Shown piece after piece: positions 1 to 64,000 of a DNA stretch of 64,000 nucleotides. This DNA is from Nitrospirota bacterium (GTDB lineage Bacteria; Nitrospirota; Thermodesulfovibrionia; UBA6902). The first letter of the stretch is position 1, and each line of letters starts with the position of its first letter. The DNA lies in NCBI GenBank assembly GCA_016234115.1, contig JACRHD010000018.1, positions 20,724 to 84,723 of the forward strand, in the 5' to 3' direction. The notes below the pieces were generated by a model. It was not told where the DNA came from and ran no database searches. It saw only the letters and a program-made list of their open reading frames with translations. The translations under genes and the position numbers were made by a program.

Positions 1-276
1 GACATAGATGAGCTGCTGGAATGGGCGCAGGTATGGCTGCGGGACCTGGCTGTCTTCAAGGCTACAGGCCGCGCGGACCTGCTCATCAACAGCGACAGGG
101 AAGGCGAGATAAAGGCGCTCGTTCAGGGGGCCGCCCTGAAGGGGATACTCAAATTGGCGCAGGAAATTTATAATATCAGAGTAAACACGCGTTTTAACTT
201 AAACGAAAAACTTACCCGGAATTACACGGGTCTTTTAATAAGGAAAAGGTTGGGAAGACTGAATGCAGGAAAATGA
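1..276 (+). CDS. holB: 3' end of probable DNA polymerase III subunit delta' (5'-truncated by window)
   Basis: Frame 1 is open from base 1 to TGA at 274-276 (ELLEWAQVWLRDLAVFK...FNLNEKL), resembling the HolB C-terminus. holB-ricT-metG is a conserved gene order. Confidence 0.6.
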   Translation, partial: DIDELLEWAQVWLRDLAVFKATGRADLLINSDREGEIKALVQGAALKGILKLAQEIYNIRVNTRFNLNEKLTRNYTGLLIRKRLGRLNAGK

Positions 277-1342
277 TAACGCTTTAGAGTTGGGCGCCGC
301 CTCTGAAACATCCGACAAGACCTCGGTAGTCGGCATACGGTTCAGGGCGTGCGGCAAGGTCTATACATTTGAGGCCGGCGATATTGAGTTGTCGCCGGGA
401 ACAAAGGTTGTTATTGAGTCCGACATGGGATTAAGCGTCGGCACCGTTGCAACATCGAAATATACGGTGGAGCCCCCCCGGGAGCCGTTCAAGAAAGTCA
501 TCAGGGTCGCTTCTGAAAAGGATTTCGAGGCAATCCGGGACAACCGCGCCTTTCAGGATGAAGCGAGGGCGTTTTGTGTCATCCGGGTAAGAGAGCTGAA
601 CCTGCCCATGAAGATAGTTACGACCGAGATCACGCTCGACAGGAAGAGACTGATCTTTTATTTTACGGCGGACGGCAGGATTGATTTCAGGGAGCTCGTG
701 CGGGACCTCGCCTCGAAATTCAAGACCCGCATTGAGATGAGGCAGATAGGGGTGCGGGACGAAGTGAAGCTTTTAGGCGGCATAGGTGTTTGCGGCAGGC
801 AGACGTGCTGCAACCTCTTCCTGACGAATTTTGAGCCGGTCACCATAAAAATGGCAAAGCAGCAGGACCTGTCGATCAACCAGAGCAAGCTCTCCGGGAT
901 CTGCGGCAGGCTTATGTGCTGCCTCGGATACGAATGCAGGGACGGGTGGGACAGGGAAACATCCCGTGAAGAGACCGGGACCGGGGAGGCCTCAGAGACA
1001 GGTCCTGAGGAGGCGGATTCAGGGACCGTCGGCGAAGGCGAAACACGGTTGAGCGCGGACCAGACCTCCTCCGAAGAGGCGCTTGCGGAACGCGGCCGCG
1101 CGGAACAACCACGCAAAGAACAGACCGCAGCCGCTCCCGGAGACAGAGATGCAGGAAGAAGGCATTCAAGGCGGGGCCATCGAAGACATAAAAAGCCCAT
1201 GCAGGACAAACCCGCGCAGGACAGGCCGGTAAATGAAAGACCTCAGCAGAAAGAGGCTGCTCAAAAAACTGAAGGTGAAGAGAAGGGAAAGGCGTTCAAC
1301 CGGCGCAGGAGGTTCTGGAAAAAGAAGAAGACGGAACAATAG
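263..1342 (+). CDS. ricT: PSP1-domain / RicT (YaaT) family regulatory Fe-S protein with long charged C-terminal tail
   Basis: Motifs VGIRF, FYFTADGRIDFRELVRDLA, RIEMRQIGVRDE, GGIGVCGRQTCC, KLSGICGRLMCCL. Confidence 0.9.
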   Translation: MQENDNALELGAASETSDKTSVVGIRFRACGKVYTFEAGDIELSPGTKVVIESDMGLSVGTVATSKYTVEPPREPFKKVIRVASEKDFEAIRDNRAFQDEARAFCVIRVRELNLPMKIVTTEITLDRKRLIFYFTADGRIDFRELVRDLASKFKTRIEMRQIGVRDEVKLLGGIGVCGRQTCCNLFLTNFEPVTIKMAKQQDLSINQSKLSGICGRLMCCLGYECRDGWDRETSREETGTGEASETGPEEADSGTVGEGETRLSADQTSSEEALAERGRAEQPRKEQTAAAPGDRDAGRRHSRRGHRRHKKPMQDKPAQDRPVNERPQQKEAAQKTEGEEKGKAFNRRRRFWKKKKTEQ

Positions 1343-1355
1343 AGGACAGGAGATC

Positions 1356-1440
1356 GTAGTAAGTAGTTAGTAGTTAAGGGGTCCGCTTAGAGAAACTTTC
1401 CCTCCCCTTAACTACTAACTACCTAACTACGTAACTACTA
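1356..1440. repeat. Heptamer-array inverted repeat (TAGTTAG/TAGTAAG arm, CTAACTA arm)
   Basis: gtagtaagtagttagtagttaagggg ... ccccttaactactaactacctaactacgtaactacta, between ricT stop and metG ATG. Confidence 0.9.
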
Positions 1441-1446
1441 ATTTAA

Positions 1447-3516
1447 ATGGAACAAAGACCGGCAAATAAATTTTATATCACCACTCCCATCTACTACGTC
1501 AACGACGTCCCGCACATCGGGCATGCCTACACGACCGTTGCCGCCGACATCCTTTCGCGTTACAACAGATTAAGGGGGAAAGAGGTGTTTTTCCTGACCG
1601 GGACGGATGAGCACGGCCAGAAGGTCGAGAAGGCCGCGCAGGGAAGGGGACTTTCCCCCAAAGAGCATGCCGACCGGATGGTTGAGAATTTCAAGGCCCT
1701 CTGGAGAAAACTGAATATCTCAAATGACGCCTTCATCCGCACTACCGATCCGGAACATATCAAGACTGTGCAGGGACTCATACAGATTCTCTGGGACAAC
1801 GGGGAGATAGAAAAGAGGCAGTACGCCGGATGGTATTGCACCCCTGATGAGCGGTTCTGGACAGAGAAAGCCCTGGTCGGGGGGAACTGCCCTGATTGCG
1901 GACGGCCTGTTGAGCAGATACAGGAGGAGAACTATTTCTTCCTGATGTCGAAGTACCAGGTCAGGCTCATTAAATATATTGAAGACAACCATTCGTACAT
2001 CCTTCCGGACACGCGCAGGAACGAGGTGCTGGGATTTCTAAAGAACAACACCCTTGGAGACCTCTGCATATCGAGGCCGAAGGCGAGACTCGCATGGGGG
2101 ATTCCCTTTCCTTTTGACGAGGCCTTTGTGACTTATGTCTGGTTTGACGCGCTGGTGAACTATTTTTCCGCAACACGCTACCTTGCCCCGCAAAAAGGAG
2201 AGGGTCAGGGGTCAGGGGTCAAGGGTCAGGAAGAACCACTTAACTCGTCACTCGTCACTCGTCACTTGTCACTTGATTGGTGGCCCGCGGACCATCATCT
2301 TGTGGGAAAAGACATCCTGACCACTCACGCCGTCTACTGGTCTACAATGCTCATGGCGCTGAAGTTCCCCCTCCCTCAAAATATCTTTGCCCACGGCTGG
2401 TGGACCGTTGAAGGGAAGAAGATGTCAAAGTCTTTAGGCAATGTTGTGGACCCGAATGAAATGGTCGAAAAGTACGGGGCCGACGCCTTCAGGTATTTCC
2501 TCTTCAGGGAAGTGCCGTTCGGTTTAGACGGTAATTTCTCCGAAGAGGCCTTGGTGAACCGGATCAATACCGACCTCGCCAACGACCTCGGGAATTTGCT
2601 GAGCCGTACATTGACGATGATTGAAAAATACAGAAACGGCAAAATTCCTGCACCGGTAGACAGTAAAGACCGTGATGGACTGGAAAAGAGAATTAAGGCA
2701 TGGTTCGCTGCTGATTCAACAACTTCGATTTACAGGAGTTATGATGAATTCTTGAGACAACTGCAATTTAATAATGCACTCGCGCAGTTATGGAAAATTA
2801 TTGGTGAATTAAATGAATACATCGCTTCCTCAGAGCCGTGGAAAGTAAAAGATGAGGAGATGCTTTCCAATATACTTTTTACTCTTGCCGAATCACTTCG
2901 GCTTATTGCGGCTTATATTTATCCTTTCATGCCCTCCGCGGCTAATGCCGTTTGGGAACAACTCGGTATAAGGAAAGAAATAGGAGACATCAAGTTGGAT
3001 GACATTGCGAAGTGGGGTGGCCTGGCGCCCGAAACGAAAATAGAAAAAGGAAAACCGCTTTTTCCAAGGATAGATTTGAAAAAGGAAACATCTGTTGAAA
3101 AAATCCCCCTTGCTCCCCCTTTGACAAAGGGGTATTTAAAGGGTTCCCCCCCGTTGAAAAAGGGGGGTGAGGGGGGATTTTTTGATACAGACAATCTTAT
3201 CGCCATAGAAGACTTTGCAAAGGTGCAACTGAAAATAGGTAAAGTCCTTCAGGCGGAGCGTGTGCCCAAGTCGAACAAACTCATCAAACTTCAGGTCGAT
3301 ACCGGCGAGACCAGACAGGTGGTCGCGGGGATCGGGCAGGTGTATGCGCCTGAAGCTTTGATCGGCAAGAGTATCGTTGTCTTGACGAATTTAAAACCCG
3401 CAAAGCTCATGGGAGTCGAGTCGCAGGGCATGCTCCTTGCGGCAACGGACAGCGAAGGGGCGCTGTCGATTCTTGTTCCGGAGAAGGATGTGAAAGAAGG
3501 GGCGAAGATAAAATAG
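1447..3516 (+). CDS. metG: Methionine--tRNA ligase with C-terminal tRNA-binding (Trbp111-like) domain; carries two repeat-derived inserts
   Basis: PHIGH and KMSKS motifs, Zn knuckle CPDC, C-terminal LKPAKLMGVESQGMLLAA. Confidence 0.98.
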   Translation: MEQRPANKFYITTPIYYVNDVPHIGHAYTTVAADILSRYNRLRGKEVFFLTGTDEHGQKVEKAAQGRGLSPKEHADRMVENFKALWRKLNISNDAFIRTTDPEHIKTVQGLIQILWDNGEIEKRQYAGWYCTPDERFWTEKALVGGNCPDCGRPVEQIQEENYFFLMSKYQVRLIKYIEDNHSYILPDTRRNEVLGFLKNNTLGDLCISRPKARLAWGIPFPFDEAFVTYVWFDALVNYFSATRYLAPQKGEGQGSGVKGQEEPLNSSLVTRHLSLDWWPADHHLVGKDILTTHAVYWSTMLMALKFPLPQNIFAHGWWTVEGKKMSKSLGNVVDPNEMVEKYGADAFRYFLFREVPFGLDGNFSEEALVNRINTDLANDLGNLLSRTLTMIEKYRNGKIPAPVDSKDRDGLEKRIKAWFAADSTTSIYRSYDEFLRQLQFNNALAQLWKIIGELNEYIASSEPWKVKDEEMLSNILFTLAESLRLIAAYIYPFMPSAANAVWEQLGIRKEIGDIKLDDIAKWGGLAPETKIEKGKPLFPRIDLKKETSVEKIPLAPPLTKGYLKGSPPLKKGGEGGFFDTDNLIAIEDFAKVQLKIGKVLQAERVPKSNKLIKLQVDTGETRQVVAGIGQVYAPEALIGKSIVVLTNLKPAKLMGVESQGMLLAATDSEGALSILVPEKDVKEGAKIK
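2201..2275. repeat. In-frame heptamer arrays within metG (RGGGTCA x4, then ACTCGTC/ACTTGTC x4)
   Basis: Encodes EGQGSGVKGQEEPLNSSLVTRHLSL between YFSATRYL and WWPADHHLVGKDI. Confidence 0.9.
3100..3182. repeat. Double-hairpin CCCC..GGGG palindrome, in frame in the metG linker
   Basis: aaatcccc-[cccctttgacaaagggg]-[ccccccgttgaaaaagggggg]-ggggattt. Same architecture at 47474-47553; related copies at 54981-55050, 17881-17910 and 5611-5635. Confidence 0.85.
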
Positions 3517-3533
3517 AACAGGGCGTTGGCTTT

Positions 3534-3604
3534 GTAGCGTTGGGGTTTATCCCCGACGTTTATACCCAATAAGGATCGCCCCCAGTAAATGAGGGCGCTA
3601 CTAC
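3534..3604. repeat. REPIN-like doublet of GTAG-type REP hairpins
   Basis: GTAGcgttggggtttatccccgacg ... cgcccccagtaaatgagggcgctaCTAC: two hairpins with terminal GTAG/CTAC. Confidence 0.65.
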
Positions 3605-3620
3605 AAAAAAGGAAATTAGA

Positions 3621-4067
3621 ATGTCTGCGAAAGTTATCTCCATCAACATAAGCGACAAAAAAGGCGTGAGGAAGAAGGCCGTTGAGACGGCGCTGTTGAG
3701 GGAGAATTACGGGATTGAAAACGACGCGCACGCCTCCGAGACATGGCACAGGCAGGTGAGCCTCCTTGCTCTTGAAAGCATTGACAAGATGCGGGCAATG
3801 GGGCTGAAAGTCGGCCCCGGAGATTTCGCTGAGAATATTACTACTGAAGGCATTGATCTCGTAGTCCTTCCGGTGGGCACTAAAATGACTATCGGTGCGA
3901 AAGTAGAAGCGGAGGTCAGCCAGATCGGCAAGGTATGTCATACGCGCTGTGCTATTTATCATCAGGCAGGCGATTGCGTAATGCCGAAAGAAGGGATCTT
4001 CGTCAAGGTCCTCAAAGGCGGGACGATAAAAGCAGGAGACGAGATAAAAGTAGTTGGTAGCAAGTAG
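3621..4067 (+). CDS. MOSC domain-containing protein
   Basis: GIENDAHA, RQVSLL, PGDFAENITT, QIGKVCH, CVMPKEGIFVKVLKGG. Confidence 0.9.
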   Translation: MSAKVISINISDKKGVRKKAVETALLRENYGIENDAHASETWHRQVSLLALESIDKMRAMGLKVGPGDFAENITTEGIDLVVLPVGTKMTIGAKVEAEVSQIGKVCHTRCAIYHQAGDCVMPKEGIFVKVLKGGTIKAGDEIKVVGSK

Positions 4068-4142
4068 TTAGTAGCTAAGGGAAGGAGGCTTATCCAGTCT
4101 TATTTTTCCCCCCTAACTACTAACTACTTGCTACTAACTACT
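4050..4142. repeat. Heptamer-array inverted repeat (TAGTTGG/TAGCAAG/TAGTTAG) overlapping the MOSC stop codon
   Basis: gtagttggtagcaagtagttagtagctaaggg ... ccctaactactaactacttgctactaactac. Confidence 0.9.
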
Positions 4143-4150
4143 GTACTTTT

Positions 4151-4642
4151 ATGATAACCGTGGCAATCCTTACATTAAGCGATAAAGGCTCAAAGGGTGA
4201 GCGGGTGGATGCGAGCGGTCCGGCAATAGAGAAAATGATGAAAAAGATGGATGCAAAGGTCGTCAGTTGTGATATTCTCCCTGATGAAAAGGCCTTGATT
4301 AAGAAGAAGCTTCTTTCCTTGTGCAATAAAGTGGACCTGGTTTTGACCACCGGCGGCACCGGTCTGTCTCCGAGGGATGTAACGCCTGATGCCACGATGG
4401 AAGTTATTGAACGTGAGATACCAGGGATAGCGGAAGCCATGCGGTCTGAGGGACTGAAGAAGACACCTTTTGCCATGCTTTCAAGGGCGGTTGCCGGGGT
4501 AAGGGGAAAGACCCTCATTATCAACCTGCCGGGGAGTCCGAAGGCGGTCTGGGAAAATCTCGCTGCAATACTCGATGTGCTGCCGCATGCAGTTGAGAAG
4601 ATAAAGGGAAGCCAAAAAGACTGTGGGTGTAGTAATATATAA
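4151..4642 (+). CDS. mogA: Molybdopterin adenylyltransferase, MogA/MoaB family
   Basis: LTLSDKGSKG, DASGPAI, TTGGTGLSPRDVTPDAT, INLPGSPKAV. Confidence 0.9.
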   Translation: MITVAILTLSDKGSKGERVDASGPAIEKMMKKMDAKVVSCDILPDEKALIKKKLLSLCNKVDLVLTTGGTGLSPRDVTPDATMEVIEREIPGIAEAMRSEGLKKTPFAMLSRAVAGVRGKTLIINLPGSPKAVWENLAAILDVLPHAVEKIKGSQKDCGCSNI

Positions 4643-4713
4643 AGTTAAGAGTTTAGAGTTTGGAGTTTAGTAACGACTTTTTCCAGACTCTTAACTCTAT
4701 ACTCCAAACTCTG
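4642..4713. repeat. Heptamer-array inverted repeat (GAGTTTA/GAGTTTG)
   Basis: aagttaagagtttagagtttggagtttag ... agactcttaactctatactccaaactct. Confidence 0.85.
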
Positions 4714-4721
4714 TTTTTATT

Positions 4722-5462
4722 ATGTCAAACGTCGGATACATAGGCGCGTTTTTGGGCGGGGTGCTCTCGTTTCTGTCGCCGTGCGTGCTGCCGCTTATTC
4801 CCTCGTATGTCTCATACATCACCGGGATATCTTTTGAAGATTTCAAGACCGGGGATAAGGCGTTAATAAGAAGGCTGACCCTTGTAAATTCCTCAGCCTT
4901 TGTCGCCGGCTTCTCCACGGTCTTCATTCTGTTAGGCATATCGTCTTCCTATATAGGGGCCCTCTTCTCGGTTTATTACGACCAGATAAGGATCATCGGC
5001 GGGATAATAATTATTGTCTTCGGCCTCTACGTTATGGGTGTTCTTAAACTGAACTTCCTTATGGCGGACAAACGGGTGCATCTCAAGTCCAAGCCGAGGG
5101 GGGTTTTGGGTTCCCTCGTTGTCGGGCTCACCTTCGGCGCGGGCTGGACGCCGTGCATAGGCCCGATATTAGGTTCAATCCTGCTTATCGCGGGCACAGC
5201 GGGCTCGGCCATGTACGGTTTTAAACTGTTGCTTGTTTATTCCCTGGGACTTGCGATCCCGTTTATCACCACGTCTCTTCTGATCAATATCTTCCTCAGC
5301 CACTTCAGCGCCATCCAGAAATATATGAGAATAATTATGATCGCAAGCGGACTGCTGCTCATCTCTTTCGGGATAATCCTTCTTACCGATTCGGTGCACA
5401 TACTTTTAAGCGTTGCGCCTGATCTGGGGGTTGAAGAGATGATCAGCACTCATCCAAAGTAA
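4722..5462 (+). CDS. ccdA: Cytochrome c biogenesis thiol-disulfide transporter CcdA
   Basis: SFLSPCVLPLIP and GWTPCIGPIL cysteine motifs, six hydrophobic segments. Confidence 0.92.
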   Translation: MSNVGYIGAFLGGVLSFLSPCVLPLIPSYVSYITGISFEDFKTGDKALIRRLTLVNSSAFVAGFSTVFILLGISSSYIGALFSVYYDQIRIIGGIIIIVFGLYVMGVLKLNFLMADKRVHLKSKPRGVLGSLVVGLTFGAGWTPCIGPILGSILLIAGTAGSAMYGFKLLLVYSLGLAIPFITTSLLINIFLSHFSAIQKYMRIIMIASGLLLISFGIILLTDSVHILLSVAPDLGVEEMISTHPK

Positions 5463-5652
5463 CGTAAAAAATCGCCACAGAGAACACAGAGAAAATTCCT
5501 TACAAAAGATATCATTGCATTGCAAGTCGCGGCCCCTGTCGGAATGCGTGATCTGGCCTACACATTTCAAAGTTTTGTTGAAACCTATTTTACCGTATGA
5601 AATGTGTAGTCCCCCCCCCGCCAAGGGGGAGGGAAACATCGGAGAAGAGTTT

Positions 5653-6816
5653 CTACACAGTCTTTATATCCTGGTCCTCCACCGCAAACCCGTTTTTGCG
5701 CATGAAGGTCGGGACGTCGAGATAGCCTTCGTCATTCGCCTTCAGCGTTTCTTTTGAAAGGACCCTGTACGATCCCTTCAGACTGATATCGCTTGCAGCA
5801 GCAGGTTTCCACTTATCGAGCGTAGGCATGACGGCCTTCGGCTTTTCCTCGAAGCCGGTGGCGATTACGGTGACCGTTATCCTGTCGTCGAGGTCCTGGT
5901 CGATTACAGAGCCGAATATTATCTCTGCGTCGTCGTGCACGGCGTCCCTGATAAGGCTTGCCGCTTCGTTGACCTCGTGAAAGGAGAGGGAGGAACCTCC
6001 AGTGATGTTTATCAAAACGCCTTTGGCGCCATCAATGGAGGTTTCCTCCAACAGGGGGCTTGTGATTGCCATCTTGGCGGCAAGGGTCGCCCGGTCTTCG
6101 CCGTTTGCGCTTCCGATGCCTATGAGCGACCTGCCGCTGTTTGCCAGGATGGTCTTTATGTTTGCAAAGTCGTGATTGATGAGTCCGGGTACCAGGATCA
6201 AATCCGAGATGCCCCTTACCGACTGCCTCAGTACGTCATTGGCCAGGTTGAGGGCCTGAAGCCATGTTGTGTCCTTGTCCGAAATATTCAGCAGTCTCTG
6301 GTTATGAACGACGATAATAGAATCAACGTGCTTCTGGAGCTCTTTTATCCCCTGCTCCGCATGCTTCGCCCTTTTGTTGCCTTCAAAAAGAAACGGCTTC
6401 GTAACGACCGCTGTCGTAAGCACGCCTAATTCCCTTGCGATCTCGGCAACGACCGGGGACGCCCCGGTGCCGGTCCCTCCGCCCATACCCGCTGTAATAA
6501 ATATCATGTCCGCGCCCCTGAGCGCGTCTTCGATCAGGACACGGTCTTCCATTGCCGCGTCCCTGCCTATCTCCGGCCTTGCCCCTGAGCCCAGTCCCTT
6601 GGTCAGTGAATTGCCTATCTGAACTTTCTGGTGGGCCAGGGAAAGTTCAAGCGCCTGGGAGTCCGTATTGACGGCGATAAACTCCACCCCCTGCAGATTG
6701 GAAGCGATCATGCTGTTGACGGCATTGCTTCCCCCTCCGCCCACACCCACGATCTTGATCTTAGCTGGGTTGTTAGTGTAATTGTTCTGTACCTCTTCAA
6801 GCTCAAAAATTTTCAT
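5653..6816 (-). CDS. ftsZ: Cell division protein FtsZ
   Basis: GVGGGGSNAV, GMGGGTGTGA tubulin signature, C-terminal LDVPTFMRK. Confidence 0.99.
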   Translation of the reverse strand: MKIFELEEVQNNYTNNPAKIKIVGVGGGGSNAVNSMIASNLQGVEFIAVNTDSQALELSLAHQKVQIGNSLTKGLGSGARPEIGRDAAMEDRVLIEDALRGADMIFITAGMGGGTGTGASPVVAEIARELGVLTTAVVTKPFLFEGNKRAKHAEQGIKELQKHVDSIIVVHNQRLLNISDKDTTWLQALNLANDVLRQSVRGISDLILVPGLINHDFANIKTILANSGRSLIGIGSANGEDRATLAAKMAITSPLLEETSIDGAKGVLINITGGSSLSFHEVNEAASLIRDAVHDDAEIIFGSVIDQDLDDRITVTVIATGFEEKPKAVMPTLDKWKPAAASDISLKGSYRVLSKETLKANDEGYLDVPTFMRKNGFAVEDQDIKTV

Positions 6817-6911
6817 ATAGTTCTCCTTTCTTAAAAATGTTTATTTAATTGTTTCTTTTCTGATTTTTTTTTTACTAATGAGGTCATAATTAAAGACACA
6901 TGAATTGGTCC

Positions 6912-7052
6912 GTCATGCCCGAAGCCTGCCCTCGAATGTCTTAGTCGGGGGTTCTTAATCGGGCATCCACCCTTCGACAGGCTCAGGGTGACAAGCTTGT
7001 CATGGTGAGCCTGTCGAACCATGGATTCCCGCTTACTGACTGCGGGAATGAC
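6912..7052. repeat. Nested palindromic element: GTCATGCCC..GGGCATCC / GGATTCCC..GGGAATGAC outer element with a CTTCGACAGGCTCA inner element
   Basis: Outer arms match 11254-11318. Inner 6970-7023 is the reverse complement of 50531-50584 at 50/54 nt. Confidence 0.85.
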
Positions 7053-7098
7053 AACTAATATGTCGTTAGTTATGAGCTCCATAGTCGATGACAACCAG

Positions 7099-7131
7099 TA
7101 TCTTGAATTTTCAATCTTAAATTTAAAATTC
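7099..7131. repeat. Degenerate heptamer half-array (AAATTTA/AAATTCA-like) at the ftsA stop
   Basis: tcttgaattttcaatcttaaatttaaaattc. Confidence 0.55.
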
Positions 7132-8410
7132 ATCCCTTGAACCATCCGCTCATCCTCGACTTGATTCCATGAAATATACCGCCGTCGTTCAGTCCCTGCT
7201 CCGCAATATACGCGTCCGCCTCCCGAAGCGCCAGTCCGATCCCCGCCGAATATGAAGGGTCGCCGATTATGTCCGGCTCTCCCTCAATCCCTGACGGGGC
7301 CGCTATCCGGACAGGGAGATCGAGTATGTTCTCAGCCATAATATCCATGCCCTGCATCATGACCGTCCCGCCTGTCAGTACCACGCCCGAGTTCAGCAGG
7401 CTGTGAAGGCCCTTGCCGGTTATCTCCTCTCTTATGAGAGTGAACAATTCTTCTGCGCGGGGCTGCAGAATTTCAACGAGATGCGTCCTCGGCATCGTTT
7501 TGCCCGGCCTTCCTTCGCTGTTGCCTATTTGAAGCTCGTCTCCCGCATTAATCAGTGAGAGCATTGTGCAGCCGTGTTCCCTTTTTACCTGCTCTGCTTC
7601 CTGGAAAGGGAGCCTCAAGCCTATCGCAACGTCATTCGTAAAATTGCCGCCTCCCACCGACAGCACCGAAAAATGGGACATCTGTCCCTCCCGGAAAAGG
7701 GCGATATCAGTCGTTCCGCCGCCGATATCTATAAGCGCGACGCCGATGTCTTTCTCGTCGGGCGTAAGGACGGCTTCGGCAGTTGCAACAGGCTGGAATA
7801 CGACATCGGAGACCTCAAGCCCCGCCTTTTCACAGCACTTGACCAGGTTCTGTATCGATGACGCGGAGCCGGTAATAATCTGCGCCTTTGCCTCGAGCCT
7901 CACCCCTGCCATCCCGCGGGGGTCGGTTATGCCTCCATGTCCGTTTATGATAAATTCGGACGGGACCACATGGAGTATCTCCCTGTCAAACGGGGTAGCA
8001 ACGGCCCTTGCGGCGTCGATGACCATATCGACGTCTCTTTGACCTATCTCCTTTTCCTTGACCGCGATGACGCCCTGACTTGAAATAAAGCCGACGTGAC
8101 TGCCTGTAATACCAACACTCACGGTTTTTATGTCGATTCCCGTTGCCTCTTCGGCCCTCCGCACGGCCTCCCTGATCGAATCCACCGCCTGCTCGATGTT
8201 GATGACGACGCCTTTTTTGATGCCCTTTGAAGGCGCATATCCCGCGCCGATGATACTGACACTCCGGTTTACGGATCGCCCGTTTGCGCCTGATTGTTTG
8301 AGAAGGCGGACCTCCGCCGCAATGGCGCATACCCTCGAAGAGCCGACATCGAGCCCCACGACGAGCCTGCTGTTTTTTACCGCTACATCTTTGATAAATC
8401 CGAATAGCAT
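7130..8410 (-). CDS. ftsA: Cell division protein FtsA
   Basis: VVGLDVGSS, KGIKKGVVINIEQA, DIGGGTTDIA, VLTGG. Confidence 0.97.
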   Translation of the reverse strand: MLFGFIKDVAVKNSRLVVGLDVGSSRVCAIAAEVRLLKQSGANGRSVNRSVSIIGAGYAPSKGIKKGVVINIEQAVDSIREAVRRAEEATGIDIKTVSVGITGSHVGFISSQGVIAVKEKEIGQRDVDMVIDAARAVATPFDREILHVVPSEFIINGHGGITDPRGMAGVRLEAKAQIITGSASSIQNLVKCCEKAGLEVSDVVFQPVATAEAVLTPDEKDIGVALIDIGGGTTDIALFREGQMSHFSVLSVGGGNFTNDVAIGLRLPFQEAEQVKREHGCTMLSLINAGDELQIGNSEGRPGKTMPRTHLVEILQPRAEELFTLIREEITGKGLHSLLNSGVVLTGGTVMMQGMDIMAENILDLPVRIAAPSGIEGEPDIIGDPSYSAGIGLALREADAYIAEQGLNDGGIFHGIKSRMSGWFKG

Positions 8411-8427
8411 AATATAATTCTTTTCCT

Positions 8428-8493
8428 ATCCACAGATTACACAGATTATCACAGATTTTTTAAGGATTTTTTTAATCTGCGAAATCTGTGGAT
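8428..8493. repeat. Nonamer-array inverted repeat (CACAGATTA)
   Basis: atccacagattacacagattatcacagatt ... aatctgcgaaatctgtggat. Confidence 0.85.
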
Positions 8494-8509
8494 CATCCTT
8501 TTTATTCTC

Positions 8510-9343
8510 CTACGAGATCTTCTTCTCCTTTTTATCCTTCTCCGCCACCTTCGCCTTCACCTTATCTTTCACTTTGTCCTTATCTTTCTCTTTCTCCATC
8601 CTTACAGGCTTAACGATGACGGAATCCTTGAACCTCAGGTCGATGTACTGGACCGGCACCCCCCTTTTTTCCAGTTCGGGTTCGAGCTCCAGCCACCTGT
8701 CGAATTTTTCAGCGTACTGCCCGTAGCCGACCATGATAAATTCCCCGTCGATATTGGCCGTAAGGCCGTATGTTTCAATTCCTATTTCCACGCTCTGTTT
8801 GTCGGCAATGATGTTTTTCACTGTCAGGGCCTCCACAAGCTTCATCGCCTCCGTCATGACCTTCTTATACCTCGGATCGATGTCCTTAAGCACCGGGAGA
8901 AACGGCACGGCCTGTCCCCCCAGGGCTTCCATAATGCCGCCTCCTTCGTTAACGAGAAACATCTCTCCCTCATAACTCAGCAGGGCCTTCGGAGAAGCCT
9001 CTTCAATATTCATCACGAGCGTGCCGGGAAGGAGCCATCGCAGCGAGGCGTTTTTGATCCAGGCATTGCGCCTCAGCCTTGTGTCGATTTCTTTCAGGCT
9101 GATGTTCAACAACGGCTCGCGCCTGATGTTCAACAACTCCTCTATATCTCTTTTATCGAGATGATTATTGCCGGAGACCCGGATATCCCTGACATAAAAA
9201 GCCGTTGCAAGGAACCAGGTCCCGGCGACAATACCCGCGGCAAGGACGCCTATCGCAGAGAAGAAGATCGTCCTCCTGAAGTATATTGCCGCTTTCCCCT
9301 GACGCTGTGAAGCCGGTTTTCTCCTGCTATTCCTTGATCGCAA
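8510..9343 (-). CDS. ftsQ: Cell division protein FtsQ/DivIB
   Basis: Basic N-terminus, one TM, POTRA-like VSGNNHL...WIKNASLRWLLPGTL, YIDLRF; position in dcw cluster. Confidence 0.85.
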   Translation of the reverse strand: MRSRNSRRKPASQRQGKAAIYFRRTIFFSAIGVLAAGIVAGTWFLATAFYVRDIRVSGNNHLDKRDIEELLNIRREPLLNISLKEIDTRLRRNAWIKNASLRWLLPGTLVMNIEEASPKALLSYEGEMFLVNEGGGIMEALGGQAVPFLPVLKDIDPRYKKVMTEAMKLVEALTVKNIIADKQSVEIGIETYGLTANIDGEFIMVGYGQYAEKFDRWLELEPELEKRGVPVQYIDLRFKDSVIVKPVRMEKEKDKDKVKDKVKAKVAEKDKKEKKIS

Positions 9344-10268
9344 GACGTAATATCTCCTCTACAAGATCGTTAAAGCTCAGGCCCGCGGACTTTGCTATTT
9401 TCGGCAGCAGACTCGTAGTGGTCATGCCCGGCAGGGTATTTACCTCAAGGATATGAGGGACATTGTTGTCGTCAATCCGCAGGTCCACCCTGCTCGCCCC
9501 CGAGCATCCCAGCGCCGTGTGTGCCTTCATGGCGATTTCTTTTGCCTTCTCATATGTAGCATCATCAATCTCCGGCGGGATTATATAGTCTGTAAGTCCC
9601 GACGTGTACTTTGCCTCATAATTATAAAATTCAAGCGAAGGCCTCACCTCGACCCCTCCCATGGCCTTCTGTCCCAGCACCCCGATGTGGACCTCTTTGC
9701 CGGGGATGAATTTCTCGATCATCACCCTTTGATCAAAAGCAAAGGCCTTCTCAAGATTTGGCTGGAGGTCTTCCACTTTTTTGACAATGCTTACCCCTAC
9801 GCTCGACCCCTCTGCAACGGGCTTCACCACCCAGGGCAAAGTAAAGTCTATGACCGGAAGATCAACCGTTTTTTGAGTTTTACCCTTTGCCTTTTGCCGC
9901 GCTATCACAAACGGCGCTACGGGCAATCCGTGATATATAAAAATCTTTTTTGACGCTTCCTTGTCCATGGCAAGCGCTGAGGCCAGCACCCCGGAGCCGG
10001 TATACGGGATCCCCAGCACCTCAAGCATCCCCTGGATAGCGCCGTTTTCGCCGATGCCGCCGTGCAGGGCCAGGAAGGCGACCTTCACCTTATCTTTCTT
10101 CAGGGCGTTGACCACGTCCTTGCTGATATCAATCGGCACTGAGTTGTAACCGAGCTCCTGCAGGCCCTGGTAAATCGCAAGCCCGCTCCTGATGGAGATG
10201 TCCCTCTCCGAGGACTCACCCCCCATCAGTACGCCTATTCTTTTAGCTGTAACCAGATTCTTTGTCAT
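9327..10268 (-). CDS. ddl: D-alanine--D-alanine ligase
   Basis: MGGESSERDIS, LHGGIGENG, VKPVAEGSSVG, EVNTLPGMT. Confidence 0.97.
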   Translation of the reverse strand: MTKNLVTAKRIGVLMGGESSERDISIRSGLAIYQGLQELGYNSVPIDISKDVVNALKKDKVKVAFLALHGGIGENGAIQGMLEVLGIPYTGSGVLASALAMDKEASKKIFIYHGLPVAPFVIARQKAKGKTQKTVDLPVIDFTLPWVVKPVAEGSSVGVSIVKKVEDLQPNLEKAFAFDQRVMIEKFIPGKEVHIGVLGQKAMGGVEVRPSLEFYNYEAKYTSGLTDYIIPPEIDDATYEKAKEIAMKAHTALGCSGASRVDLRIDDNNVPHILEVNTLPGMTTTSLLPKIAKSAGLSFNDLVEEILRLAIKE

Positions 10269-10286
10269 GTTCTTTCACCACCAATC

Positions 10287-10325
10287 AATTTCAAATCTCA
10301 AATTTGAAATTTGAAATTTTAAATT
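10287..10325. repeat. Heptamer palindrome (AAATTTC/AAATCTC) at the murB stop
   Basis: aatttcaaatctcaaa|tttgaaatttgaaatt. Confidence 0.75.
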
Positions 10326-11248
10326 TTCCCGATAATCTTTATCTCCGGCTCAAGGACCACACCGCTGTGTTGCCCGACCTTTTCCTTTACTTTCTCCATG
10401 AGCGCCACAAAGTCCCTGCACGTCGCCGCGCCCTTATTGATAAAATAATTCGCGTGGAGCATGCTCACCTCGACTTCCCCGGTCCTCATGCCTTTGCACC
10501 CTGCCGCTTCTATCAGCCTCCCCGCCGCGTCCCCTTCCGGGTTTCTGAAGACGCATCCGGCGGAAGGCTCTCCCAACGGCTGTGTCTCTTTCTTCCTCCT
10601 CAGAAACTCTTTCATGCGCCCTGATATCGCGTCGGGGTTGTCTTTTGTCAGCGCGATATTGCCGCTGAGGATCACAAGATCAGCCGGAAGATTTGAGCTC
10701 CGGTATGAAAATTTCAGTTCATCCTTCTTCAGTATTGAAAGCTCTCCCTTCATATTCATTACCGCGAGGGACACAAGCAGGTCTTTCAGCTCCGTTCCGA
10801 AGGAACCGGCGTTCATATATACGGCCCCGCCGAAATATCCGGGGATGCCCGCAAGCGCCTCCATGCCCGAGCAGCCGTTTTTTTGCGCGAAGTTCAGAAG
10901 GCCCGAAAGCGGCACGCCTGCCCCTGCAAACAGGACCGCCTTCTGTTCATCGGCCTCTCTGGTAAATTCAATGCTCCTGAAGGCCTTCAGCGATATTACG
11001 ACGCCTTCGATGCCGCCATCTCCGGCAAGGACGTTCGTCCCCGCGCCGATGACCTGCACAGGCACATTCTCTCTGCCAGCGGCAAGCAGCGCGTATTTCA
11101 GGGACACAGGGTCTTCGGGAAACAGCATTATCTCCGCAGGCCCGCCTATCCTCAAGGACGTATGCGCCGAGAGGGGCTCGTCGTACCTTATCTCACCCCT
11201 GAATGAAAGCTTGTCGAATATCTCTCTTATAGTCATGCAATATTTCAT
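10319..11248 (-). CDS. murB: UDP-N-acetylenolpyruvoylglucosamine reductase
   Basis: HTSLRIGGPA, GAGTNVL, MNAGSFG, PSAGCVFRNP, LEPEIKIIG. Confidence 0.96.
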   Translation of the reverse strand: MKYCMTIREIFDKLSFRGEIRYDEPLSAHTSLRIGGPAEIMLFPEDPVSLKYALLAAGRENVPVQVIGAGTNVLAGDGGIEGVVISLKAFRSIEFTREADEQKAVLFAGAGVPLSGLLNFAQKNGCSGMEALAGIPGYFGGAVYMNAGSFGTELKDLLVSLAVMNMKGELSILKKDELKFSYRSSNLPADLVILSGNIALTKDNPDAISGRMKEFLRRKKETQPLGEPSAGCVFRNPEGDAAGRLIEAAGCKGMRTGEVEVSMLHANYFINKGAATCRDFVALMEKVKEKVGQHSGVVLEPEIKIIGKI

Positions 11249-11253
11249 TGGTC

Positions 11254-11318
11254 GTCATGCCCAAAGTCCTTAATCGGGCATCCATTTTCCCTGGATTCCC
11301 GCCTTCGCGGGAATGACA
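11254..11318. repeat. REPIN-like doublet containing ATTCCC-N8-GGGAAT (same consensus as Neisseria dRS3)
   Basis: gtcatgcccaaagtccttaatcgggcatcca ttttccc tggattcccgccttcgcgggaatgac. Confidence 0.8.
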
Positions 11319-11319
11319 G

Positions 11320-12774
11320 CTATTTTTCATTTTGAATCTTTGAATCTTGAATTCTGAATTTTAAATATTCCTCCCCTATCTTCCACACATCGCCCGCCCC
11401 TAAAGTCAACAGCATGTCCCCTTCTCTGAGCTCACCACCGAGATAGGGCAGGATGTCGTCCCTGTCCTTTATATATTCAATATCCATACTTGTCTTTTTG
11501 ATCCCGTTGAACAGGGCCTCCGAGCTGATCCCCTCTATCGGCTGCTCCCCGGCAGCATAAATATCCATCAGCACCACCTTGTCCGCGTCGGCAAAGGCGT
11601 AGAAGAAATCAGTGAGAAGGTCCCTGGTCCTCGTATACCTGTGAGGCTGAAAAACAACTACCAGTCTGGGGTCTGGAGTTCGGAGTTTGGAGTTTTCCTT
11701 TTCTAAACTCCGGACTCCCGGCTCCGGACTCTGCCTTATCGCGTCTTTCGCTGCTTTAAGAGTAGCCATGATCTCCGCGGGATGATGCCCGTAATCATCC
11801 ACCACCCTGACGCCGGAGACGACACCTTTCATCTCGAAACGCCTCTGGACCCCGCTGAAATTCCTCAAGGCCTCCCGCACGTCTTCAGTGTCCATTTTCA
11901 GCTCATTGGCCACAGCGATAGCGGCGAGGCAGTTGCATACGTTATGGGCGCCAAGAAGCGGGATTTCAAAAGCGCCGATGGATTTTCCGTTGAGCGCCGC
12001 CTCGAATTTTGTACTGAATCCGTCCGTCATGACATCCCTTGCAACAAGATCGAGCCGCTCGCTCAGTCCGTAGGTAATAAACCTGCGCGTGACCTTCGGC
12101 AGAAGCTCTTTTATGTGTTCATTGTCACCGTTGAGAATTGAAAGCCCGTAAAACGGTATCTTGTTTATAAATGAAAGGAAGGCGTTTTTTATTTCATCAA
12201 TGGTCCTGAAATAGTCCATATGCTCCCTGTCGACGTTTGTTACGACCGCGATTGTGGGCGAGAGTTTCAAAAAGGAACCGTCGCTCTCATCCGCTTCCGC
12301 CACCAGGAATTCGCCCTGACCGAGTTTCGCGTTGCTGCCGATACCTTTCAGCTTACCCCCGATCACAACAGTCGGATCGAACCCGCCTCCGGCAAGGACG
12401 CTCGCTACCAGCGAAGTGGTCGTAGTCTTGCCGTGAGCGCCGGCAATGAGCACGCCGTACTTCATCCGCGCAAGCTCCGCTAACATCTCGGCCCTCGGGA
12501 TTACGGGAATGGACAGTTTACGCGCGGCCTCGACTTCGGGGTTATAAGGAGAGACAGCCGACGAAGTCACGACCACGTCGGCGTCTTTTATATTCTCCGC
12601 CGTGTGTCCGATACTGATGTTAAGGCCCATCTCCTTCAGCCTGATTGTAGTCTCCGACTCTTTCAGGTCCGAACCGGAAACCTCGTAACCGAGATTATGA
12701 AGGACCTCGGCAATGCCGCTCATCCCGACGCCGCCTATCCCGATAAAATGCACTTTCTCAAAATGTTTGTACAT
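11320..12774 (-). CDS. murC: UDP-N-acetylmuramate--L-alanine ligase, with internal and C-terminal repeat-derived inserts
   Basis: HFIGIGGVGMSG, GAHGKTTTT, EADESDGSF, DDYGHHP, FQPHRYTRT. Confidence 0.98.
   Translation of the reverse strand: MYKHFEKVHFIGIGGVGMSGIAEVLHNLGYEVSGSDLKESETTIRLKEMGLNISIGHTAENIKDADVVVTSSAVSPYNPEVEAARKLSIPVIPRAEMLAELARMKYGVLIAGAHGKTTTTSLVASVLAGGGFDPTVVIGGKLKGIGSNAKLGQGEFLVAEADESDGSFLKLSPTIAVVTNVDREHMDYFRTIDEIKNAFLSFINKIPFYGLSILNGDNEHIKELLPKVTRRFITYGLSERLDLVARDVMTDGFSTKFEAALNGKSIGAFEIPLLGAHNVCNCLAAIAVANELKMDTEDVREALRNFSGVQRRFEMKGVVSGVRVVDDYGHHPAEIMATLKAAKDAIRQSPEPGVRSLEKENSKLRTPDPRLVVVFQPHRYTRTRDLLTDFFYAFADADKVVLMDIYAAGEQPIEGISSEALFNGIKKTSMDIEYIKDRDDILPYLGGELREGDMLLTLGAGDVWKIGEEYLKFRIQDSKIQNEK
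11330..11365. repeat. Heptamer half-array (RATTCAA) forming the MurC C-terminus FRIQDSKIQNEK
   Basis: ttttgaatctttgaatcttgaattctgaattttaaa. Confidence 0.75.
11668..11733. repeat. In-frame heptamer inverted repeat within murC (GGAGTTY / RRACTCC)
   Basis: Encodes QSPEPGVRSLEKENSKLRTPDP just before RLVVVFQPHR. Confidence 0.9.
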
Positions 12775-12778
12775 GTCT

Positions 12779-13960
12779 TTATGAGGGTCCGGGGTCCGGG
12801 GTCCAGGGTCCGGTTTCCCCTGACCCTTGCCCCTTGACCCTTGACCCCTCTATCCTATATTCCGTCTTTTTTTTTAATAGTCCCATCATAAGCTCAACAA
12901 TCTTCCCCGCTGCGTCCACATTGCCGAGAGATTTGCTGGCGCGCTCTATCGCAGCTATGGCGTCGGGGTCCTCAAGAAGATATTTCACGATATCAGCGAG
13001 GGTCTTGCCGTTGAGGTCCCTTTCGAGTATCATCTGCGCTGCCCCGGCGTCCCACAGTTTTCTCGCGTTGATTTCCTGGTGATTGGCCGCGGCAAAGGGA
13101 AACGGGACCAGTATCGCGGCCTTTCCGCACGCCGTAAGCTCGGCAAGGGTAGTTGCCCCGGCGCGTGAGATAATCAGGTCCGCAGCCGCGTAGGCGTCGG
13201 CCATATCATAAGCAAACGGAATGACCGTTCCCCTGAATTCCCGGTACCGGTAGGCCTCCCTGACAGCGTCAAGCTCTCTCTCTCCCGTCTGATGCAGAAA
13301 CTGTATACGGTCCCTGAAAGGCTCGAGGTACGCCAGGGCCTCGCTGACGGCCTTATTGATACTGCTTGAACCCAGGCTGCCGCCGAATACAAATATGGTA
13401 AAGAGGTCCCTGTCGAGGCTGAATATTTCGCGTCCCCTTTCCCGGTCTCCGGTCAATATCTCCGTCCTGACGGGATTGCCGGTAAGAAATGTCTTTTCAG
13501 GAGGAAAGAACTCTATACTTTCATGATACGTCACAGCCACGGTGTCGACGAACTTCCCTAAAATCCTGTTGGCAAGCCCGGGGAGCGTATTCTGCTCATG
13601 AATTATTGTGAGGATACCCATCATCGAAGCGCGTAAAACAAAGGGGCCGGAACTGTAACCGCCCACGCCCAATACGAGGTCCGGCCGGAACTCCTTCAGT
13701 ATCCTGCCTGAGTCTTTCAGCGACAGCGGGACAGTAAAAAGCGATTTTGCGGTATGGACGATGTCTTTCCCGACGAGTCCTTCAGACCTGATGAAGCGGA
13801 TTTCGTATCCTTCTTTGGGAATTATCTTCGCCTCCATCCCCTTCGCGGTGCCGACAAACGTGATCTTCGCCCCCGCAACCGCCTTCCCGAATTCCCGCGC
13901 CACGGCGATCGCCGGGAAGATATGACCGCCTGTTCCGCCTCCTGCAATTAAAATATTCAT
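12779..13960 (-). CDS. murG: Undecaprenyldiphospho-muramoylpentapeptide beta-N-acetylglucosaminyltransferase
   Basis: AGGGTGGHIFP, HEQN, GNPVR, GGSLG, ISRAGATT. Confidence 0.98.
   Translation of the reverse strand: MNILIAGGGTGGHIFPAIAVAREFGKAVAGAKITFVGTAKGMEAKIIPKEGYEIRFIRSEGLVGKDIVHTAKSLFTVPLSLKDSGRILKEFRPDLVLGVGGYSSGPFVLRASMMGILTIIHEQNTLPGLANRILGKFVDTVAVTYHESIEFFPPEKTFLTGNPVRTEILTGDRERGREIFSLDRDLFTIFVFGGSLGSSSINKAVSEALAYLEPFRDRIQFLHQTGERELDAVREAYRYREFRGTVIPFAYDMADAYAAADLIISRAGATTLAELTACGKAAILVPFPFAAANHQEINARKLWDAGAAQMILERDLNGKTLADIVKYLLEDPDAIAAIERASKSLGNVDAAGKIVELMMGLLKKKTEYRIEGSRVKGQGSGETGPWTPDPGPS
12784..12866. repeat. Heptamer inverted repeat forming the MurG C-terminal tail (GGGTCAA / GGACCCY)
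   Basis: Encodes TEYRIEGSRVKGQGSGETGPWTPDPGPS-stop. Confidence 0.9.
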
Positions 13961-15120
13961 CTTCGCCTTCTCACGTAATAATCATTTGTCATAAAATTGT
14001 CCGCATTCGCGCCCTGCACGGTTGTCCTGTTTTCATTTCTCTTTGAAATATTAATCAGTATTCCCGCTGCCGCCATGTTGATGAGAAGCGCAGAGCCCCC
14101 ATAACTTATAAAAGGCAGCGGCAGCCCCTTGGTCGGCATCAAGCCGGTCGTTACCGCAAAGTTGATAAGGACCTGGACCCCTATCATCATAGTCATTCCG
14201 GTCGCAAGGAAATAACTGAAAGGATCACAGGTCCTGTTGGCGACCCTGATCCCTTTTATGAATAACCAGAAAAAAAGGACAAGCACCGCTGCGGCGCCTA
14301 TCAACCCTAATTCCTCGCCGATCAGGGAAAAGATAAAATCCGTATGGACTTCAGGGAGAAAATACAGCTTCTGTTTGCTTCCGCCGGGACCGAGCCCGAA
14401 TACGCCCCCGTTTCCGAAGGCGATAAAAGACTGAATAAGCTGGAACCCGCTGCCCTGCGGGTCTTTCCACGGGTTGGTGAAGCTCATTATTCTCTTCATC
14501 CTGTATGACGATGAGGCGACAAGATAAAAAATGGCCGGAAGTGAGAGCAGGAACATCGCGCCCACGTACCTGAGCCTTACGCCCCCCACAATCAGGAGCC
14601 CCAGGGTGAGAATGCCGAGGCTCATTACCGCCCCAAAATCCGGCTGCATTATAATAACGAGCTGAAAGACCAGCATGACGCCGATGGGGACCAGTATGCC
14701 GTAGCGGAAGTCTTTCATCCTGTGAATGTTCCTGTCCATATAGTGGGCGAGGAAAAAAACCATCACTATCTTTACAAACTCCGAAGGCTGAAACGTCGTG
14801 GGCCACAACCTCAGCCACCTCCTGGCGCCGTTGGCGGAAATCCCTATGCCGGGCACAAATACCAGCAGCAGCAGCGCCAGGCCGGTCCCCATAAGCACAT
14901 AGACAAAGTCCCTCGGCCTTTGATAGTCCATATGTGACAGAAGGACCATCGCGATGGTCCCTATAAATACGGTAAAGAGATGGCTAACCAAATAATGAAA
15001 ACTGTTGCCGTGCTTGTTCATGGACATCAGCACAGTGGAGCTGTAGACCATGAGTATGCCGACGCATAAAAGAGCGGCAACCAGAATTATTATTGTCCTC
15101 GTGTCCTTATTATTTGTCAT
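13957..15120 (-). CDS. ftsW: SEDS family peptidoglycan glycosyltransferase FtsW
   Basis: GARRWL, QPSEFVK, QPDFG, LPEVHTDFIF, KGLPLPFISYGGS. Confidence 0.96.
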   Translation of the reverse strand: MTNNKDTRTIIILVAALLCVGILMVYSSTVLMSMNKHGNSFHYLVSHLFTVFIGTIAMVLLSHMDYQRPRDFVYVLMGTGLALLLLVFVPGIGISANGARRWLRLWPTTFQPSEFVKIVMVFFLAHYMDRNIHRMKDFRYGILVPIGVMLVFQLVIIMQPDFGAVMSLGILTLGLLIVGGVRLRYVGAMFLLSLPAIFYLVASSSYRMKRIMSFTNPWKDPQGSGFQLIQSFIAFGNGGVFGLGPGGSKQKLYFLPEVHTDFIFSLIGEELGLIGAAAVLVLFFWLFIKGIRVANRTCDPFSYFLATGMTMMIGVQVLINFAVTTGLMPTKGLPLPFISYGGSALLINMAAAGILINISKRNENRTTVQGANADNFMTNDYYVRRRR

Positions 15121-15135
15121 TAATTTCTTTTCCTT

Positions 15136-15200
15136 GTAAGGGCGACCCGGCGGGTCGCCCCTACGCTAAACTCTTAACTCTTGACTCTTGACTCTTGAAC
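15136..15200. repeat. GTAG-type REP hairpin with adjoining GAGTCAA heptamer arm overlapping the murD stop
   Basis: Minus strand: gagtcaa gagtcaa gagttaa gagttta gc GTAGGGGCGACCCGCCGGGTCGCCCTTAC. Confidence 0.85.
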
Positions 15201-16700
15201 CAGCTTCACCGCTTCCTTGAATTTCCTGCCCCTGTCTTCGAAATCCTTAAACATATCGAAGCTCGCGCACCCTGGCGACAGCAGTACGACATCTCCGGGA
15301 GACGCCTTTGCCATAGAAAGGTCAACCGCCGCCTGAAGGTCCCCTGCAATGAGGGTCTCCGTTACGCCTCCCAATGCCTCTTCAATCTTGTCTTTTGCCT
15401 TGCCGATTAAAACCAGGGCCTTCACTTTCCGCCTGACCAGGTCCCTCAGGACCGAGAAATCGCTCCCCTTGTCAAGCCCTCCCATAATTAAAATTACATC
15501 ATCAAGCCCCTCCAATGACTTAAACACAGCGCCGATGTTTGTCCCTTTGGAATCGTTAATGAACCTGACGCCTCCGACCTCGCCGGCAAATTCGAGCCTG
15601 TGTTCGAGACCCGGAAAACTCTTCAATACGTTTGCAATAGCGTCCGGGGGACATCCCGCTGAAAGGGCAACCAGGGCGGCCGCCATAGCGTTTTCGATAT
15701 TGTGAACACCCTGGATTTTTATCTCATTCTGAGATATAAGTGGGAAGTGAGAAGTGGGAAGTTGGAAGTGGGACGAATTGCAATAAATCATTCCGTCTTT
15801 CAAATAAACGCCCTCGACTTCTTTCATGCGACTGAAATAAAGTATTTTGGGTAATTTTTTACTTCTGACTTTCAACTTCTCAGTCCTCACTTTTTCTAAT
15901 ACATCATCAGCATTAAGGACCAGAAAATCATCGTGAGTCTGATTTTCAAAGATCCTCGCCTTGGCCTCGATGTACTCTTCCATGTTTTCATATCTGTCAA
16001 GATGGTCGGGCGTAATGTTGAGAACAGCCGCGATCTTCGGCCTGAATTCGTTAATTGTCTCGAGCTGGAAACTGGATATCTCGGCAACAATATAATCAAG
16101 AGGCAAGGGACGTGGACTTTCCCCTGACCCTTGACCCATGACCCTTGCCCCTGCCTTTAATATCTCCTCAGACAAGGCAATTCCTATGTTCCCTCCCAAC
16201 AGCGTACCGAACCCCGCCTCTTTCAGCATGAGGTCAACAAGCATGGTGGTTGTCGATTTCCCATTGGTGCCGGTAATGCCTATGAAGAAGGGGCAAGGGG
16301 CAAGGGGCAAGGGGCCGGGAGATCCATGACCCTTGACCCATGCCCCTTGACCCATTTGTTTAATCGCCTGATACGCGAGTTCGAGTTCGCCGATCACCGG
16401 GATGCCCTTTATTCTCGCGCGTTCGGGTACATGGGATTTTAGAGGCACTCCGGGGCTTATTATTATCATGTCGGCAGAGTCGATAATTTCATCCGGATCA
16501 TCACCGGTTAATATATTTACAGACGGCAGCAGTCTCTTAATATGGGCTTCAAGCGCACTTCTTGATTTACTGTCGGTAATTGTGACTTCAGCGCCTAACG
16601 CGGAGAGAAGGTTTGCCGCGCCCGTACCGCTTCGCGCAAGCCCGACTACTACGATGTTTTTACCTTTAAATGTCATTTCCTGTTTTTCCATTTGTATCAT
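15174..16700 (-). CDS. murD: UDP-N-acetylmuramoyl-L-alanine--D-glutamate ligase, with five repeat-derived segments
   Basis: VVGLARSG, ITGTNGKSTT, EISSFQL, GLEHRLE, NDSKGTN, LSPGCASFD. Confidence 0.98.
   Translation of the reverse strand: MIQMEKQEMTFKGKNIVVVGLARSGTGAANLLSALGAEVTITDSKSRSALEAHIKRLLPSVNILTGDDPDEIIDSADMIIISPGVPLKSHVPERARIKGIPVIGELELAYQAIKQMGQGAWVKGHGSPGPLPLAPCPFFIGITGTNGKSTTTMLVDLMLKEAGFGTLLGGNIGIALSEEILKAGARVMGQGSGESPRPLPLDYIVAEISSFQLETINEFRPKIAAVLNITPDHLDRYENMEEYIEAKARIFENQTHDDFLVLNADDVLEKVRTEKLKVRSKKLPKILYFSRMKEVEGVYLKDGMIYCNSSHFQLPTSHFPLISQNEIKIQGVHNIENAMAAALVALSAGCPPDAIANVLKSFPGLEHRLEFAGEVGGVRFINDSKGTNIGAVFKSLEGLDDVILIMGGLDKGSDFSVLRDLVRRKVKALVLIGKAKDKIEEALGGVTETLIAGDLQAAVDLSMAKASPGDVVLLSPGCASFDMFKDFEDRGRKFKEAVKLVQESRVKS
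15738..15895. repeat. Pair of five-heptamer arms in murD (AAGTGGG-type 15738-15772; ACTTCTC-type 15861-15895)
   Basis: Encode SHFQLPTSHFPL and KVRTEKLKVRSK. Confidence 0.8.
16098..16156. repeat. In-frame heptamer inverted repeat in murD
   Basis: Encodes GARVMGQGSGESPRPLPL before DYIVAEISSFQL. Confidence 0.85.
16290..16354. repeat. In-frame heptamer inverted repeat in murD
   Basis: Encodes MGQGAWVKGHGSPGPLPLAPCP immediately before FFIGITGTNGKST. Confidence 0.9.
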
Positions 16701-16712
16701 TCTGTATGTTCA

Positions 16713-16770
16713 CATGGGCAAGTCACCGACTCGCCCCTACCAAACTCTAAACTCTAAACTCTTGACTCTG
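16713..16770. repeat. GTAG-type REP hairpin abutting a GAGTTTA heptamer arm after the mraY stop
   Basis: Minus strand: gagtcaa gagttta gagttta gagtttg GTAGGGGCGAGTCGGTGACTTGCCCATG. Confidence 0.85.
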
Positions 16771-16775
16771 CCTTT

Positions 16776-17858
16776 TCACCTGACCTTCAATGTCGTCAAA
16801 CTCAGCAGCGCCAAAACAATCCCGACAATCCAGAACCGGATGATCACCTTGGGCTCCGGCCAGCCCATCACCTCGAAATGATGGTGTATAGGCGCCATCT
16901 TGAATACTCTTTTACCTGTAAGCTTAAACGATGTAACCTGGATAATAACCGAGAAGGTCTCAATAACAAATATGGCGCCGACAACCGCCAAAATGATCTC
17001 CTGCTTTGTTATCACCGCGAGGGTCCCTAACGCGCCCCCTAATCCGAGGGAGCCCACATCACCCATAAAAACGTCGGCGGGATAGCTGTTGTACCAGAGG
17101 AAACCGAGGGCCGCGCCGAACATCGCACCGCAAAAAACCGTAAGCTCTCCCGTGCCCGGCAGATAAAGGACCTGAAGGTATTGTGAAAATCCCGCATGCC
17201 CCGAGATATAAACGAATACTGCATTTGCAAGAGAAGCGACACCCACGAGACCTATCGCCAGACCGTCTATTCCATCCGTAAGGTTCACGGCGTTAGAGGA
17301 CCCTACTATTACGAGTATTATGAAAGGGATATAAAACCACCCCAGATCGATCAGCCATTTCTTGAAAAAAGGGATGCTCAGTTTGGCGATATAAATGTCA
17401 TTGGGATCGAAATAAAATACAAAGCCTATCAAAAGCGCAAGGAGGATCTGCGCGCCGAACTTGTACCAACCCTTCAGTCCCTTGGGGTTTTTCTTGATCA
17501 CCTTCAGGTAATCATCCGTCAGCCCTATAAGCCCGAAACCGACGATTGAGAAGACCATGATCAGGACAAATTTATTGCTCAGGTCCCCCCACAGCAGCAC
17601 GCTCGTCACAATAGACAAGATAATGATTACTCCGCCCATTGTCGGAGTGCCTTCCTTTTTCAGGTGTGTCCGGGGGCCGTCATCTCTGACATACTGGGTC
17701 ATGCTCAGCTTTCTGAGTTTTTTAATGATCGCCGGGGCGAATATAAACGTTATAAACAATGAAGTAATAATGGCGAGAGCCGTCCTGAAGGTAATGTACC
17801 TGAATACATTAAGGGCCGAATAGGAATCGTGAAAATAATAGAGCAGTTTATACAGCAC
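16776..17858 (-). CDS. mraY: Phospho-N-acetylmuramoyl-pentapeptide-transferase
   Basis: KEGTPTMGG, DDYLK, SNAVNLTDGIDGL, VFMGDVGSL, MAPIHHHFE; GTG start. Confidence 0.98.
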   Translation of the reverse strand: MLYKLLYYFHDSYSALNVFRYITFRTALAIITSLFITFIFAPAIIKKLRKLSMTQYVRDDGPRTHLKKEGTPTMGGVIIILSIVTSVLLWGDLSNKFVLIMVFSIVGFGLIGLTDDYLKVIKKNPKGLKGWYKFGAQILLALLIGFVFYFDPNDIYIAKLSIPFFKKWLIDLGWFYIPFIILVIVGSSNAVNLTDGIDGLAIGLVGVASLANAVFVYISGHAGFSQYLQVLYLPGTGELTVFCGAMFGAALGFLWYNSYPADVFMGDVGSLGLGGALGTLAVITKQEIILAVVGAIFVIETFSVIIQVTSFKLTGKRVFKMAPIHHHFEVMGWPEPKVIIRFWIVGIVLALLSLTTLKVR

Positions 17859-17942
17859 GTCTTCCCCCCGCGCCGACTCGAAAATCCCCCTCTTTTAAAA
17901 AGGGGGGGAAGTCTTTTACATATTTCTTTGTGATCAATCGAC

Positions 17943-19328
17943 TCACGTTGATAATCCTCTTATAATCCGCTCGGCTATTTTTTCCATCTTCATGGATCTT
18001 GATCCCTTTACCAGCACGGTATCTCCTTCTTTCAACAGGGTCATGATGCCTTCCGCAGCCTCTTCCGAATCTCTGAAGGTGTAAATTTCGGGACCGGTCT
18101 TTTTTTCTTTGATGTTTATGCAATCTTCCGCGGCCATACTCATCATCCGGCCGACGGCCATAAACACATCAACGCCTGCCCCTGATATCATCCTGCCGAG
18201 TTCTTTGTGGGCGTCGTCTGAAAATTCATCGAGCTCACCCATATCGCCCAGCACGGCGACCTTTCTTCCCAGGGCAGCCACCCGGATGGTCTCTTTCAGC
18301 GACTCTTCCATGGATGACGGGTTGGCATTGTAAGAATCATTTATCAAAGTTATTCCTTTTATCTTCCTGATCTCGAACCTCATCTTGCAGGCGCTGAAGG
18401 CTTCAAGCGCCGCCTTTATTTCCTCCAGGGGAACTCCTAAGGAAAAGCCCGCGGCAGCGGCAGCGAGCGCGTTATATACGTTAAACTTTCCATGCACGCT
18501 CAAATTTATGGGTATGCTGCCCGATTCTCTGAATTCCAGCGTAAACCCTGTCCCGCTTTCAGTGGCCCTGACCCCTTTGGCCATGACATGGGCCTCATTA
18601 TTTATTGAAAAGGTAATGACGTCGCCGTTGAATCTGCCCGCTTCGGCAAGCCCTTCCATTAAAAATCCGTCATCGGCATTGACCGCGGCAACTTGGAGTC
18701 CGTGCAGGATTTCGAGTTTTGCGTTCCGGACTGCTTCATGACTGCCGAGCCTGCCTAAATGGGCGGTCCCTATATTGGTAATTATTCCGTGTGTCGGGAC
18801 CGCTATCTCGCATAACCTTTTTATCTCCCCCGGGGCGTTCATCCCCATTTCAAGGACCACGGCCTCGTGGATATTCTCAAGCCTCGTCAGGCTCAGCGGC
18901 AAACCGATATGGTTATTCAGGTTGCCCTCGTTTTTAAGGGTCCTGAATCTCCTTGAGAGGACCGCGTACACCATTTCCTTTGTCGTCGTCTTTCCGCTGC
19001 TGCCTGTTATGGCGATTACCGGGACGTCCTTCTTCATCCGCATGAAATGGGCGAAATCCTGCAACGCGCTCAGCGTGTCCTTCACCCGGATTATCACCTT
19101 GCCCTTCGGCAGCGCTCCCTGCATTGACGACACCACCGCGCCGTCTCCTTTCAAAAGGGCCTTATCCAGGAAGGCATGCCCGTCGAAGTTATCGCCGCGC
19201 AGGGCAAAAAATATCTCTCCTTCCGCTATCGTCCTGGAATCTATCGAGACGCCGCTGAAGGCCATCGAACGTCCCGATAACAATTCTCCGCCTGTTGCCT
19301 TGAGAATGTCGTCTACGGTTATTGACAT
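17943..19328 (-). CDS. murF: UDP-N-acetylmuramoyl-tripeptide--D-alanyl-D-alanine ligase
   Basis: ITGSSGKTTTK, NLNNHIGLP, LEMGMN, NDSYNANP, VLGDMGELD, VKGSR. Confidence 0.97.
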   Translation of the reverse strand: MSITVDDILKATGGELLSGRSMAFSGVSIDSRTIAEGEIFFALRGDNFDGHAFLDKALLKGDGAVVSSMQGALPKGKVIIRVKDTLSALQDFAHFMRMKKDVPVIAITGSSGKTTTKEMVYAVLSRRFRTLKNEGNLNNHIGLPLSLTRLENIHEAVVLEMGMNAPGEIKRLCEIAVPTHGIITNIGTAHLGRLGSHEAVRNAKLEILHGLQVAAVNADDGFLMEGLAEAGRFNGDVITFSINNEAHVMAKGVRATESGTGFTLEFRESGSIPINLSVHGKFNVYNALAAAAAGFSLGVPLEEIKAALEAFSACKMRFEIRKIKGITLINDSYNANPSSMEESLKETIRVAALGRKVAVLGDMGELDEFSDDAHKELGRMISGAGVDVFMAVGRMMSMAAEDCINIKEKKTGPEIYTFRDSEEAAEGIMTLLKEGDTVLVKGSRSMKMEKIAERIIRGLST

Positions 19329-19410
19329 AATTCAAAATTCAACATTCAAGATTCAAAACCGGACATTCAGACAAGCTTAATCTTGAATGTTGAATTTTGA
19401 ATCTTGAATT
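19329..19410. repeat. Near-perfect heptamer inverted repeat (AATTCAA/CATTCAA/GATTCAA) spanning the murE stop to the murF ATG
   Basis: aattcaaaattcaacattcaagattcaa ... aatcttgaatgttgaattttgaatcttgaatt; gives MurE the tail IQDSKFNIQD. Confidence 0.92.
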
Positions 19411-20933
19411 GCTTTTTTTATGACCTCCTCATCGCTGAAGTGATGTCTCACTCCCTTAATCTCCTGGTAATTCTCATGGCCCTTGCCGGCAACAAGCACC
19501 GTGTCTCCGTCCTTTGCCATGAAGACCGCCTCCCTGATGGCCTCCGACCTGTCGGGCCGGACCGAATAATTGCCGCGCACGCCTTTTAATATGTCATCTA
19601 TTATTGCCCCCGGCTCTTCATTCCTGGGGTTGTCCGAGGTGACAATTACAAAATCACTGAGCTCCGATGCAACCGCGCCCATCAGGGGCCTCTTGGTCCT
19701 GTCCCGGTTGCCGCCACATCCGAAGACCGTTATCAACCGTCCCTTTGTCAGGGGTCTTGCCGCCTGTAAAAGTTTTTTCAGGGCGTCATCCGTGTGCGCA
19801 TAATCGACAATACACAGAAAGCCCTGCCCTTCGTCTATGTTTTCAAACCGGCCGGTTACAGGCCTCGTGTTCATGATCCCGGTCCGTATCGCCGTCTCAC
19901 TCATACCCAGAGAATACGCAATCCCCGCTGACATCAGGATATTGTAAACATTAAACATGCCGATCAACTGTGATTCAACCCTGAACCCTCCAGCCGGCGT
20001 CTTTATGTCAAACGATACGCCGCGCAATCCCTTCCCGTGTACGGGCGGGGTCACCCCGCCCCTACTTCTTGCCCCTTGCCCCTTGCCCCTTGCCCCTGTT
20101 TCTATGTTTTCCGCCCGTATCATCGCTCCTTCTTCAAGACCGCAGGTTGTGACCTCGCAGTCAAGGCTTTGAGCCAGAGGCCGCAGCCTCGGGTCATCCC
20201 AATTCAATACGGCAGTTCCGCCCGGGGCAAGATAATTGAATATCCTGCTCTTGGCGCGGAAGTATTCGTCCATGGTGCCGTGGAAATCGAGGTGGTCTTG
20301 CGAGAAATTGGTAAAGGCCGCTGTCTTAAAAGCGCATCCCTCTATCCTTTTAAGGGCCAGCGCGTGGGAAGAAACCTCTAATACCGCGTAATCCATCCTA
20401 TTATACACCATTTCACTCAGGCACCTTTGCAGGTCCAGGGACTCCGGCGTCGTATGCGATGCCGGGACCTCTTCTTCCCCGGTGATATAACAGATGGTTC
20501 CCATAAGGCCCGCCCTCTTTCCTCCGGCGTTCAGTATATTTCTTGTAATAAAGCTCGTTGTCGTCTTCCCGTTCGTTCCTGTAATTCCGATCAGTGATAA
20601 ACTCCTGGAGGGGTTTCCGTAAAAGGCGGCAGAGACGAGCGCGAGCGCTTCCCTGCTGTCGGTCACTTCAACGAAAGCAACGTTTTTTTGAATGGCGAAT
20701 GGTCCTGCGTCTTTTAAATCCGCCGCCGCCTTTTCCGAGACAATGGCAACAGCCCCCCTGTTTACCGCATCTCTAATGTAATCATGGCCGTCAACGGACA
20801 ACCCCCTGACAGCCACGAAGAGATAACCGTCTCTTACGGTCCTTGAATCATAAGCGATCCCCCTGATCTCGGCGTCTGGAGGTCCGGCCCTCCGTCTTAC
20901 GCTGAGACCCTCTGATAGTTTCGATATCGTCAT
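19377..20933 (-). CDS. murE: UDP-N-acetylmuramoyl-L-alanyl-D-glutamate--2,6-diaminopimelate ligase
   Basis: ITGTNGKTT, TTPES, EVSSHAL, DHLDFH, DYAHT, GCGGNRD, DNPR (meso-DAP type), GKGHE. Confidence 0.98.
   Translation of the reverse strand: MTISKLSEGLSVRRRAGPPDAEIRGIAYDSRTVRDGYLFVAVRGLSVDGHDYIRDAVNRGAVAIVSEKAAADLKDAGPFAIQKNVAFVEVTDSREALALVSAAFYGNPSRSLSLIGITGTNGKTTTSFITRNILNAGGKRAGLMGTICYITGEEEVPASHTTPESLDLQRCLSEMVYNRMDYAVLEVSSHALALKRIEGCAFKTAAFTNFSQDHLDFHGTMDEYFRAKSRIFNYLAPGGTAVLNWDDPRLRPLAQSLDCEVTTCGLEEGAMIRAENIETGARGKGQGARSRGGVTPPVHGKGLRGVSFDIKTPAGGFRVESQLIGMFNVYNILMSAGIAYSLGMSETAIRTGIMNTRPVTGRFENIDEGQGFLCIVDYAHTDDALKKLLQAARPLTKGRLITVFGCGGNRDRTKRPLMGAVASELSDFVIVTSDNPRNEEPGAIIDDILKGVRGNYSVRPDRSEAIREAVFMAKDGDTVLVAGKGHENYQEIKGVRHHFSDEEVIKKAIQDSKFNIQD
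20039..20098. repeat. In-frame GGGGCAA x4 arm plus GTAG REP hairpin within murE
   Basis: Encodes GARGKGQGARSRGGVTPPVH; minus strand ...gggcaag aa GTAGGGGCGGGGTGACCCCGCCCGTAC. Confidence 0.9.
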
Positions 20934-22729
20934 CTACTGACAAGGTAAATCCTGTTCTCATCCTGTTCCATAGGGACATCAAGATATGCAAACGCATGTT
21001 CAACAATATTCTTAAAGACAGGGGCCGCTACAAGTCCTCCGTACGTCGCCCCCTGCGGTTCATAAACAACTACGATGAGCGCTATCCTCGGATTGTCCGC
21101 AGGAGCAAACCCCACAAACGAACTTACAAACCTGCTCCTGGAATAATGGCCTGTCGCGGGGTCGAATATCTGGGCAGTGCCTGTCTTGCCGGCCACGAAA
21201 TTTCCCTTGACCGAGGCCCTCTGCGCCGTGCCCCCTTCCTCCACAACAGTCTTCAGGATGTTCCGCATAGTCGCGGCGGTCTTTTCGGAGATGATCCTTC
21301 TCTCCGCAACAGGGGCGTTCTTTTTAAGGACCTCCCCCGCAGGGGAAATTATCTCCGATACTATGTAAGGTTTCATCAGGTTGCCGCCGTTTGCAATGAC
21401 CGAATACGCCCGAAGCATTTGCAGGGGGGTCATGCCTATCTCCTGTCCGATGGACATGGCCGCAAGGGACGTGCCCGACCAGTTTTTCACCCCCCTGAGG
21501 ATGCCTCTTACTTCCCCGGGAAAATCTATGCCCGTCTTCTCCCCGAACCCGAACTTTTTAAGATAATCATGATATTTCGCCGCCCCGAGCCTCATCCCGA
21601 TCTTTACGGCCCCGACGTTGGAAGATTTCTGTATGACCTCCTGAAAGCTGAGCACGCCGTGCCTGTGGACATCATGGATCGTCTTGCCGCCTACTGTAAT
21701 GGCCCCTGCCGAGGCATCGAACATGTCGCCCGTCCTGACGACTTTTTCTTCTAACGCCGCGGACGCAAGCACGGACTTCATAGTCGAACCGGGCTCGTAT
21801 ATATCAGTTATCGCCCGATTGCGCTTCTCCTCTCCGTCCGCCGCCGCCGGGGTGTTTGGGTCGTATGTGGGCCTGTTGGCGAGGGCAAGGATTTCACCTG
21901 TCATCGGGTCCATCATTATCGCTACGGCGGCCTTCGCCTTGCGCTCTTCCATGGCTGCCGTCAATTCCCTCTCGACAATATACTGAAGTCCCTCGTCAAT
22001 GGTCAGAATAATGTTATTTCCGGGCACTGTCTCCCTGATGTCGCCGGCAAGGCTCCTGCCGCGCGCATCTACCCCAACCGACACGCTTTTGACCTCGCCC
22101 TTCAGATATTCATCGTAAACAAGCTCTATCCCCGCAATACCCTTGTCGTCGATATTTGAGAAACCGAGTATGTGAGAAGCTGTCTGCCCTTTAGGATAAT
22201 ATCGTTTCGGCTCGGTCACAAAGCCGATCTCGCCCTCCTTGAGAGGCGAACGGAGACCTTCCAGTTTGCGGCTTGTTTCCAGGTCCACTCTCCGGGCAAG
22301 CCATGCGAAACCCTTTCCCTTTTTTTTCTGCAATAACCCGTTTATCTCTCCCGAAGGGACATTTATTATAGGGGCAATCTGCGAGGCCAACTGGTTATTG
22401 TTTTTAACCTTGACCGGTACCGCGTAAAGAGAATCCGTCTCGATATTGGTGGCCATCTCCTTCAGGTTCCTGTCCCATATTATTCCCCTCTGGGGGGTCA
22501 GCGTCTTTTCACGAATATACTGCTGGGCCGCCCTTTCGGAGAGCTTTTCATGGTCCAGTACCATGAGGTCCACAAGGCGGAACAGGATTACGCCGAATCC
22601 GAAAAGGATCACCGTAATAATTACAATTCCCCTTTTACGGCTGTTCTCAAGCGGCAGTCGCTTCGTATCTTCGTCCCAAAGCTTCCTTTCATCGGCCTTT
22701 TGGACTTTTAGCATTCTCCTTCTAATCAT
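20930..22729 (-). CDS. ftsI: Class B penicillin-binding protein (FtsI/PBP3)
   Basis: One N-terminal TM, RGIIWDRN, SxxK (GSTMK), SSN, KTG. Confidence 0.93.
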   Translation of the reverse strand: MIRRRMLKVQKADERKLWDEDTKRLPLENSRKRGIVIITVILFGFGVILFRLVDLMVLDHEKLSERAAQQYIREKTLTPQRGIIWDRNLKEMATNIETDSLYAVPVKVKNNNQLASQIAPIINVPSGEINGLLQKKKGKGFAWLARRVDLETSRKLEGLRSPLKEGEIGFVTEPKRYYPKGQTASHILGFSNIDDKGIAGIELVYDEYLKGEVKSVSVGVDARGRSLAGDIRETVPGNNIILTIDEGLQYIVERELTAAMEERKAKAAVAIMMDPMTGEILALANRPTYDPNTPAAADGEEKRNRAITDIYEPGSTMKSVLASAALEEKVVRTGDMFDASAGAITVGGKTIHDVHRHGVLSFQEVIQKSSNVGAVKIGMRLGAAKYHDYLKKFGFGEKTGIDFPGEVRGILRGVKNWSGTSLAAMSIGQEIGMTPLQMLRAYSVIANGGNLMKPYIVSEIISPAGEVLKKNAPVAERRIISEKTAATMRNILKTVVEEGGTAQRASVKGNFVAGKTGTAQIFDPATGHYSRSRFVSSFVGFAPADNPRIALIVVVYEPQGATYGGLVAAPVFKNIVEHAFAYLDVPMEQDENRIYLVSR

Positions 22730-22811
22730 GTTCGTCCCAAAGTATTATTATTCTGTCATTCATTAAGACCTTCAGAAACTTATTTATATTGTTCCCTCTT
22801 AACCCTTCTCC

Positions 22812-22873
22812 CGGGGTCAAGGGAAGAAGTTAAGTGATTTTACCCTTGACCCTTGCCCCCGGACCCTTGACCC
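22812..22873. repeat. Heptamer inverted repeat (GGGTCAA) after the ftsL stop
   Basis: ggggtcaaggg ... cccttgacccttgcccccggacccttgaccc. Confidence 0.8.
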
Positions 22874-22875
22874 TT

Positions 22876-23205
22876 TTATTTCAACGACGCCTTATACGGT
22901 CCTGCCGCAGGCGTTCTCTTGACGTAAAATACATTTTCCCTCACAGGGAGGGTCATCCCGAGCCGGTCCACCGCGACCCTTTCTATCTTCTCAGTCGAGT
23001 AAAGACTTGCCCTCTGCGCAACCACCATCTTCCTTTCGCGCACATGCTCCACCCGGAGCCTGTCAAGCTCCCCCAACTCATATTCAAGATTTATCACCGC
23101 GGCCTTCAGCCATACAATCGCAAAAAGGCAGAATATGAAATATAACGGGAAACAAAACATCAGCAGGCCCTTTTTCCTGCTGTTTTTCACTCTCGGCCTG
23201 CTCAT
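22876..23205 (-). CDS. ftsL: Cell division protein FtsL-like
   Basis: Basic N-terminus, TM, coiled coil, ERVAVDRLGM; between rsmH and ftsI. Confidence 0.75.
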   Translation of the reverse strand: MSRPRVKNSRKKGLLMFCFPLYFIFCLFAIVWLKAAVINLEYELGELDRLRVEHVRERKMVVAQRASLYSTEKIERVAVDRLGMTLPVRENVFYVKRTPAAGPYKASLK

Positions 23206-24077
23206 ACTCTCTCCCCAACCCTGAGCTTCGCGCTCCTTGATGAAGGGTTTAATATTTGTTCCTCACGGCCCGGCGCCAGAGGCTTTTTGGTTATTATGTT
23301 AAATACGCCTTCCTTTGCAAGTTTTCTGAATGCATGCTTTACAATCCTGTCTTCCAGTGAATGATATGAAAGGACACAGAATCTGCCACCCGTCTCCAGC
23401 AGGTCCGCCCCGGACTGAATTGCAGTCGACAGTTCTTCGAGTTCCCTGTTTACCTCGATCCTGATCGCCTGGAAAGTCCTCGTTGCAGGATGTATCCTGC
23501 CTTTTCTGCCCACAGCTTTCTCAATGATTCCGGCTAACTCCATGCATGTCCGGACCGGGCTTTTGTCCCTCGCGCGGACAATCGCCTTTGCTATTTTCCT
23601 GCTGAACCTCTCTTCGCCGTACTTCCAGATGATGTCCGCAAGGTCGCGTTCGGTATATCCGTTTATGACTTTTTCAGCGGTAAGGCCCCGGCCCTGGTCC
23701 ATCCTCATGTCAAGGGGCTCGTCTTTCAGAAAACTGAAGCCCCTGCCCTCTGCCTTCAGTTGCATGGTTGACACTCCTGCGTCAAGGACGATGCCGTTCA
23801 CCCTGAAAAAGCCCAGACCGTTGACGACCGCCCCCATGTTGGAGAAATTTTCTTTCACAAGATGAACGCTGTCGTATTCTTTTAAACGCTCCTTTGCAAT
23901 TTCAAGGGCGCTCTCATCCCTGTCAAGCCCTATCAACGTACATCCCTGGGCGCTGCGGAGTATGTCTTCCGCATGCCCGCCGGCGCCGACGGTGGCGTCG
24001 ACGTATATACCGTCCTGTCGAGGCTGAAGCATTTTAACTACCTCCTCCGGCATTACCGGTATGTGCCTTGCATGCAT
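23202..24077 (-). CDS. rsmH: 16S rRNA m4C1402 methyltransferase
   Basis: HIPVM, DATVGAGGH, RGFSF, PLDMRMD, HPATRTFQAIRIEVN, SRSAKLR. Confidence 0.98.
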   Translation of the reverse strand: MHARHIPVMPEEVVKMLQPRQDGIYVDATVGAGGHAEDILRSAQGCTLIGLDRDESALEIAKERLKEYDSVHLVKENFSNMGAVVNGLGFFRVNGIVLDAGVSTMQLKAEGRGFSFLKDEPLDMRMDQGRGLTAEKVINGYTERDLADIIWKYGEERFSRKIAKAIVRARDKSPVRTCMELAGIIEKAVGRKGRIHPATRTFQAIRIEVNRELEELSTAIQSGADLLETGGRFCVLSYHSLEDRIVKHAFRKLAKEGVFNIITKKPLAPGREEQILNPSSRSAKLRVGERV

Positions 24078-24530
24078 CTAAAGCCCGTATCCCGCCAGCT
24101 TTCCTTCTACCGCCTGTTGGTCCACGCCTGAAAGGTCCGTGACCGAATCCCATGCCTTTCTGTTCCACAATTCTATCTTCTCAAGTTGTCCGACAATGAC
24201 GATATCTCCGTTTATGTCCGCATCTTCCCTGAGGGCGGCCGGGACCAGGATCCTGCCTTGCCTGTCGAGATCGCACTCCGTTGCCGAGGCAATTACTTTC
24301 CTTTTAAAAAGCTTGACGTCCGGGTCCATCCTGGGGAGAGACCTTACCTTCTCTTCAAGGACGTTCCATTCTTCCTGGGGGTAAATGTGGAGGCAACTGT
24401 CAAACAGCGCGTTGGTAATCATAAGCTTTGTGTTATAATGATCAAAAATAATTTTTCTCAAAGGAGAAGGCATGATTATTCTGCCTTTTGGATCAACGGT
24501 ATAATAATATTTTCCTGAAAATGATGGCAT
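24078..24530 (-). CDS. mraZ: Division/cell wall cluster transcriptional repressor MraZ
   Basis: DPKGRI and DRQGRILVP SpoVT/AbrB repeats, ELW. Confidence 0.96.
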   Translation of the reverse strand: MPSFSGKYYYTVDPKGRIIMPSPLRKIIFDHYNTKLMITNALFDSCLHIYPQEEWNVLEEKVRSLPRMDPDVKLFKRKVIASATECDLDRQGRILVPAALREDADINGDIVIVGQLEKIELWNRKAWDSVTDLSGVDQQAVEGKLAGYGL

Positions 24531-24536
24531 CTTAAA

Positions 24537-24560
24537 CCACTATCCTCCACTATTTACCAC
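24537..24560 (-). promoter_or_regulatory. Three GTGG direct repeats at 10-bp period (MraZ operator-like)
   Basis: Minus strand GTGGtaaata GTGGaggata GTGGtttaag ATG, directly upstream of mraZ. Confidence 0.7.
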
Positions 24561-24651
24561 ATACGATAAGTATATGGAGGCAATGGGTTCTTGTCAAGGG
24601 AAAAATTACTACTATATTTTGTGTCTTATTGCAGGAAGATATACTGTAAGT

Positions 24652-24735
24652 AGCGGTCAGCGATCAGCAATCAGCAATCAGTCGGAATCGACCGAGGATC
24701 TTTTGCTGAGAGCTGATTGCTGAACGCCGGCAGCT
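24652..24735. repeat. Heptamer inverted repeat (AGCRATC / TGCTGAN) upstream of xerD
   Basis: agcggtcagcgatcagcaatcagcaatcag ... tgctgagagctgattgctgaacg. Confidence 0.85.
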
Positions 24736-24746
24736 ATTAAAACTTT

Positions 24747-25622
24747 ATGGTCGATATCATAGAAAGGTTCCTGTCTTATCTGACAATCGAAAAAGGACTT
24801 GCATCGAACACAATAGAAGCGTACAAAAGAGACCTGCGTAAATTCAGCGCTTATCTCAGCGAGGCGGGGAAAGATATAACGGACTTCGGCCGCGGCGATA
24901 TCCTTTCCTTCATAAGCCGTCTCCGGGATTCCGGAAACCAGACTGCCACCCTTGCAAGAAACATATCCGCACTGCGTGGCTTATGCAAATTCATGCTCAT
25001 TGAAAAAATCATCTCGGAAGACCCGGTTGAAAACCTCGCCGCGCCCAAGGGCTGGAAAAGGGTCCCGAAAATAATCGGCGTCGAAGACGTCTCCTCCCTG
25101 CTCAGAAAACCTGCCGGGGAGAAATTCTCCCTCAGGGACCAGGCCATCCTTGAGATACTTTATTCATGCGGCCTGAGGGCCAGTGAAGTGATAAACATGA
25201 AAGTCAGCGACATAAATTTTGAAGCCGGCTTTATAATCATTTTAGGGAAAGGGTCCAAGGAAAGGGTCGTGCCGGTGAATGAGACGGCGCTGGAGACCAT
25301 AAAAAAATATATCGGGGAGTTGCGACCGGCCCTCCTCAATAAAAAAACAAGTCCCTTTCTGTTCCTGCGAAAAGGCGGAAAACCGATGACGAGGCAGAGA
25401 CTGTGGCAGTTGATAAAGACCTACTCCGGGGGACTGCCGGTCAGCGTCTCTCCTCACACCCTCAGGCACTGTTTTGCGAGTCACCTGCTGGACGGGGGCG
25501 CGGACCTGAGGGCGCTGCAGAAAATGTTGGGGCACGCGGACATATCCACAACACAGATATACACAAAAGTCACGCCCGAACGGCTGAGGAAAATTCATAA
25601 GGAATTCCATCCCAGGGGATAG
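24747..25622 (+). CDS. xerD: Site-specific tyrosine recombinase XerD
   Basis: GLASNTIEAYKRDL, GLRASE, GKGSKER, HTLRHCFASHLL, LGH, TTQIYT. Confidence 0.93.
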   Translation: MVDIIERFLSYLTIEKGLASNTIEAYKRDLRKFSAYLSEAGKDITDFGRGDILSFISRLRDSGNQTATLARNISALRGLCKFMLIEKIISEDPVENLAAPKGWKRVPKIIGVEDVSSLLRKPAGEKFSLRDQAILEILYSCGLRASEVINMKVSDINFEAGFIIILGKGSKERVVPVNETALETIKKYIGELRPALLNKKTSPFLFLRKGGKPMTRQRLWQLIKTYSGGLPVSVSPHTLRHCFASHLLDGGADLRALQKMLGHADISTTQIYTKVTPERLRKIHKEFHPRG

Positions 25623-25798
25623 TATAAATCCCTCTTGAATCTTTTGACATGAATCTTGTATCCTGCATCATTTACTGATATCCTTTGGGTAACAGCATTT
25701 CATTATTACCGATACTGTTATGAAGAATGCAACAGCGCAGGGTACGCACTTTCCCCCTGTGCGCTTTACTGAGATAATATCTTACGGGAGGACAACGC

Positions 25799-28225
25799 AT
25801 GCTACGAAAGGTGACAAAAGAGGAGCTTTACAAATGCTGTGAACCGTCTGAAATGCCGTTCAGCACAACTGATGAAATTTCTCCCCTGAAAGAAACCATA
25901 GGACAGAAAAGGGCTCTGAACGCCCTGAGGTTCGGTCTCGGGATCGACAGTCACGGATTCAACATATATATCCTCGGCGAAAGCGGCACCGGAAAGATGA
26001 CGACGATCAGGAAGATACTGGAAGAAAAAGCGGCGAACGAGCCGGTGCCTGCCGACCTGTGTTATGTTTATAACTTCAAGAACCCGGATATGCCGCGCGC
26101 CCTCAGCCTGCCCCCCGGGACGGGACTCGCCTTACACAAAGACATGGACGAGCTTATTACCGCTCTCAGGCAGGAGATACCCAAAATATTCGAATCAAAA
26201 GAATATGAAAAGCAGCGCTCCAAGCTGCTCGAAGATTTCCAGCAAAAACAGAAGAAATTTTTTTCCGACCTTGAAGAAGAGGCGAAGGCAAAGGATTTTA
26301 CTCTGCGGAAGACGGTCAGCGGACTCGTCCTCCTCCCTGTCAAGACAACGGGCGAGACCCTGAGTGAAGAAGAATATGAGGCGCTCGAGCCGAAAGTGAA
26401 GGAGAAGATCGAGGCCATAGGCAGGGAGCTTCAGGAAAAACTCGATGACGTGATACGGATCGTCAGGGAAGAGGAAAAGAAGATCAAGGACATGATGACG
26501 CAGCTCGAGCGCGAGGCCACGCTGTCGTCCGTGGGACACAGGATTGACGAGCTGAAAAGCAAATATAAGTACCATGAAAACGTCATTAATTATCTCGAAG
26601 AGGTAAAAGAGGACATCCTCGCGCACCTTGATGATTTCAAGGCGCAGGAAGAACAGGCGGCCCCGCTCCCCTTTATGAAGCCCGCAAAGACGGAGCCGTC
26701 GTTTGTCAGGTTCGTCGTGAACGTTTTTGTAAATAACAGTGAATTAAAAGGCGCCCCTGTTGTGATTGAAAGCAACCCTACGTATTACAATCTCTTCGGA
26801 AGGGTCGAGCACAAGGTGCAGTACGGAATTGCCGTGACCGATTTCACTATGATAAAAACAGGCTCTCTCCAGGCGGCCAACGGGGGCTATCTGGTAGTGG
26901 ACGCGCTGGAGATGCTGAAGAATATTTTCGCCTATGACGCGCTTAAAAGGACGATAAAGGACAAGGTAATAAAGATAGAAGACGTATGGGAGCAATACCG
27001 CCTGATCTCGACGGTCACGTTAAGACCGGAGGCCATTCCTTTCAACGTAAAGATTATCCTTGTAGGCAGCCCGCGTCTTTATTATCTCCTTTACAATCTT
27101 GACGAGGAATACAGAGAGCTGTTCAAGGTGAAGGCGGACTACGAAAACCGCATGGATAGAAATCCGGAGAACATGCTCAGGTATGCAAGCTTCATCAAGA
27201 CGAAATGCGACGAACGGGGGCTAAAGCCCTTTGATAAAGGGGCGGTCGCAAAGATCATCGAATACGGCTCGCGGTTGGCGGGACATCAGCTCAAGCTGTC
27301 GGCAAAATTCAGCGACGTAGCCGACCTCCTCAGAGAAGCGGACTACTGGGCCGGGGAAAAGAAAAACGGCGCCGTGACCGCGGAAGACATTGAGAAGGCC
27401 CTGGAGGAAAAGACATATCGTTCAAACAAGGTTGAACAGAAGATACTGGAAGCCACCCAGGAAGGGACCATCCTCATGGATACCGAAGGCGCGGTGGCGG
27501 GACAGATCAACGGGCTCTCCGTGCTCGATCTCGGGGATTACAGTTTCGGCATGCCTTCGAGGATCACTGCAAAGAGTTACGCGGGCAGGGCCGGAATTGT
27601 AAATATAGAGAGAGAGACAAAGATGAGCGGCAGGATACATGAAAAGGCGATACTGATACTTACCGCCTACCTCGGCGCCAAATACGCAGTGAAGCATTCT
27701 CTCAGCCTTACAGCGTCCCTGACTTTCGAACAATTATACGGCGGTATCGAAGGGGACAGCGCCACCTGCGCCGAGGTCTACGCGCTCTTAAGCAGCATAT
27801 CCGGCGTGCCGATAAAGCAGTCCTTCGCCGTAACGGGTTCGATGAACCAGCATGGAGAGGTGCAGCCCATCGGCGGGGTGAATGAAAAAATAGAAGGCTT
27901 TTTTGAAGTCTGCAAGCTCAGCGGACTCAACGGGCAGCACGGCGTCATTATCCCGAAACGCAACCTGCTGAACCTGATGCTGAAAAAAGAAGTGACCCTT
28001 GCCGTGGAAGGCGGGAAATTCAATATCTATTCGATTGAAAACGTGGAAGACGGTATAGAAATTCTCACGGGAATGCAGCCGGGTGAAATGCAGCCTGACG
28101 GGACATACCCTGAAGGTACATTCAATTATCTTGTGGCCAAAAGACTGAAAGAGCTTGCTGACGCGCTGAAGGGCGAGAAGGCCGAAGGCAAGAATGACGA
28201 GAAGAAGAAGGAAAACCCGGACTAA
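25799..28225 (+). CDS. Lon-family (LonC-type) AAA protease
   Basis: Walker A GESGTGKMT, coiled-coil insertion, Lon protease domain GDSA (Ser) and GGVNEKIEG (Lys). Confidence 0.88.
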   Translation: MLRKVTKEELYKCCEPSEMPFSTTDEISPLKETIGQKRALNALRFGLGIDSHGFNIYILGESGTGKMTTIRKILEEKAANEPVPADLCYVYNFKNPDMPRALSLPPGTGLALHKDMDELITALRQEIPKIFESKEYEKQRSKLLEDFQQKQKKFFSDLEEEAKAKDFTLRKTVSGLVLLPVKTTGETLSEEEYEALEPKVKEKIEAIGRELQEKLDDVIRIVREEEKKIKDMMTQLEREATLSSVGHRIDELKSKYKYHENVINYLEEVKEDILAHLDDFKAQEEQAAPLPFMKPAKTEPSFVRFVVNVFVNNSELKGAPVVIESNPTYYNLFGRVEHKVQYGIAVTDFTMIKTGSLQAANGGYLVVDALEMLKNIFAYDALKRTIKDKVIKIEDVWEQYRLISTVTLRPEAIPFNVKIILVGSPRLYYLLYNLDEEYRELFKVKADYENRMDRNPENMLRYASFIKTKCDERGLKPFDKGAVAKIIEYGSRLAGHQLKLSAKFSDVADLLREADYWAGEKKNGAVTAEDIEKALEEKTYRSNKVEQKILEATQEGTILMDTEGAVAGQINGLSVLDLGDYSFGMPSRITAKSYAGRAGIVNIERETKMSGRIHEKAILILTAYLGAKYAVKHSLSLTASLTFEQLYGGIEGDSATCAEVYALLSSISGVPIKQSFAVTGSMNQHGEVQPIGGVNEKIEGFFEVCKLSGLNGQHGVIIPKRNLLNLMLKKEVTLAVEGGKFNIYSIENVEDGIEILTGMQPGEMQPDGTYPEGTFNYLVAKRLKELADALKGEKAEGKNDEKKKENPD

Positions 28226-28866
28226 AAGACCGGCAGGGCGAGTTTTTCATTGAGGTACCGGAGATGTTTCTTTAAGAATCTCAACTCCGCGATCGTGTCG
28301 ACGTCATACCAGAACGGAAGCAGGAAGAGACTTACATCAAGCGGCTCCAGATTATCAAGCGTCTTGTTCAGCACTCCAGACGAATCCCATGGGATATCGC
28401 GGAATATCCCTGGAGTTATCTTTTTCTTCGCGCCTATCAGGTACAGGCCGCCGTCACAGCAGGGACCCAGAACAAAGTCATGCCTTTCCAGGGCGGTAAA
28501 CGCCTTCCTTATATAATTCATCGGTATCGTCGGGCTGTCGCTGCCGATCAATACTATCGAGGAATGGCCCTTTTTAAAATAATCCTGGAACGCATGAACG
28601 ATCTTCTCGCCGAGATCTTTGCCACGCTGATCAAATCTTTTCAGATTGTATTTCCCGGCAATTTCGCGCAGGAAGTCATGTTCCGCTGAAGGCGCGCAAC
28701 CCAGGAGCCTGTCTACTCCCTTAAGCCGCGAGCACCGGGACACTATCCCGGTCACAAAGGCCTTGTAAATCTCTGTGACCTTTTCCGGTTCCAGATCAGT
28801 CTGCAATCTCGTCTTCACCGTCCCCGGCACCGGCGCTTTGACAAAGGTAATGAGGGCTTTTTTCAT
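28222..28866 (-). CDS. DUF2064 / TIGR04282-family glycosyltransferase-like protein
   Basis: FVKAPVPGTVKTRL, QRGKDLGEKI, IGSDSP, LGPCCDGGLYLIG, WYDVDT. Confidence 0.8.
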   Translation of the reverse strand: MKKALITFVKAPVPGTVKTRLQTDLEPEKVTEIYKAFVTGIVSRCSRLKGVDRLLGCAPSAEHDFLREIAGKYNLKRFDQRGKDLGEKIVHAFQDYFKKGHSSIVLIGSDSPTIPMNYIRKAFTALERHDFVLGPCCDGGLYLIGAKKKITPGIFRDIPWDSSGVLNKTLDNLEPLDVSLFLLPFWYDVDTIAELRFLKKHLRYLNEKLALPVF

Positions 28867-28909
28867 GAGTTAGTTATAATGCCCGAATCCGGTAAGTCCC
28901 TGAAAAACA

Positions 28910-28984
28910 TGGTGGGCGATGAGGGTATCGAACCCACGACCTCTTCCGTGTGAAGGAAGCGCTCTCCCACTGAGCTAATCGCCC
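28910..28984 (-). tRNA. tRNA-Val(CAC)
   Basis: GGGCGATTAGCTCAGTGGGAGAGCG CTTCC TT CAC AC GGAAG AGGTC GTGGG TTCGATA CCCTC ATCGCCC ACCA; full cloverleaf, encoded CCA. Confidence 0.95.
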
Positions 28985-29403
28985 TCGGCGGCATTAATTA
29001 AAGATTATAAGGAAACCCGCTGTTTAAATCAAATGTTCCGTGATATGGATTACGAATCATTTTATCTCTATCTGTTAAGATGAAATTATGCTGACTGAGA
29101 AATTGCTCACACTGTGTTACTTGAAGGATTTTTTACAACGCATTAAGAAAATCGTAAAAAAAGATTCTCTTGACAACAGGGGGATTTATCTGATTTCATT
29201 AATTGGCGTTGAAAGTTTGTATAATCGGAGTTCTTTTTGATATGATCTGTACGATTAATAATTGTTCTATTGGAAATAGCAATGGTGAAAGTATAAGGTT
29301 TAAGGATTTAATAATTTTTCCCGATAAAGTCACTATATAAAGGGCGCAATATGTAACACGATAAAACTGATGAGAAAAAATAATTATATAGTGAGAGCAG
29401 ACG

Positions 29404-29448
29404 AGACCATCTTAAGGCTGAGACACGCCGTCAAGATGGTCTTTTTTC
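29404..29448 (+). terminator. Terminator-like hairpin in the pilM leader
   Basis: Perfect 10-bp stem agaccatctt/aagatggtct, inner ggc-tgagacac-gcc hairpin, followed by a T run. Confidence 0.55.
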
Positions 29449-29475
29449 ATACCTTGTTAAATAAGGAGAGGAACG

Positions 29476-30534
29476 ATTATTAACATATTCGGGAAAAAAG
29501 GGATTGTCGGACTTGATATCGGCTCCAGGCACATCAAGGCCGTTCAACTAAAAGAAGTCAGAGGGAAATATCACCTTGAGCGCCTGGGAATTACCACCCT
29601 TGAACCCGAACTGATTGTAGATGGTTCCATACTTGATTCAGCCCGCGTCATCGAAGCGATCAAGGGACTGATCGCGAATACCAACATCAAGGTGAAGGAC
29701 GTCACTTTATCTCTTTCAGGCCATTCTTCGGTAATTATAAAAAGGGTGTCCCTCCCTGAGATGTCGGAGGATGAACTGGGCGAATCGATAAAATTTGAGG
29801 CAGAGCAGTATATTCCGTTCGATATCGAAGACGTTAACCTCGACTTTCAGATACTCGGTCTGGCCGATAAGGCAAATATGATGGATGTCGTTATCGTTGC
29901 CGCAAAGAAAGACAAGATAAACGAGTACGTGACGGTGGCCAAAGAAGCGGGACTGTCTCCCGTTATTGTCGATGTCGATGCGTTCGCTCTTGAAAATATG
30001 TACGAACTCAATTACGAAGTGAAGCAGGATGAGAATGTGGCTATTGTCAATATCGGGGCAAGTATGATCAATATCAACATCCTGAAGGGAGGGGGGTCAG
30101 TCTTTACAAGAGACAGCGCTGTCGGCGGCAATCTGCATACCGAGGCCTTGCAAAAGGAATTTACCATATCATATGCCAGCGCGGAAAAGCTGAAACAGGA
30201 AGGCTCTATGGAGGGGATTTCCAAAGAGGATGTTGCTGCGGCGCTGACCTCTGCCTCGGAAGACATAATTGCGGAAATCTCCCGTTCGTTCGATTATTTC
30301 AGGGACACTACAAACTATGAGAATATCAACGAGATACTATTATGCGGGGGAGGGGCGCTTACCGAGGGGTTTGTCTCTATGCTGGCAGAGAAATCCGGAA
30401 TAAATGTCAGGATGGTAGAGCCCCTTAAGAATATCCATGTCCCGGACTCTTTCGACAGGGAATACTTAAGTAAGGTTGAGCCCGTCATATCCGTCGCCGT
30501 AGGGCTGGCCTTAAGGAGCTTAGGGGACAAATGA
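29476..30534 (+). CDS. pilM: Type IV pilus assembly protein PilM (start inferred at ATT; ORF track starts late at 29692)
   Basis: In-frame IFGKKGIVGLDIGSRHIKAVQL upstream of 29692; FEAEQYIPF, VDVDAFAL, NIGAS, CGGGA, VAVGLALR. Confidence 0.9.
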   Translation: MINIFGKKGIVGLDIGSRHIKAVQLKEVRGKYHLERLGITTLEPELIVDGSILDSARVIEAIKGLIANTNIKVKDVTLSLSGHSSVIIKRVSLPEMSEDELGESIKFEAEQYIPFDIEDVNLDFQILGLADKANMMDVVIVAAKKDKINEYVTVAKEAGLSPVIVDVDAFALENMYELNYEVKQDENVAIVNIGASMININILKGGGSVFTRDSAVGGNLHTEALQKEFTISYASAEKLKQEGSMEGISKEDVAAALTSASEDIIAEISRSFDYFRDTTNYENINEILLCGGGALTEGFVSMLAEKSGINVRMVEPLKNIHVPDSFDREYLSKVEPVISVAVGLALRSLGDK

Positions 30535-31061
30535 TAAGAATAAATCTGCTCCCGACAAAAAAGGCGATAAAAATACCCCCTGTCTTTTCTTACGGCATGG
30601 CCGCCGCCGTTATATTGGTGATCGTCCTTTTGGCATCCGGCGTTTACCTCTCTAATAAGGTTTCAGGAATGCAGGCCGATGTGAAGACCAAGGAAAAGAG
30701 GCTGGAGGAACTGAAGAAGGCGATACTGGAAATCCAGAACTATGAGAAATACAATCAGGAGGTAAGAGAGAAGACCCAGATAATCGAGCAATTAAAAAGG
30801 AACCAGGTCGTGCCGCTGAGACTCCTTGACGGAGTGAGCGAAATGCTTCCAAACGGAGTGTGGCTTACGTCTCTTACAGACAAGGACGGAGTTGTAAGTA
30901 TAGAAGGGTATGCCCATACGAATTATGATCTGGTCGGATATGTCCAGAACCTTAAGGGGGCCAAATACTTTACGGACGTTATGCTGGTGGAATCCCGGCA
31001 GACGGCGATCGAATCGGTTTCTGTTTACAAATTCAAGCTCACATTCAGGATCAAAGGGTAG
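30531..31061 (+). CDS. pilN: Type IV pilus assembly protein PilN
   Basis: MIRINLLP motif, TM, coiled coil, LPNGVWLTSL. Confidence 0.92.
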   Translation: MIRINLLPTKKAIKIPPVFSYGMAAAVILVIVLLASGVYLSNKVSGMQADVKTKEKRLEELKKAILEIQNYEKYNQEVREKTQIIEQLKRNQVVPLRLLDGVSEMLPNGVWLTSLTDKDGVVSIEGYAHTNYDLVGYVQNLKGAKYFTDVMLVESRQTAIESVSVYKFKLTFRIKG

Positions 31062-31066
31062 AGAAT

Positions 31067-31747
31067 ATGGCGATCAATATAAACATAAATTTCAGCAGAG
31101 TAAAAAAACTTCCTGTGAAATTACAGGTCCTGATAGTGGCGATACCCTGTCTTGTGCTTCTCGCGCTGTTTATATTTCTTGTTCTCCTGCCGAAACATAA
31201 GGAAATCCGTACGCTCGATGCCAGGATAGCAAAACTGAACCAGGAGATTGCCGGCAGCGAAGCCATGGTCAAGAGACTTGACGTGCTGATCGAAGAAAAT
31301 AAAATGTTAAAAACAAAATTGGCGAAATTGAAGGAGCAGCTTCCAGAGGAGAAAGAGGTATCCGAGCTTTTGAGGCAGACCTCCGAATTGGGGCTCCAAT
31401 CAGGGCTGGAAATACTCTTATGGAGACCGGAGGCAAAGAAGACAAGCCCGGACTATCTTTATGTTGAAATACCCGTAAAGGTCGAAGTGCTGACGGGATA
31501 TCATAATCTCGGTGTCTTTTTCAGCCATATCAGCCGGTTGCCGCGTCTTGTGAATATTTCCGGCATCGAGCTGCGCGTCAAGGAGAAGAAGGGCGCCGGG
31601 GAAGGCGACATCACTGCCGCGTTTACCGCGCGTACATTCGCCTCCGTAAGCCCTGAAGAACTGAGCAGGATGAAAGCCGCGGAGCCTGTAAAGGACCCGA
31701 AAGGGCAGGGCGCGTCAAAGGGCCAGGCGGCGCCGGAGAAAAAATGA
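31067..31747 (+). CDS. pilO: Type IV pilus assembly protein PilO
   Basis: LPEEKEVSELL, YHNLGVFFSHISRLPRLVNI. Confidence 0.92.
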   Translation: MAINININFSRVKKLPVKLQVLIVAIPCLVLLALFIFLVLLPKHKEIRTLDARIAKLNQEIAGSEAMVKRLDVLIEENKMLKTKLAKLKEQLPEEKEVSELLRQTSELGLQSGLEILLWRPEAKKTSPDYLYVEIPVKVEVLTGYHNLGVFFSHISRLPRLVNISGIELRVKEKKGAGEGDITAAFTARTFASVSPEELSRMKAAEPVKDPKGQGASKGQAAPEKK

Positions 31748-32292
31748 AAACTAAGGATAAACACATAAAATTTGCCGCGGCCTTACTGTCCGTATCGCTG
31801 CTTCTTATCCCGGTCCTGCATGGATGCAAGAAGAAGACGCCGCCTGCCAAGCCCGGAGCTACCCAGGGCGAAACAGGGCAGCCGGTCGCGTCCCTGGCCA
31901 GGCAACCGGAGGCGGCAGTAGTGGAAACCGTACAGGAAGAAGGTTACATTTATCAGCCTGGAGACCGGAGGGACCCTTTCGTACCTCTCATCGTACCGAC
32001 CCAAAAAGCTGAAGCGAAAGGGACCCCGGCGGCACGGTTAGGCACTCTTGAAAGTTATGATATCACTGAATTTGCATTATTGGCTATCGCCAAGAAAGGC
32101 GACAAATATTATGCGCTCCTTATTACGCCCGACAACAGGTCTTTCACGGTATATAAAGGATCGGGCATCGGATTACATAAGGGGCGTGTCGAAGACATTT
32201 CGGGCGGCAAAGTCGTATTAGTTGAATACTCAAAGGATTTCAGAGGAGACTTGCGGCCCAAACAAATAATTTTAGAATTAAAAGAGAGGTAA
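31744..32292 (+). CDS. pilP: Type IV pilus assembly lipoprotein PilP
   Basis: Lipobox LHGC, RRDPF, LESYDITEFAL, GLHKGRV. Confidence 0.88.
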   Translation: MKTKDKHIKFAAALLSVSLLLIPVLHGCKKKTPPAKPGATQGETGQPVASLARQPEAAVVETVQEEGYIYQPGDRRDPFVPLIVPTQKAEAKGTPAARLGTLESYDITEFALLAIAKKGDKYYALLITPDNRSFTVYKGSGIGLHKGRVEDISGGKVVLVEYSKDFRGDLRPKQIILELKER

Positions 32293-32296
32293 AATA

Positions 32297-34006
32297 ATGC
32301 GAATCGGGAAATGCTTTTTATATTTTATGGTCTTATTGATCGGGGGCCTTCCGGTGTTTGATGCCCTGGCGCAAGAGCATCCGGAGATTAAGAGTATAGA
32401 GGTACAGGACCGTAACGGGACCACCGAAATTAAAATAATATCAAGCGCTCCCTTTAATTATATTGTCGACAAGGAATCCGACCCGTATCAGGTTATCGTC
32501 GAACTGCAGAATATGGAACTGGGCGAATTTCGGGAGAAGATGATCGTCAACAAGGCCGGCGTATCGGAGATAATACCCATGCAGGACCGGAGTTCATCCG
32601 GTATCTCCAAATTAAAGATTGCCCTGACAGTGCCTGCAGATGTCGAGCCGGAGTATGTGGACAACACCCTTATTCTTACCTTCATGAACCCGGAACATGC
32701 TGAATCCATGAATGCGCCGGGGGAGACGGAAGAGGCGTCATCCGTGGAGACAGAGGAAAGGAAGCCTTTTGAAACCAGGGAATACGTAGGTGAGAAGATC
32801 AATATTGATTTCCAGGAGGCGGACCTTGTCCATATCTTCAGGCTTATCGCGGATATAAGCGGTTATAACATCGTCGTGAGTCCTGAGGTAAAGGGCAAAT
32901 TTTCCATGAAGCTCATCGACGTGCCGTGGGACCAGGCCCTTGATGTGATACTTAGAAATTATGGTCTTTCCAAGACACTGGACGAGAACATCATTCGTAT
33001 AGCGCCGACTGCCGTAATCGCCAAGGAGGAAGAAGAAATCGCTCAGGCAAAAGAGTCCCAGGAAAAATCCGGCAATCTCGTCACTAAGGTATACGCGATC
33101 AATTATGCCAACGTTGATGAGGTCAAAAGATCGGTTGAGACGGCCAAGATACTTTCAAAGCGGGGGTTCATCAGCGCTGATGCAAGGACAAGCTCCGTCA
33201 TCATCAAAGACGTTGAAAAAATGCATACTGAATTTGGGACCATCATCGAGGCGCTCGATGTCCCGACTCCCCAGGTCAGCATTGACGCGAAGATTGTGGA
33301 AGTCAATACTACTTATTCAAAGGAACTCGGGATACAATGGGGAGCGCTTGCTAAGCCCAATCCCCAGTCACAGATTTCAGGCACGAACCTCACTACCGCC
33401 AACGGTTTCTTCTCCGGCAATCCTTTGCTGGTAAATCTTCCCGCTGCCGTTAGTCCGGGGTCGGGAGGCGCAATAGGGATAGGCTATATATCCGCAGGCA
33501 TTCTGAGGTCAATCGACATACAGCTTTCCGCGCTGGAATCCATCGGTAAAGGCAAGGTGGTCTCAAGCCCGAGGGTAATGACAATGGACAACCAGAAAGC
33601 GAAGATCCTGCAGGGCAAGAAAATCCCATATGAGACAATTTCTCAGGAAGGGACGCAGACCGCGTTTGTCGATGCGGCGCTGGAGCTTACGGTTACTCCT
33701 CACATAACGCCTGAAGGGACCATTCTCATGAATATCGATACGAAAAAGAATGAAGCGGATTTTTCCAATGTTTCTTTCAACGGCGTGCCCACCATAAATA
33801 CCAACGAGCTCTCAACGCAGGTATTGATAAAAGACGGAGACACGCTGGCCTTAGCCGGGATACTGAAGACAATATATTCAAAAGACTCGACAGGCGTGCC
33901 TAAATTGAGAACGATACCAGGCTTCGGATGGCTGTTCAAGAAAGAAGAAAAGACGGAAGACTCAACCGAGCTGATGATTTTTATAACTCCGAGGATAGTG
34001 AAATGA
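32297..34006 (+). CDS. pilQ: Type IV pilus secretin PilQ
   Basis: AMIN-like N-terminus, YVGEKINIDFQEADL, VPWDQALD, QVSIDAKIVE, IPGFGWLFK, ELMIFITPRIV. Confidence 0.95.
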   Translation: MRIGKCFLYFMVLLIGGLPVFDALAQEHPEIKSIEVQDRNGTTEIKIISSAPFNYIVDKESDPYQVIVELQNMELGEFREKMIVNKAGVSEIIPMQDRSSSGISKLKIALTVPADVEPEYVDNTLILTFMNPEHAESMNAPGETEEASSVETEERKPFETREYVGEKINIDFQEADLVHIFRLIADISGYNIVVSPEVKGKFSMKLIDVPWDQALDVILRNYGLSKTLDENIIRIAPTAVIAKEEEEIAQAKESQEKSGNLVTKVYAINYANVDEVKRSVETAKILSKRGFISADARTSSVIIKDVEKMHTEFGTIIEALDVPTPQVSIDAKIVEVNTTYSKELGIQWGALAKPNPQSQISGTNLTTANGFFSGNPLLVNLPAAVSPGSGGAIGIGYISAGILRSIDIQLSALESIGKGKVVSSPRVMTMDNQKAKILQGKKIPYETISQEGTQTAFVDAALELTVTPHITPEGTILMNIDTKKNEADFSNVSFNGVPTINTNELSTQVLIKDGDTLALAGILKTIYSKDSTGVPKLRTIPGFGWLFKKEEKTEDSTELMIFITPRIVK

Positions 34007-34082
34007 GTTCTCTTAAGTTGACGATGACACGTGACGATAAGAGTAAAGTAATGAATTCGGCAAATCGAGAAGTAGAAAAATC

Positions 34083-34571
34083 ATGTTTGGAGGCAAAATG
34101 AGAACACTTACTGTTCCTTTAATGATAGTGGCCCTGTTTTTGATATTATCCGCCTGCGGGGGTGGGGGCGGCGGCGTCGACGCCCCGGCTGAGAGCACTC
34201 TTACCACCAGCGTCGCTTCAATATCCGTGGAATTTGCGGAGACTGATCCTTATAGCTGCAGCATCGTAGATTCTTTTGTAATCAGCGCCAAGACTGCAAG
34301 TGGAATCCCGCTTAATAATGTAACCCTGACGATATTTTTCCCGTATGCGCAGCCGTACGGGTCTATTCAGTTGTATGACGGAAACCCCGCGTCCGGGGCC
34401 CCTGCCAAAGATGCGCCGATGACTGTAACAACTGATGAGAATGGGATATATATCCTTTACTTTACATATTGCGGAGGGGGAGGCGTAGAATATAAATCCG
34501 ACTTCACTGTCACTTCAGGTGCCCTCTTTGAAGCTGTGACATTCGAAGTAAAGAAAGTTTCGGATGCTTAG
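34083..34571 (+). CDS. Hypothetical lipoprotein, beta-rich (Ig-like), downstream of pilQ
   Basis: Lipobox LSAC followed by GGGGG; TTDENG motif typical of Ig-like domains. Confidence 0.6.
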   Translation: MFGGKMRTLTVPLMIVALFLILSACGGGGGGVDAPAESTLTTSVASISVEFAETDPYSCSIVDSFVISAKTASGIPLNNVTLTIFFPYAQPYGSIQLYDGNPASGAPAKDAPMTVTTDENGIYILYFTYCGGGGVEYKSDFTVTSGALFEAVTFEVKKVSDA

Positions 34572-34594
34572 CAGCAGCTAATTAGAAAATGCGC

Positions 34595-34629
34595 AAACAA
34601 AAATACCCCTTACCGGGGTATTTTTGTTT
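34595..34629. terminator. Bidirectional intrinsic terminator-like palindrome
   Basis: aaacaaaaatacccc ttacc ggggtatttttgttt. Confidence 0.7.
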
Positions 34630-34708
34630 GCCGTCGTCCATGCTTCGGCAGCCACCTTTACTTCCCTATTCATTTCTAATAACATAGAAGCAAAAAGTCA
34701 CACATCCT

Positions 34709-35959
34709 ATGCTTGAAAAATTAAGATACCTGACAACGGGTGAGTCACACGGGCCGGCTTTGATTTGCGTAATCGAGGGAGTCCCGTCCAATCTTTCTTT
34801 ATCCGGAGAAGATATTGACAGGGACCTTATCAGGAGGCAAAGAGGCTACGGCAGAGGCGGCAGGATGAAAATAGAATCCGACCACGCTCAAATCATGTCC
34901 GGCGTCCGTCACGGTAAAACACTCGGCTCTCCGATATCCCTGCTTATTGAAAATAAAGACTGGGAGAATTGGCGTCACATCATGAATCCTGAACCTGCGG
35001 GGGAGATTCATGAATCGCCCCTGCAAAACCAATCCCCAATCTCCAATCCCAAATCCCAACCTGTTACCCGCCCGCGTCCGGGACACGCGGACCTTGCGGG
35101 AGCCCTGAAATATAACACTCATGACATGCGCAATATCCTTGAACGCTCAAGCGCCCGCGAAACTGCCGCGAGGGTGGCGGCCGGAGCAGTGGCGAAGAAG
35201 TTCCTCGCTGAATTCAATATACGGATTGTCAGCTATGTAACTGAGATAGGGGGAATAAAGGGGCAAGGGGCAGGGGTCAAGGGGCAAGGGGCAGAAAAGA
35301 ATTTGTTAGCGCTATTTAAACAAGCGGAAGCGTCTCCGGTCAGATGTCCTGATAAGGAAGCTGAAATGAGAATAATTAAAAAAATCGATGAGGCCATGAA
35401 AAGGGGCGATACCCTTGGCGGGGTTTTTGAGGTGATGGCATTTGGGGTCCCGGCGGGACTCGGCAGCCATACACAATGGGACCGGAAGCTCGACGCGAAA
35501 CTGTCGTCCTCTCTGATGAGTATCCAGGCGATTAAAGGTGTCGAGATAGGACTCGGGGTCGAGATGAGCAGGCGGTGTGGATCGGAGGTTATGGATGAAA
35601 TATTCTATAAAGGGTCAAGGGTCAGGGGGCAAGGGTCAGGATTCTACAGAAAGACGAATAATGCCGGAGGCATCGAGGGCGGAATGAGCAACGGTATGCC
35701 TATTATGGTCAGGGCCGCGATGAAACCGATACCTACCTTGAAAAAGCCGCTGGCCTCTGTGGACGTCATTACCAAAAAGCCGTTCACGGCTGCATATGAA
35801 AGATCGGATGTGTGCGCGGTGCCTGCTGCATCGGTTATCGGAGAGGCTGTAACGGCAATAGCGATTGCAGACAGCTTCCTTTGCAAGTTCGGCGGCGACA
35901 GCATGGAAGAAGTCAGGAGAAATTACGAAGGGTACATGAAGCAGACGGGTAAATTCTGA
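34709..35959 (+). CDS. aroC: Chorismate synthase, with three repeat-derived inserts
   Basis: [55 protein letters not shown]. Confidence 0.98.
34997..35059. repeat. Decayed REP hairpin plus CAATCCC heptamer arm, in frame in aroC
   Basis: gcgggggagattcatgaatcgcccctgc aaaa ccaatcc ccaatct ccaatcc caaatcc; encodes [21 protein letters not shown]. Confidence 0.8.
35260..35294. repeat. In-frame GGGGCAA/GGGGTCA half-array in aroC
   Basis: Encodes [12 protein letters not shown]. Confidence 0.85.
35611..35640. repeat. In-frame AGGGTCA half-array in aroC
   Basis: Encodes [11 protein letters not shown] between DEIFY and [10 protein letters not shown]. Confidence 0.85.
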
Positions 35960-35963
35960 AATC

Positions 35964-37556
35964 ATGAAAATCGTTCTGACAGGCTTTATGGGAACAGGCA
36001 AGACCTCGGTCGGCAGAGAGCTCTGCAGAAAGTTGGGCTGCCGGTTTATAGACACCGATGCGATGATAGAGGAGCGGGAAGGGATGCCGGTTTCTCTTAT
36101 TTTCAAAAAGAAGGGCGAGGACTATTTCCGTAAGATCGAGCATGATGTGGTTGCGGAAGCGGCTCAATGCAACAATATTGTCATCGCTACCGGCGGGGGC
36201 GTCATCAAGAGTAAAAAAAATCTGGACAATCTCGGCCGGAGGGGGTCCATCATCTGGCTTAAGGCGGACCCTGATATAATTCTCAAACGCGTTATGACGG
36301 AGGGCGGGAAAAGGCCCCTGCTCGAAGTTGAAGAACCTCTCAAGGAAATAAACAGGCTGCTTACGGAGAGACTGCCTCTTTACAGGCAGGCGGACGCGTC
36401 TGTCGATACCAATTATATAACTCCGGAAGAAGCGGCGCAGGAAATAATTGAAATGCTCGGACTCGATTCGGAGATTGTGAAGGTTGACCTGAAGGAGAGA
36501 AGTTATGACATCCTTATCGGCAGCAAGGTCCTTCGGAAACTCGGTCTCAGGTTGAAGGAGTTCAGACCGTCAAAGGTCGCGATTATCAGCAACAAGACGG
36601 TATTCCCTCTCTATAAAGACATTGTGCTGAATTCACTGAATGAATACGACATAAGACCGGAGGTCATTCTTATTCCGGACGGCGAAGAATACAAGGATAT
36701 TGCCTGGGCATTACATATACACGGAGAACTTCTGAAGGCGAGATTCGACAGGAGCGGGCTTCTGATCGCCCTCGGAGGGGGAGTCGTCGGAGATATTACA
36801 GGTTTTGTGGCATCAACATACATGAGAGGCATCCGGTATGCGCAGGTTCCGACCACCCTGCTTGCTCAGGTTGACAGCTCGGTCGGGGGCAAGACGGGCG
36901 TAAATCATCCCCTGGGCAAGAACATGATAGGCACATTTTATCAGCCGTCCCTGGTCCTGATTGATGTCGATACATTGCGGACCTTGCCAAAAGGAGAGTT
37001 TTACGCCGGGCTGGCGGAGATAATAAAATACGGCGTGATATACGACAGCGGGCTTTTTGATTATCTCGAAAACAACAGGGAAAATATCCTTTCACTCGGA
37101 GACGGCATAATCCGTATAATCAGGCGCTCGTGTGAAATAAAGGCCGGCGTGGTATCGGAGGATGAAAGGGAAGCGGGGTTAAGGGCGATTTTAAATTTCG
37201 GGCATACTATCGGACATGCGGTGGAAACGGTCACTGCATACAAAAAGTACCTGCACGGCGAGGCTGTTGCAATCGGCATGTGCGCGGCCGCTTATCTGGC
37301 GGTCAGGAAGAAGATATTCAGAAGAAAAGATGCGGAGAGGATCAGGAATCTTATAGAGTCATACAAGCTGCCGTGCGCAATGCCGGAGGACATCAGTATC
37401 GATGCAATCATCAGCGCCATGGAAATAGATAAGAAGGTCAAAGAAGGCAGGCTTACATTCATACTCCCCGAATCCATTGGAAAGGTCAGAATCGAAAAGG
37501 ACGTGGACAGGGAAGAGATAAGAAAAATACTCGCTTCGACCATCGCTGCGTCCTGA
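35964..37556 (+). CDS. aroB: Bifunctional shikimate kinase / 3-dehydroquinate synthase (AroK-AroB fusion)
   Basis: N-terminal GFMGTGKT, TGGG, RPLL; C-terminal GGGVVGD, DSSVGGKTG, EIIKYG, NFGHTIGHA, LHGEAV, DKK. Confidence 0.93.
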   Translation: MKIVLTGFMGTGKTSVGRELCRKLGCRFIDTDAMIEEREGMPVSLIFKKKGEDYFRKIEHDVVAEAAQCNNIVIATGGGVIKSKKNLDNLGRRGSIIWLKADPDIILKRVMTEGGKRPLLEVEEPLKEINRLLTERLPLYRQADASVDTNYITPEEAAQEIIEMLGLDSEIVKVDLKERSYDILIGSKVLRKLGLRLKEFRPSKVAIISNKTVFPLYKDIVLNSLNEYDIRPEVILIPDGEEYKDIAWALHIHGELLKARFDRSGLLIALGGGVVGDITGFVASTYMRGIRYAQVPTTLLAQVDSSVGGKTGVNHPLGKNMIGTFYQPSLVLIDVDTLRTLPKGEFYAGLAEIIKYGVIYDSGLFDYLENNRENILSLGDGIIRIIRRSCEIKAGVVSEDEREAGLRAILNFGHTIGHAVETVTAYKKYLHGEAVAIGMCAAAYLAVRKKIFRRKDAERIRNLIESYKLPCAMPEDISIDAIISAMEIDKKVKEGRLTFILPESIGKVRIEKDVDREEIRKILASTIAAS

Positions 37557-37609
37557 TTTCAGGCGGCCGGCTCAAAGGGGACGGCTTTTTTCTGCCGGGT
37601 GAAATCGCG

Positions 37610-38965
37610 TTATTCCTTTATGCTGTATTTATGCATCTTCCTGTAGAGGGTGGCAAGGTCGATACCGAGCTCATGAACAACAAGCTCTTTGTTGCCCTTA
37701 TTTCTCCTCAGGGAATTAGTGATGACTTCCCTTTCATACTCGGACACCATTGATTTAAGGGGATGGAGCGGGGTATCCTCGGCAGCCGGCTCGCTGCCTG
37801 TTATCAGCTTTACGGGCAGGTCATTTATAGTAATTGTTTGCCCGGAGGAAAGAATGATCGCCCTCTCGATGACATTTCTCAACTCCCTTACGTTGCCGGG
37901 CCATTTATAGGAAATCAGGGCCTTCATGGCGTGCTGATCAAACTCCTTGATATTAGCGCCTGACGTACCTGTCAGCACATTCAAGAAATGGCTCACGAGA
38001 ATAGGGATGTCATCAGCCCTTTGTCTGAGGGGGGGGACCTTTATTTCAATGACATTCAACCTGTAATAGAGATCCTCTCTGAAAGTTTTTTCATTTATGC
38101 ACGCTTCAATGTCCTTGTTCGTTGCCGAAATAATACGGACATCCACTGTCTTCTTTTTTGTATCTCCCAGAGGCATCACCTCGCCTGATTCAAGCACCTT
38201 GAGGAGTTTCGACTGCACGATCATCGGCATGTCCCCTATCTCATCAAGAAACAGGGTGCCTCCGTCGGCCATCACTATCAGGCCTGGCTTGTCGGTTGTT
38301 GCGCCGGTAAAGGCGCCTTTTTTATAACCGAAGAGCTCCGACTCGAGCAGGCCTTCAGGTATCGCTGCGCAGTTCAGCGACATAAAAGCCATGTCTCTTC
38401 TCGGACTCGTACAGTGGATCGTCTCCGCGACAAGTCCCTTGCCTGTTCCGCTTTCTCCGGTAATAAGGACATTGGCGGTCGTGGGGCCGACTTTCTCAAT
38501 GGTCTCGAATATCTTCGAAATGGACTCCGACAAACCTACGATCTCCTTGCAGCCGAATTGCTGGCTCAGTTGCCTTCTCAGCTTCATATTTTCAAATGAG
38601 AGCTTGCTGTGCTCAAGTATCCGGCCTATCGTCAGCTTTATCTCATCGTGCATAAAGGGTTTGACGATATAATCAGCGGCCCCCAGTTTCATGGCCTCGA
38701 CTGCCGACTCCACTGAGCCGAAAGCAGTTATCATTATTACCGGAACGGGCTGACTTATCTTCTTTGATTGCTCCAAAACGCCGAACCCGTCGAGTCCGTC
38801 CATCTTAATGTCCGTTATTACGAGGTCGAATTCCCCGTTTTTCAGCTTATCGACCGCTTCGATCCCGTTGGAGGCGGTCTCTACGGAGTACCCCTCCCCG
38901 GACAGGACAAACTCAAGCGCCCTCCGGATGTCCCGTTCGTCGTCAACTATAAGAATTTTATTCAT
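37610..38965 (-). CDS. Sigma-54-dependent (NtrC-family) response regulator; start placed at MNKILIVDDE
   Basis: Receiver (DD, DIKMD, KPF), GESGTGK, GAFTGA, FREDLYYRL, WPGNVREL, C-terminal HTH. Confidence 0.95.
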   Translation of the reverse strand: MNKILIVDDERDIRRALEFVLSGEGYSVETASNGIEAVDKLKNGEFDLVITDIKMDGLDGFGVLEQSKKISQPVPVIMITAFGSVESAVEAMKLGAADYIVKPFMHDEIKLTIGRILEHSKLSFENMKLRRQLSQQFGCKEIVGLSESISKIFETIEKVGPTTANVLITGESGTGKGLVAETIHCTSPRRDMAFMSLNCAAIPEGLLESELFGYKKGAFTGATTDKPGLIVMADGGTLFLDEIGDMPMIVQSKLLKVLESGEVMPLGDTKKKTVDVRIISATNKDIEACINEKTFREDLYYRLNVIEIKVPPLRQRADDIPILVSHFLNVLTGTSGANIKEFDQHAMKALISYKWPGNVRELRNVIERAIILSSGQTITINDLPVKLITGSEPAAEDTPLHPLKSMVSEYEREVITNSLRRNKGNKELVVHELGIDLATLYRKMHKYSIKE

Positions 38966-40952
38966 CTTCAATATCCCCTGCAGGCAGGTTGACGGAAAAA
39001 ACACTTCCCATGCCTTCCTGGCTGTCGGCCTTTAATTCGCCGCCGAATCTCTTGATGATCTCATAACTGATTGAGAGACCCAGCCCTGTTCCTTTCTCCT
39101 TTGTTGTAAAAAAGGGGTCGAATATCTTGTTGAGGGCGTCCGCCGGTATCCCCATCCCCGAATCCATGTACTGGACGATGACGGAATTATTTTCCCTCAT
39201 GCTCCTGACCGTTATAGTCCCTTTCCCGTCAGGAATTGCGTCAGCGGCATTCAGCATTAAATTGATGAAGACCTGCACGAGATAATTTTCATCTACATAA
39301 ACGGAAGGAATGCCGACAGATAATTCCTTGATTATTCTGATGTCCTTGAGCTTGTTGTCATACTTGACGATATCAAGGGTGGATTCAATCAGGTGATTTA
39401 TATTGCAGTGCCTGAGGTCCATTTCAGGGAGTTTCGAGAGACGGGACATCTGGCTGACAATACCGGAGATCCGCATGATGTGATGGTATATCGTATCAAG
39501 GCTTTCCTTGGTGAAATCATCATCAGCCTTGGATTTCAGTATCTGGGCAAAAGAAGAAATGGAGGTCAGGGGATTTCCTATTTCATGCGCGACACCGGCG
39601 GCAAGCCTGCCCAGGGCCGCCAGTTTTTCCGAATGCATGATGCCGGCTTCGAGCTTCTTGACCTCGGTGACGTCCTGTATCAGCTTGAGCACGCCTATAA
39701 TGTACCCGTCCTTGTCCTTTACGGGCGCCGATGTAACATCAAATGTGCGGCCTTTCCGGCCAAAAAGATCTGCAAATGTATCGTGAAAAATATCCCCCGG
39801 CAAGTCCTCATATTTTGCCTTGACGGGAAACACGACACCGCAGTCGAATCCCTCAACATTTCCGGCCCATTCCCTCAGGGTCTTATTGATCCACAGTATC
39901 TTATGGTCCTTGTCCAGCAGCATCAGCCCTGAGCCTATGGCGCTGACTATGGTGTCGAGCTTCTGTTTTTCGAGCAGGACGGCCTCCTTTGCTTCCTTCT
40001 CGGTCTTCATGCGCCTCCTGTTTATGAGTATCACAACAGAGGCGCCCAAAAAGACCGTCGCAAAAATCGCAACCACGAGCCATGAATAAAGCTTCATACT
40101 CCTCTCCGTTATGGAAATGACTTCGGTATACGGAGAGGATATGCAGATAATCCACGATGTCTTGCCGATATTCACCTTTGAAAAAGCCAGCACCTTGTCT
40201 TCCCGGCTCGGAGCTATGTACCGGCCGAATTCGACATCGCCCTCTAAGACCTTCTTTTCCAGCTCGAAAGACTCGTGGCACCCGAAACACTTTTCATCGG
40301 CGTGATACAGATTGTTTCCTACCATTCCCGGCTGGGTCGGATGAAATATGAGCGTTCCGGAGCCGTCCATCATCCACGCATACCCGCGATCGCCTGATTT
40401 GATGGGCGAAAGGAATTTCTCGCTGATTGTATTGATGTTGATGGTGATGAGAATCAGGCCGAGCAGTTTCCCGTCTTTCCTGACCGGAGTCGTCATCCTT
40501 AATTTCATATCGTCCCTGAGCATATCCTCAAAAAAATACACTTCACCTTCCGGCAGCCTTTCATTCAGTTGCAGCAAATTACTGAAATCCTTCAGCGGGA
40601 CCGGGTCTTGCACGGATGTAAATACCGCTTCTCCCGCTTTATTGAAGACAGTAAAGATAATGTCTAAATTGAATTCCGCCTTTTCAAAGGAGGAGGCAAT
40701 AAATGCCTTTATGCCTTCGTCCTTATAAACCCCCTTTTCCGCCAACAGCTTCGCAACAGATATGGTCTCCACAACCAGATGAGTAATAGTACTGTTGATT
40801 GAATCAGCTATTGTCTTGGCGATAAGCAGTTGCTGTTTATTGTGCTGTATCGCCAGCTCATCGCGAAGGCTTTCATGAAAAATGACGTTCAATGTGATAA
40901 GTAGAGAAACAAGGAATACAAAGATAGCCAGTATTATTATCTTGCTTCTCAT
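38958..40952 (-). CDS. Sensor histidine kinase with periplasmic Cache-like domain containing CxxCH
   Basis: Two TMs, YAWMMDGSGTLIFHP (Cache), CFGCH, AHEIGNPL H-box, N/G1/F/G2 boxes. Confidence 0.92.
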   Translation of the reverse strand: MRSKIIILAIFVFLVSLLITLNVIFHESLRDELAIQHNKQQLLIAKTIADSINSTITHLVVETISVAKLLAEKGVYKDEGIKAFIASSFEKAEFNLDIIFTVFNKAGEAVFTSVQDPVPLKDFSNLLQLNERLPEGEVYFFEDMLRDDMKLRMTTPVRKDGKLLGLILITININTISEKFLSPIKSGDRGYAWMMDGSGTLIFHPTQPGMVGNNLYHADEKCFGCHESFELEKKVLEGDVEFGRYIAPSREDKVLAFSKVNIGKTSWIICISSPYTEVISITERSMKLYSWLVVAIFATVFLGASVVILINRRRMKTEKEAKEAVLLEKQKLDTIVSAIGSGLMLLDKDHKILWINKTLREWAGNVEGFDCGVVFPVKAKYEDLPGDIFHDTFADLFGRKGRTFDVTSAPVKDKDGYIIGVLKLIQDVTEVKKLEAGIMHSEKLAALGRLAAGVAHEIGNPLTSISSFAQILKSKADDDFTKESLDTIYHHIMRISGIVSQMSRLSKLPEMDLRHCNINHLIESTLDIVKYDNKLKDIRIIKELSVGIPSVYVDENYLVQVFINLMLNAADAIPDGKGTITVRSMRENNSVIVQYMDSGMGIPADALNKIFDPFFTTKEKGTGLGLSISYEIIKRFGGELKADSQEGMGSVFSVNLPAGDIEDE

Positions 40953-41092
40953 AGCTGAAAATATGCTAATTTTACCCGAGCGTCAATTTCAGAGGGTTGG
41001 GGTGTTAAGTTCCTTTTTTCACCGCTTTTTCGCTCCCTTAGTATATCATACCCCCTTTCGCCCATGTGCGTGCCCGGCTTATCAGTAGTATT

Positions 41093-41188
41093 AGCATCAT
41101 CTGTGCCAGGTTAAAACTGATTGATCTTTAAACAAAACTGCGAAAATAAATTTGCGATATTGCAAATTGATCCGCAAAGATGCGAATA
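41093..41188 (-). promoter_or_regulatory. Sigma-54 promoter plus palindromic upstream activator sites (module 1)
   Basis: TGGCACAGATGATGCT at 41108-41093; AAATTTGCGATATTGCAAATT at 41148-41168. Confidence 0.75.
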
Positions 41189-41268
41189 ATCTTGCTCAAA
41201 AAATAGCGGGGGATAGAATTCTCTCCTCCCCCGCATGAATTAACCGGCCCGTTATTTCGGGACAATCT

Positions 41269-41607
41269 TTATTGTTTATCCCTGTGTTCAGCCACAATCT
41301 CTTCCTTCTTTGCCTCGGCTGCTATCCTGGCGGAATCGATAAAATAACCGATCGTCCATCCGATAAGTCCGGGCACCGTTATATAAGCAACTGCGGATAC
41401 CGCAATTCCCGCTAACATGGACACCGCAAGCGCTATCCTCGGCAGAAGCGCTCCCCCAAGCGGCGCCCCCGTGACTGCCTGAATAATCTTCAGTCCTATC
41501 ACCCCGCCGATCAGGGAACCTGGAAGCAGTCCTGCGATGACGAACAATACAACACCTGTTCCAATTCCGATATATAATCCTTTTGTTGCCGTCTCTCGTG
41601 GTTTCAT
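41269..41607 (-). CDS. Small glycine-rich membrane protein (paralog 2)
   Basis: RBS aggaaagga; GLLPGSLIGGVIG and PRI motifs shared with neighbour. Confidence 0.8.
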   Translation of the reverse strand: MKPRETATKGLYIGIGTGVVLFVIAGLLPGSLIGGVIGLKIIQAVTGAPLGGALLPRIALAVSMLAGIAVSAVAYITVPGLIGWTIGYFIDSARIAAEAKKEEIVAEHRDKQ

Positions 41608-41627
41608 TTCCTTTCCTCCAGTATTAC

Positions 41628-41957
41628 TTAGTGATTGTTGACCGCCTCATTGGAGCCGGTTTTCTTCTCTCTCCATGCTTCAGGATCAATGACCAAACCG
41701 ATCAGATATCCCAGCGAGGCTGTGCCGGCAACACAGATTACGGCAGCCAGAAGAATTCCACTCAGCATCCCGACGGCGACTATTATTCTCGGGAAGATAC
41801 CAGGCGCAACCGGCGCTCCGAAGATAGCGCCCGATATGTTAATGCCTATCACCCCCCCTATGAAAGAACCATAAAGAAGGCCGAACAGGGCAAAAAGGGC
41901 AAGGCCTATTCCAGCTCCTATATAAGAAAGATTCTGAGACACCGTTCTTTTCATCAT
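41628..41957 (-). CDS. Small glycine-rich membrane protein (paralog 1)
   Basis: RBS aggaggagg; GLLYGSFIGGVIG and PRI motifs; directly downstream of a sigma-54 promoter. Confidence 0.8.
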   Translation of the reverse strand: MMKRTVSQNLSYIGAGIGLALFALFGLLYGSFIGGVIGINISGAIFGAPVAPGIFPRIIVAVGMLSGILLAAVICVAGTASLGYLIGLVIDPEAWREKKTGSNEAVNNH

Positions 41958-41998
41958 TTTATTCCTCCTCCTTCTTATTGTTTAACTGTAATTGATAA

Positions 41999-42093
41999 TG
42001 CATTAATCGTTCCAGCACATAATTCATTGAAATTAAATCATAATTGATTTGAAAATTTTGCAGCATCGCAAATTCTCTTGCATTTCCGCTAAT
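41999..42093 (-). promoter_or_regulatory. Sigma-54 promoter plus upstream activator sites (module 2)
   Basis: TGGAACGATTAATGCA at 42014-41999; AATTTTGCAGCATCGCAAATT at 42054-42074. Confidence 0.72.
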
Positions 42094-42163
42094 GGTTACT
42101 GATTTATTCGGGTGTGATGGGGAGATTAAGAAGGCATGAGGCACAAGAATCAAAGACACCGAC

Positions 42164-42245
42164 CCGCAAAGACGCAAAGAACGCGAAGTGATTCTTAAAA
42201 AAAGAATTTAACGGTTATTTCTTTGCACTCTTCGCGCCTTTGCGG
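42164..42245. repeat. Nonamer-array inverted repeat (CGCAAAGAM), preceded by a degenerate heptamer arm at 42132-42159
   Basis: ccgcaaagacgcaaagaacgcgaag ... ctttgcactcttcgcgcctttgcgg. Confidence 0.85.
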
Positions 42246-42252
42246 TAAAAGT

Positions 42253-43026
42253 TCATTTACTTATATGGCACTTGCCGCAGTCATCCACTGATGAAGCAAT
42301 GTTCCCATTATGGCACGAACCGCAGTATTTGCCTTTGTTCATGGCATCCATTGTCATCTTCCCTGCTGTCTTCTTCATGCCGAACAGACCGGGATGACAA
42401 TTATCACAGGAAAAAGCGGAGGTATGAAATGCATGGCTGAATGCAGCGTCTCCGATGCCTTCCACCCTGTAGTTAAGCTCTTTGTCAAAGCTTTTCATGC
42501 TATGACATCTTGCGCATTCAGAAGAAGGAAACGCCTCTTTCCCATTGTGACAGGCCCCGCAATATTCGCCGTTATCAATATCTTTCATTGCCACGCGGGC
42601 GGTCCCCGCGCTCATCAGGAATATCCAGGGATGGCATTTCCTGCAGTTGTATCTTGATGCGTGCAGGTCGTGGTTGAACAAGGAAGGCAGCGGCGTCCTG
42701 TTAAAATTTATGACCTTTACCGCATGGCAGTTGCTGCAGATATTTTTATTTACGGTCAAATGCTTATGCCCGGCGGCGTCATGACACTGGTTGCAGTGAT
42801 GGCCTTTATTCATATGTATCTGGTGGGAAAAAATGCCCTTTTGGGGCGCGCCGGAAAACTCCTGGTAAGAGTGACATTTGAAACAGGGTAATCCCCCCAC
42901 TGCCTCATCCAGTGAGATTACGTTCACCGGGGGCTCTTCAGCCTTTCCTCCGGATGTCTCATCCATGACAGGAGAACAGCCGATTATAACTAAAGCGGCG
43001 ATAACAGCAAATGCGGCCCGTCTCAT
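42253..43026 (-). CDS. Nonaheme cytochrome c lipoprotein (three c7-like triheme domains)
   Basis: Lipobox IIGC; 9 CxxCH (CFKCH, CNQCH, CSNCH, CRKCH, CGACH, CARCH, CDNCH, CGSCH, CGKCH); FSH motifs. Confidence 0.88.
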   Translation of the reverse strand: MRRAAFAVIAALVIIGCSPVMDETSGGKAEEPPVNVISLDEAVGGLPCFKCHSYQEFSGAPQKGIFSHQIHMNKGHHCNQCHDAAGHKHLTVNKNICSNCHAVKVINFNRTPLPSLFNHDLHASRYNCRKCHPWIFLMSAGTARVAMKDIDNGEYCGACHNGKEAFPSSECARCHSMKSFDKELNYRVEGIGDAAFSHAFHTSAFSCDNCHPGLFGMKKTAGKMTMDAMNKGKYCGSCHNGNIASSVDDCGKCHISK

Positions 43027-43745
43027 TTATCATCCCCTTCTTTTTCCCCGAACTCAAGTTCATACTCGAGGGGGTGTTCATGCTTCATTTCTTTCAGTGT
43101 GATTTTACCAGTAAGCCATACCGTGTTCATGGGGAACTTGTCCCACTTCAGATGCTCATTGTAGAAGTGAAAGAAGAGAATGAACACGATGGCAAGAAGC
43201 GCCTCATCACTGTGCATGATGGAGATCATGTCCCATATCCAGTTTACACTCCAGGCCGGGAAGAGATACGACGCTTCCACAGGGAATGTAAGAAAAAGCC
43301 CTGACAGCCCGATGATCGCCATGCCCCAGAAGACCGCCCAGTAGTCAAATTTATGTATATAGCTGAATCTGCCGAACCTCGGTTTTTCCCTGCTTGCGCC
43401 CGTGAAATACATCATATTTTTTATGGCGTCCGTTAAATCCTTAGGCATTGGAATGAGTGTCGTATCTTTATGGAACCTTATCCGGCCCGACAATATCTTC
43501 CGTACCATATATACGATGTGCCAGATAAAATCGATCAGCATCGTAATGCCCGCAACACGATGTATTATGCCCGCTGTTTTGGGCCCGCCCCACATGCGTA
43601 TCCACCATTGCGACTGTTCGACATGGGGATATTTAAGCGCCCATCCGGTGAAGGCCAATAGTAAGAATGTCGTGAAAAGAACTATGTGCTGGGTCCTCTC
43701 GAGAACATTGAACCGGAGATATTCCCTTGGAAGCTCTTTATTCAT
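43023..43745 (-). CDS. Cytochrome b subunit (FdnI / Ni-hydrogenase CYTB fold), CbcB-like
   Basis: RFNVLERTQH, four TMs with conserved His, KFDYWAVFWG, HEHPLEY. Confidence 0.88.
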   Translation of the reverse strand: MNKELPREYLRFNVLERTQHIVLFTTFLLLAFTGWALKYPHVEQSQWWIRMWGGPKTAGIIHRVAGITMLIDFIWHIVYMVRKILSGRIRFHKDTTLIPMPKDLTDAIKNMMYFTGASREKPRFGRFSYIHKFDYWAVFWGMAIIGLSGLFLTFPVEASYLFPAWSVNWIWDMISIMHSDEALLAIVFILFFHFYNEHLKWDKFPMNTVWLTGKITLKEMKHEHPLEYELEFGEKEGDDK

Positions 43746-44673
43746 GGTGCTCCTCCTTCCCTTTTCTGAAGAACCTGTCCCTTATTTCCGAATACGTCTC
43801 CAGCAGCACATGTCCGACGATAAACAGAAACGTGCCTAACAGAAGCAATATCAGGCCCTTTTCAAAATAGTAAGGTACAGGATTGTCCTTGCCGATAGGT
43901 TTATGTGTAATGGCCGTAACGAATTTCTTTGTAGCGCCCTCATGGCATTTCCCGCAGGTCTCCATCCTGTTGTCCCATGCGACCGGCGACTTGGGGTCGT
44001 CCCACTTCCTGATATCGTGATAGCCGTGGCATTGAACGCAGGTAGGCGCGTTCTCGTGCCCGAGGATATATTTTTTGCCGTGAAAGCTTTCATAATACCT
44101 CTCAAGGATGTGGGTCCCGAAACCGTATTCTTTTGCCAGTTCTTCTTTTTCATGGCACTCTCCGCATCCCTTCACCACATTCACCCTGTTGGCCGGTGAG
44201 GCGGTGTCGGACTTCGGCAAGATGTAATGGGGAGAACCGTGACAATCCGTGCATACCGCTCCGGCAGACTGTTTCTTGTCTATGATATTCATCCCGTGGA
44301 TACTTTCTTTCCACGAGTTATAAATATCTCCGTGACACTCCGCGCAGGCCGCAACAGCCACAGGATCGACCTTCGCCTTGTGCGACATATTGCTTGCCAG
44401 GGCAGCCACGTCCGCGGGAATATCTCCCTGCGCCTGAGGCTGGTGAGGATTGGCGCCGAATTGCTTGTGGCATGAAATGCAATCGATTCCTCCATGGACG
44501 GATTGAGAATACTTCTCACTGTCCACATTGACGTCTACAAGTCCTTTTTCTGCCTTGATCTTTCCTTTCATGGCGCTATGACAGGCGAGACAACCGAAGG
44601 TACTGCCCCCTGCTGAATCAGCAAGACATAGCACAAGTATCCATAAAGAAGCTATTAGACAAACCCTTCTCAC
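43738..44673 (-). CDS. Heptaheme cytochrome c with C-terminal membrane anchor, CbcA-like
   Basis: Signal peptide; 7 CxxCH (CLACH, CISCH, CAECH, CTDCH, CGECH, CVQCH, CGKCH); C-terminal TM. Confidence 0.9.
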   Translation of the reverse strand: MRRVCLIASLWILVLCLADSAGGSTFGCLACHSAMKGKIKAEKGLVDVNVDSEKYSQSVHGGIDCISCHKQFGANPHQPQAQGDIPADVAALASNMSHKAKVDPVAVAACAECHGDIYNSWKESIHGMNIIDKKQSAGAVCTDCHGSPHYILPKSDTASPANRVNVVKGCGECHEKEELAKEYGFGTHILERYYESFHGKKYILGHENAPTCVQCHGYHDIRKWDDPKSPVAWDNRMETCGKCHEGATKKFVTAITHKPIGKDNPVPYYFEKGLILLLLGTFLFIVGHVLLETYSEIRDRFFRKGKEEHHE

Positions 44674-44736
44674 GAGACCTCCCTTACTGAATATTTAAGA
44701 TTCTGTTTAGATGCTATAGAAAGATAGCCTTGAAAA

Positions 44737-44832
44737 AGCATTAACCATGCCAGAATAAAACTAATTGATCTTTAAGCAAAATTGCAATAATAAATTCGCA
44801 CTATTGCAAATTTATTTGCACTTCCGCGAATT
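44737..44832 (-). promoter_or_regulatory. Sigma-54 promoter plus upstream activator sites (module 3)
   Basis: TGGCATGGTTAATGCT at 44752-44737; AAATTCGCACTATTGCAAATT at 44792-44812. Confidence 0.78.
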
Positions 44833-45074
44833 AATGATTTGATTTGGAACAATTTGAGGCGGACAAATGTATAACTACCGGCAAGTATGACGGAAAAAGC
44901 CGCCAAGTGCCGTTCAGTAAGGTCGTTCGATTGCTAAGACAATTGCAAAAATATACATCTGGAAAAATATTTTCAATGGCCCTCTCAAAACATACCCTGC
45001 TGGGGTGGCAACGCATTTCAAATGAGCCGTCAAAGGCCGAAATTGACTCATGCCGACCGGTAAAAGTAAGATAA

Positions 45075-46079
45075 ATGGCAGCAATGCCGATGCATATATC
45101 AGTTTATTTTGATACCTATCCGGGGATGTACATGGCCCAGGCGTTTTGCCATTCGGTCATAGCCTTTATTATGGTCGAGAGGGCCATAACATTGTGGAAA
45201 ATAAACAGCCCGTTAATAAGACAGAGGTTCGGCCTCCTCGTCATTTTATTGCCGATTTTTTCGTTTCCATTGTATCAATTGATAAATCCGGACAGGGCAT
45301 CAATTGCCTTCAGATTAGGGGCGCTTTTTGATATCAACAGATGGTTGAATCTCGAATTGGGAGGGGTTCCGCTCGGGGCGTTATTCATCATCATAGTATT
45401 TGTCACGACACTGATTTTTCTGCTCCAGGAAATGGTCCCCGTCCTGAGACATACCTTCGAGTCAAAAAGGTCCGGGCTGCATGCAGCAGGATCTGATAAT
45501 AATCCCGCGGTCACCCGGGCCGTCGAGCAGCTTTCAGCAGAAAAGCCGGATATATTCACCCTTGACGACGATGAGTTCATACTGTTTTCATCGACGGGGA
45601 AAAATCCCGCCATCTTCATATCAACAGGGATAATAGAAACACTGAGTGCGGAACAACTGCGGGCGGTCGTCGCCCACGAGATAGCACATATAAAGAGAAA
45701 CAGAAAACCTCTTCTCCTGATGGCGTTTCTTTTGAGGATGACGATGTTTTTCAATCCCGTGGTGCTGCTGGAATTCAGGAGAATCGTGCAGGAAGAAGAA
45801 AAAATATGCGATGATATGGCGGTCCTTTCGACAAAAGACCCTGCTGCGCTGTCTGAGGCCCTGCAGAAGCTTTATTACAGGGATGACGTAACCAACCCCC
45901 TGCAACTGAGGAGATTTTCAGGGATGAGAGACTCTCTTGAAGAATACAGTCATAACGTGCAGATAGGGAACCGGATTGCAAGACTCGAATATTCTCCTGT
46001 TCACGGGAAAGACGGGAAATGGGCTGAATTAATAGTCACTGTTATAATCATCGTGGGGATAAATTACTTTGTCGTATAA
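45075..46079 (+). CDS. Membrane zinc metalloprotease, M56 (BlaR1-like)/M48 family
   Basis: N-terminal TMs, EQLRAVVAHEIAHI (HExxH), EEEKICDDMA, LSEALQKL. Confidence 0.82.
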   Translation: MAAMPMHISVYFDTYPGMYMAQAFCHSVIAFIMVERAITLWKINSPLIRQRFGLLVILLPIFSFPLYQLINPDRASIAFRLGALFDINRWLNLELGGVPLGALFIIIVFVTTLIFLLQEMVPVLRHTFESKRSGLHAAGSDNNPAVTRAVEQLSAEKPDIFTLDDDEFILFSSTGKNPAIFISTGIIETLSAEQLRAVVAHEIAHIKRNRKPLLLMAFLLRMTMFFNPVVLLEFRRIVQEEEKICDDMAVLSTKDPAALSEALQKLYYRDDVTNPLQLRRFSGMRDSLEEYSHNVQIGNRIARLEYSPVHGKDGKWAELIVTVIIIVGINYFVV

Positions 46080-46100
46080 TTACCATGCGGAGAACAGACC

Positions 46101-46661
46101 ATGAATAAAAGGATCCTGAGTCTCATTTATTTTCTGATTACGGTTGTAATCCTTGTTGCGGCCATAAAGATCATCAACTACCTGCCGATGGTTATCCAGG
46201 CAGGCACCATAAGGGAATACCATAGTATCGAAGAAGTCAGGTCAAAGCTGAATATAAAAGATATCTATATCCCAACTTATTTCCCCCAGGGACTCGTCTG
46301 GCCTCCATCCCTGGTCCTTGCCCAGGATAAACCCTTTACAGCGGTGATAACAGAATTCAAAAAAGCAGGTAAGGAAGCCCCTGCCCTGATCTTGTCGCAG
46401 AGCGCGTCCGCAACTTTCAGGACAGATGAGAAAATCAGGCTGCGGGGAATCAAGGAAAAAATCAGCTATCCTCTTAAGGGAAGAAACATGATGCTGGAGG
46501 CCGGCGTGTGCGACAACGAGGAGCCCTGCAGCCGGATAACATGGGCTGAGGGAAGATACACGATTACCGTCACTGCAAAGTCGGAGCCTCCGGACCTCCT
46601 GAAGATCGCGGAGAGCATGGTCCACCGACTTCCGACACGCGGCAGGCATGAAAAAAATTAG
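46101..46661 (+). CDS. Hypothetical protein with N-terminal membrane anchor
   Basis: RBS ggagaa, single TM, co-oriented with the peptidase. Confidence 0.7.
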   Translation: MNKRILSLIYFLITVVILVAAIKIINYLPMVIQAGTIREYHSIEEVRSKLNIKDIYIPTYFPQGLVWPPSLVLAQDKPFTAVITEFKKAGKEAPALILSQSASATFRTDEKIRLRGIKEKISYPLKGRNMMLEAGVCDNEEPCSRITWAEGRYTITVTAKSEPPDLLKIAESMVHRLPTRGRHEKN

Positions 46662-46737
46662 TGACAAGTGCCGAGTAACAAGTGACATGTGCTAAAAGAA
46701 CTACTCGTCACTTGTTACCTGTTACTCGTTACTTCAC
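46660..46737. repeat. Heptamer inverted repeat (RAGTRAC / GTYACTY) between convergent genes
   Basis: agtgacaagtgccgagtaacaagtgaca ... actcgtcacttgttacctgttactcgttact. Confidence 0.88.
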
Positions 46738-47460
46738 TTATCGCTCCATTTTCATTTTAAGCGCGATGAGGGCGAGGATTCCCGTCATAAACAATATACC
46801 GCCGGCAAGGGCCCAGACTGCGCCGGGCTCCCTGCTGATCTGAAGGAGGACCGCCTCCGGGTATGCCCGCAGGTCCTTCACATTGATATTAAACCCCATC
46901 TGCGTGGAAGGACTGTTCGGCGCAATCATATCGGTCAGAAACAATCTGCCGTCTTTCAGGTATTCAATGCCGACCTTCCAGTCTGTGATATATCCATAGG
47001 GGTCCGACCGGATGTTTATTTCTTTCACCCTCAGGACCGCGTCATCGGAAATCCTGAGCATATCGCCTTCCGCCGCAACTGCCGTTGCCTGATAACTTCC
47101 GGCTGCGCTCAGCAGATGAGCGAGCAGGATAAAAAGGAACCCGATATGGATTATCTGCGGAGAGATCAGGAGCAGCCATTGCGTGACCTTGCGCTTTTTT
47201 ACGAGCGATTCAATACTGCAAAAAAGCGTGTTGACGGCAAGGACGGACAGGAGCCCGATCGACCCCCACAGCCACCACGTAATATTCCCCGGCTGTTTCT
47301 GCAGCCACTCAAGCATCGGGACAGAATGGATACTCTGGAATTCATTCTGCCCCGGCATGATGACCGCGCCCGCAAGCATCAGAGCCAGCATGAAGCCGAG
47401 CAGCCACAGGGTTGTGCGGAGGGACAGGAAAAAGTTTGTAATGTTTTTTATAATTAACAT
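46738..47460 (-). CDS. resB: ResB/Ccs1-like cytochrome c biogenesis protein (system II)
   Basis: FFLSLRTTL, NTLFCS, IIHIGFL, SPNSP, SREPG; adjacent to ccsA. Confidence 0.7.
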   Translation of the reverse strand: MLIIKNITNFFLSLRTTLWLLGFMLALMLAGAVIMPGQNEFQSIHSVPMLEWLQKQPGNITWWLWGSIGLLSVLAVNTLFCSIESLVKKRKVTQWLLLISPQIIHIGFLFILLAHLLSAAGSYQATAVAAEGDMLRISDDAVLRVKEINIRSDPYGYITDWKVGIEYLKDGRLFLTDMIAPNSPSTQMGFNINVKDLRAYPEAVLLQISREPGAVWALAGGILFMTGILALIALKMKMER

Positions 47461-47473
47461 CTTAATTATCCAT

Positions 47474-47553
47474 AAAATCTCCCCTGCCCCCTCTTTTCCA
47501 AAGAGGGGAATTGATGGTCCCCCTTTGAAAAAGGGGGATTAAGGGGGATTTTT
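47474..47553. repeat. Double-hairpin CCCC..GGGG palindrome (intergenic copy of the metG linker element)
   Basis: aaaatctcccc-[cccctcttttccaaagagggg]-[ccccctttgaaaaaggggg]-ggggatttt. Confidence 0.8.
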
Positions 47554-47571
47554 CAGTAATTCATAACCTTA

Positions 47572-48339
47572 TTAAAAACTGTGCGAGCTCTTCATCAGAA
47601 GGCTCACACCCAGGTACGTGAACATGGTTATTACAAATCCGGCGATCCCGAGATACGCCATCGGGCGGCCAAGCCACCAATTCCTAAGGCGGGCGTGGAG
47701 ATACAAACTGTAAAAGGTCCACAAGATACTGGTCCACAACTCCTTCGGCGTCCAGAGCCAATAGGTGCCCCATGCCAGATATGCCCATATGCCGCCGAAT
47801 ATCATTGATAATGTAAACAGGCAATAACCCATAAGCGCCGCCCTGTACTGCAAGCCTTCCGATATGCTGTCTCGTCGTGGACCATTCAGCGCTTCCCCTT
47901 CGGGCCCGGCATCCGTTACCGCCGGGGAGGAGGAACTCAAATATATATACCCGAGTATCGCGGCGACGCCGAAGAGCGCATACGACATAAACGCCAGAAC
48001 CACATGACATTCAAACCAGAATGTCTTGAGCACGGGAGGCAGGGGGGCGTTATGTTTTCCGGAGACCATCACAAATACGGTAAGAACGGACGTCAATACC
48101 ATTACAGCGTCAAAGAACCGTTTCCTGTCCTTCAGGAGAAAACCGAACGGTATGGAGAATGCGGCAATTGAAGCCGAGAGAAAAATTATCGTGTCATGAG
48201 GACCGACAAGCGGCAGCCGTCCGAGCTCCGTTCCGCGCAATACTATGTAAACAACCTGAAGAATGAGACCCGCGTAGAGCAACGGTCTTTTCCAGAGGGC
48301 AAAAAGGTAGGAGGCCAGAGAAAGGGCAAGAAGCGTCAT
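47572..48339 (-). CDS. ccsA: Cytochrome c biogenesis protein CcsA/ResC
   Basis: PPVLKTFWFECHV, WWD-like GGIWAYLAWGTYWLWTPKELW, YLHAR. Confidence 0.93.
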   Translation of the reverse strand: MTLLALSLASYLFALWKRPLLYAGLILQVVYIVLRGTELGRLPLVGPHDTIIFLSASIAAFSIPFGFLLKDRKRFFDAVMVLTSVLTVFVMVSGKHNAPLPPVLKTFWFECHVVLAFMSYALFGVAAILGYIYLSSSSPAVTDAGPEGEALNGPRRDSISEGLQYRAALMGYCLFTLSMIFGGIWAYLAWGTYWLWTPKELWTSILWTFYSLYLHARLRNWWLGRPMAYLGIAGFVITMFTYLGVSLLMKSSHSF

Positions 48340-49697
48340 TGCACGGGGAGGATAAAATAGAAATTGTTCCCGTACTGGGTGGCCTCGTACCCCGCCGCTC
48401 CGCCGTGTATCTCGACGGCGTTTCTGATAAACGACAAGCCGTGCCCCGTGCCGGGATGGCTCGAGACATTGCTGCCGCGATAACCCTCGTCAAATAATTT
48501 GTCGCGCTCTTCAGGCGGGACATGCGGGCCGGTGCTGAAGACATTATATTTGACCCCGTCCTTTCCGGGTCCGAAATAATCTTTCAGGATTTCATGTCCG
48601 TAGGTTATGTATTTCACGATCTCCCCGGCATCCGTAGTAACGGTCTGTGTATACTTCACCGCGTTGGAAAACAGGTTGGCATAGACCTGCGCGATCAGGC
48701 CTACATCCACCACGGTAATGATCTCCGCTTCAGGTATGCCGCTCAGACGGTCATTCACTGATATGCCCATTTTTTTGAACTGTTCAACATACCTCTCTAA
48801 CTGGGGCTGAACAACGTCCTTGAGCATATCACATGGCTTAGTGCGGAGCGTGAGGCGGCCCTGATCAAAATGGCTCTTCCGGAACAGTGTCTCGATGAAC
48901 AGGCTCATGTTCCTGTAATGTTTCTCAATGTTCTCCAGCTCCGTCGTCAATCCCTGGTTTATATCGCTCAATTCCTTAAGGAAATTTTTCATGCACGCCT
49001 CATCGCACTGGCCGCCGGAGGACTTTTCAGCAAAGACCTTTTCCATCTCGATATTCTTTATTATCTTCCTTTTCAGTCCCCTCAGAAACAACTTATATAC
49101 CATGTTAGGGACTATGATATTGTGCTCGATGTCCGCCACAAGAGACCGTATAAACCTCAGGTGTTCAATGTTTTTCTCTACGAGGAACCTGTTGTGGATA
49201 TTAAACCCGATACGGTTGGCGTACTTCTGGAAAAACATCTCCCGGTGCTTGTCGATATTCCTTGCCGGGTAAATCTCCAGCAGTCCCAGCACGTCATCTT
49301 CTATATCAAAAGGGAGCTGGTCCATCAGCGGCTCCTTGCCCCTGATCGTCAGGACCAGACTGTCCCTGACCGTATAAAACGGCTGTTCGCCCGGCCTCAT
49401 ATCTTCCGGAGGCGGAGTAGACAATTCAAAGCCGCCGTTTTCCGTCTTGGCGACAAGGGTCAGGGCGTTGAGTTTGGGCTCGACGATATAAAGTCGCGCC
49501 TCGACACTGAAAAAACTCTTCGGGACCGCAACGCACATGGCGTAGAAATCTTCGATATTGTCGATTTCCTGCGCAAGGTCGAAAAAGCTCTTGAAGGCGC
49601 TGTTCTCCGTCTGTGTGAAATTGTAATCGAGGTAATCAATTTTCTTCCCCTCGATCCGGTTGTAAATGTATTCCATGCCTGTCATGACGACGTTCAA
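48336..49697 (-). CDS. Cytoplasmic sensor histidine kinase-like protein (atypical boxes)
   Basis: EHNIIVP H-box-like, ANLFSNAVKY N-box, GTGHGL G2 box; no TM. Confidence 0.7.
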   Translation of the reverse strand: MNVVMTGMEYIYNRIEGKKIDYLDYNFTQTENSAFKSFFDLAQEIDNIEDFYAMCVAVPKSFFSVEARLYIVEPKLNALTLVAKTENGGFELSTPPPEDMRPGEQPFYTVRDSLVLTIRGKEPLMDQLPFDIEDDVLGLLEIYPARNIDKHREMFFQKYANRIGFNIHNRFLVEKNIEHLRFIRSLVADIEHNIIVPNMVYKLFLRGLKRKIIKNIEMEKVFAEKSSGGQCDEACMKNFLKELSDINQGLTTELENIEKHYRNMSLFIETLFRKSHFDQGRLTLRTKPCDMLKDVVQPQLERYVEQFKKMGISVNDRLSGIPEAEIITVVDVGLIAQVYANLFSNAVKYTQTVTTDAGEIVKYITYGHEILKDYFGPGKDGVKYNVFSTGPHVPPEERDKLFDEGYRGSNVSSHPGTGHGLSFIRNAVEIHGGAAGYEATQYGNNFYFILPVQ

Positions 49698-49770
49698 TAA
49701 ATTATTAAATATTACCTGCCTTTAATCCAATTTATATTACCACATTTTATCATTTCATTTGAAATCGCCG

Positions 49771-50514
49771 TCAAACTCTTTTCAGCCGCCCCTGTCCGAG
49801 GATTTCCTTCAGCTCCGGCGTGTAACCGGAGTCCGCTTCATATATATATAACGGCGGAGAGACCTTGAGCCACGCGCCTGAACCTTTGACCGCTTCAAGC
49901 AGGACCATCCTGGCTTCTCCCCCTGCCTTCGAATGCACAAATCTGATCTTCTTGGGTTCAAGACGCGACTTCTGCAGAAGGCTTATGAGCTCGGCGAGTC
50001 TGAAGGGGTGATAAATCATGAAGAACTTGCCTGAATGTTTGAGCAGTCGGGCGGCCGTTTTGACCAGCTCAGGGAGAGTTATCACAATCTCGTGCCTTGC
50101 AACGGCCCTCTCCTCGTATGCGCTCAACCGCCCCGTTTCAGTCTTCCGAAACGGCGGGTTCGTGAACACAAAATCGAATGAATTCGCCGCAAAGATTTTT
50201 TTCAGGTCCTTCATGTCCTTCTCAAGTATCTCGACCCTGCCCTCAAGGTCATTCAGACTCACGTTTCTCCTGGCGCGTTCGGCAAGGTTCTTCTGGATCT
50301 CGACCGCGATTATCCCTGAATGTTTCAGCCTCTTCGCAAGGAGGATGGAGATGATGCCGGAGCCCGCGCCTAATTCAATGCCCTTTTCAAGACGCTTGGC
50401 TGAGATGAAGTATTCAAGAAGCAGCGCGTCTATGCTGAACCGGTAGCCGTCTTTCGCCTGGAACAATTTTATGTCCTTGATGCTGTCAAGCGTTTCACCG
50501 GGATTCGGCTTCAC
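49771..50514 (-). CDS. trmN6: tRNA1(Val) (adenine(37)-N6)-methyltransferase family
   Basis: GYRFSIDALLL, ELGAGSG, TNPPF, ARHE. Confidence 0.85.
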   Translation of the reverse strand: MKPNPGETLDSIKDIKLFQAKDGYRFSIDALLLEYFISAKRLEKGIELGAGSGIISILLAKRLKHSGIIAVEIQKNLAERARRNVSLNDLEGRVEILEKDMKDLKKIFAANSFDFVFTNPPFRKTETGRLSAYEERAVARHEIVITLPELVKTAARLLKHSGKFFMIYHPFRLAELISLLQKSRLEPKKIRFVHSKAGGEARMVLLEAVKGSGAWLKVSPPLYIYEADSGYTPELKEILGQGRLKRV

Positions 50515-50530
50515 ATCATTTCCTTCGGCT

Positions 50531-50584
50531 CATGGTTCGACAGGCTCACCAAGACAAGCCTGTCATCCTGAGCCTGTCGAAGGA
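50531..50584. repeat. Palindromic TTCGACAGGCTCA..TGAGCCTGTCGAA element
   Basis: Stand-alone copy of the inner element at 6970-7023. Confidence 0.85.
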
Positions 50585-50589
50585 TGCCC

Positions 50590-51255
50590 CTATTGATTCT
50601 CAAGTTCGGGCAGCACCTTCAACACTTCATCAAACCGGTCGATTATAAAATCAGCGTCCATCAGGACCTCCCTGCTGCGGAAGCCATAGGTAACGGCTAT
50701 GGTTGCGACCCCTGCCGCCCTTCCGGCTTCAACGTCATAATTGCTGTCGCCGATCATCACGGCCTCATCTCGCGCCGCGCCGAACCGTTGCAGGAGCTTT
50801 AATATGGGGACCGGCGAAGGTTTCTTCTCAGGCACGCTGTCGCTGCCGAAGACGACGTCAAAATATTGCAGGATACCGAGCCCCGCAAGTATCTGCCTCG
50901 AAAACAGCTCTCTCTTGTTCGACACCACGGCCTTCCTGTAATTACCTAACTGCGGGAGGGTCTCTTTTACATGCGGATAGAGTTCAGTATTATCAAGGAG
51001 GTGTTCCGAATAGAATTTGAGAAAGCGGTCCACGACGACCTCCTTCGCGGATTCCGCGTTGTTATGAAAGATCTCCGAGGAAGAGATGAGGGTTTCCAGC
51101 AGCTTTGAAATGCCGGAGCCGACCATCGCCTTTGTCTCTTCAATAGAATATATTCTCTGCGAAAAGGGCTTCACTGCGTAATTGATCGCGTCGGCGATGT
51201 CCTGAGACGTGTCCGTAAGCGTGCCGTCAAGATCGAATATAAGAAGTTTCAGCAT
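50590..51255 (-). CDS. gph: HAD-family hydrolase (phosphoglycolate phosphatase-like)
   Basis: FDLDGTL, SNK, KKPSP, MIGDSNYD. Confidence 0.8.
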   Translation of the reverse strand: MLKLLIFDLDGTLTDTSQDIADAINYAVKPFSQRIYSIEETKAMVGSGISKLLETLISSSEIFHNNAESAKEVVVDRFLKFYSEHLLDNTELYPHVKETLPQLGNYRKAVVSNKRELFSRQILAGLGILQYFDVVFGSDSVPEKKPSPVPILKLLQRFGAARDEAVMIGDSNYDVEAGRAAGVATIAVTYGFRSREVLMDADFIIDRFDEVLKVLPELENQ

Positions 51256-51359
51256 TGAAAATAATTCCTTTCTGCCGTGTCAAAAGAATTATTATACCTG
51301 AATCCGGGCGGGAAGTGACGCGAAGTCTGAGGGTTTTCGCGATTCAGCATCTCGTATTA

Positions 51360-52028
51360 TTAATACGAAACGATGAGAGCCGTGTAACCTTCGTCTGCAA
51401 GCCGTGACGCAATTGTGTAGGCGTTGTCACGGTTGTCATACCTGCCCATTCTCACCCTGTAGAAGGTCCGGTCGTCCTTGAAAAAGGTCGCCAGATAAAC
51501 GCTGTCGTATTTTAATTCGAGTCCCTGTTTGAGCCTGTCCGCGTTGGCCTTTTCGGTAAAGGAGCCTAACTGGATCGTCACCGCGCCCGACGGCAGCGAA
51601 GGTGAAAATGCTATCCGCTTAACATACCGCATGTCCCTGCCGAGATGCTCGATCTTCACTCTCCCGACCCCCTTGTTTGCCATCTCTATTTCCCGCGCGG
51701 CCCCGTATGAAAGGTCAAGGTCCCTTCCGGCAATAAAAGGCCCCCTGTCGTTTACGGTCACGACAACCGACTTATCAGTGTCCGGATTGGTGACGCGCAG
51801 CCTCGTCCCGAAGGGCATCTCCTTGTGCGCGCACGTCAAACCGTACATGTCATACCTCTCACCCGACGAAGTCGGCCTCCCGTGAAAATCCTGCCCGTAC
51901 CACGAGGCGGTGAGGTAGCCGTCTCTTTGAGGACGATATTCGGGAGATGGCAGAGAGGCGCAGGAGGAGAGGAGGATGGTGAGCAGGAGGATTGAAAGAT
52001 ATTTTGTTTTTATATTTATATTAACCAT
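51360..52028 (-). CDS. rlpA: Septal ring lytic transglycosylase RlpA (DPBB + SPOR) lipoprotein
   Basis: Lipobox LSSC, ASWYG, TCAHKEMPFGT, VNDRGPF, DLSYGAA, C-terminal SPOR. Confidence 0.93.
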   Translation of the reverse strand: MVNINIKTKYLSILLLTILLSSCASLPSPEYRPQRDGYLTASWYGQDFHGRPTSSGERYDMYGLTCAHKEMPFGTRLRVTNPDTDKSVVVTVNDRGPFIAGRDLDLSYGAAREIEMANKGVGRVKIEHLGRDMRYVKRIAFSPSLPSGAVTIQLGSFTEKANADRLKQGLELKYDSVYLATFFKDDRTFYRVRMGRYDNRDNAYTIASRLADEGYTALIVSY

Positions 52029-52099
52029 GCGTTCGATTGTTGTGTCATTCTCGCGACAGCGGTAATCCGGATGCTATTCTAAGCATCTTCTGTCACCGA

Positions 52100-52804
52100 T
52101 TAAGTCGCCTGCAATCTCTCGACTTCTTTTATGATTTCTTCAATAACTTCAACGTTGTATATCTTTTTCTTTTTTCCTGATTTGACAGAGTAAATGAAAA
52201 AGACTTGTCCACCGAACTTCTTCCTGAACTTCTCGTGATTGACTTCGTGCATCTTGATCCATTGATACTGGTTCAATGACTGACCGGAAGATATTGGTTT
52301 AATTTGAAGACCGATATATTTATCATTTACTTGAATGAAGAAATCAACGTTGCAGGATCTGTCCCATTCATCAGGTGCGGGTTGGATCTTGACGCCGAGA
52401 ACAGACTCAAGCTGCCCATATATTGTATCAATCTCAGATTTGTATCCTTCGTAGGTTCTATTTAGTACAAGATTGTATGCATAATCAATGCATTCTTCTT
52501 CTTCGATAGCGTCCAGTTCACTTTGAACAACTTCTGCTAATTTCACATAAAGCTTTTGCCCCAAATCCCTGATGTATTCTCTCGTAATCTTCGCGCCGTT
52601 TTTCTTTTTCTGCTCAGCGTTTTTAAAATAAAAATCATCCCAATCTTTAAAAGATGTCGGCGCGCACTTTCTTATCAATTCTGAAGTAGGACCAACGCTA
52701 TGGGCCTTATTCAAGCCCCACCGGTTCATTCCGTAGTTGAGTAATGTCTCCCTTTTGAATTTCAGATTTTTGCCCTCGCTGCCTGATATCCATTCTTTTG
52801 ACAT
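52100..52804 (-). CDS. MjaI-family type II restriction endonuclease
   Basis: SVGPTSELIR, RTYEGY, APDEWDRSCNVDFFI, GLQIKP (PD-(D/E)xK variant). Confidence 0.78.
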   Translation of the reverse strand: MSKEWISGSEGKNLKFKRETLLNYGMNRWGLNKAHSVGPTSELIRKCAPTSFKDWDDFYFKNAEQKKKNGAKITREYIRDLGQKLYVKLAEVVQSELDAIEEEECIDYAYNLVLNRTYEGYKSEIDTIYGQLESVLGVKIQPAPDEWDRSCNVDFFIQVNDKYIGLQIKPISSGQSLNQYQWIKMHEVNHEKFRKKFGGQVFFIYSVKSGKKKKIYNVEVIEEIIKEVERLQAT

Positions 52805-52806
52805 TA

Positions 52807-54081
52807 TTATCCCCTCAGTTCCAGAAATTTATCTTTGTATTTAAAATTCAGAGAAGTATTTACTTCAGTCAGCCCGCTTTTAATAAGATGCGCGTTAATG
52901 AATGTTTTATTCTGCAGATAAAGGTAGCACAACAGATTGCCGCAATCATCATATTTGAAAGTATCAAATTTCAGGAATACCTTTTCGCCTTTCAACTTCG
53001 TCTCTAAAAACTTAAGCGCCTGACCGTTTATCTCCTTCTTCTCCTTAATACCTATTAACCTGACTTTCAGATCGTTATTAAGGATTAAAACTTCAGGGCT
53101 GACTATTTCCTTTACTGAATAGTAAGTTTCTCTTTGATGAGATGAACCGTTGTCTATCTTCGATCCGAATTGCAATTTTTTAGGATCGATCTTCTTGTCA
53201 AACTTAACAGGGTCTTTGAACACATAGGGCAGTTCGCTAATTCTTGTTCTGTAATCGCTTTCTTTCTTTTGTTGAATGATTATCGTAAAGTCTTTTTCAT
53301 TCCTGCGTATCTTTAGCTTTTCCTTAATAACGGGCAGGAACTCTTTATTGACTTCATAGCCGACGGAGTTTCTTCCAAGATTTCTTGCCGCAAGACACGT
53401 TGTCCCGCTTCCAAGAAATGGATCAAGCACTGTATCGCCGACAAAGCTGAACATCCTTATCAACCGCTTCGGCAGCTCTTCGGGAAACATTGCAAGGTGT
53501 TTGTCCTGTTTTTCACCGGCGAAATTCCAGTGACCGTAAAAATACTCATTCCATTCTTTTGTAGTAAGTTTGGATTTTTCTTTTATCTCCCTGCTTACCT
53601 TCGGCGGATCGCCAAGCTTCTTGAAGATTAGAATAAATTCGTAGTCCAACTTGATAATACCGTTCCGTGGGTAAGGAAAAGACCCCATGATCGTCGCGCC
53701 ACCTGTTGTATTACATGTTGTAACCTTTTGCCAGATAATCGCGCCCATGTAATCAAAGCCGATGGTTTCACAGAACTTGATGATCTCCTCTCTTATAGGG
53801 ATGATTTTGTACCTTCCGTAATAGACAGAGCGGGCAAATTGGTCGCCGATGTTTACGCATAAACGGCAGCCGTTATGGAGGACTCTGTAGCATTCGTTCC
53901 AGACAAGGTTCAGATTATTGATGTATTCCTCATAGGTATCATTGAAACCTATCTGGCTTCCGTTACCGTAGTCTTTTAATTGCCAGTAGGGAGGGGAGGT
54001 AATGATGAGATGAACGGATTCATCTTGAAGTTCGGTCATTTGCCGGCTATCGCCGATGGTGATGGTGGTGTTAAGATTCAT
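52807..54081 (-). CDS. N4-cytosine/N6-adenine DNA methyltransferase (beta class) with C-terminal thermonuclease-like domain
   Basis: TSPPY, HLAMFPEELP, DPFLGSGTT; C-terminal VRLIGI, DDCGNLLCYLY, INAHLIKSGL. Confidence 0.88.
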   Translation of the reverse strand: MNLNTTITIGDSRQMTELQDESVHLIITSPPYWQLKDYGNGSQIGFNDTYEEYINNLNLVWNECYRVLHNGCRLCVNIGDQFARSVYYGRYKIIPIREEIIKFCETIGFDYMGAIIWQKVTTCNTTGGATIMGSFPYPRNGIIKLDYEFILIFKKLGDPPKVSREIKEKSKLTTKEWNEYFYGHWNFAGEKQDKHLAMFPEELPKRLIRMFSFVGDTVLDPFLGSGTTCLAARNLGRNSVGYEVNKEFLPVIKEKLKIRRNEKDFTIIIQQKKESDYRTRISELPYVFKDPVKFDKKIDPKKLQFGSKIDNGSSHQRETYYSVKEIVSPEVLILNNDLKVRLIGIKEKKEINGQALKFLETKLKGEKVFLKFDTFKYDDCGNLLCYLYLQNKTFINAHLIKSGLTEVNTSLNFKYKDKFLELRG

Positions 54082-54944
54082 TTCTTACGTTTATACCTTT
54101 CAGGAAGCAATCCTAATGCTCGATTCGCTGGGGGAATAGCATAATCAGTAGATATGGCAGGAAGATCGTTTATTAGTGCCTTATCTAATAATCCTAATCC
54201 AATAGAAGGATTAGAGGCTCGTTTCTTTTCTTGTTGTTCCTTTTCATGTCTGGCTAATTTCCGTCCAATATTAATCAACTGATATCCCCCGTCAATATTT
54301 TGAAGACTTGGACGGTAATATTGAGCAAGTCCTTTTTCAGTAAGATCAATTTTTACAAAGTTGATATCTTGCTCAGACATGTTATATTTTGACTTTAACA
54401 GATTCTTAAATTCAGTATGCGTGATAAAGAAATCGGGTTCAGCGCTGAGATCAAAACAAATCTTTCTAAGTATTTCATCAATTGATTCCGCATATTTTGC
54501 AATATCTATCGCAGGTATTTTTTGTTCTTTCTTTTTGTTGCCAAACCAGCCTGCCAACTTCAAATCTTTGATAAGCACTGTAATAGCCTTAATAATTGAC
54601 CTGATATTGTTACGATCAAACTTTATGTGAGGTTTTTGATCAATGGTTGCGACATTACAGTTTTTCTCTACCAAGTAAATTACCTTTTCGGGTATAAATT
54701 TTTTTGCGAGTCCCATTTCAAGAGAAACGCTTGAGGAAGGGGAGCTTTCGGTCCGAGGAGTAACCAGGAAAATTGCTCCGTCAGCAGAATCAAAAAAATA
54801 TTTTTCTTTATCTTGAAGAGTGTTGCCTCTATTAGGCGCTAAAGGAATCATTTCGATAATTACTTCAAGCTCGTTAAGAAAATCCTTAACGTCTCGTGCT
54901 AAGTCTTCTTCTTGGGTATCATATAAAAGTAGAATATTGTTCAT
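54078..54944 (-). CDS. TIR-like domain protein with unknown C-terminal domain; start placed after RBS ggagg
   Basis: GNTLQDK, DGAIFLVTP, SVSLEMG, VIYLVE resemble the CAP12/PycTIR-type TIR. The first 25 aa of the ORF-track call derive from a palindrome. Confidence 0.6.
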   Translation of the reverse strand: MNNILLLYDTQEEDLARDVKDFLNELEVIIEMIPLAPNRGNTLQDKEKYFFDSADGAIFLVTPRTESSPSSSVSLEMGLAKKFIPEKVIYLVEKNCNVATIDQKPHIKFDRNNIRSIIKAITVLIKDLKLAGWFGNKKKEQKIPAIDIAKYAESIDEILRKICFDLSAEPDFFITHTEFKNLLKSKYNMSEQDINFVKIDLTEKGLAQYYRPSLQNIDGGYQLINIGRKLARHEKEQQEKKRASNPSIGLGLLDKALINDLPAISTDYAIPPANRALGLLPERYKRKK

Positions 54945-54980
54945 GCGTCCTCCTTCTGATGCCTCCCGTTTTGGTAATCT

Positions 54981-55085
54981 AAAAATCTCCACTTCCCCTT
55001 TTTTCAGAGAGGGGATCACACCCCCTTAATCCCCTCTTGATAGAGGGGAGACAAAAAACAGGGACACTATTGCTCGTGTCCCTGG
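54981..55085. repeat. Cluster of CCCC..GGGG and GGGACAC..GTGTCCC palindromes at the cassette edge
   Basis: ccccttttttcagagagggg; cccctcttgatagagggg; agggacactattgctcgtgtccct. Confidence 0.7.
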
Positions 55086-55175
55086 GGGTGCGTTTCTTAT
55101 TGAATGAAGCTTTGTATATGCTATCTGACATTTAATCTATTTCTCTATGCCTCCGTGTCCTCTGTGGTTATTCAG

Positions 55176-57509
55176 CTAACTGCACTTCGTAAACCCGCAG
55201 TCCCTGCACACGGCGCAGCCGCCTTCGTGCTCTACTGCGCCGCCGCAGTCGGGGCAGGCGCCGCAGAAGAGGACGCGCTCTTTTTCTGCGAGCCCGGGCT
55301 TTTCAGCCTCCTTCGCGTGCGAGCCGTTTCCATTGCCGCTGCCGTTACTCTTGTTCCCGACTTCGGCATATCTCTCGATGGCCTTTGATATCGCGTCCGA
55401 GCAGGATGAGATCTTCCCGCCGTTGGCCCATGCGGGGCTGTGGCAACTGATGCCTTTGAGCTGTTTGGCAAGCTCGTCCGGCTCGATGTTGCTTCTGAGG
55501 GCGAGACTGACAAGCCTTCCGATCGCCTCTGCCTGGCTTGAAGCACACCCCCCGGCTTTGCCCATCTGGGTGAACAACTCGAAGAGGTTGCCTTTCTCAT
55601 CTTCATTTATCGTTACATAGAGATTGCCGCATCCCGTCTTCATGAGCCTTGTCGTTCCCTTGATGACCTCGGGGCGTTTCTTGGGGGTGATTTTAACGGG
55701 TTCCTCGGGTCTGGGTTCCACGCTTTGCTGCACATGTTCTGTCCTGGTCTTCCCTGTTGAGAGCACCTGCTCTTCCCTTGAGCCGTCTCTGTAAACAGTG
55801 ACGCCTTTGCAGCCGAGGCCGTACGCAAGGAAATAAACGTCTTCCACGTCCTTGGGAGAGGCGTCGTGGGAGAAGTTCACTGTTTTTGACACGGCGTTGT
55901 CCACGTGCTTCTGGAAGGCGGCCTGTGTCCTTATGTGATCAAGCGGCGATATGTCATGCGCTGTAATGAAGACCTTTTTTACATCGTCAGGGACCTCGTC
56001 GATGCCGTGCAGGCTCCCCTTTTCCGCGATCTTGTCGATAAGCTCCCTGCTCCAGAAGCCCCTTTCTTTCGCGATGCTCTCAAAATGGGGATTGACCTCG
56101 TAGAGTTTTGTGCCCTCAAGGACATTGCGCACAAAGGCCACTGCGAACAACGGCTCTATTCCGCTTGAACAGCCCGCTATGATTGAGAGGGTCCCGGTCG
56201 GCGCAATTGTCGTGGTCGTGGCATTTCTCAGGGGGGTCCTGTCCCTGTAGACGCTTATGTCGAAATTCGGGAAGGTCCCCCGCTCATCAGACAGGAACGA
56301 GGACTGTCTTTTACTTTCCGCATTGATGAATTTCATGACTTCGTTGGCAAGCTTCGCGGCGTCCTCTGAATTGTAAGGTATGCCAAGCTGTATCAGCATA
56401 TCCGCCCACCCCATAACGCCGAGACCTATTTTCCTGTTTGCCTTGGTCGCCTCTTCAATTTTTTTCAGCGGATACTTGTTGATGACTATAACGTTGTCGA
56501 GAAAATGCACGGCGCGATGCACCGTATCCCGCAGGGAGTCCCAGTCTATGTGTGCGTGATAATCCGCAGCGGCCCTGTCGCCTTCCGTATAAGGCGCATT
56601 AGTGACGAATTTTGCGAGGTTGATCGAGCCTAAATTGCAGGACTCGTAAGCAAGAAGAGGCTGCTCCCCGCACGGATTTGTGCTTTCGATCTGTCCGGCC
56701 GAAGGGGTAGGATTGGACTGGTTCATCCTGTCAAGGAATATAATCCCCGGCTCCCCGTTCTTCCATGCGTGCTGCACTATCAGATTGAACACTTCACGCG
56801 CCCTGACCCTGCGCACGGGTTTCTTTGAGTGGGGATTTATCAGGTCGTATTCTTCGTCTCTTTCCACTCCCTTCATGAAGGCGTCGGTTATGCCTACGGA
56901 CAGGTTGAAATTGTTCAGCCTGGAATCGTTGTCTTTTGCGGATATGAAATCGATGATGTCAGGATGGTCCACGCGCAGGATGCCCATGTTTGCGCCTCTC
57001 CTGGTGCCCCCCTGCTTAATTGCCTCTGTCGCCGAATCAAAGACCGTCATGAACGAAATCGGCCCTGAAGAGACCCCCTTGGTCGAGCCGACGATATCGC
57101 CTTTCGGCCTGAGGTTGGAAAATGAAAAACCCGTTCCGCCGCCCGACTTGTGGATCAGGGCCGCATTTTTGACCGCATCGAAAATGGACTCCATTGAATC
57201 ATCCACAGGGAGAACAAAGCACGCCGACAACTGGCCAAGCGACTTTCCGGCGTTCATAAGGGTGGGACTGTTAGGGAGAAACTTCAGAGAGCTCATAAGA
57301 TTGTAAAATCCGTCTTCTACGTATTTGACCTCCGCCTCGGACTTCGCATAATTCAGTTCCACCGATGCGACAGCCCTCGCGACCCTCCTGAAAAGCTCCT
57401 CGGGGGTTTCGACAATCCTGCCCTCTTCGTCTTTTTTCAGATATCTCTTTTCCAGGACTTTTTGAGCGCTTTGTGTCAGGTCGAGTTGAGTTGAGATTGT
57501 CTCCGCCAT
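55176..57509 (-). CDS. nrdJ: Class II (B12-dependent) ribonucleotide reductase with C-terminal TSCPD and Zn-ribbon domains
   Basis: [60 protein letters not shown]...CRDCG. Confidence 0.95.
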
Positions 57510-57602
57510 AATTCCTCCCTTAATGTAAAATGAAGGTTGTTAATTTATAAGATGTTTTTTAATAATGAATTGCCCTGTATTGACATGATTGGATATTTCA
57601 TA

Positions 57603-57648
57603 CCCCTTATTTAGAGGTTCGTGAAAAATTAAACCACAATATGTTGTA
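57603..57648. promoter_or_regulatory. Tandem NrdR boxes upstream of nrdJ
   Basis: CACAATATGTTGTA (57635-57648) and CCCCTTATTTAGAG (57603-57616), offset 32 bp. Confidence 0.75.
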
Positions 57649-57949
57649 TAGTGTCAAGCGAAAAATGCGTTTTTTACAACTCTTTGATTTTAATAAAAAT
57701 TTATTGTGGAAATCGGGTTGATGAAATGTGAATAGGACAGCGATGAATAAAATGGCCGAAACACCGCATGCGAATACCGGCGGGTTACAAATAATCTCCT
57801 TGCTTTGAAGATGTTTTTCAATTATGCCTCCCACAGTACGATATATTTGTGAATAATCCGGGTTCATTTCAGCTTCCCTTGTGTCAAGTTTTTTGTTCAG
57901 GTAAGATTATCATGCAGGATGTTTTCATATTAACTATGCGCGTAAAAAC

Positions 57950-58687
57950 ATGGACATAAACTCTCTCGGCAGCATAACATTCGACCTTAATTTTCTTACC
58001 GCCCTTGCCAGCATAGTGATAATCGACCTGATCCTGGCAGGGGACAACGCGGTGGTCATCGCAATGGCGGTCCGGTCTCTGCCTGCGGAGCAAAGGAAAA
58101 AGGGGATATTTTACGGGGCGGGCGCCGCTGTATTGCTGCGGGTGATGGCGACCTTTTTTGTGGCGCAGCTTCTGCAGATGAGTTTTATAAAATTAGCCGG
58201 CGGCATACTGATCACCTGGATAGCGGTAAAACTCTTTGTCGAGGGCGTGCCCGAAAATAATATAAAAAAAGAGGCCTCAACAATAGCGCAGGCAGTTAAG
58301 GTCATAGTCATCGCGGACATAACGATGGCCATCGACAACATGCTGGCAGTCGGAGGCGCCTCGCACGGCAACCTGTTTCTGCTCCTCTTTGGTCTGGGGT
58401 TAAGCATTCCCATGGTCGTATTTACGAGCAACCTGCTTTCCACGATGATGGACAAGTACCCTGTGATCATTTACATCGGCGCGGCCGTATTGGGCAAGGT
58501 CGGGGGGGAAATGATAATCACGGACCCTTTCGTCGTAAACATGTTTCAACCGGGCAAGGTGATAAAATACTCCACAGAGGCCGTCTTTGCAATCGGAGTC
58601 ATCTTTGCCGGGAAATATTATATGAAGTGGAAGGTGTCAAGGGAAGAGAGAGAGGAGCATGTTCATGAGAATAATAGTGAACAGTGA
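57950..58687 (+). CDS. TerC family (YjbE-type) membrane protein
   Basis: IDLILAGDNAVVIA, ADITMAIDNMLA, GLGLSIP. Confidence 0.92.
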   Translation: MDINSLGSITFDLNFLTALASIVIIDLILAGDNAVVIAMAVRSLPAEQRKKGIFYGAGAAVLLRVMATFFVAQLLQMSFIKLAGGILITWIAVKLFVEGVPENNIKKEASTIAQAVKVIVIADITMAIDNMLAVGGASHGNLFLLLFGLGLSIPMVVFTSNLLSTMMDKYPVIIYIGAAVLGKVGGEMIITDPFVVNMFQPGKVIKYSTEAVFAIGVIFAGKYYMKWKVSREEREEHVHENNSEQ

Positions 58688-58753
58688 ATAGAATTCGGAT
58701 GAATGAGGCTTTTGCCTGTTTACCGTTCACTATTCACTAACAACTATTCACTA
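58675..58753. repeat. Heptamer inverted repeat (YAGTGAA / TTCACTA) overlapping the terC stop
   Basis: tagtgaacagtgaatag ... cgttcactattcactaacaactattcacta. Confidence 0.85.
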
Positions 58754-58767
58754 ATCAAGGAGACATC

Positions 58768-59565
58768 ATGGCTATATTAACCATATCGAGGGAGTTCGGC
58801 AGCGGCGGCAGGGAAATCGGGCAGGCGGTGGCCTCGCTTCTGAATTATGAGTATGTAAACAAGCAGAGACTATTGGCGGATTTAAAGGCCGTCGGCAGTG
58901 AATGGGAGAAGTGGGGAAGAGAACTCGACGAGCATAGTCCTACTGTATGGGAGAAGTATGACTGGTCGTTCCGGGGTTTTTCCGCGCTGATTCAGAGCGC
59001 CATACTCGACCGCGCGCTTGGAGGGAAAGCGGTGATCATGGGAAGGGGCGGGAATTTTCTGCTCCGCGATATACCGTCTGCGCTGAGGGTGCGCGTCGTC
59101 GCGCCGCTTGAAAAGAGACTTGAGCGGATTATGATGCGTGAATCGGTCGACAGGGACACTGCAAAATGGCTGGCTGAAAAAACAGATAATGAAAGGGCCG
59201 GCTTTATACGCTCAATATACGGCAAAGAGTGGGACGATCCGGATGCATATGACATAGTATTCGATACGGGAAAGCGTAATGAAGAAGAGGTGATAAAGAT
59301 CATAAGAGACAATCTCCTCGAAAAGGAAGAGTCCACGTCCGGGACGGAGACACTGAGGATGCGCGCCGAAGCCGCAAGGGTCAAGGCCGGGCTTCTGACA
59401 AATCCTGAATTATTTATACCGACACTCGATGTCTTTTGTGATGAAGGCGGCATTGTCCTACGAGGTGTCGTACACAGCGCGAAGGAACATAAGGCCGTTG
59501 AAGAAGAGGCGCGGAGACTGGAGAAGGACCTGCCCGTCAGGTGCGAGCTACACTACAGGAAATGA
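58768..59565 (+). CDS. Cytidylate kinase-like family protein with C-terminal BON-like domain
   Basis: ILTISREFGSGG, VIMGRGG, YDIVFDT, C-terminal VLRGVV. Confidence 0.82.
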   Translation: MAILTISREFGSGGREIGQAVASLLNYEYVNKQRLLADLKAVGSEWEKWGRELDEHSPTVWEKYDWSFRGFSALIQSAILDRALGGKAVIMGRGGNFLLRDIPSALRVRVVAPLEKRLERIMMRESVDRDTAKWLAEKTDNERAGFIRSIYGKEWDDPDAYDIVFDTGKRNEEEVIKIIRDNLLEKEESTSGTETLRMRAEAARVKAGLLTNPELFIPTLDVFCDEGGIVLRGVVHSAKEHKAVEEEARRLEKDLPVRCELHYRK

Positions 59566-60398
59566 TGGAGACGGGAAAATTCAACAGGCTGAAGGTCCTC
59601 AGGGAAGTCGATGCGGGGGTGTACCTTGACGACGAAGAACTCGGCGAGATACTCCTGCCGCGCAGTTATGTTCCCGAAGGCTGCAAGACCGGCGATACGG
59701 TCGAGGTCTTTATTTATTACGACTCCGAAGACCGGCTTGTTGCCACTACTGAGCGGCCTTACGCCATGGTCGGCGAATTTGCGTTTCTGAAGGTTGTTGA
59801 AGTTAATCCCGTCGGGGCCTTCCTCGACTGGGGACTGCCAAAAGACCTGCTCGTGCCTTTCAGCGAGCAAAGGCACAGGATGGAAGAGGGCAAATCCTAC
59901 ATCGTCTTCATCTACTTGGACGACAGGACCGGCCGTATCGTCGCTTCCCCGAAATTAAACAAGTTCCTTGACAAACATCTGTTGGAATTTCAGGAAGGGC
60001 AAGGCGTCGAATTGCTCATTTACGACCAGACCGGGATGGGATACAAGGCCATTATCAATAACTCCGGCCGGGGGGTGCTTTATAAGAACGAGGTGTTTCA
60101 GACCTTAAACAAAGGACAACGTATAACCGGTTTTATCAAGAAGGTGCGGGCGGACGGAAAGATAGACCTCCGCCTGCAAAAACCCGGCTATGAAAATATC
60201 GATGACGCAGCAGGGAAAATTATGGACAAGCTTAAGGCGCGGGGCGGGTTTATTGCCGTAACCGACAAAAGCTCTCCTGATATCATCTACGACTTATTCT
60301 GCATGAGCAAGAAAACGTACAAAAAGGCGGCAGGCGCCCTGTACAAAAAACGGCTCATTACTATCGGGAGTAACGGGATAACACTTCTCAGTAAATAG
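59562..60398 (+). CDS. cvfB: S1-domain RNA-binding protein, CvfB/YitL family (start at ATG overlapping the upstream TGA)
   Basis: GVYLD, DSEDRL, GAFLDWGLPKDLLVPFSEQ, SKKTYKKA. Confidence 0.9.
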   Translation: MMETGKFNRLKVLREVDAGVYLDDEELGEILLPRSYVPEGCKTGDTVEVFIYYDSEDRLVATTERPYAMVGEFAFLKVVEVNPVGAFLDWGLPKDLLVPFSEQRHRMEEGKSYIVFIYLDDRTGRIVASPKLNKFLDKHLLEFQEGQGVELLIYDQTGMGYKAIINNSGRGVLYKNEVFQTLNKGQRITGFIKKVRADGKIDLRLQKPGYENIDDAAGKIMDKLKARGGFIAVTDKSSPDIIYDLFCMSKKTYKKAAGALYKKRLITIGSNGITLLSK

Positions 60399-60412
60399 AC
60401 AGGTCCTGCCGG

Positions 60413-60514
60413 CTATTTATTTCGCTTCTTTTCCAGCTTTGCCAGCTTCTTCTCTTTGGCCGTCTTCTGCGGTTTCTTCTTGGACTCTTTTTTTACCTCT
60501 TGCGACTTTGCCAT
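60413..60514 (-). CDS. 33-aa lysine-rich small protein (not in ORF track)
   Basis: RBS aggaggc, then MAKSQEVKKESKKKPQKTAKEKKLAKLEKKRNK-TAG. Confidence 0.7.
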   Translation of the reverse strand: MAKSQEVKKESKKKPQKTAKEKKLAKLEKKRNK

Positions 60515-60553
60515 ATTCGTTGCCTCCTTGGAACATTCAGATTTAAAATAATA

Positions 60554-61042
60554 TCATTTCTCTTTGTAGCTATCAACATCTCTGTAACGAACAGTGAGGC
60601 CTTTGAGGAAATTCCTCAGAAACTGGTCTCCGCATTCTTTATAATTCCTGTGCCCCGCCTTTCTGAACAGCGCGTTCAGTTCATGCCCTGATATATCTAC
60701 CCCGGCCAGATTTAAAACCGCGATCATATCATCCTCTTTCAATTCCAGCGCAATTCTCAGTTTTTTCAGGATGGCATTATTTGTTAAAGGCGAGTCCTGT
60801 TTCTTCGGCTGGTCCGGTGCGGTTTCCTTCCTGCCTCTTTTATGAATAATCAACCCGTCTAAAAAACTTCCCATGACCTTATCGTCGCACTCAACATAAC
60901 CTTCGTCGAATTCTTTTTTAAGAAGGGCGGTCAAAGCGGCCTGATCGAGTTCATGCCCGGCAAGTTTGAATATCCCGATCATCGTTGAGTCGTTGATATC
61001 CAGGGCGTACCGGAGCCTGCGTAGTATGTCGTTGTTTGTCAT
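60554..61042 (-). CDS. yehS: DUF1456 / YehS family protein
   Basis: MTNNDILRRLRYAL, FLDGLI, NNAILKKLRIAL, CGDQFLRNFLKGL. Confidence 0.9.
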   Translation of the reverse strand: MTNNDILRRLRYALDINDSTMIGIFKLAGHELDQAALTALLKKEFDEGYVECDDKVMGSFLDGLIIHKRGRKETAPDQPKKQDSPLTNNAILKKLRIALELKEDDMIAVLNLAGVDISGHELNALFRKAGHRNYKECGDQFLRNFLKGLTVRYRDVDSYKEK

Positions 61043-61081
61043 CGGTTCAAACAGTTCAAGCAGCTCGAACAGGTCAAGCGG
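61043..61081. repeat. Degenerate nonamer array filling the whole aminotransferase-yehS spacer
   Basis: acagttcaa gcagctcga acaggtcaa gcggttaca. Confidence 0.65.
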
Positions 61082-62257
61082 TTACAATATCTTTCTGATC
61101 CTGGAGAACGCCTCTTCTATGATCTCCGGTTCGGGCAGGAACGTGGTCCTGAAGTACACTCCATCTTCCTGTCTGCCGAAGCCTGAGCCGGGGACAAAGA
61201 CGACCCCTTCCTTAAGCGCGGCGCGCACGAATTCGATGTCTTTTTTCCATTTCTTCGTTTCTATCTTTATGAAGGCGTAGAACGCGCCTTTGGGGACAGG
61301 GAATGACAGCGGCAGTTTTCCGGCCATCTTCACGAACGTGTCTCTCCTTTCAAGCAGCTTCTTCCTCTCGTCAGCGACATACTGGGGGTATGACGGATCC
61401 GTTATTGCCGAAGCGGCGGCCTTCTGGTATTCCCAGTTCACGGAGAGGCGCTGATTGCACAACAGGAAGAAGGCATTCTTGACCTCCGACCATTTGTCGC
61501 CGTGAAACGCTACCCATCCTATCCTTGCCCCTGTATAGTTGAAGTCCTTGGAGAGCGAGCTTCCGTATATAAACGGTATCTTGTCCCTCGCCACTTTCCT
61601 GAAGTCTATGTATTTGCCCTCTAATATGAGCTGGTCGTAAGACCCGTCGTAAAATATGGGGACGTCGTACTCGGCGCAGAGCTTTACAACCTCTTCGAGG
61701 TTCTTTTCGGAATAGACGGCCCCCAGAGGATTATTCGGGTTGATTATCACCATGGCCTTTGCGCCCTCGATCTTCTTGGCGAGGTTTGCCACGTCTATCT
61801 GGCCGTCGGCGTCATGTCTGTAAAAGACGCTGTCGCCCTCGAACTGTTTTGCCTTGCTCAGGTAAAGCGGGTATACCGGATTGGGGAGAAGGACCTTCTC
61901 TCCGAATCCTACGAACGAGTGAAAGAAAAAGTCTATCCCTTCGGTGAGGCCCGCGACGGCAAACACGTCCTCAGGCCTGCATTTCTCGATCTTCGCCACC
62001 GCATTTCTGAACTGCTCGTCGCCTTCGGAAGGGGCGTAACCTTTCCAGTTTTCGTCGAGCGCGCTTTTGACGCGTTCAGTTATTACGCTGAAAGGCTGAA
62101 AGCCGTACTGGGGCGGGTCTCCGATGTTGAGGTAAATCATCTTCTTGCCCTTCGCCTCCTCGCGCTTGGCCTCCATAACGATGTCTCTTATCGGGTAGCT
62201 TACAACATTCATCCTCTCCGTCGGCCTGTATGGTAATTGTCTTCTCAGATGTAACAT
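61082..62257 (-). CDS. PLP-dependent aminotransferase class I/II (alanine aminotransferase-like)
   Basis: LNIGDP, GYAPSEG, INPNNPLG, DGSYD, SLSK, GARIGW, GAFY, PGSGFG. Confidence 0.92.
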   Translation of the reverse strand: MLHLRRQLPYRPTERMNVVSYPIRDIVMEAKREEAKGKKMIYLNIGDPPQYGFQPFSVITERVKSALDENWKGYAPSEGDEQFRNAVAKIEKCRPEDVFAVAGLTEGIDFFFHSFVGFGEKVLLPNPVYPLYLSKAKQFEGDSVFYRHDADGQIDVANLAKKIEGAKAMVIINPNNPLGAVYSEKNLEEVVKLCAEYDVPIFYDGSYDQLILEGKYIDFRKVARDKIPFIYGSSLSKDFNYTGARIGWVAFHGDKWSEVKNAFFLLCNQRLSVNWEYQKAAASAITDPSYPQYVADERKKLLERRDTFVKMAGKLPLSFPVPKGAFYAFIKIETKKWKKDIEFVRAALKEGVVFVPGSGFGRQEDGVYFRTTFLPEPEIIEEAFSRIRKIL

Positions 62258-62451
62258 ATCATCATCCTCTTTTTATTTTATGTTTTTCTCTCAAAGGGCG
62301 GGGTTAGAAGATATTGAACTTTGTTATTGATCTTGCCACCCGCTCCATATAGTTTCTATATCTTTAAGAGATAACGATATTATAGCAGGATCTCTGTCTA
62401 AATATTTCGCCGTCCTTTTCTGCCCGATGATATACGAGATGAAAGGCTGAC

Positions 62452-62760
62452 TTAAGCTACTGCCTGTTTAAGATCCTTGATTGAATGGATGGATTTAAGC
62501 TCTTTGCCGTACTGCTTTTGCGCCTCTTCAATATCGTAGAGGGTCTGCAAATTCATCCAGAATTCCGCCTCGACCCCAAAGAATTTGCCAAGCTTGACAG
62601 CCGTTTCAGCCGTAATACTTCTCATCCCTCTGATAATCTGGCCCAACCTTGCTTGCGTAAGTCCGGTTTCTTTAGACAACCGATAAACAGATATGCCCAT
62701 CGGGACGAGAAATTCTTCTTTAAGGATTTCACCAGGGTGAATATTTTTTAAATGCCTCAT
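62452..62760 (-). CDS. higA: HigA family antitoxin (HTH-XRE)
   Basis: IHPGEILKEEFL, RSITAETA, FWMNLQ. Confidence 0.93.
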   Translation of the reverse strand: MRHLKNIHPGEILKEEFLVPMGISVYRLSKETGLTQARLGQIIRGMRSITAETAVKLGKFFGVEAEFWMNLQTLYDIEEAQKQYGKELKSIHSIKDLKQAVA

Positions 62761-62800
62761 AACGCCACCTCTTTAAATGTTATATACAATTAATTGCGGA

Positions 62801-63088
62801 TCAGTGATAATCCGTTATCTCTACGTCATGCGTATTTCCATCTTTCCATCTGAAACATATGCGCCATTGATCGTTGATTCTTATACTCCTCTGTCCTTCT
62901 CTGTTGCCTTTAAGTATTTCGAGTCTGTTATTCGGCGGTACCCTCAGGGTTTCAAGTGTCGTAGCAGCCGCAAGCATTCTCAGTTTGCGTCTTGCGATAT
63001 TATGAAGATTGGCCGGTAATTTTATTTTCTTTGAAAATCGACCTCTCCATATAAGCTCCGTCTCTTCATCCCCGAAGGATACTATCAT
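62801..63088 (-). CDS. higB: HigB / RelE-ParE family toxin (plasmid killer type)
   Basis: MIVSF, LRVPPNNRLEIL, SIRINDQWRICFRW, VEITDYH. Confidence 0.93.
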   Translation of the reverse strand: MIVSFGDEETELIWRGRFSKKIKLPANLHNIARRKLRMLAAATTLETLRVPPNNRLEILKGNREGQRSIRINDQWRICFRWKDGNTHDVEITDYH

Positions 63089-63382
63089 TTAACAATACTA
63101 TCTTGCAGGAAAGCAAAAGTCAATGTCCCCTTAACAGTCTGGAAGATAGGAAGATAGGGTGTGTTCTTGGTTCTGTGAACTTTCTCTGTGATAAAACAGA
63201 AACAAGAAGTTGAAGGAGTCAGAACGTCCCCAAAGTTCTGCACGAAAGTAGTTGAATTTGTGAATTGTGTAGACGCGACACCATATACTTGCTTTTCGGG
63301 GTCTGGGCTTGAAAATGTCCTCGGCTATTCCACTTTCCGTCCCTGACCCCGCTTGCTTCCGTCCATCTGGCGGTTCAAGAGC

Positions 63383-64000
63383 TCACTTCCCTTTTTTCCT
63401 CTTTTCTTCACACCATCTTACTCTTGATCTCGCAGAATCAATAAGGTAATCATACGTGTGAATGTCGATTGCTGAGCTTTGTACCATTTCTCGTCGTAAC
63501 TCATCAGTTGATTTATCGACATCTTTTCGCCGTCCAATAAGGATTAATCCTTTGACATTTGAATCAATGTCCGTTAGGCCTAATCCTTTTTTATTTCTTT
63601 CTCTAGTTGCATAGTCGCGACTACTTTTTATCCATGATCGCCAATCATGAATCTGTCTGATTGCATGAGTAAGGTCTTTTGTTGGGTCTCCTTTTTTGTT
63701 AAACATCTTAGCGTTCGGACTTTCCAACTCAACGGCAACCCAGTTAAAACCGTAAGAATGCCGTTCGCCAATAATAAAATCAGAAACGTATTCAGAGCCG
63801 AGTTTTTGTTTAGGTATCACCCAGCGACCTCCCCCGCCAACTAAGTGTTGTACAAGCAAAAGAGGAATTTCTGTCAATATTTTCTGCACATCTTCTTCCC
63901 TCTTTGCAGATTCAATTGCTGTTTCTAATTTAGTTAAATCACCATCGGTGAGATCATTCCACCACACATGAAATTCTCTCAAGGGATCGTCTCTAAGAAA
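63383..64000 (-). CDS. DUF4263 (Shedu SduA-like) nuclease-domain protein, 5'-truncated by the window
   Basis: EYVSDFII, WVAVELESP, AIRQIHDWR, LIIGRR-like LILIGRR, TYD; frame open to base 64000. Confidence 0.78.
   Translation of the reverse strand, partial: FLRDDPLREFHVWWNDLTDGDLTKLETAIESAKREEDVQKILTEIPLLLVQHLVGGGGRWVIPKQKLGSEYVSDFIIGERHSYGFNWVAVELESPNAKMFNKKGDPTKDLTHAIRQIHDWRSWIKSSRDYATRERNKKGLGLTDIDSNVKGLILIGRRKDVDKSTDELRREMVQSSAIDIHTYDYLIDSARSRVRWCEEKRKKGK

Follow-up and report, generated by a model that had tools for sequence, protein, structure and literature searches.

Heptameric units are in excess among the long simple-sequence repeats (SSR) of prokaryotic genomes, and the STRR elements of cyanobacteria are tandem repeats of heptanucleotides that lie predominantly in intergenic regions. 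Here we report a pair of inverted heptamer arrays that is translated as part of murD in a member of the Nitrospirota (Thermodesulfovibrionia-like) and brackets native coding sequence of this gene. The pair was located in a window of 64,000 nt (the whole stretch of DNA that was analysed, to which all coordinates refer). The repeats of this genome resemble the STRR and long SSR class in that they are short tandem arrays of 7-nt units, belong to many families per genome and show a strong excess of period 7. Unlike STRR, however, the arrays have about five units, form inverted pairs with a purine-first polarity and lie in frame within housekeeping genes; those in murD, lpxK and purL are moreover split around native coding sequence, and their host belongs to the Nitrospirota. 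No description of split, translated, inverted heptamer arrays of this kind was found in the literature searched.

Several other systems share individual features with this locus. REP/REPIN and MITE-like hairpins are likewise dispersed, hairpin-forming repeats that are able to sit in permissive protein loops, but REP/REPIN units are family-specific and insert as a whole, whereas the elements described here consist of reiterated heptamers of many families and their arms are non-contiguous. PF05635 is a protein family known from the intervening sequences that RNase III excises from rRNA (23S rRNA intervening-sequence protein). Genes of this family that carry inverted repeats are similar to the murD locus in that inverted heptamer arrays surround a non-repeat segment, but the spacer in murD consists of MurD residues 281–309, and all matches to PF05635 lie elsewhere. 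Template switching between the arms of inverted repeats, including those in coding DNA, is documented as a process that creates and homogenises hairpin arms (PMC8794818, PMC8604942). Such quasipalindrome correction resembles the present case in that it concerns imperfect inverted repeats ~90–150 nt apart, also in coding DNA, whose arms stay similar, and it implies that one arm could be templated by the other (PMC8794818, PMC8604942). Template switching leaves the 7-nt periodicity, the ~5-unit length, the genome-wide families and the polarity unexplained, however. Coding palindromes with both arms translated have been described from mitochondrial genes of Nematomorpha; they are long and perfect, reach 284 bp and are without heptamer substructure, in contrast to the short arrays around native sequence found here (PMC6649704).

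Results

The gene at positions 15174..16700 (minus strand) was annotated as murD (UDP-N-acetylmuramoylalanine--D-glutamate ligase) from the ORF list and from Pfam and PDB matches. Its product of 508 aa is MurD; it has the three-domain architecture of Mur ligases (MurD-like_N, PF21799; Mur_ligase_M, PF08245; Mur_ligase_C, PF02875; all above cut-offs), and residues 9–497 match solved MurD structures in the PDB with E-values down to 2e-73. The gene is a member of the dcw cluster, with ftsW, mraY and murF as neighbours in the ORF list. In-frame repeat inserts make the protein ~60–70 aa longer than MurD proteins of solved structure.

The 5' (N-side) arm of the pair (15861..15895, minus strand) has a purine-rich sense strand, AAAAAGTGAGGACTGAGAAGTTGAAAGTCAGAAGT, and encodes residues 270–280 (KVRTEKLKVRS). 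The 3' (C-side) arm (15738..15773, minus strand) has a pyrimidine-rich sense strand, TCCCACTTCCAACTTCCCACTTCTCACTTCCCACTT, which corresponds to (AAGTGGG)x5 on the plus strand and encodes residues 310–321 (SHFQLPTSHFPL). Each arm comprises about five heptamers of the AAGTGRG family, and both are translated in frame. Tandem Repeats Finder reported the 3' arm (15738–15773) as 5.1 copies of AAGTGGG with 86% matches and did not call the 5' arm (15861–15895), where 9/14 positions match at lag 7. The 5' arm is the more decayed of the two; orthologue DNA identifies it as a decayed copy of a (GTGAGAA)n array found in relatives, and its irregular TTG unit avoids an in-frame TGA. An inverted-repeat search paired 15738–15769 with 15861–15892 (32 nt, 78% complementary, 25/32, 91 nt apart). 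The best inverted 32-mer in 300 codon shuffles of murD had 22 matches, and 25 were never reached, which confirms the preliminary description of two inverted arms of the same family. Two AAGTGRG arrays less than 100 nt apart are not expected by chance, since only ~12 of the 309 arrays in the genome belong to this family.

The sense-strand fold pairs the two arms (z = -2.6 vs. shuffles), which are predicted to be able to form a long-range stem; the energy predicted for the arm–arm duplex is about -24 to -31 kcal/mol in this murD and reaches about -55 kcal/mol in relatives. In the AlphaFold2 model, the 5' arm forms the end of a helix (residues 268–275) and the loop that follows, and the low pLDDT of the 3' arm peptide (<50 from residue 316 on) predicts disorder.

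The spacer of 87 nt (15774..15860, minus strand) encodes residues 281–309 (KKLPKILYFSRMKEVEGVYLKDGMIYCNS), which fold into three beta strands within the Mur ligase middle domain in the AlphaFold2 model (E285–290, E297–301, E304–308; pLDDT 76–87). The segment has a collinear homologue in the MurD of Streptococcus agalactiae (PDB 3lk7), and it can also be aligned with MurD proteins that lack arms, both from other phyla and from basal families within the class. In comparison to arm-less MurD, the spacer is flanked by two separate indels, of about +7 aa on the N side (the net gain of the 5' arm) and +5 to +8 aa on the C side, and the arms overwrite native loop residues in part instead of simply adding 12 aa each. 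These alignments show the arms to be two separate in-frame additions that partly replace loop residues, and the spacer to be native MurD. The bracketed segment had been taken for ordinary MurD, and it had been proposed that the spacer of such elements can be host sequence and that such elements do not result from the insertion of a preformed cassette at a single site. The alignment of orthologues, which had been suggested as a check, upholds these claims: the spacer is homologous to the MurD of relatives, and a preformed one-site cassette is excluded by the two separate indels around it. With its 87 nt of native sequence, the spacer is also unlike the loop of ~10–50 nt that belongs to an inserted short-loop element.

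The same gene contains two complete, in-frame heptamer hairpins of the short-loop type. One (16099..16152, minus strand; inverted pair and Tandem Repeats Finder) encodes approximately residues 183–200 (GARVMGQGSGESPRPLPL); the other (16288..16355, minus strand; Tandem Repeats Finder rows) consists of (AAGGGGC)x4 / (TGACCCT)x4 and encodes approximately residues 115–136. Both are without counterpart in PDB MurD and have a pLDDT of <50, at residues 186–197 and 117–134, respectively. A small hairpin with 10-nt arms (TTTTATCTCA / TGAGATATAA; 15717..15739, no strand assigned), detected as an inverted pair, adjoins the 3' arm; its translation is ISQNEIK, and orthologues with an ACTTCYC-type arm have kept it. 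An Rfam scan of positions 14500–17500 yielded only sub-threshold, miRNA-like chance matches, located at a hairpin other than the arm pair.

Genome-wide, 309 arrays of period 7 were found, compared with 0–24 for periods 5, 6 and 8–11. The usual element consists of a purine-rich array of ~5 x 7 nt, a loop of 10–40 nt and a complementary pyrimidine-rich array. The distances between partner arrays cluster at 0–50 nt, with a minority at 50–300 nt; the purine-rich array comes first in all short-loop hairpins (37:0) and in most pairs that are 50–300 nt apart (11:3), and the murD arm pair has the same polarity as the short-loop hairpins. The arms of this genome's lpxK and purL genes are likewise split, in frame and around native spacers of 148 and 154 nt. 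The genome encodes seven PF05635 genes, four of which have flanking inverted heptamer arms. No RVT_1 match for a reverse transcriptase was obtained in this 97%-complete genome.

Among 121 MurD orthologues sampled across the class, most have heptamer arrays at both arm sites. This comparison shows that the two-arm arrangement is of old age and extends over the greater part of the class. The two arms have no separate distributions among lineages; the contrary outcome named in the preliminary description, arms that arose independently in different lineages, is not borne out. Loop expansion was found at both sites in 90 orthologues, at the N site only in 12, at the C site only in 13 and at neither in six, with loop lengths that are nearly uncorrelated (Spearman 0.11). 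Strongly periodic arms of the three proteins (MurD, LpxK, PurL) are purine-rich rather than pyrimidine-rich at the 5' site (46:1) and pyrimidine-rich rather than purine-rich at the 3' site (40:0). REP-like hairpins occupy the same MurD and LpxK loops in relatives, and those in L004, L008 and L019 are REP-type hairpins (VGAIHESPL) that take the place of the 3' arm. Anecdotal signatures of template switching are the AAAT units in both arms of L110 and a TTGG/CCAA unit pair in the window. In-frame stops in some MurD orthologues were checked for an origin in the repeats; within the part examined there was a single case, a broken gene of G002.

Most orthologues with two clearly periodic arrays have mismatched arms. 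Complementarity is nevertheless more frequent within genomes than in cross-genome pairings, both for all MurD (11% vs. 1.9%, permutation p = 5e-4) and for one MurD per genus (7% vs. 1.0%, permutation p = 2e-4), and the same holds for PurL (30% vs. 2.0%, permutation p = 2e-4) and LpxK (permutation p = 0.01). Complementary arms occur at the same MurD loops in at least three to four repeat families: AAGTGAG|AAGTGGG in families f1, f3 and f20, and AATAGGC|AATAGGC and AAGAGTC|AGAAGTC in f10; the pair AAGATTC|AAGAGTT of f8 matches at only 5/7 positions. A systematic difference of one base per unit is common between matched arms (e.g., AGAAGTC vs. AGAAGTG in PurL). A comparison of duplex energies with RNAduplex in the first 19 orthologues (within-genome -26.3 vs. 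cross-genome -23.5 kcal/mol) is uninformative because most of them share one repeat family.

The arms are also distinguished by their codons. Synonymous-codon identity is 0.72 and 0.81 in the arms and 0.43 in the rest of murD, and the value of the 3' arm (0.81–0.83) is the highest in the gene. Serine is encoded by AGT at 37 of 38 arm positions and arginine by AGA at 20 of 21; the ratio of AGT to AGC is 37:1 in the arms and 120:90 elsewhere, and that of AGA to AGG is 20:0 and 143:205, respectively. At the level of aligned codons, arm DNA is thus shown to be conserved at synonymous sites. The unit family of the arms is shown by array counts to follow the genome-wide array pool of each lineage: AGGCAAT arrays have 42–124 matches in f10 genomes and 0–18 in f1 genomes, and GAGAAGT arrays show the reverse.

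Pairwise comparison of closely related genes shows that single arms are exchanged between lineages by recombination tracts of ~70–200 nt. The murD genes of L147 and L157 are 92–100% identical outside a patch of ~70 nt over the 5' arm; the swapped patch carries murD-specific flanking codons and results from allelic recombination, not from copying of a non-murD array. L006 and L007 are ~93% identical apart from the spacer and the 3' arm. Isolated variants shared between the arms were seen, and the arm swaps that could be traced were allelic recombination; a branch-resolved change copied from arm to arm was not among them. A young armed case with a highly identical arm-less sister was not found, including among LpxK and PurL of 30 relatives.

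Discussion

The murD pair is probably a split version of the heptamer-array hairpins of its lineage, with arms that are written or renewed by copying and not by cassette transposition. Its arrays occupy two different variable surface loops of the protein, and the loop of the hairpin hence consists of 87 nt of native coding sequence. The arms may be copied by template switching or by gene-conversion-type copying, with either the partner arm or other arrays of the genome's pool as template. Such copying would preserve the phase of 7 nt, the polarity and an approximate complementarity, whereas mismatches would be imposed by the need to encode protein, as in the case of a perfect (GTGAGAA)n, in which TGA would be read in frame. 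The recurrence of above-chance complementarity in several families favours a coupling or templating of the arms, one of the two routes suggested in the preliminary description (the other being the addition of arms on either side of existing DNA), whereas the independent loop lengths, the mostly mismatched arms and the recombination of single arms count against it. The differences of one base per unit between matched arms are not predicted by simple arm-to-arm copying.

The same loop lengths and mismatches would be expected if arrays had colonised two permissive loops independently and the pair-like appearance arose because both arms came from the family that prevailed in the genome at the time, an explanation that we regard as rather unlikely. 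The loops are general hot spots, as illustrated by the REP-type hairpins that replace the 3' arm in three orthologues; LpxK of G016 has an array at the 3' site only, and the arm family follows the genome pool. The polarity would then reflect the peptides that are tolerated, i.e., charged residues (K/E/R/S, purine-rich) in the polar loop and L/S/T/F/P (pyrimidine-rich) in the beta hairpin. However, single MurD loops tolerate complete hairpins with both types of arm, and the polarity extends over three unrelated proteins and is the same as the fixed polarity of the short-loop hairpins. Independent colonisation is also at odds with a complementarity that exceeds that of cross-genome pairings in three genes. 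Far less credible, at the level of a highly improbable reading, is a preformed arm–spacer–arm cassette inserted at one site of murD, or its variant in which the repeat-encoded peptides were selected as features of the protein. At another place in the genome, arms do enclose a cargo gene (PF05635), and arm peptides such as VRSEKLEVRSEK can be recognised from family to family, but the codon choice in the arms (AGT:AGC, AGA:AGG) is fixed far beyond the need of the peptide, and disorder is predicted for the 3' arm. The cassette version was tried against the orthologue alignments and is contradicted by a spacer that is collinear and homologous with arm-less MurD.

Selection could also act on the RNA. 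The arms may have been retained because their complementarity is selected for, giving the murD/dcw mRNA a long-range helix with a function, such as an RNase III site or another processing or regulatory site, with the periodicity as a mere trace of their origin. The pairing of the arms in the sense-strand fold and the constraint on their synonymous sites agree with such a role, the matched arms in different families look like covariation, and heptamer arrays also flank four of the seven genes of PF05635, a family of RNase III-excised intervening sequences. We consider this role unlikely: in the majority of lineages the arms do not pair, yet periodicity and polarity stay, and no Rfam family was matched. 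Moreover, the antisense duplex is the more stable one in 15/17 matched MurD orthologues (the sense strand has 42 A·C vs. 20 G·U mismatches), and the hairpins of this genome show no preference for either strand with respect to the direction of transcription (24 vs. 23).

A more specific proposal, which goes beyond the split hairpin renewed by copying and is distinctly unlikely, is that dedicated trans-acting machinery writes the heptamer arrays, possibly with the participation of the multi-copy PF05635 four-helix-bundle proteins, by adding ~5 templated 7-nt units to both 3' ends at a staggered break or a pair of nicks. If true, a purine-rich arm would be added on each strand, and the polarity, the matched arms, the fixed length of ~35 nt and the lineage-specific unit pools would be explained together. 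Anything between the nicks would become bracketed, be it a few bases, 87–154 nt of native coding sequence or a PF05635 gene. Raw counts link PF05635 copy number strongly with armed MurD (0/35 vs. 25/62 genomes without a copy); after phylogenetic pairing, which left only six independent pairs, the link was not significant.

The heptamer repeats of bacteria represent an old, unexplained excess, and the murD locus sets them apart from ordinary mobile cassettes. The arms of such hairpins can stand 87–154 nt apart around host coding sequence in essential genes. The possible mechanisms are thereby narrowed down to those that copy or write at two neighbouring points in pre-existing DNA, and murD, purL and lpxK become concrete test loci with a known ancestral state. 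In this class, repeat DNA is translated as part of housekeeping proteins and reshuffled through short recombination tracts, which matters for the annotation, phylogeny and protein modelling of these genomes.

The murD gene of the window (minus strand, 16700 to 15174) encodes a protein of 508 aa with three MurD/Mur-ligase Pfam domains above the cut-offs, and carries two heptamer arrays in inverted orientation. The 3' arm (15738-15773) consists of 5.1 copies of the plus-strand unit AAGTGGG (86% matches; TRF), whereas the 5' arm (15861-15895) is built of the complementary unit and is more decayed. A repeat search recovered them as an inverted-repeat pair of 32 nt, 91 nt apart and 78% complementary; 25 of the 32 positions are complementary, and the maximum in 300 codon shuffles of murD was 22. 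The arm pair is real and not a product of chance, and the preliminary description of two inverted arms of about five heptamers from one family stands. On the sense strand, the 5' arm is purine-rich (residues 270-280, KVRTEKLKVRS) and the 3' arm pyrimidine-rich (residues 310-321, SHFQLPTSHFPL). Period-7 arrays number 309 in the source genome (modal length 28-33 nt), against 0-24 for each neighbouring period; the AAGTGRG family accounts for only about 12 of them. The arrays belong with heptamer repeats of the STRR kind. A perfect small hairpin (TATCTCA-GAA-TGAGATA, 15717-15739; translated ISQNEIK) adjoins the 3' arm; it is kept in orthologues with an ACTTCYC-type arm, with a synonymous-codon identity of 0.57, above the murD average.

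The spacer between the arms (15774-15860; 87 nt, residues 281-309) is host sequence, as had been proposed from its ordinary appearance. Its segment ILYFSRMKEVEGVYLKDGMIYCNS was aligned to MurD of S. agalactiae (3lk7; phmmer against PDB) with gaps exactly at both arms and at two further inserts of the window MurD, and it is also collinear with MurD of other phyla. The stretch from LNADD to HNxEN measures 76 aa, compared with 65-66 aa in Nitrospira, Acidobacteria and many other phyla, and the excess is split between the N side (about +7 aa ahead of the YFS strand) and the C side (+5 to +8 aa past the IYC strand). Because each arm codes for about 12 aa and the net gain is smaller, the arms have replaced some native residues of the loops. 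In the AlphaFold2 model (mean pLDDT 75), the spacer forms three strands (285-290, 297-301 and 304-308; pLDDT 76-87), the 5' arm a helix end and loop, and the 3' arm a low-confidence loop. Insertion of a preformed cassette at a single site, which the preliminary description had doubted, is excluded by the homology of the spacer to MurD and the two separate flanking length gains. The two further in-frame inserts (16099-16152 and 16288-16355) are both complete heptamer hairpins with short loops (AAGGGGC/AAGGGTC families), missing in solved MurD structures and modelled with pLDDT <50; relatives have different repeats at these sites, REP-like ones included.

Among the matches listed, the best named relatives are MAGs called "Nitrospirae bacterium" and "Thermodesulfovibrionales bacterium", which places the source genome in a Thermodesulfovibrionia-like class of Nitrospirota. 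MurD was gathered from 143 genomes of the class, and the arm region was extracted from 121. Arm-less lengths (65-70 aa) were found in families f6, f11, f12, f17 and f21, and both loops were extended in most of f1-f5, f7, f8, f18-f20 and a subclade of f10. In 35 orthologues, one or both arrays remain strongly periodic. Of such arrays, the 28 at the 5' site are all purine-rich and the 24 at the 3' site all pyrimidine-rich; this polarity has no exception among the orthologues, although the unit families differ (GAGAAGT-type, AAGATTC, AAGAGTC, AATAGGC and AAGGTTC at the 5' site; complements of AAGTGGG, AAGGYTG, AAGAGTT, AAGTCAG, AATAGGC, GAGTTTT, GAGTGAC or TAGGGGT at the 3' site). The two in-frame sites are thus separate and fixed in polarity. 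An alternative at the 3' site is a REP-like hairpin translated VGAIHESPL. This palindrome, GTAGGGGCGATTCATGAATCGCCCCTAC, replaces the 3' arm in three loci of one genus (L004, L008 and L019 of genomes G009, G006 and G002), and L004 and L005 have the peptide at a further insert site of MurD as well, so that repeats of distinct classes compete for these loops. In L160 (genome G098), the GATTCAA array of the 5' arm is broken by a 27-nt GC-rich palindromic insert, GCTCGCCTCAGGCGAGTCGCCGAGGAG..., translated in frame, that is, one repeat class nested in another within murD. The reading frame of L019 contains TAA and TAG stops, and its N-terminal part is shifted; this is either a broken gene or a MAG assembly error.

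The same layout occurs elsewhere in the source genome. Inverted partners of arrays concentrate at 0-50 nt. Their purine-first polarity is 37:0 in this range and 11:3 at 50-300 nt, and is reversed at distances above 300 nt (7:16), as expected of neighbouring elements. In-frame split pairs were found in lpxK (contig C36:17282-17486), where the 148-nt spacer with a GDEP...RY.GG core aligns with Aquifex LpxK (4ehw), and in purL (C52:55096-55310), whose 154-nt spacer aligns with FGAM synthases of known structure. In 30 relatives, arm-less forms of LpxK and PurL exist, and two loops of each carry arrays of many unit families or REP hairpins, with fixed polarity. Inverted heptamer arrays also surround four of the seven genes of PF05635 (23S rRNA intervening-sequence protein family), at C65:1704-2140 (some 19 kb upstream of where the window begins), C27:19569-20071, C15:443-990 and C20:2157-2856, which makes arms around a non-repeat segment a general layout. 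The largest member of the murD-arm family is an 89-nt array of about 12 alternating GAAGTGA/GAAGTCA units (C11:3670-3758), whose complementary arm follows 96 nt downstream; the pair is not spanned by an ORF.

Matched arms of at least three to four unrelated unit families occupy the same two MurD loops: AAGTGAG/AAGTGGG in f1, f3 and f20, AATAGGC/AATAGGC in groups g41 and g62 of f10, AAGAGTC/AGAAGTC in g41 and g76 of f10, and AAGATTC/AAGAGTT, matching at 5/7 positions, in f8. Arms complementary at ≥17/21 positions made up 11% of within-genome but 1.9% of cross-genome pairings (permutation p = 5e-4), and 7% versus 1.0% with one genome per genus (p = 2e-4); the two arms are therefore not independent draws. 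Within-genome complementarity was likewise enriched in LpxK (p = 0.01) and in PurL (30% versus 2.0%, p = 2e-4), the latter with matched arms of five distinct families; it is above chance in several families. Where a MurD orthologue has two clear arrays, its arms are mismatched in most cases, and the lengths of the two loops vary nearly independently (both extended in 90, N loop only in 12, C loop only in 13, neither in 6). Much of the mismatch is explained by recombination, by which single arms move. L147 and L157, of one genus, have murD genes 92-100% identical outside a patch of about 70 nt, in which a GAGAAGT arm gives way to a GATTCAA arm and the murD-specific codons beside it are exchanged too; between L006 and L007, identity is about 93% outside the spacer and 3' arm. 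Several mismatched combinations appear to be recombinants of matched haplotypes, such as L163, which joins a 5' AATAGGC arm to a 3' AAGTCAG arm.

Conservation of the arms is evident in the DNA itself. At identical-amino-acid positions of 13 orthologues with an AAGTGRG-type pair, codon identity was 0.72 for the 5' arm and 0.81 for the 3' arm, the two highest peaks along the gene, compared with 0.57 for the spacer and 0.43 for the rest of murD. Peptide selection accounts neither for this nor for the codon bias of the arms (23 orthologues; Ser AGT:AGC 37:1 in arms and 120:90 elsewhere, Arg AGA:AGG 20:0 and 143:205). An irregular unit (TTG or TTA) is conserved because a perfect (GTGAGAA)n would put AAG TGA in frame, as read directly from the orthologue sequences. 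Drift alone is insufficient for the synonymous constraint, which could reflect selection on nucleic-acid structure or repeated renewal from a pool. Three-unit patterns (≤3 mismatches) were counted in six f10 and four f1 genomes: (AGGCAAT)x3 had 42-124 matches in f10 and 0-18 in f1, and (GAGAAGT)x3 had 31-101 in f1 and 1-14 in f10, save one genome with 43 (G065); the reversed GAGAAGT control is itself a repeat family in the source genome and hence not neutral. Arm family thus tracks the genome pool, and the murD arms are members of lineage-specific, genome-wide pools.

A function as RNA would agree with the predicted fold of the sense RNA (15700-15930), in which the arms pair (-57.2 kcal/mol, z = -2.6). 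We do not claim it, because most lineages have lost the arm pairing, 15 of 17 matched orthologues have mismatches that favour the antisense strand, hairpins across the genome are not biased to either strand with respect to adjoining genes (24 vs 23), and an Rfam scan of the arm region matched no family. The arrays belong with the unexplained heptamer repeats of bacteria (PMC4692102), and the translated inverted repeats recall known coding palindromes (PMC6649704). No description was found in the literature searched of arrays split around a native spacer in housekeeping genes, nor of their persistence throughout the class, their strict polarity or the switching of unit families. Template switching creates and homogenises inverted-repeat arms, coding DNA included, according to two studies (PMC8794818, PMC8604942), but leaves the 7-nt unit, the length of about five units and the invariant polarity unexplained. 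A dedicated activity that writes the arrays is possible but unsupported, as no RVT_1 match was found in the genome (97% complete) and the link of PF05635 with armed MurD was lost under phylogenetic control. We infer that copying, not transposition, lays down the arms and renews them; the route may be a template switch from one arm to the other or conversion by further arrays.
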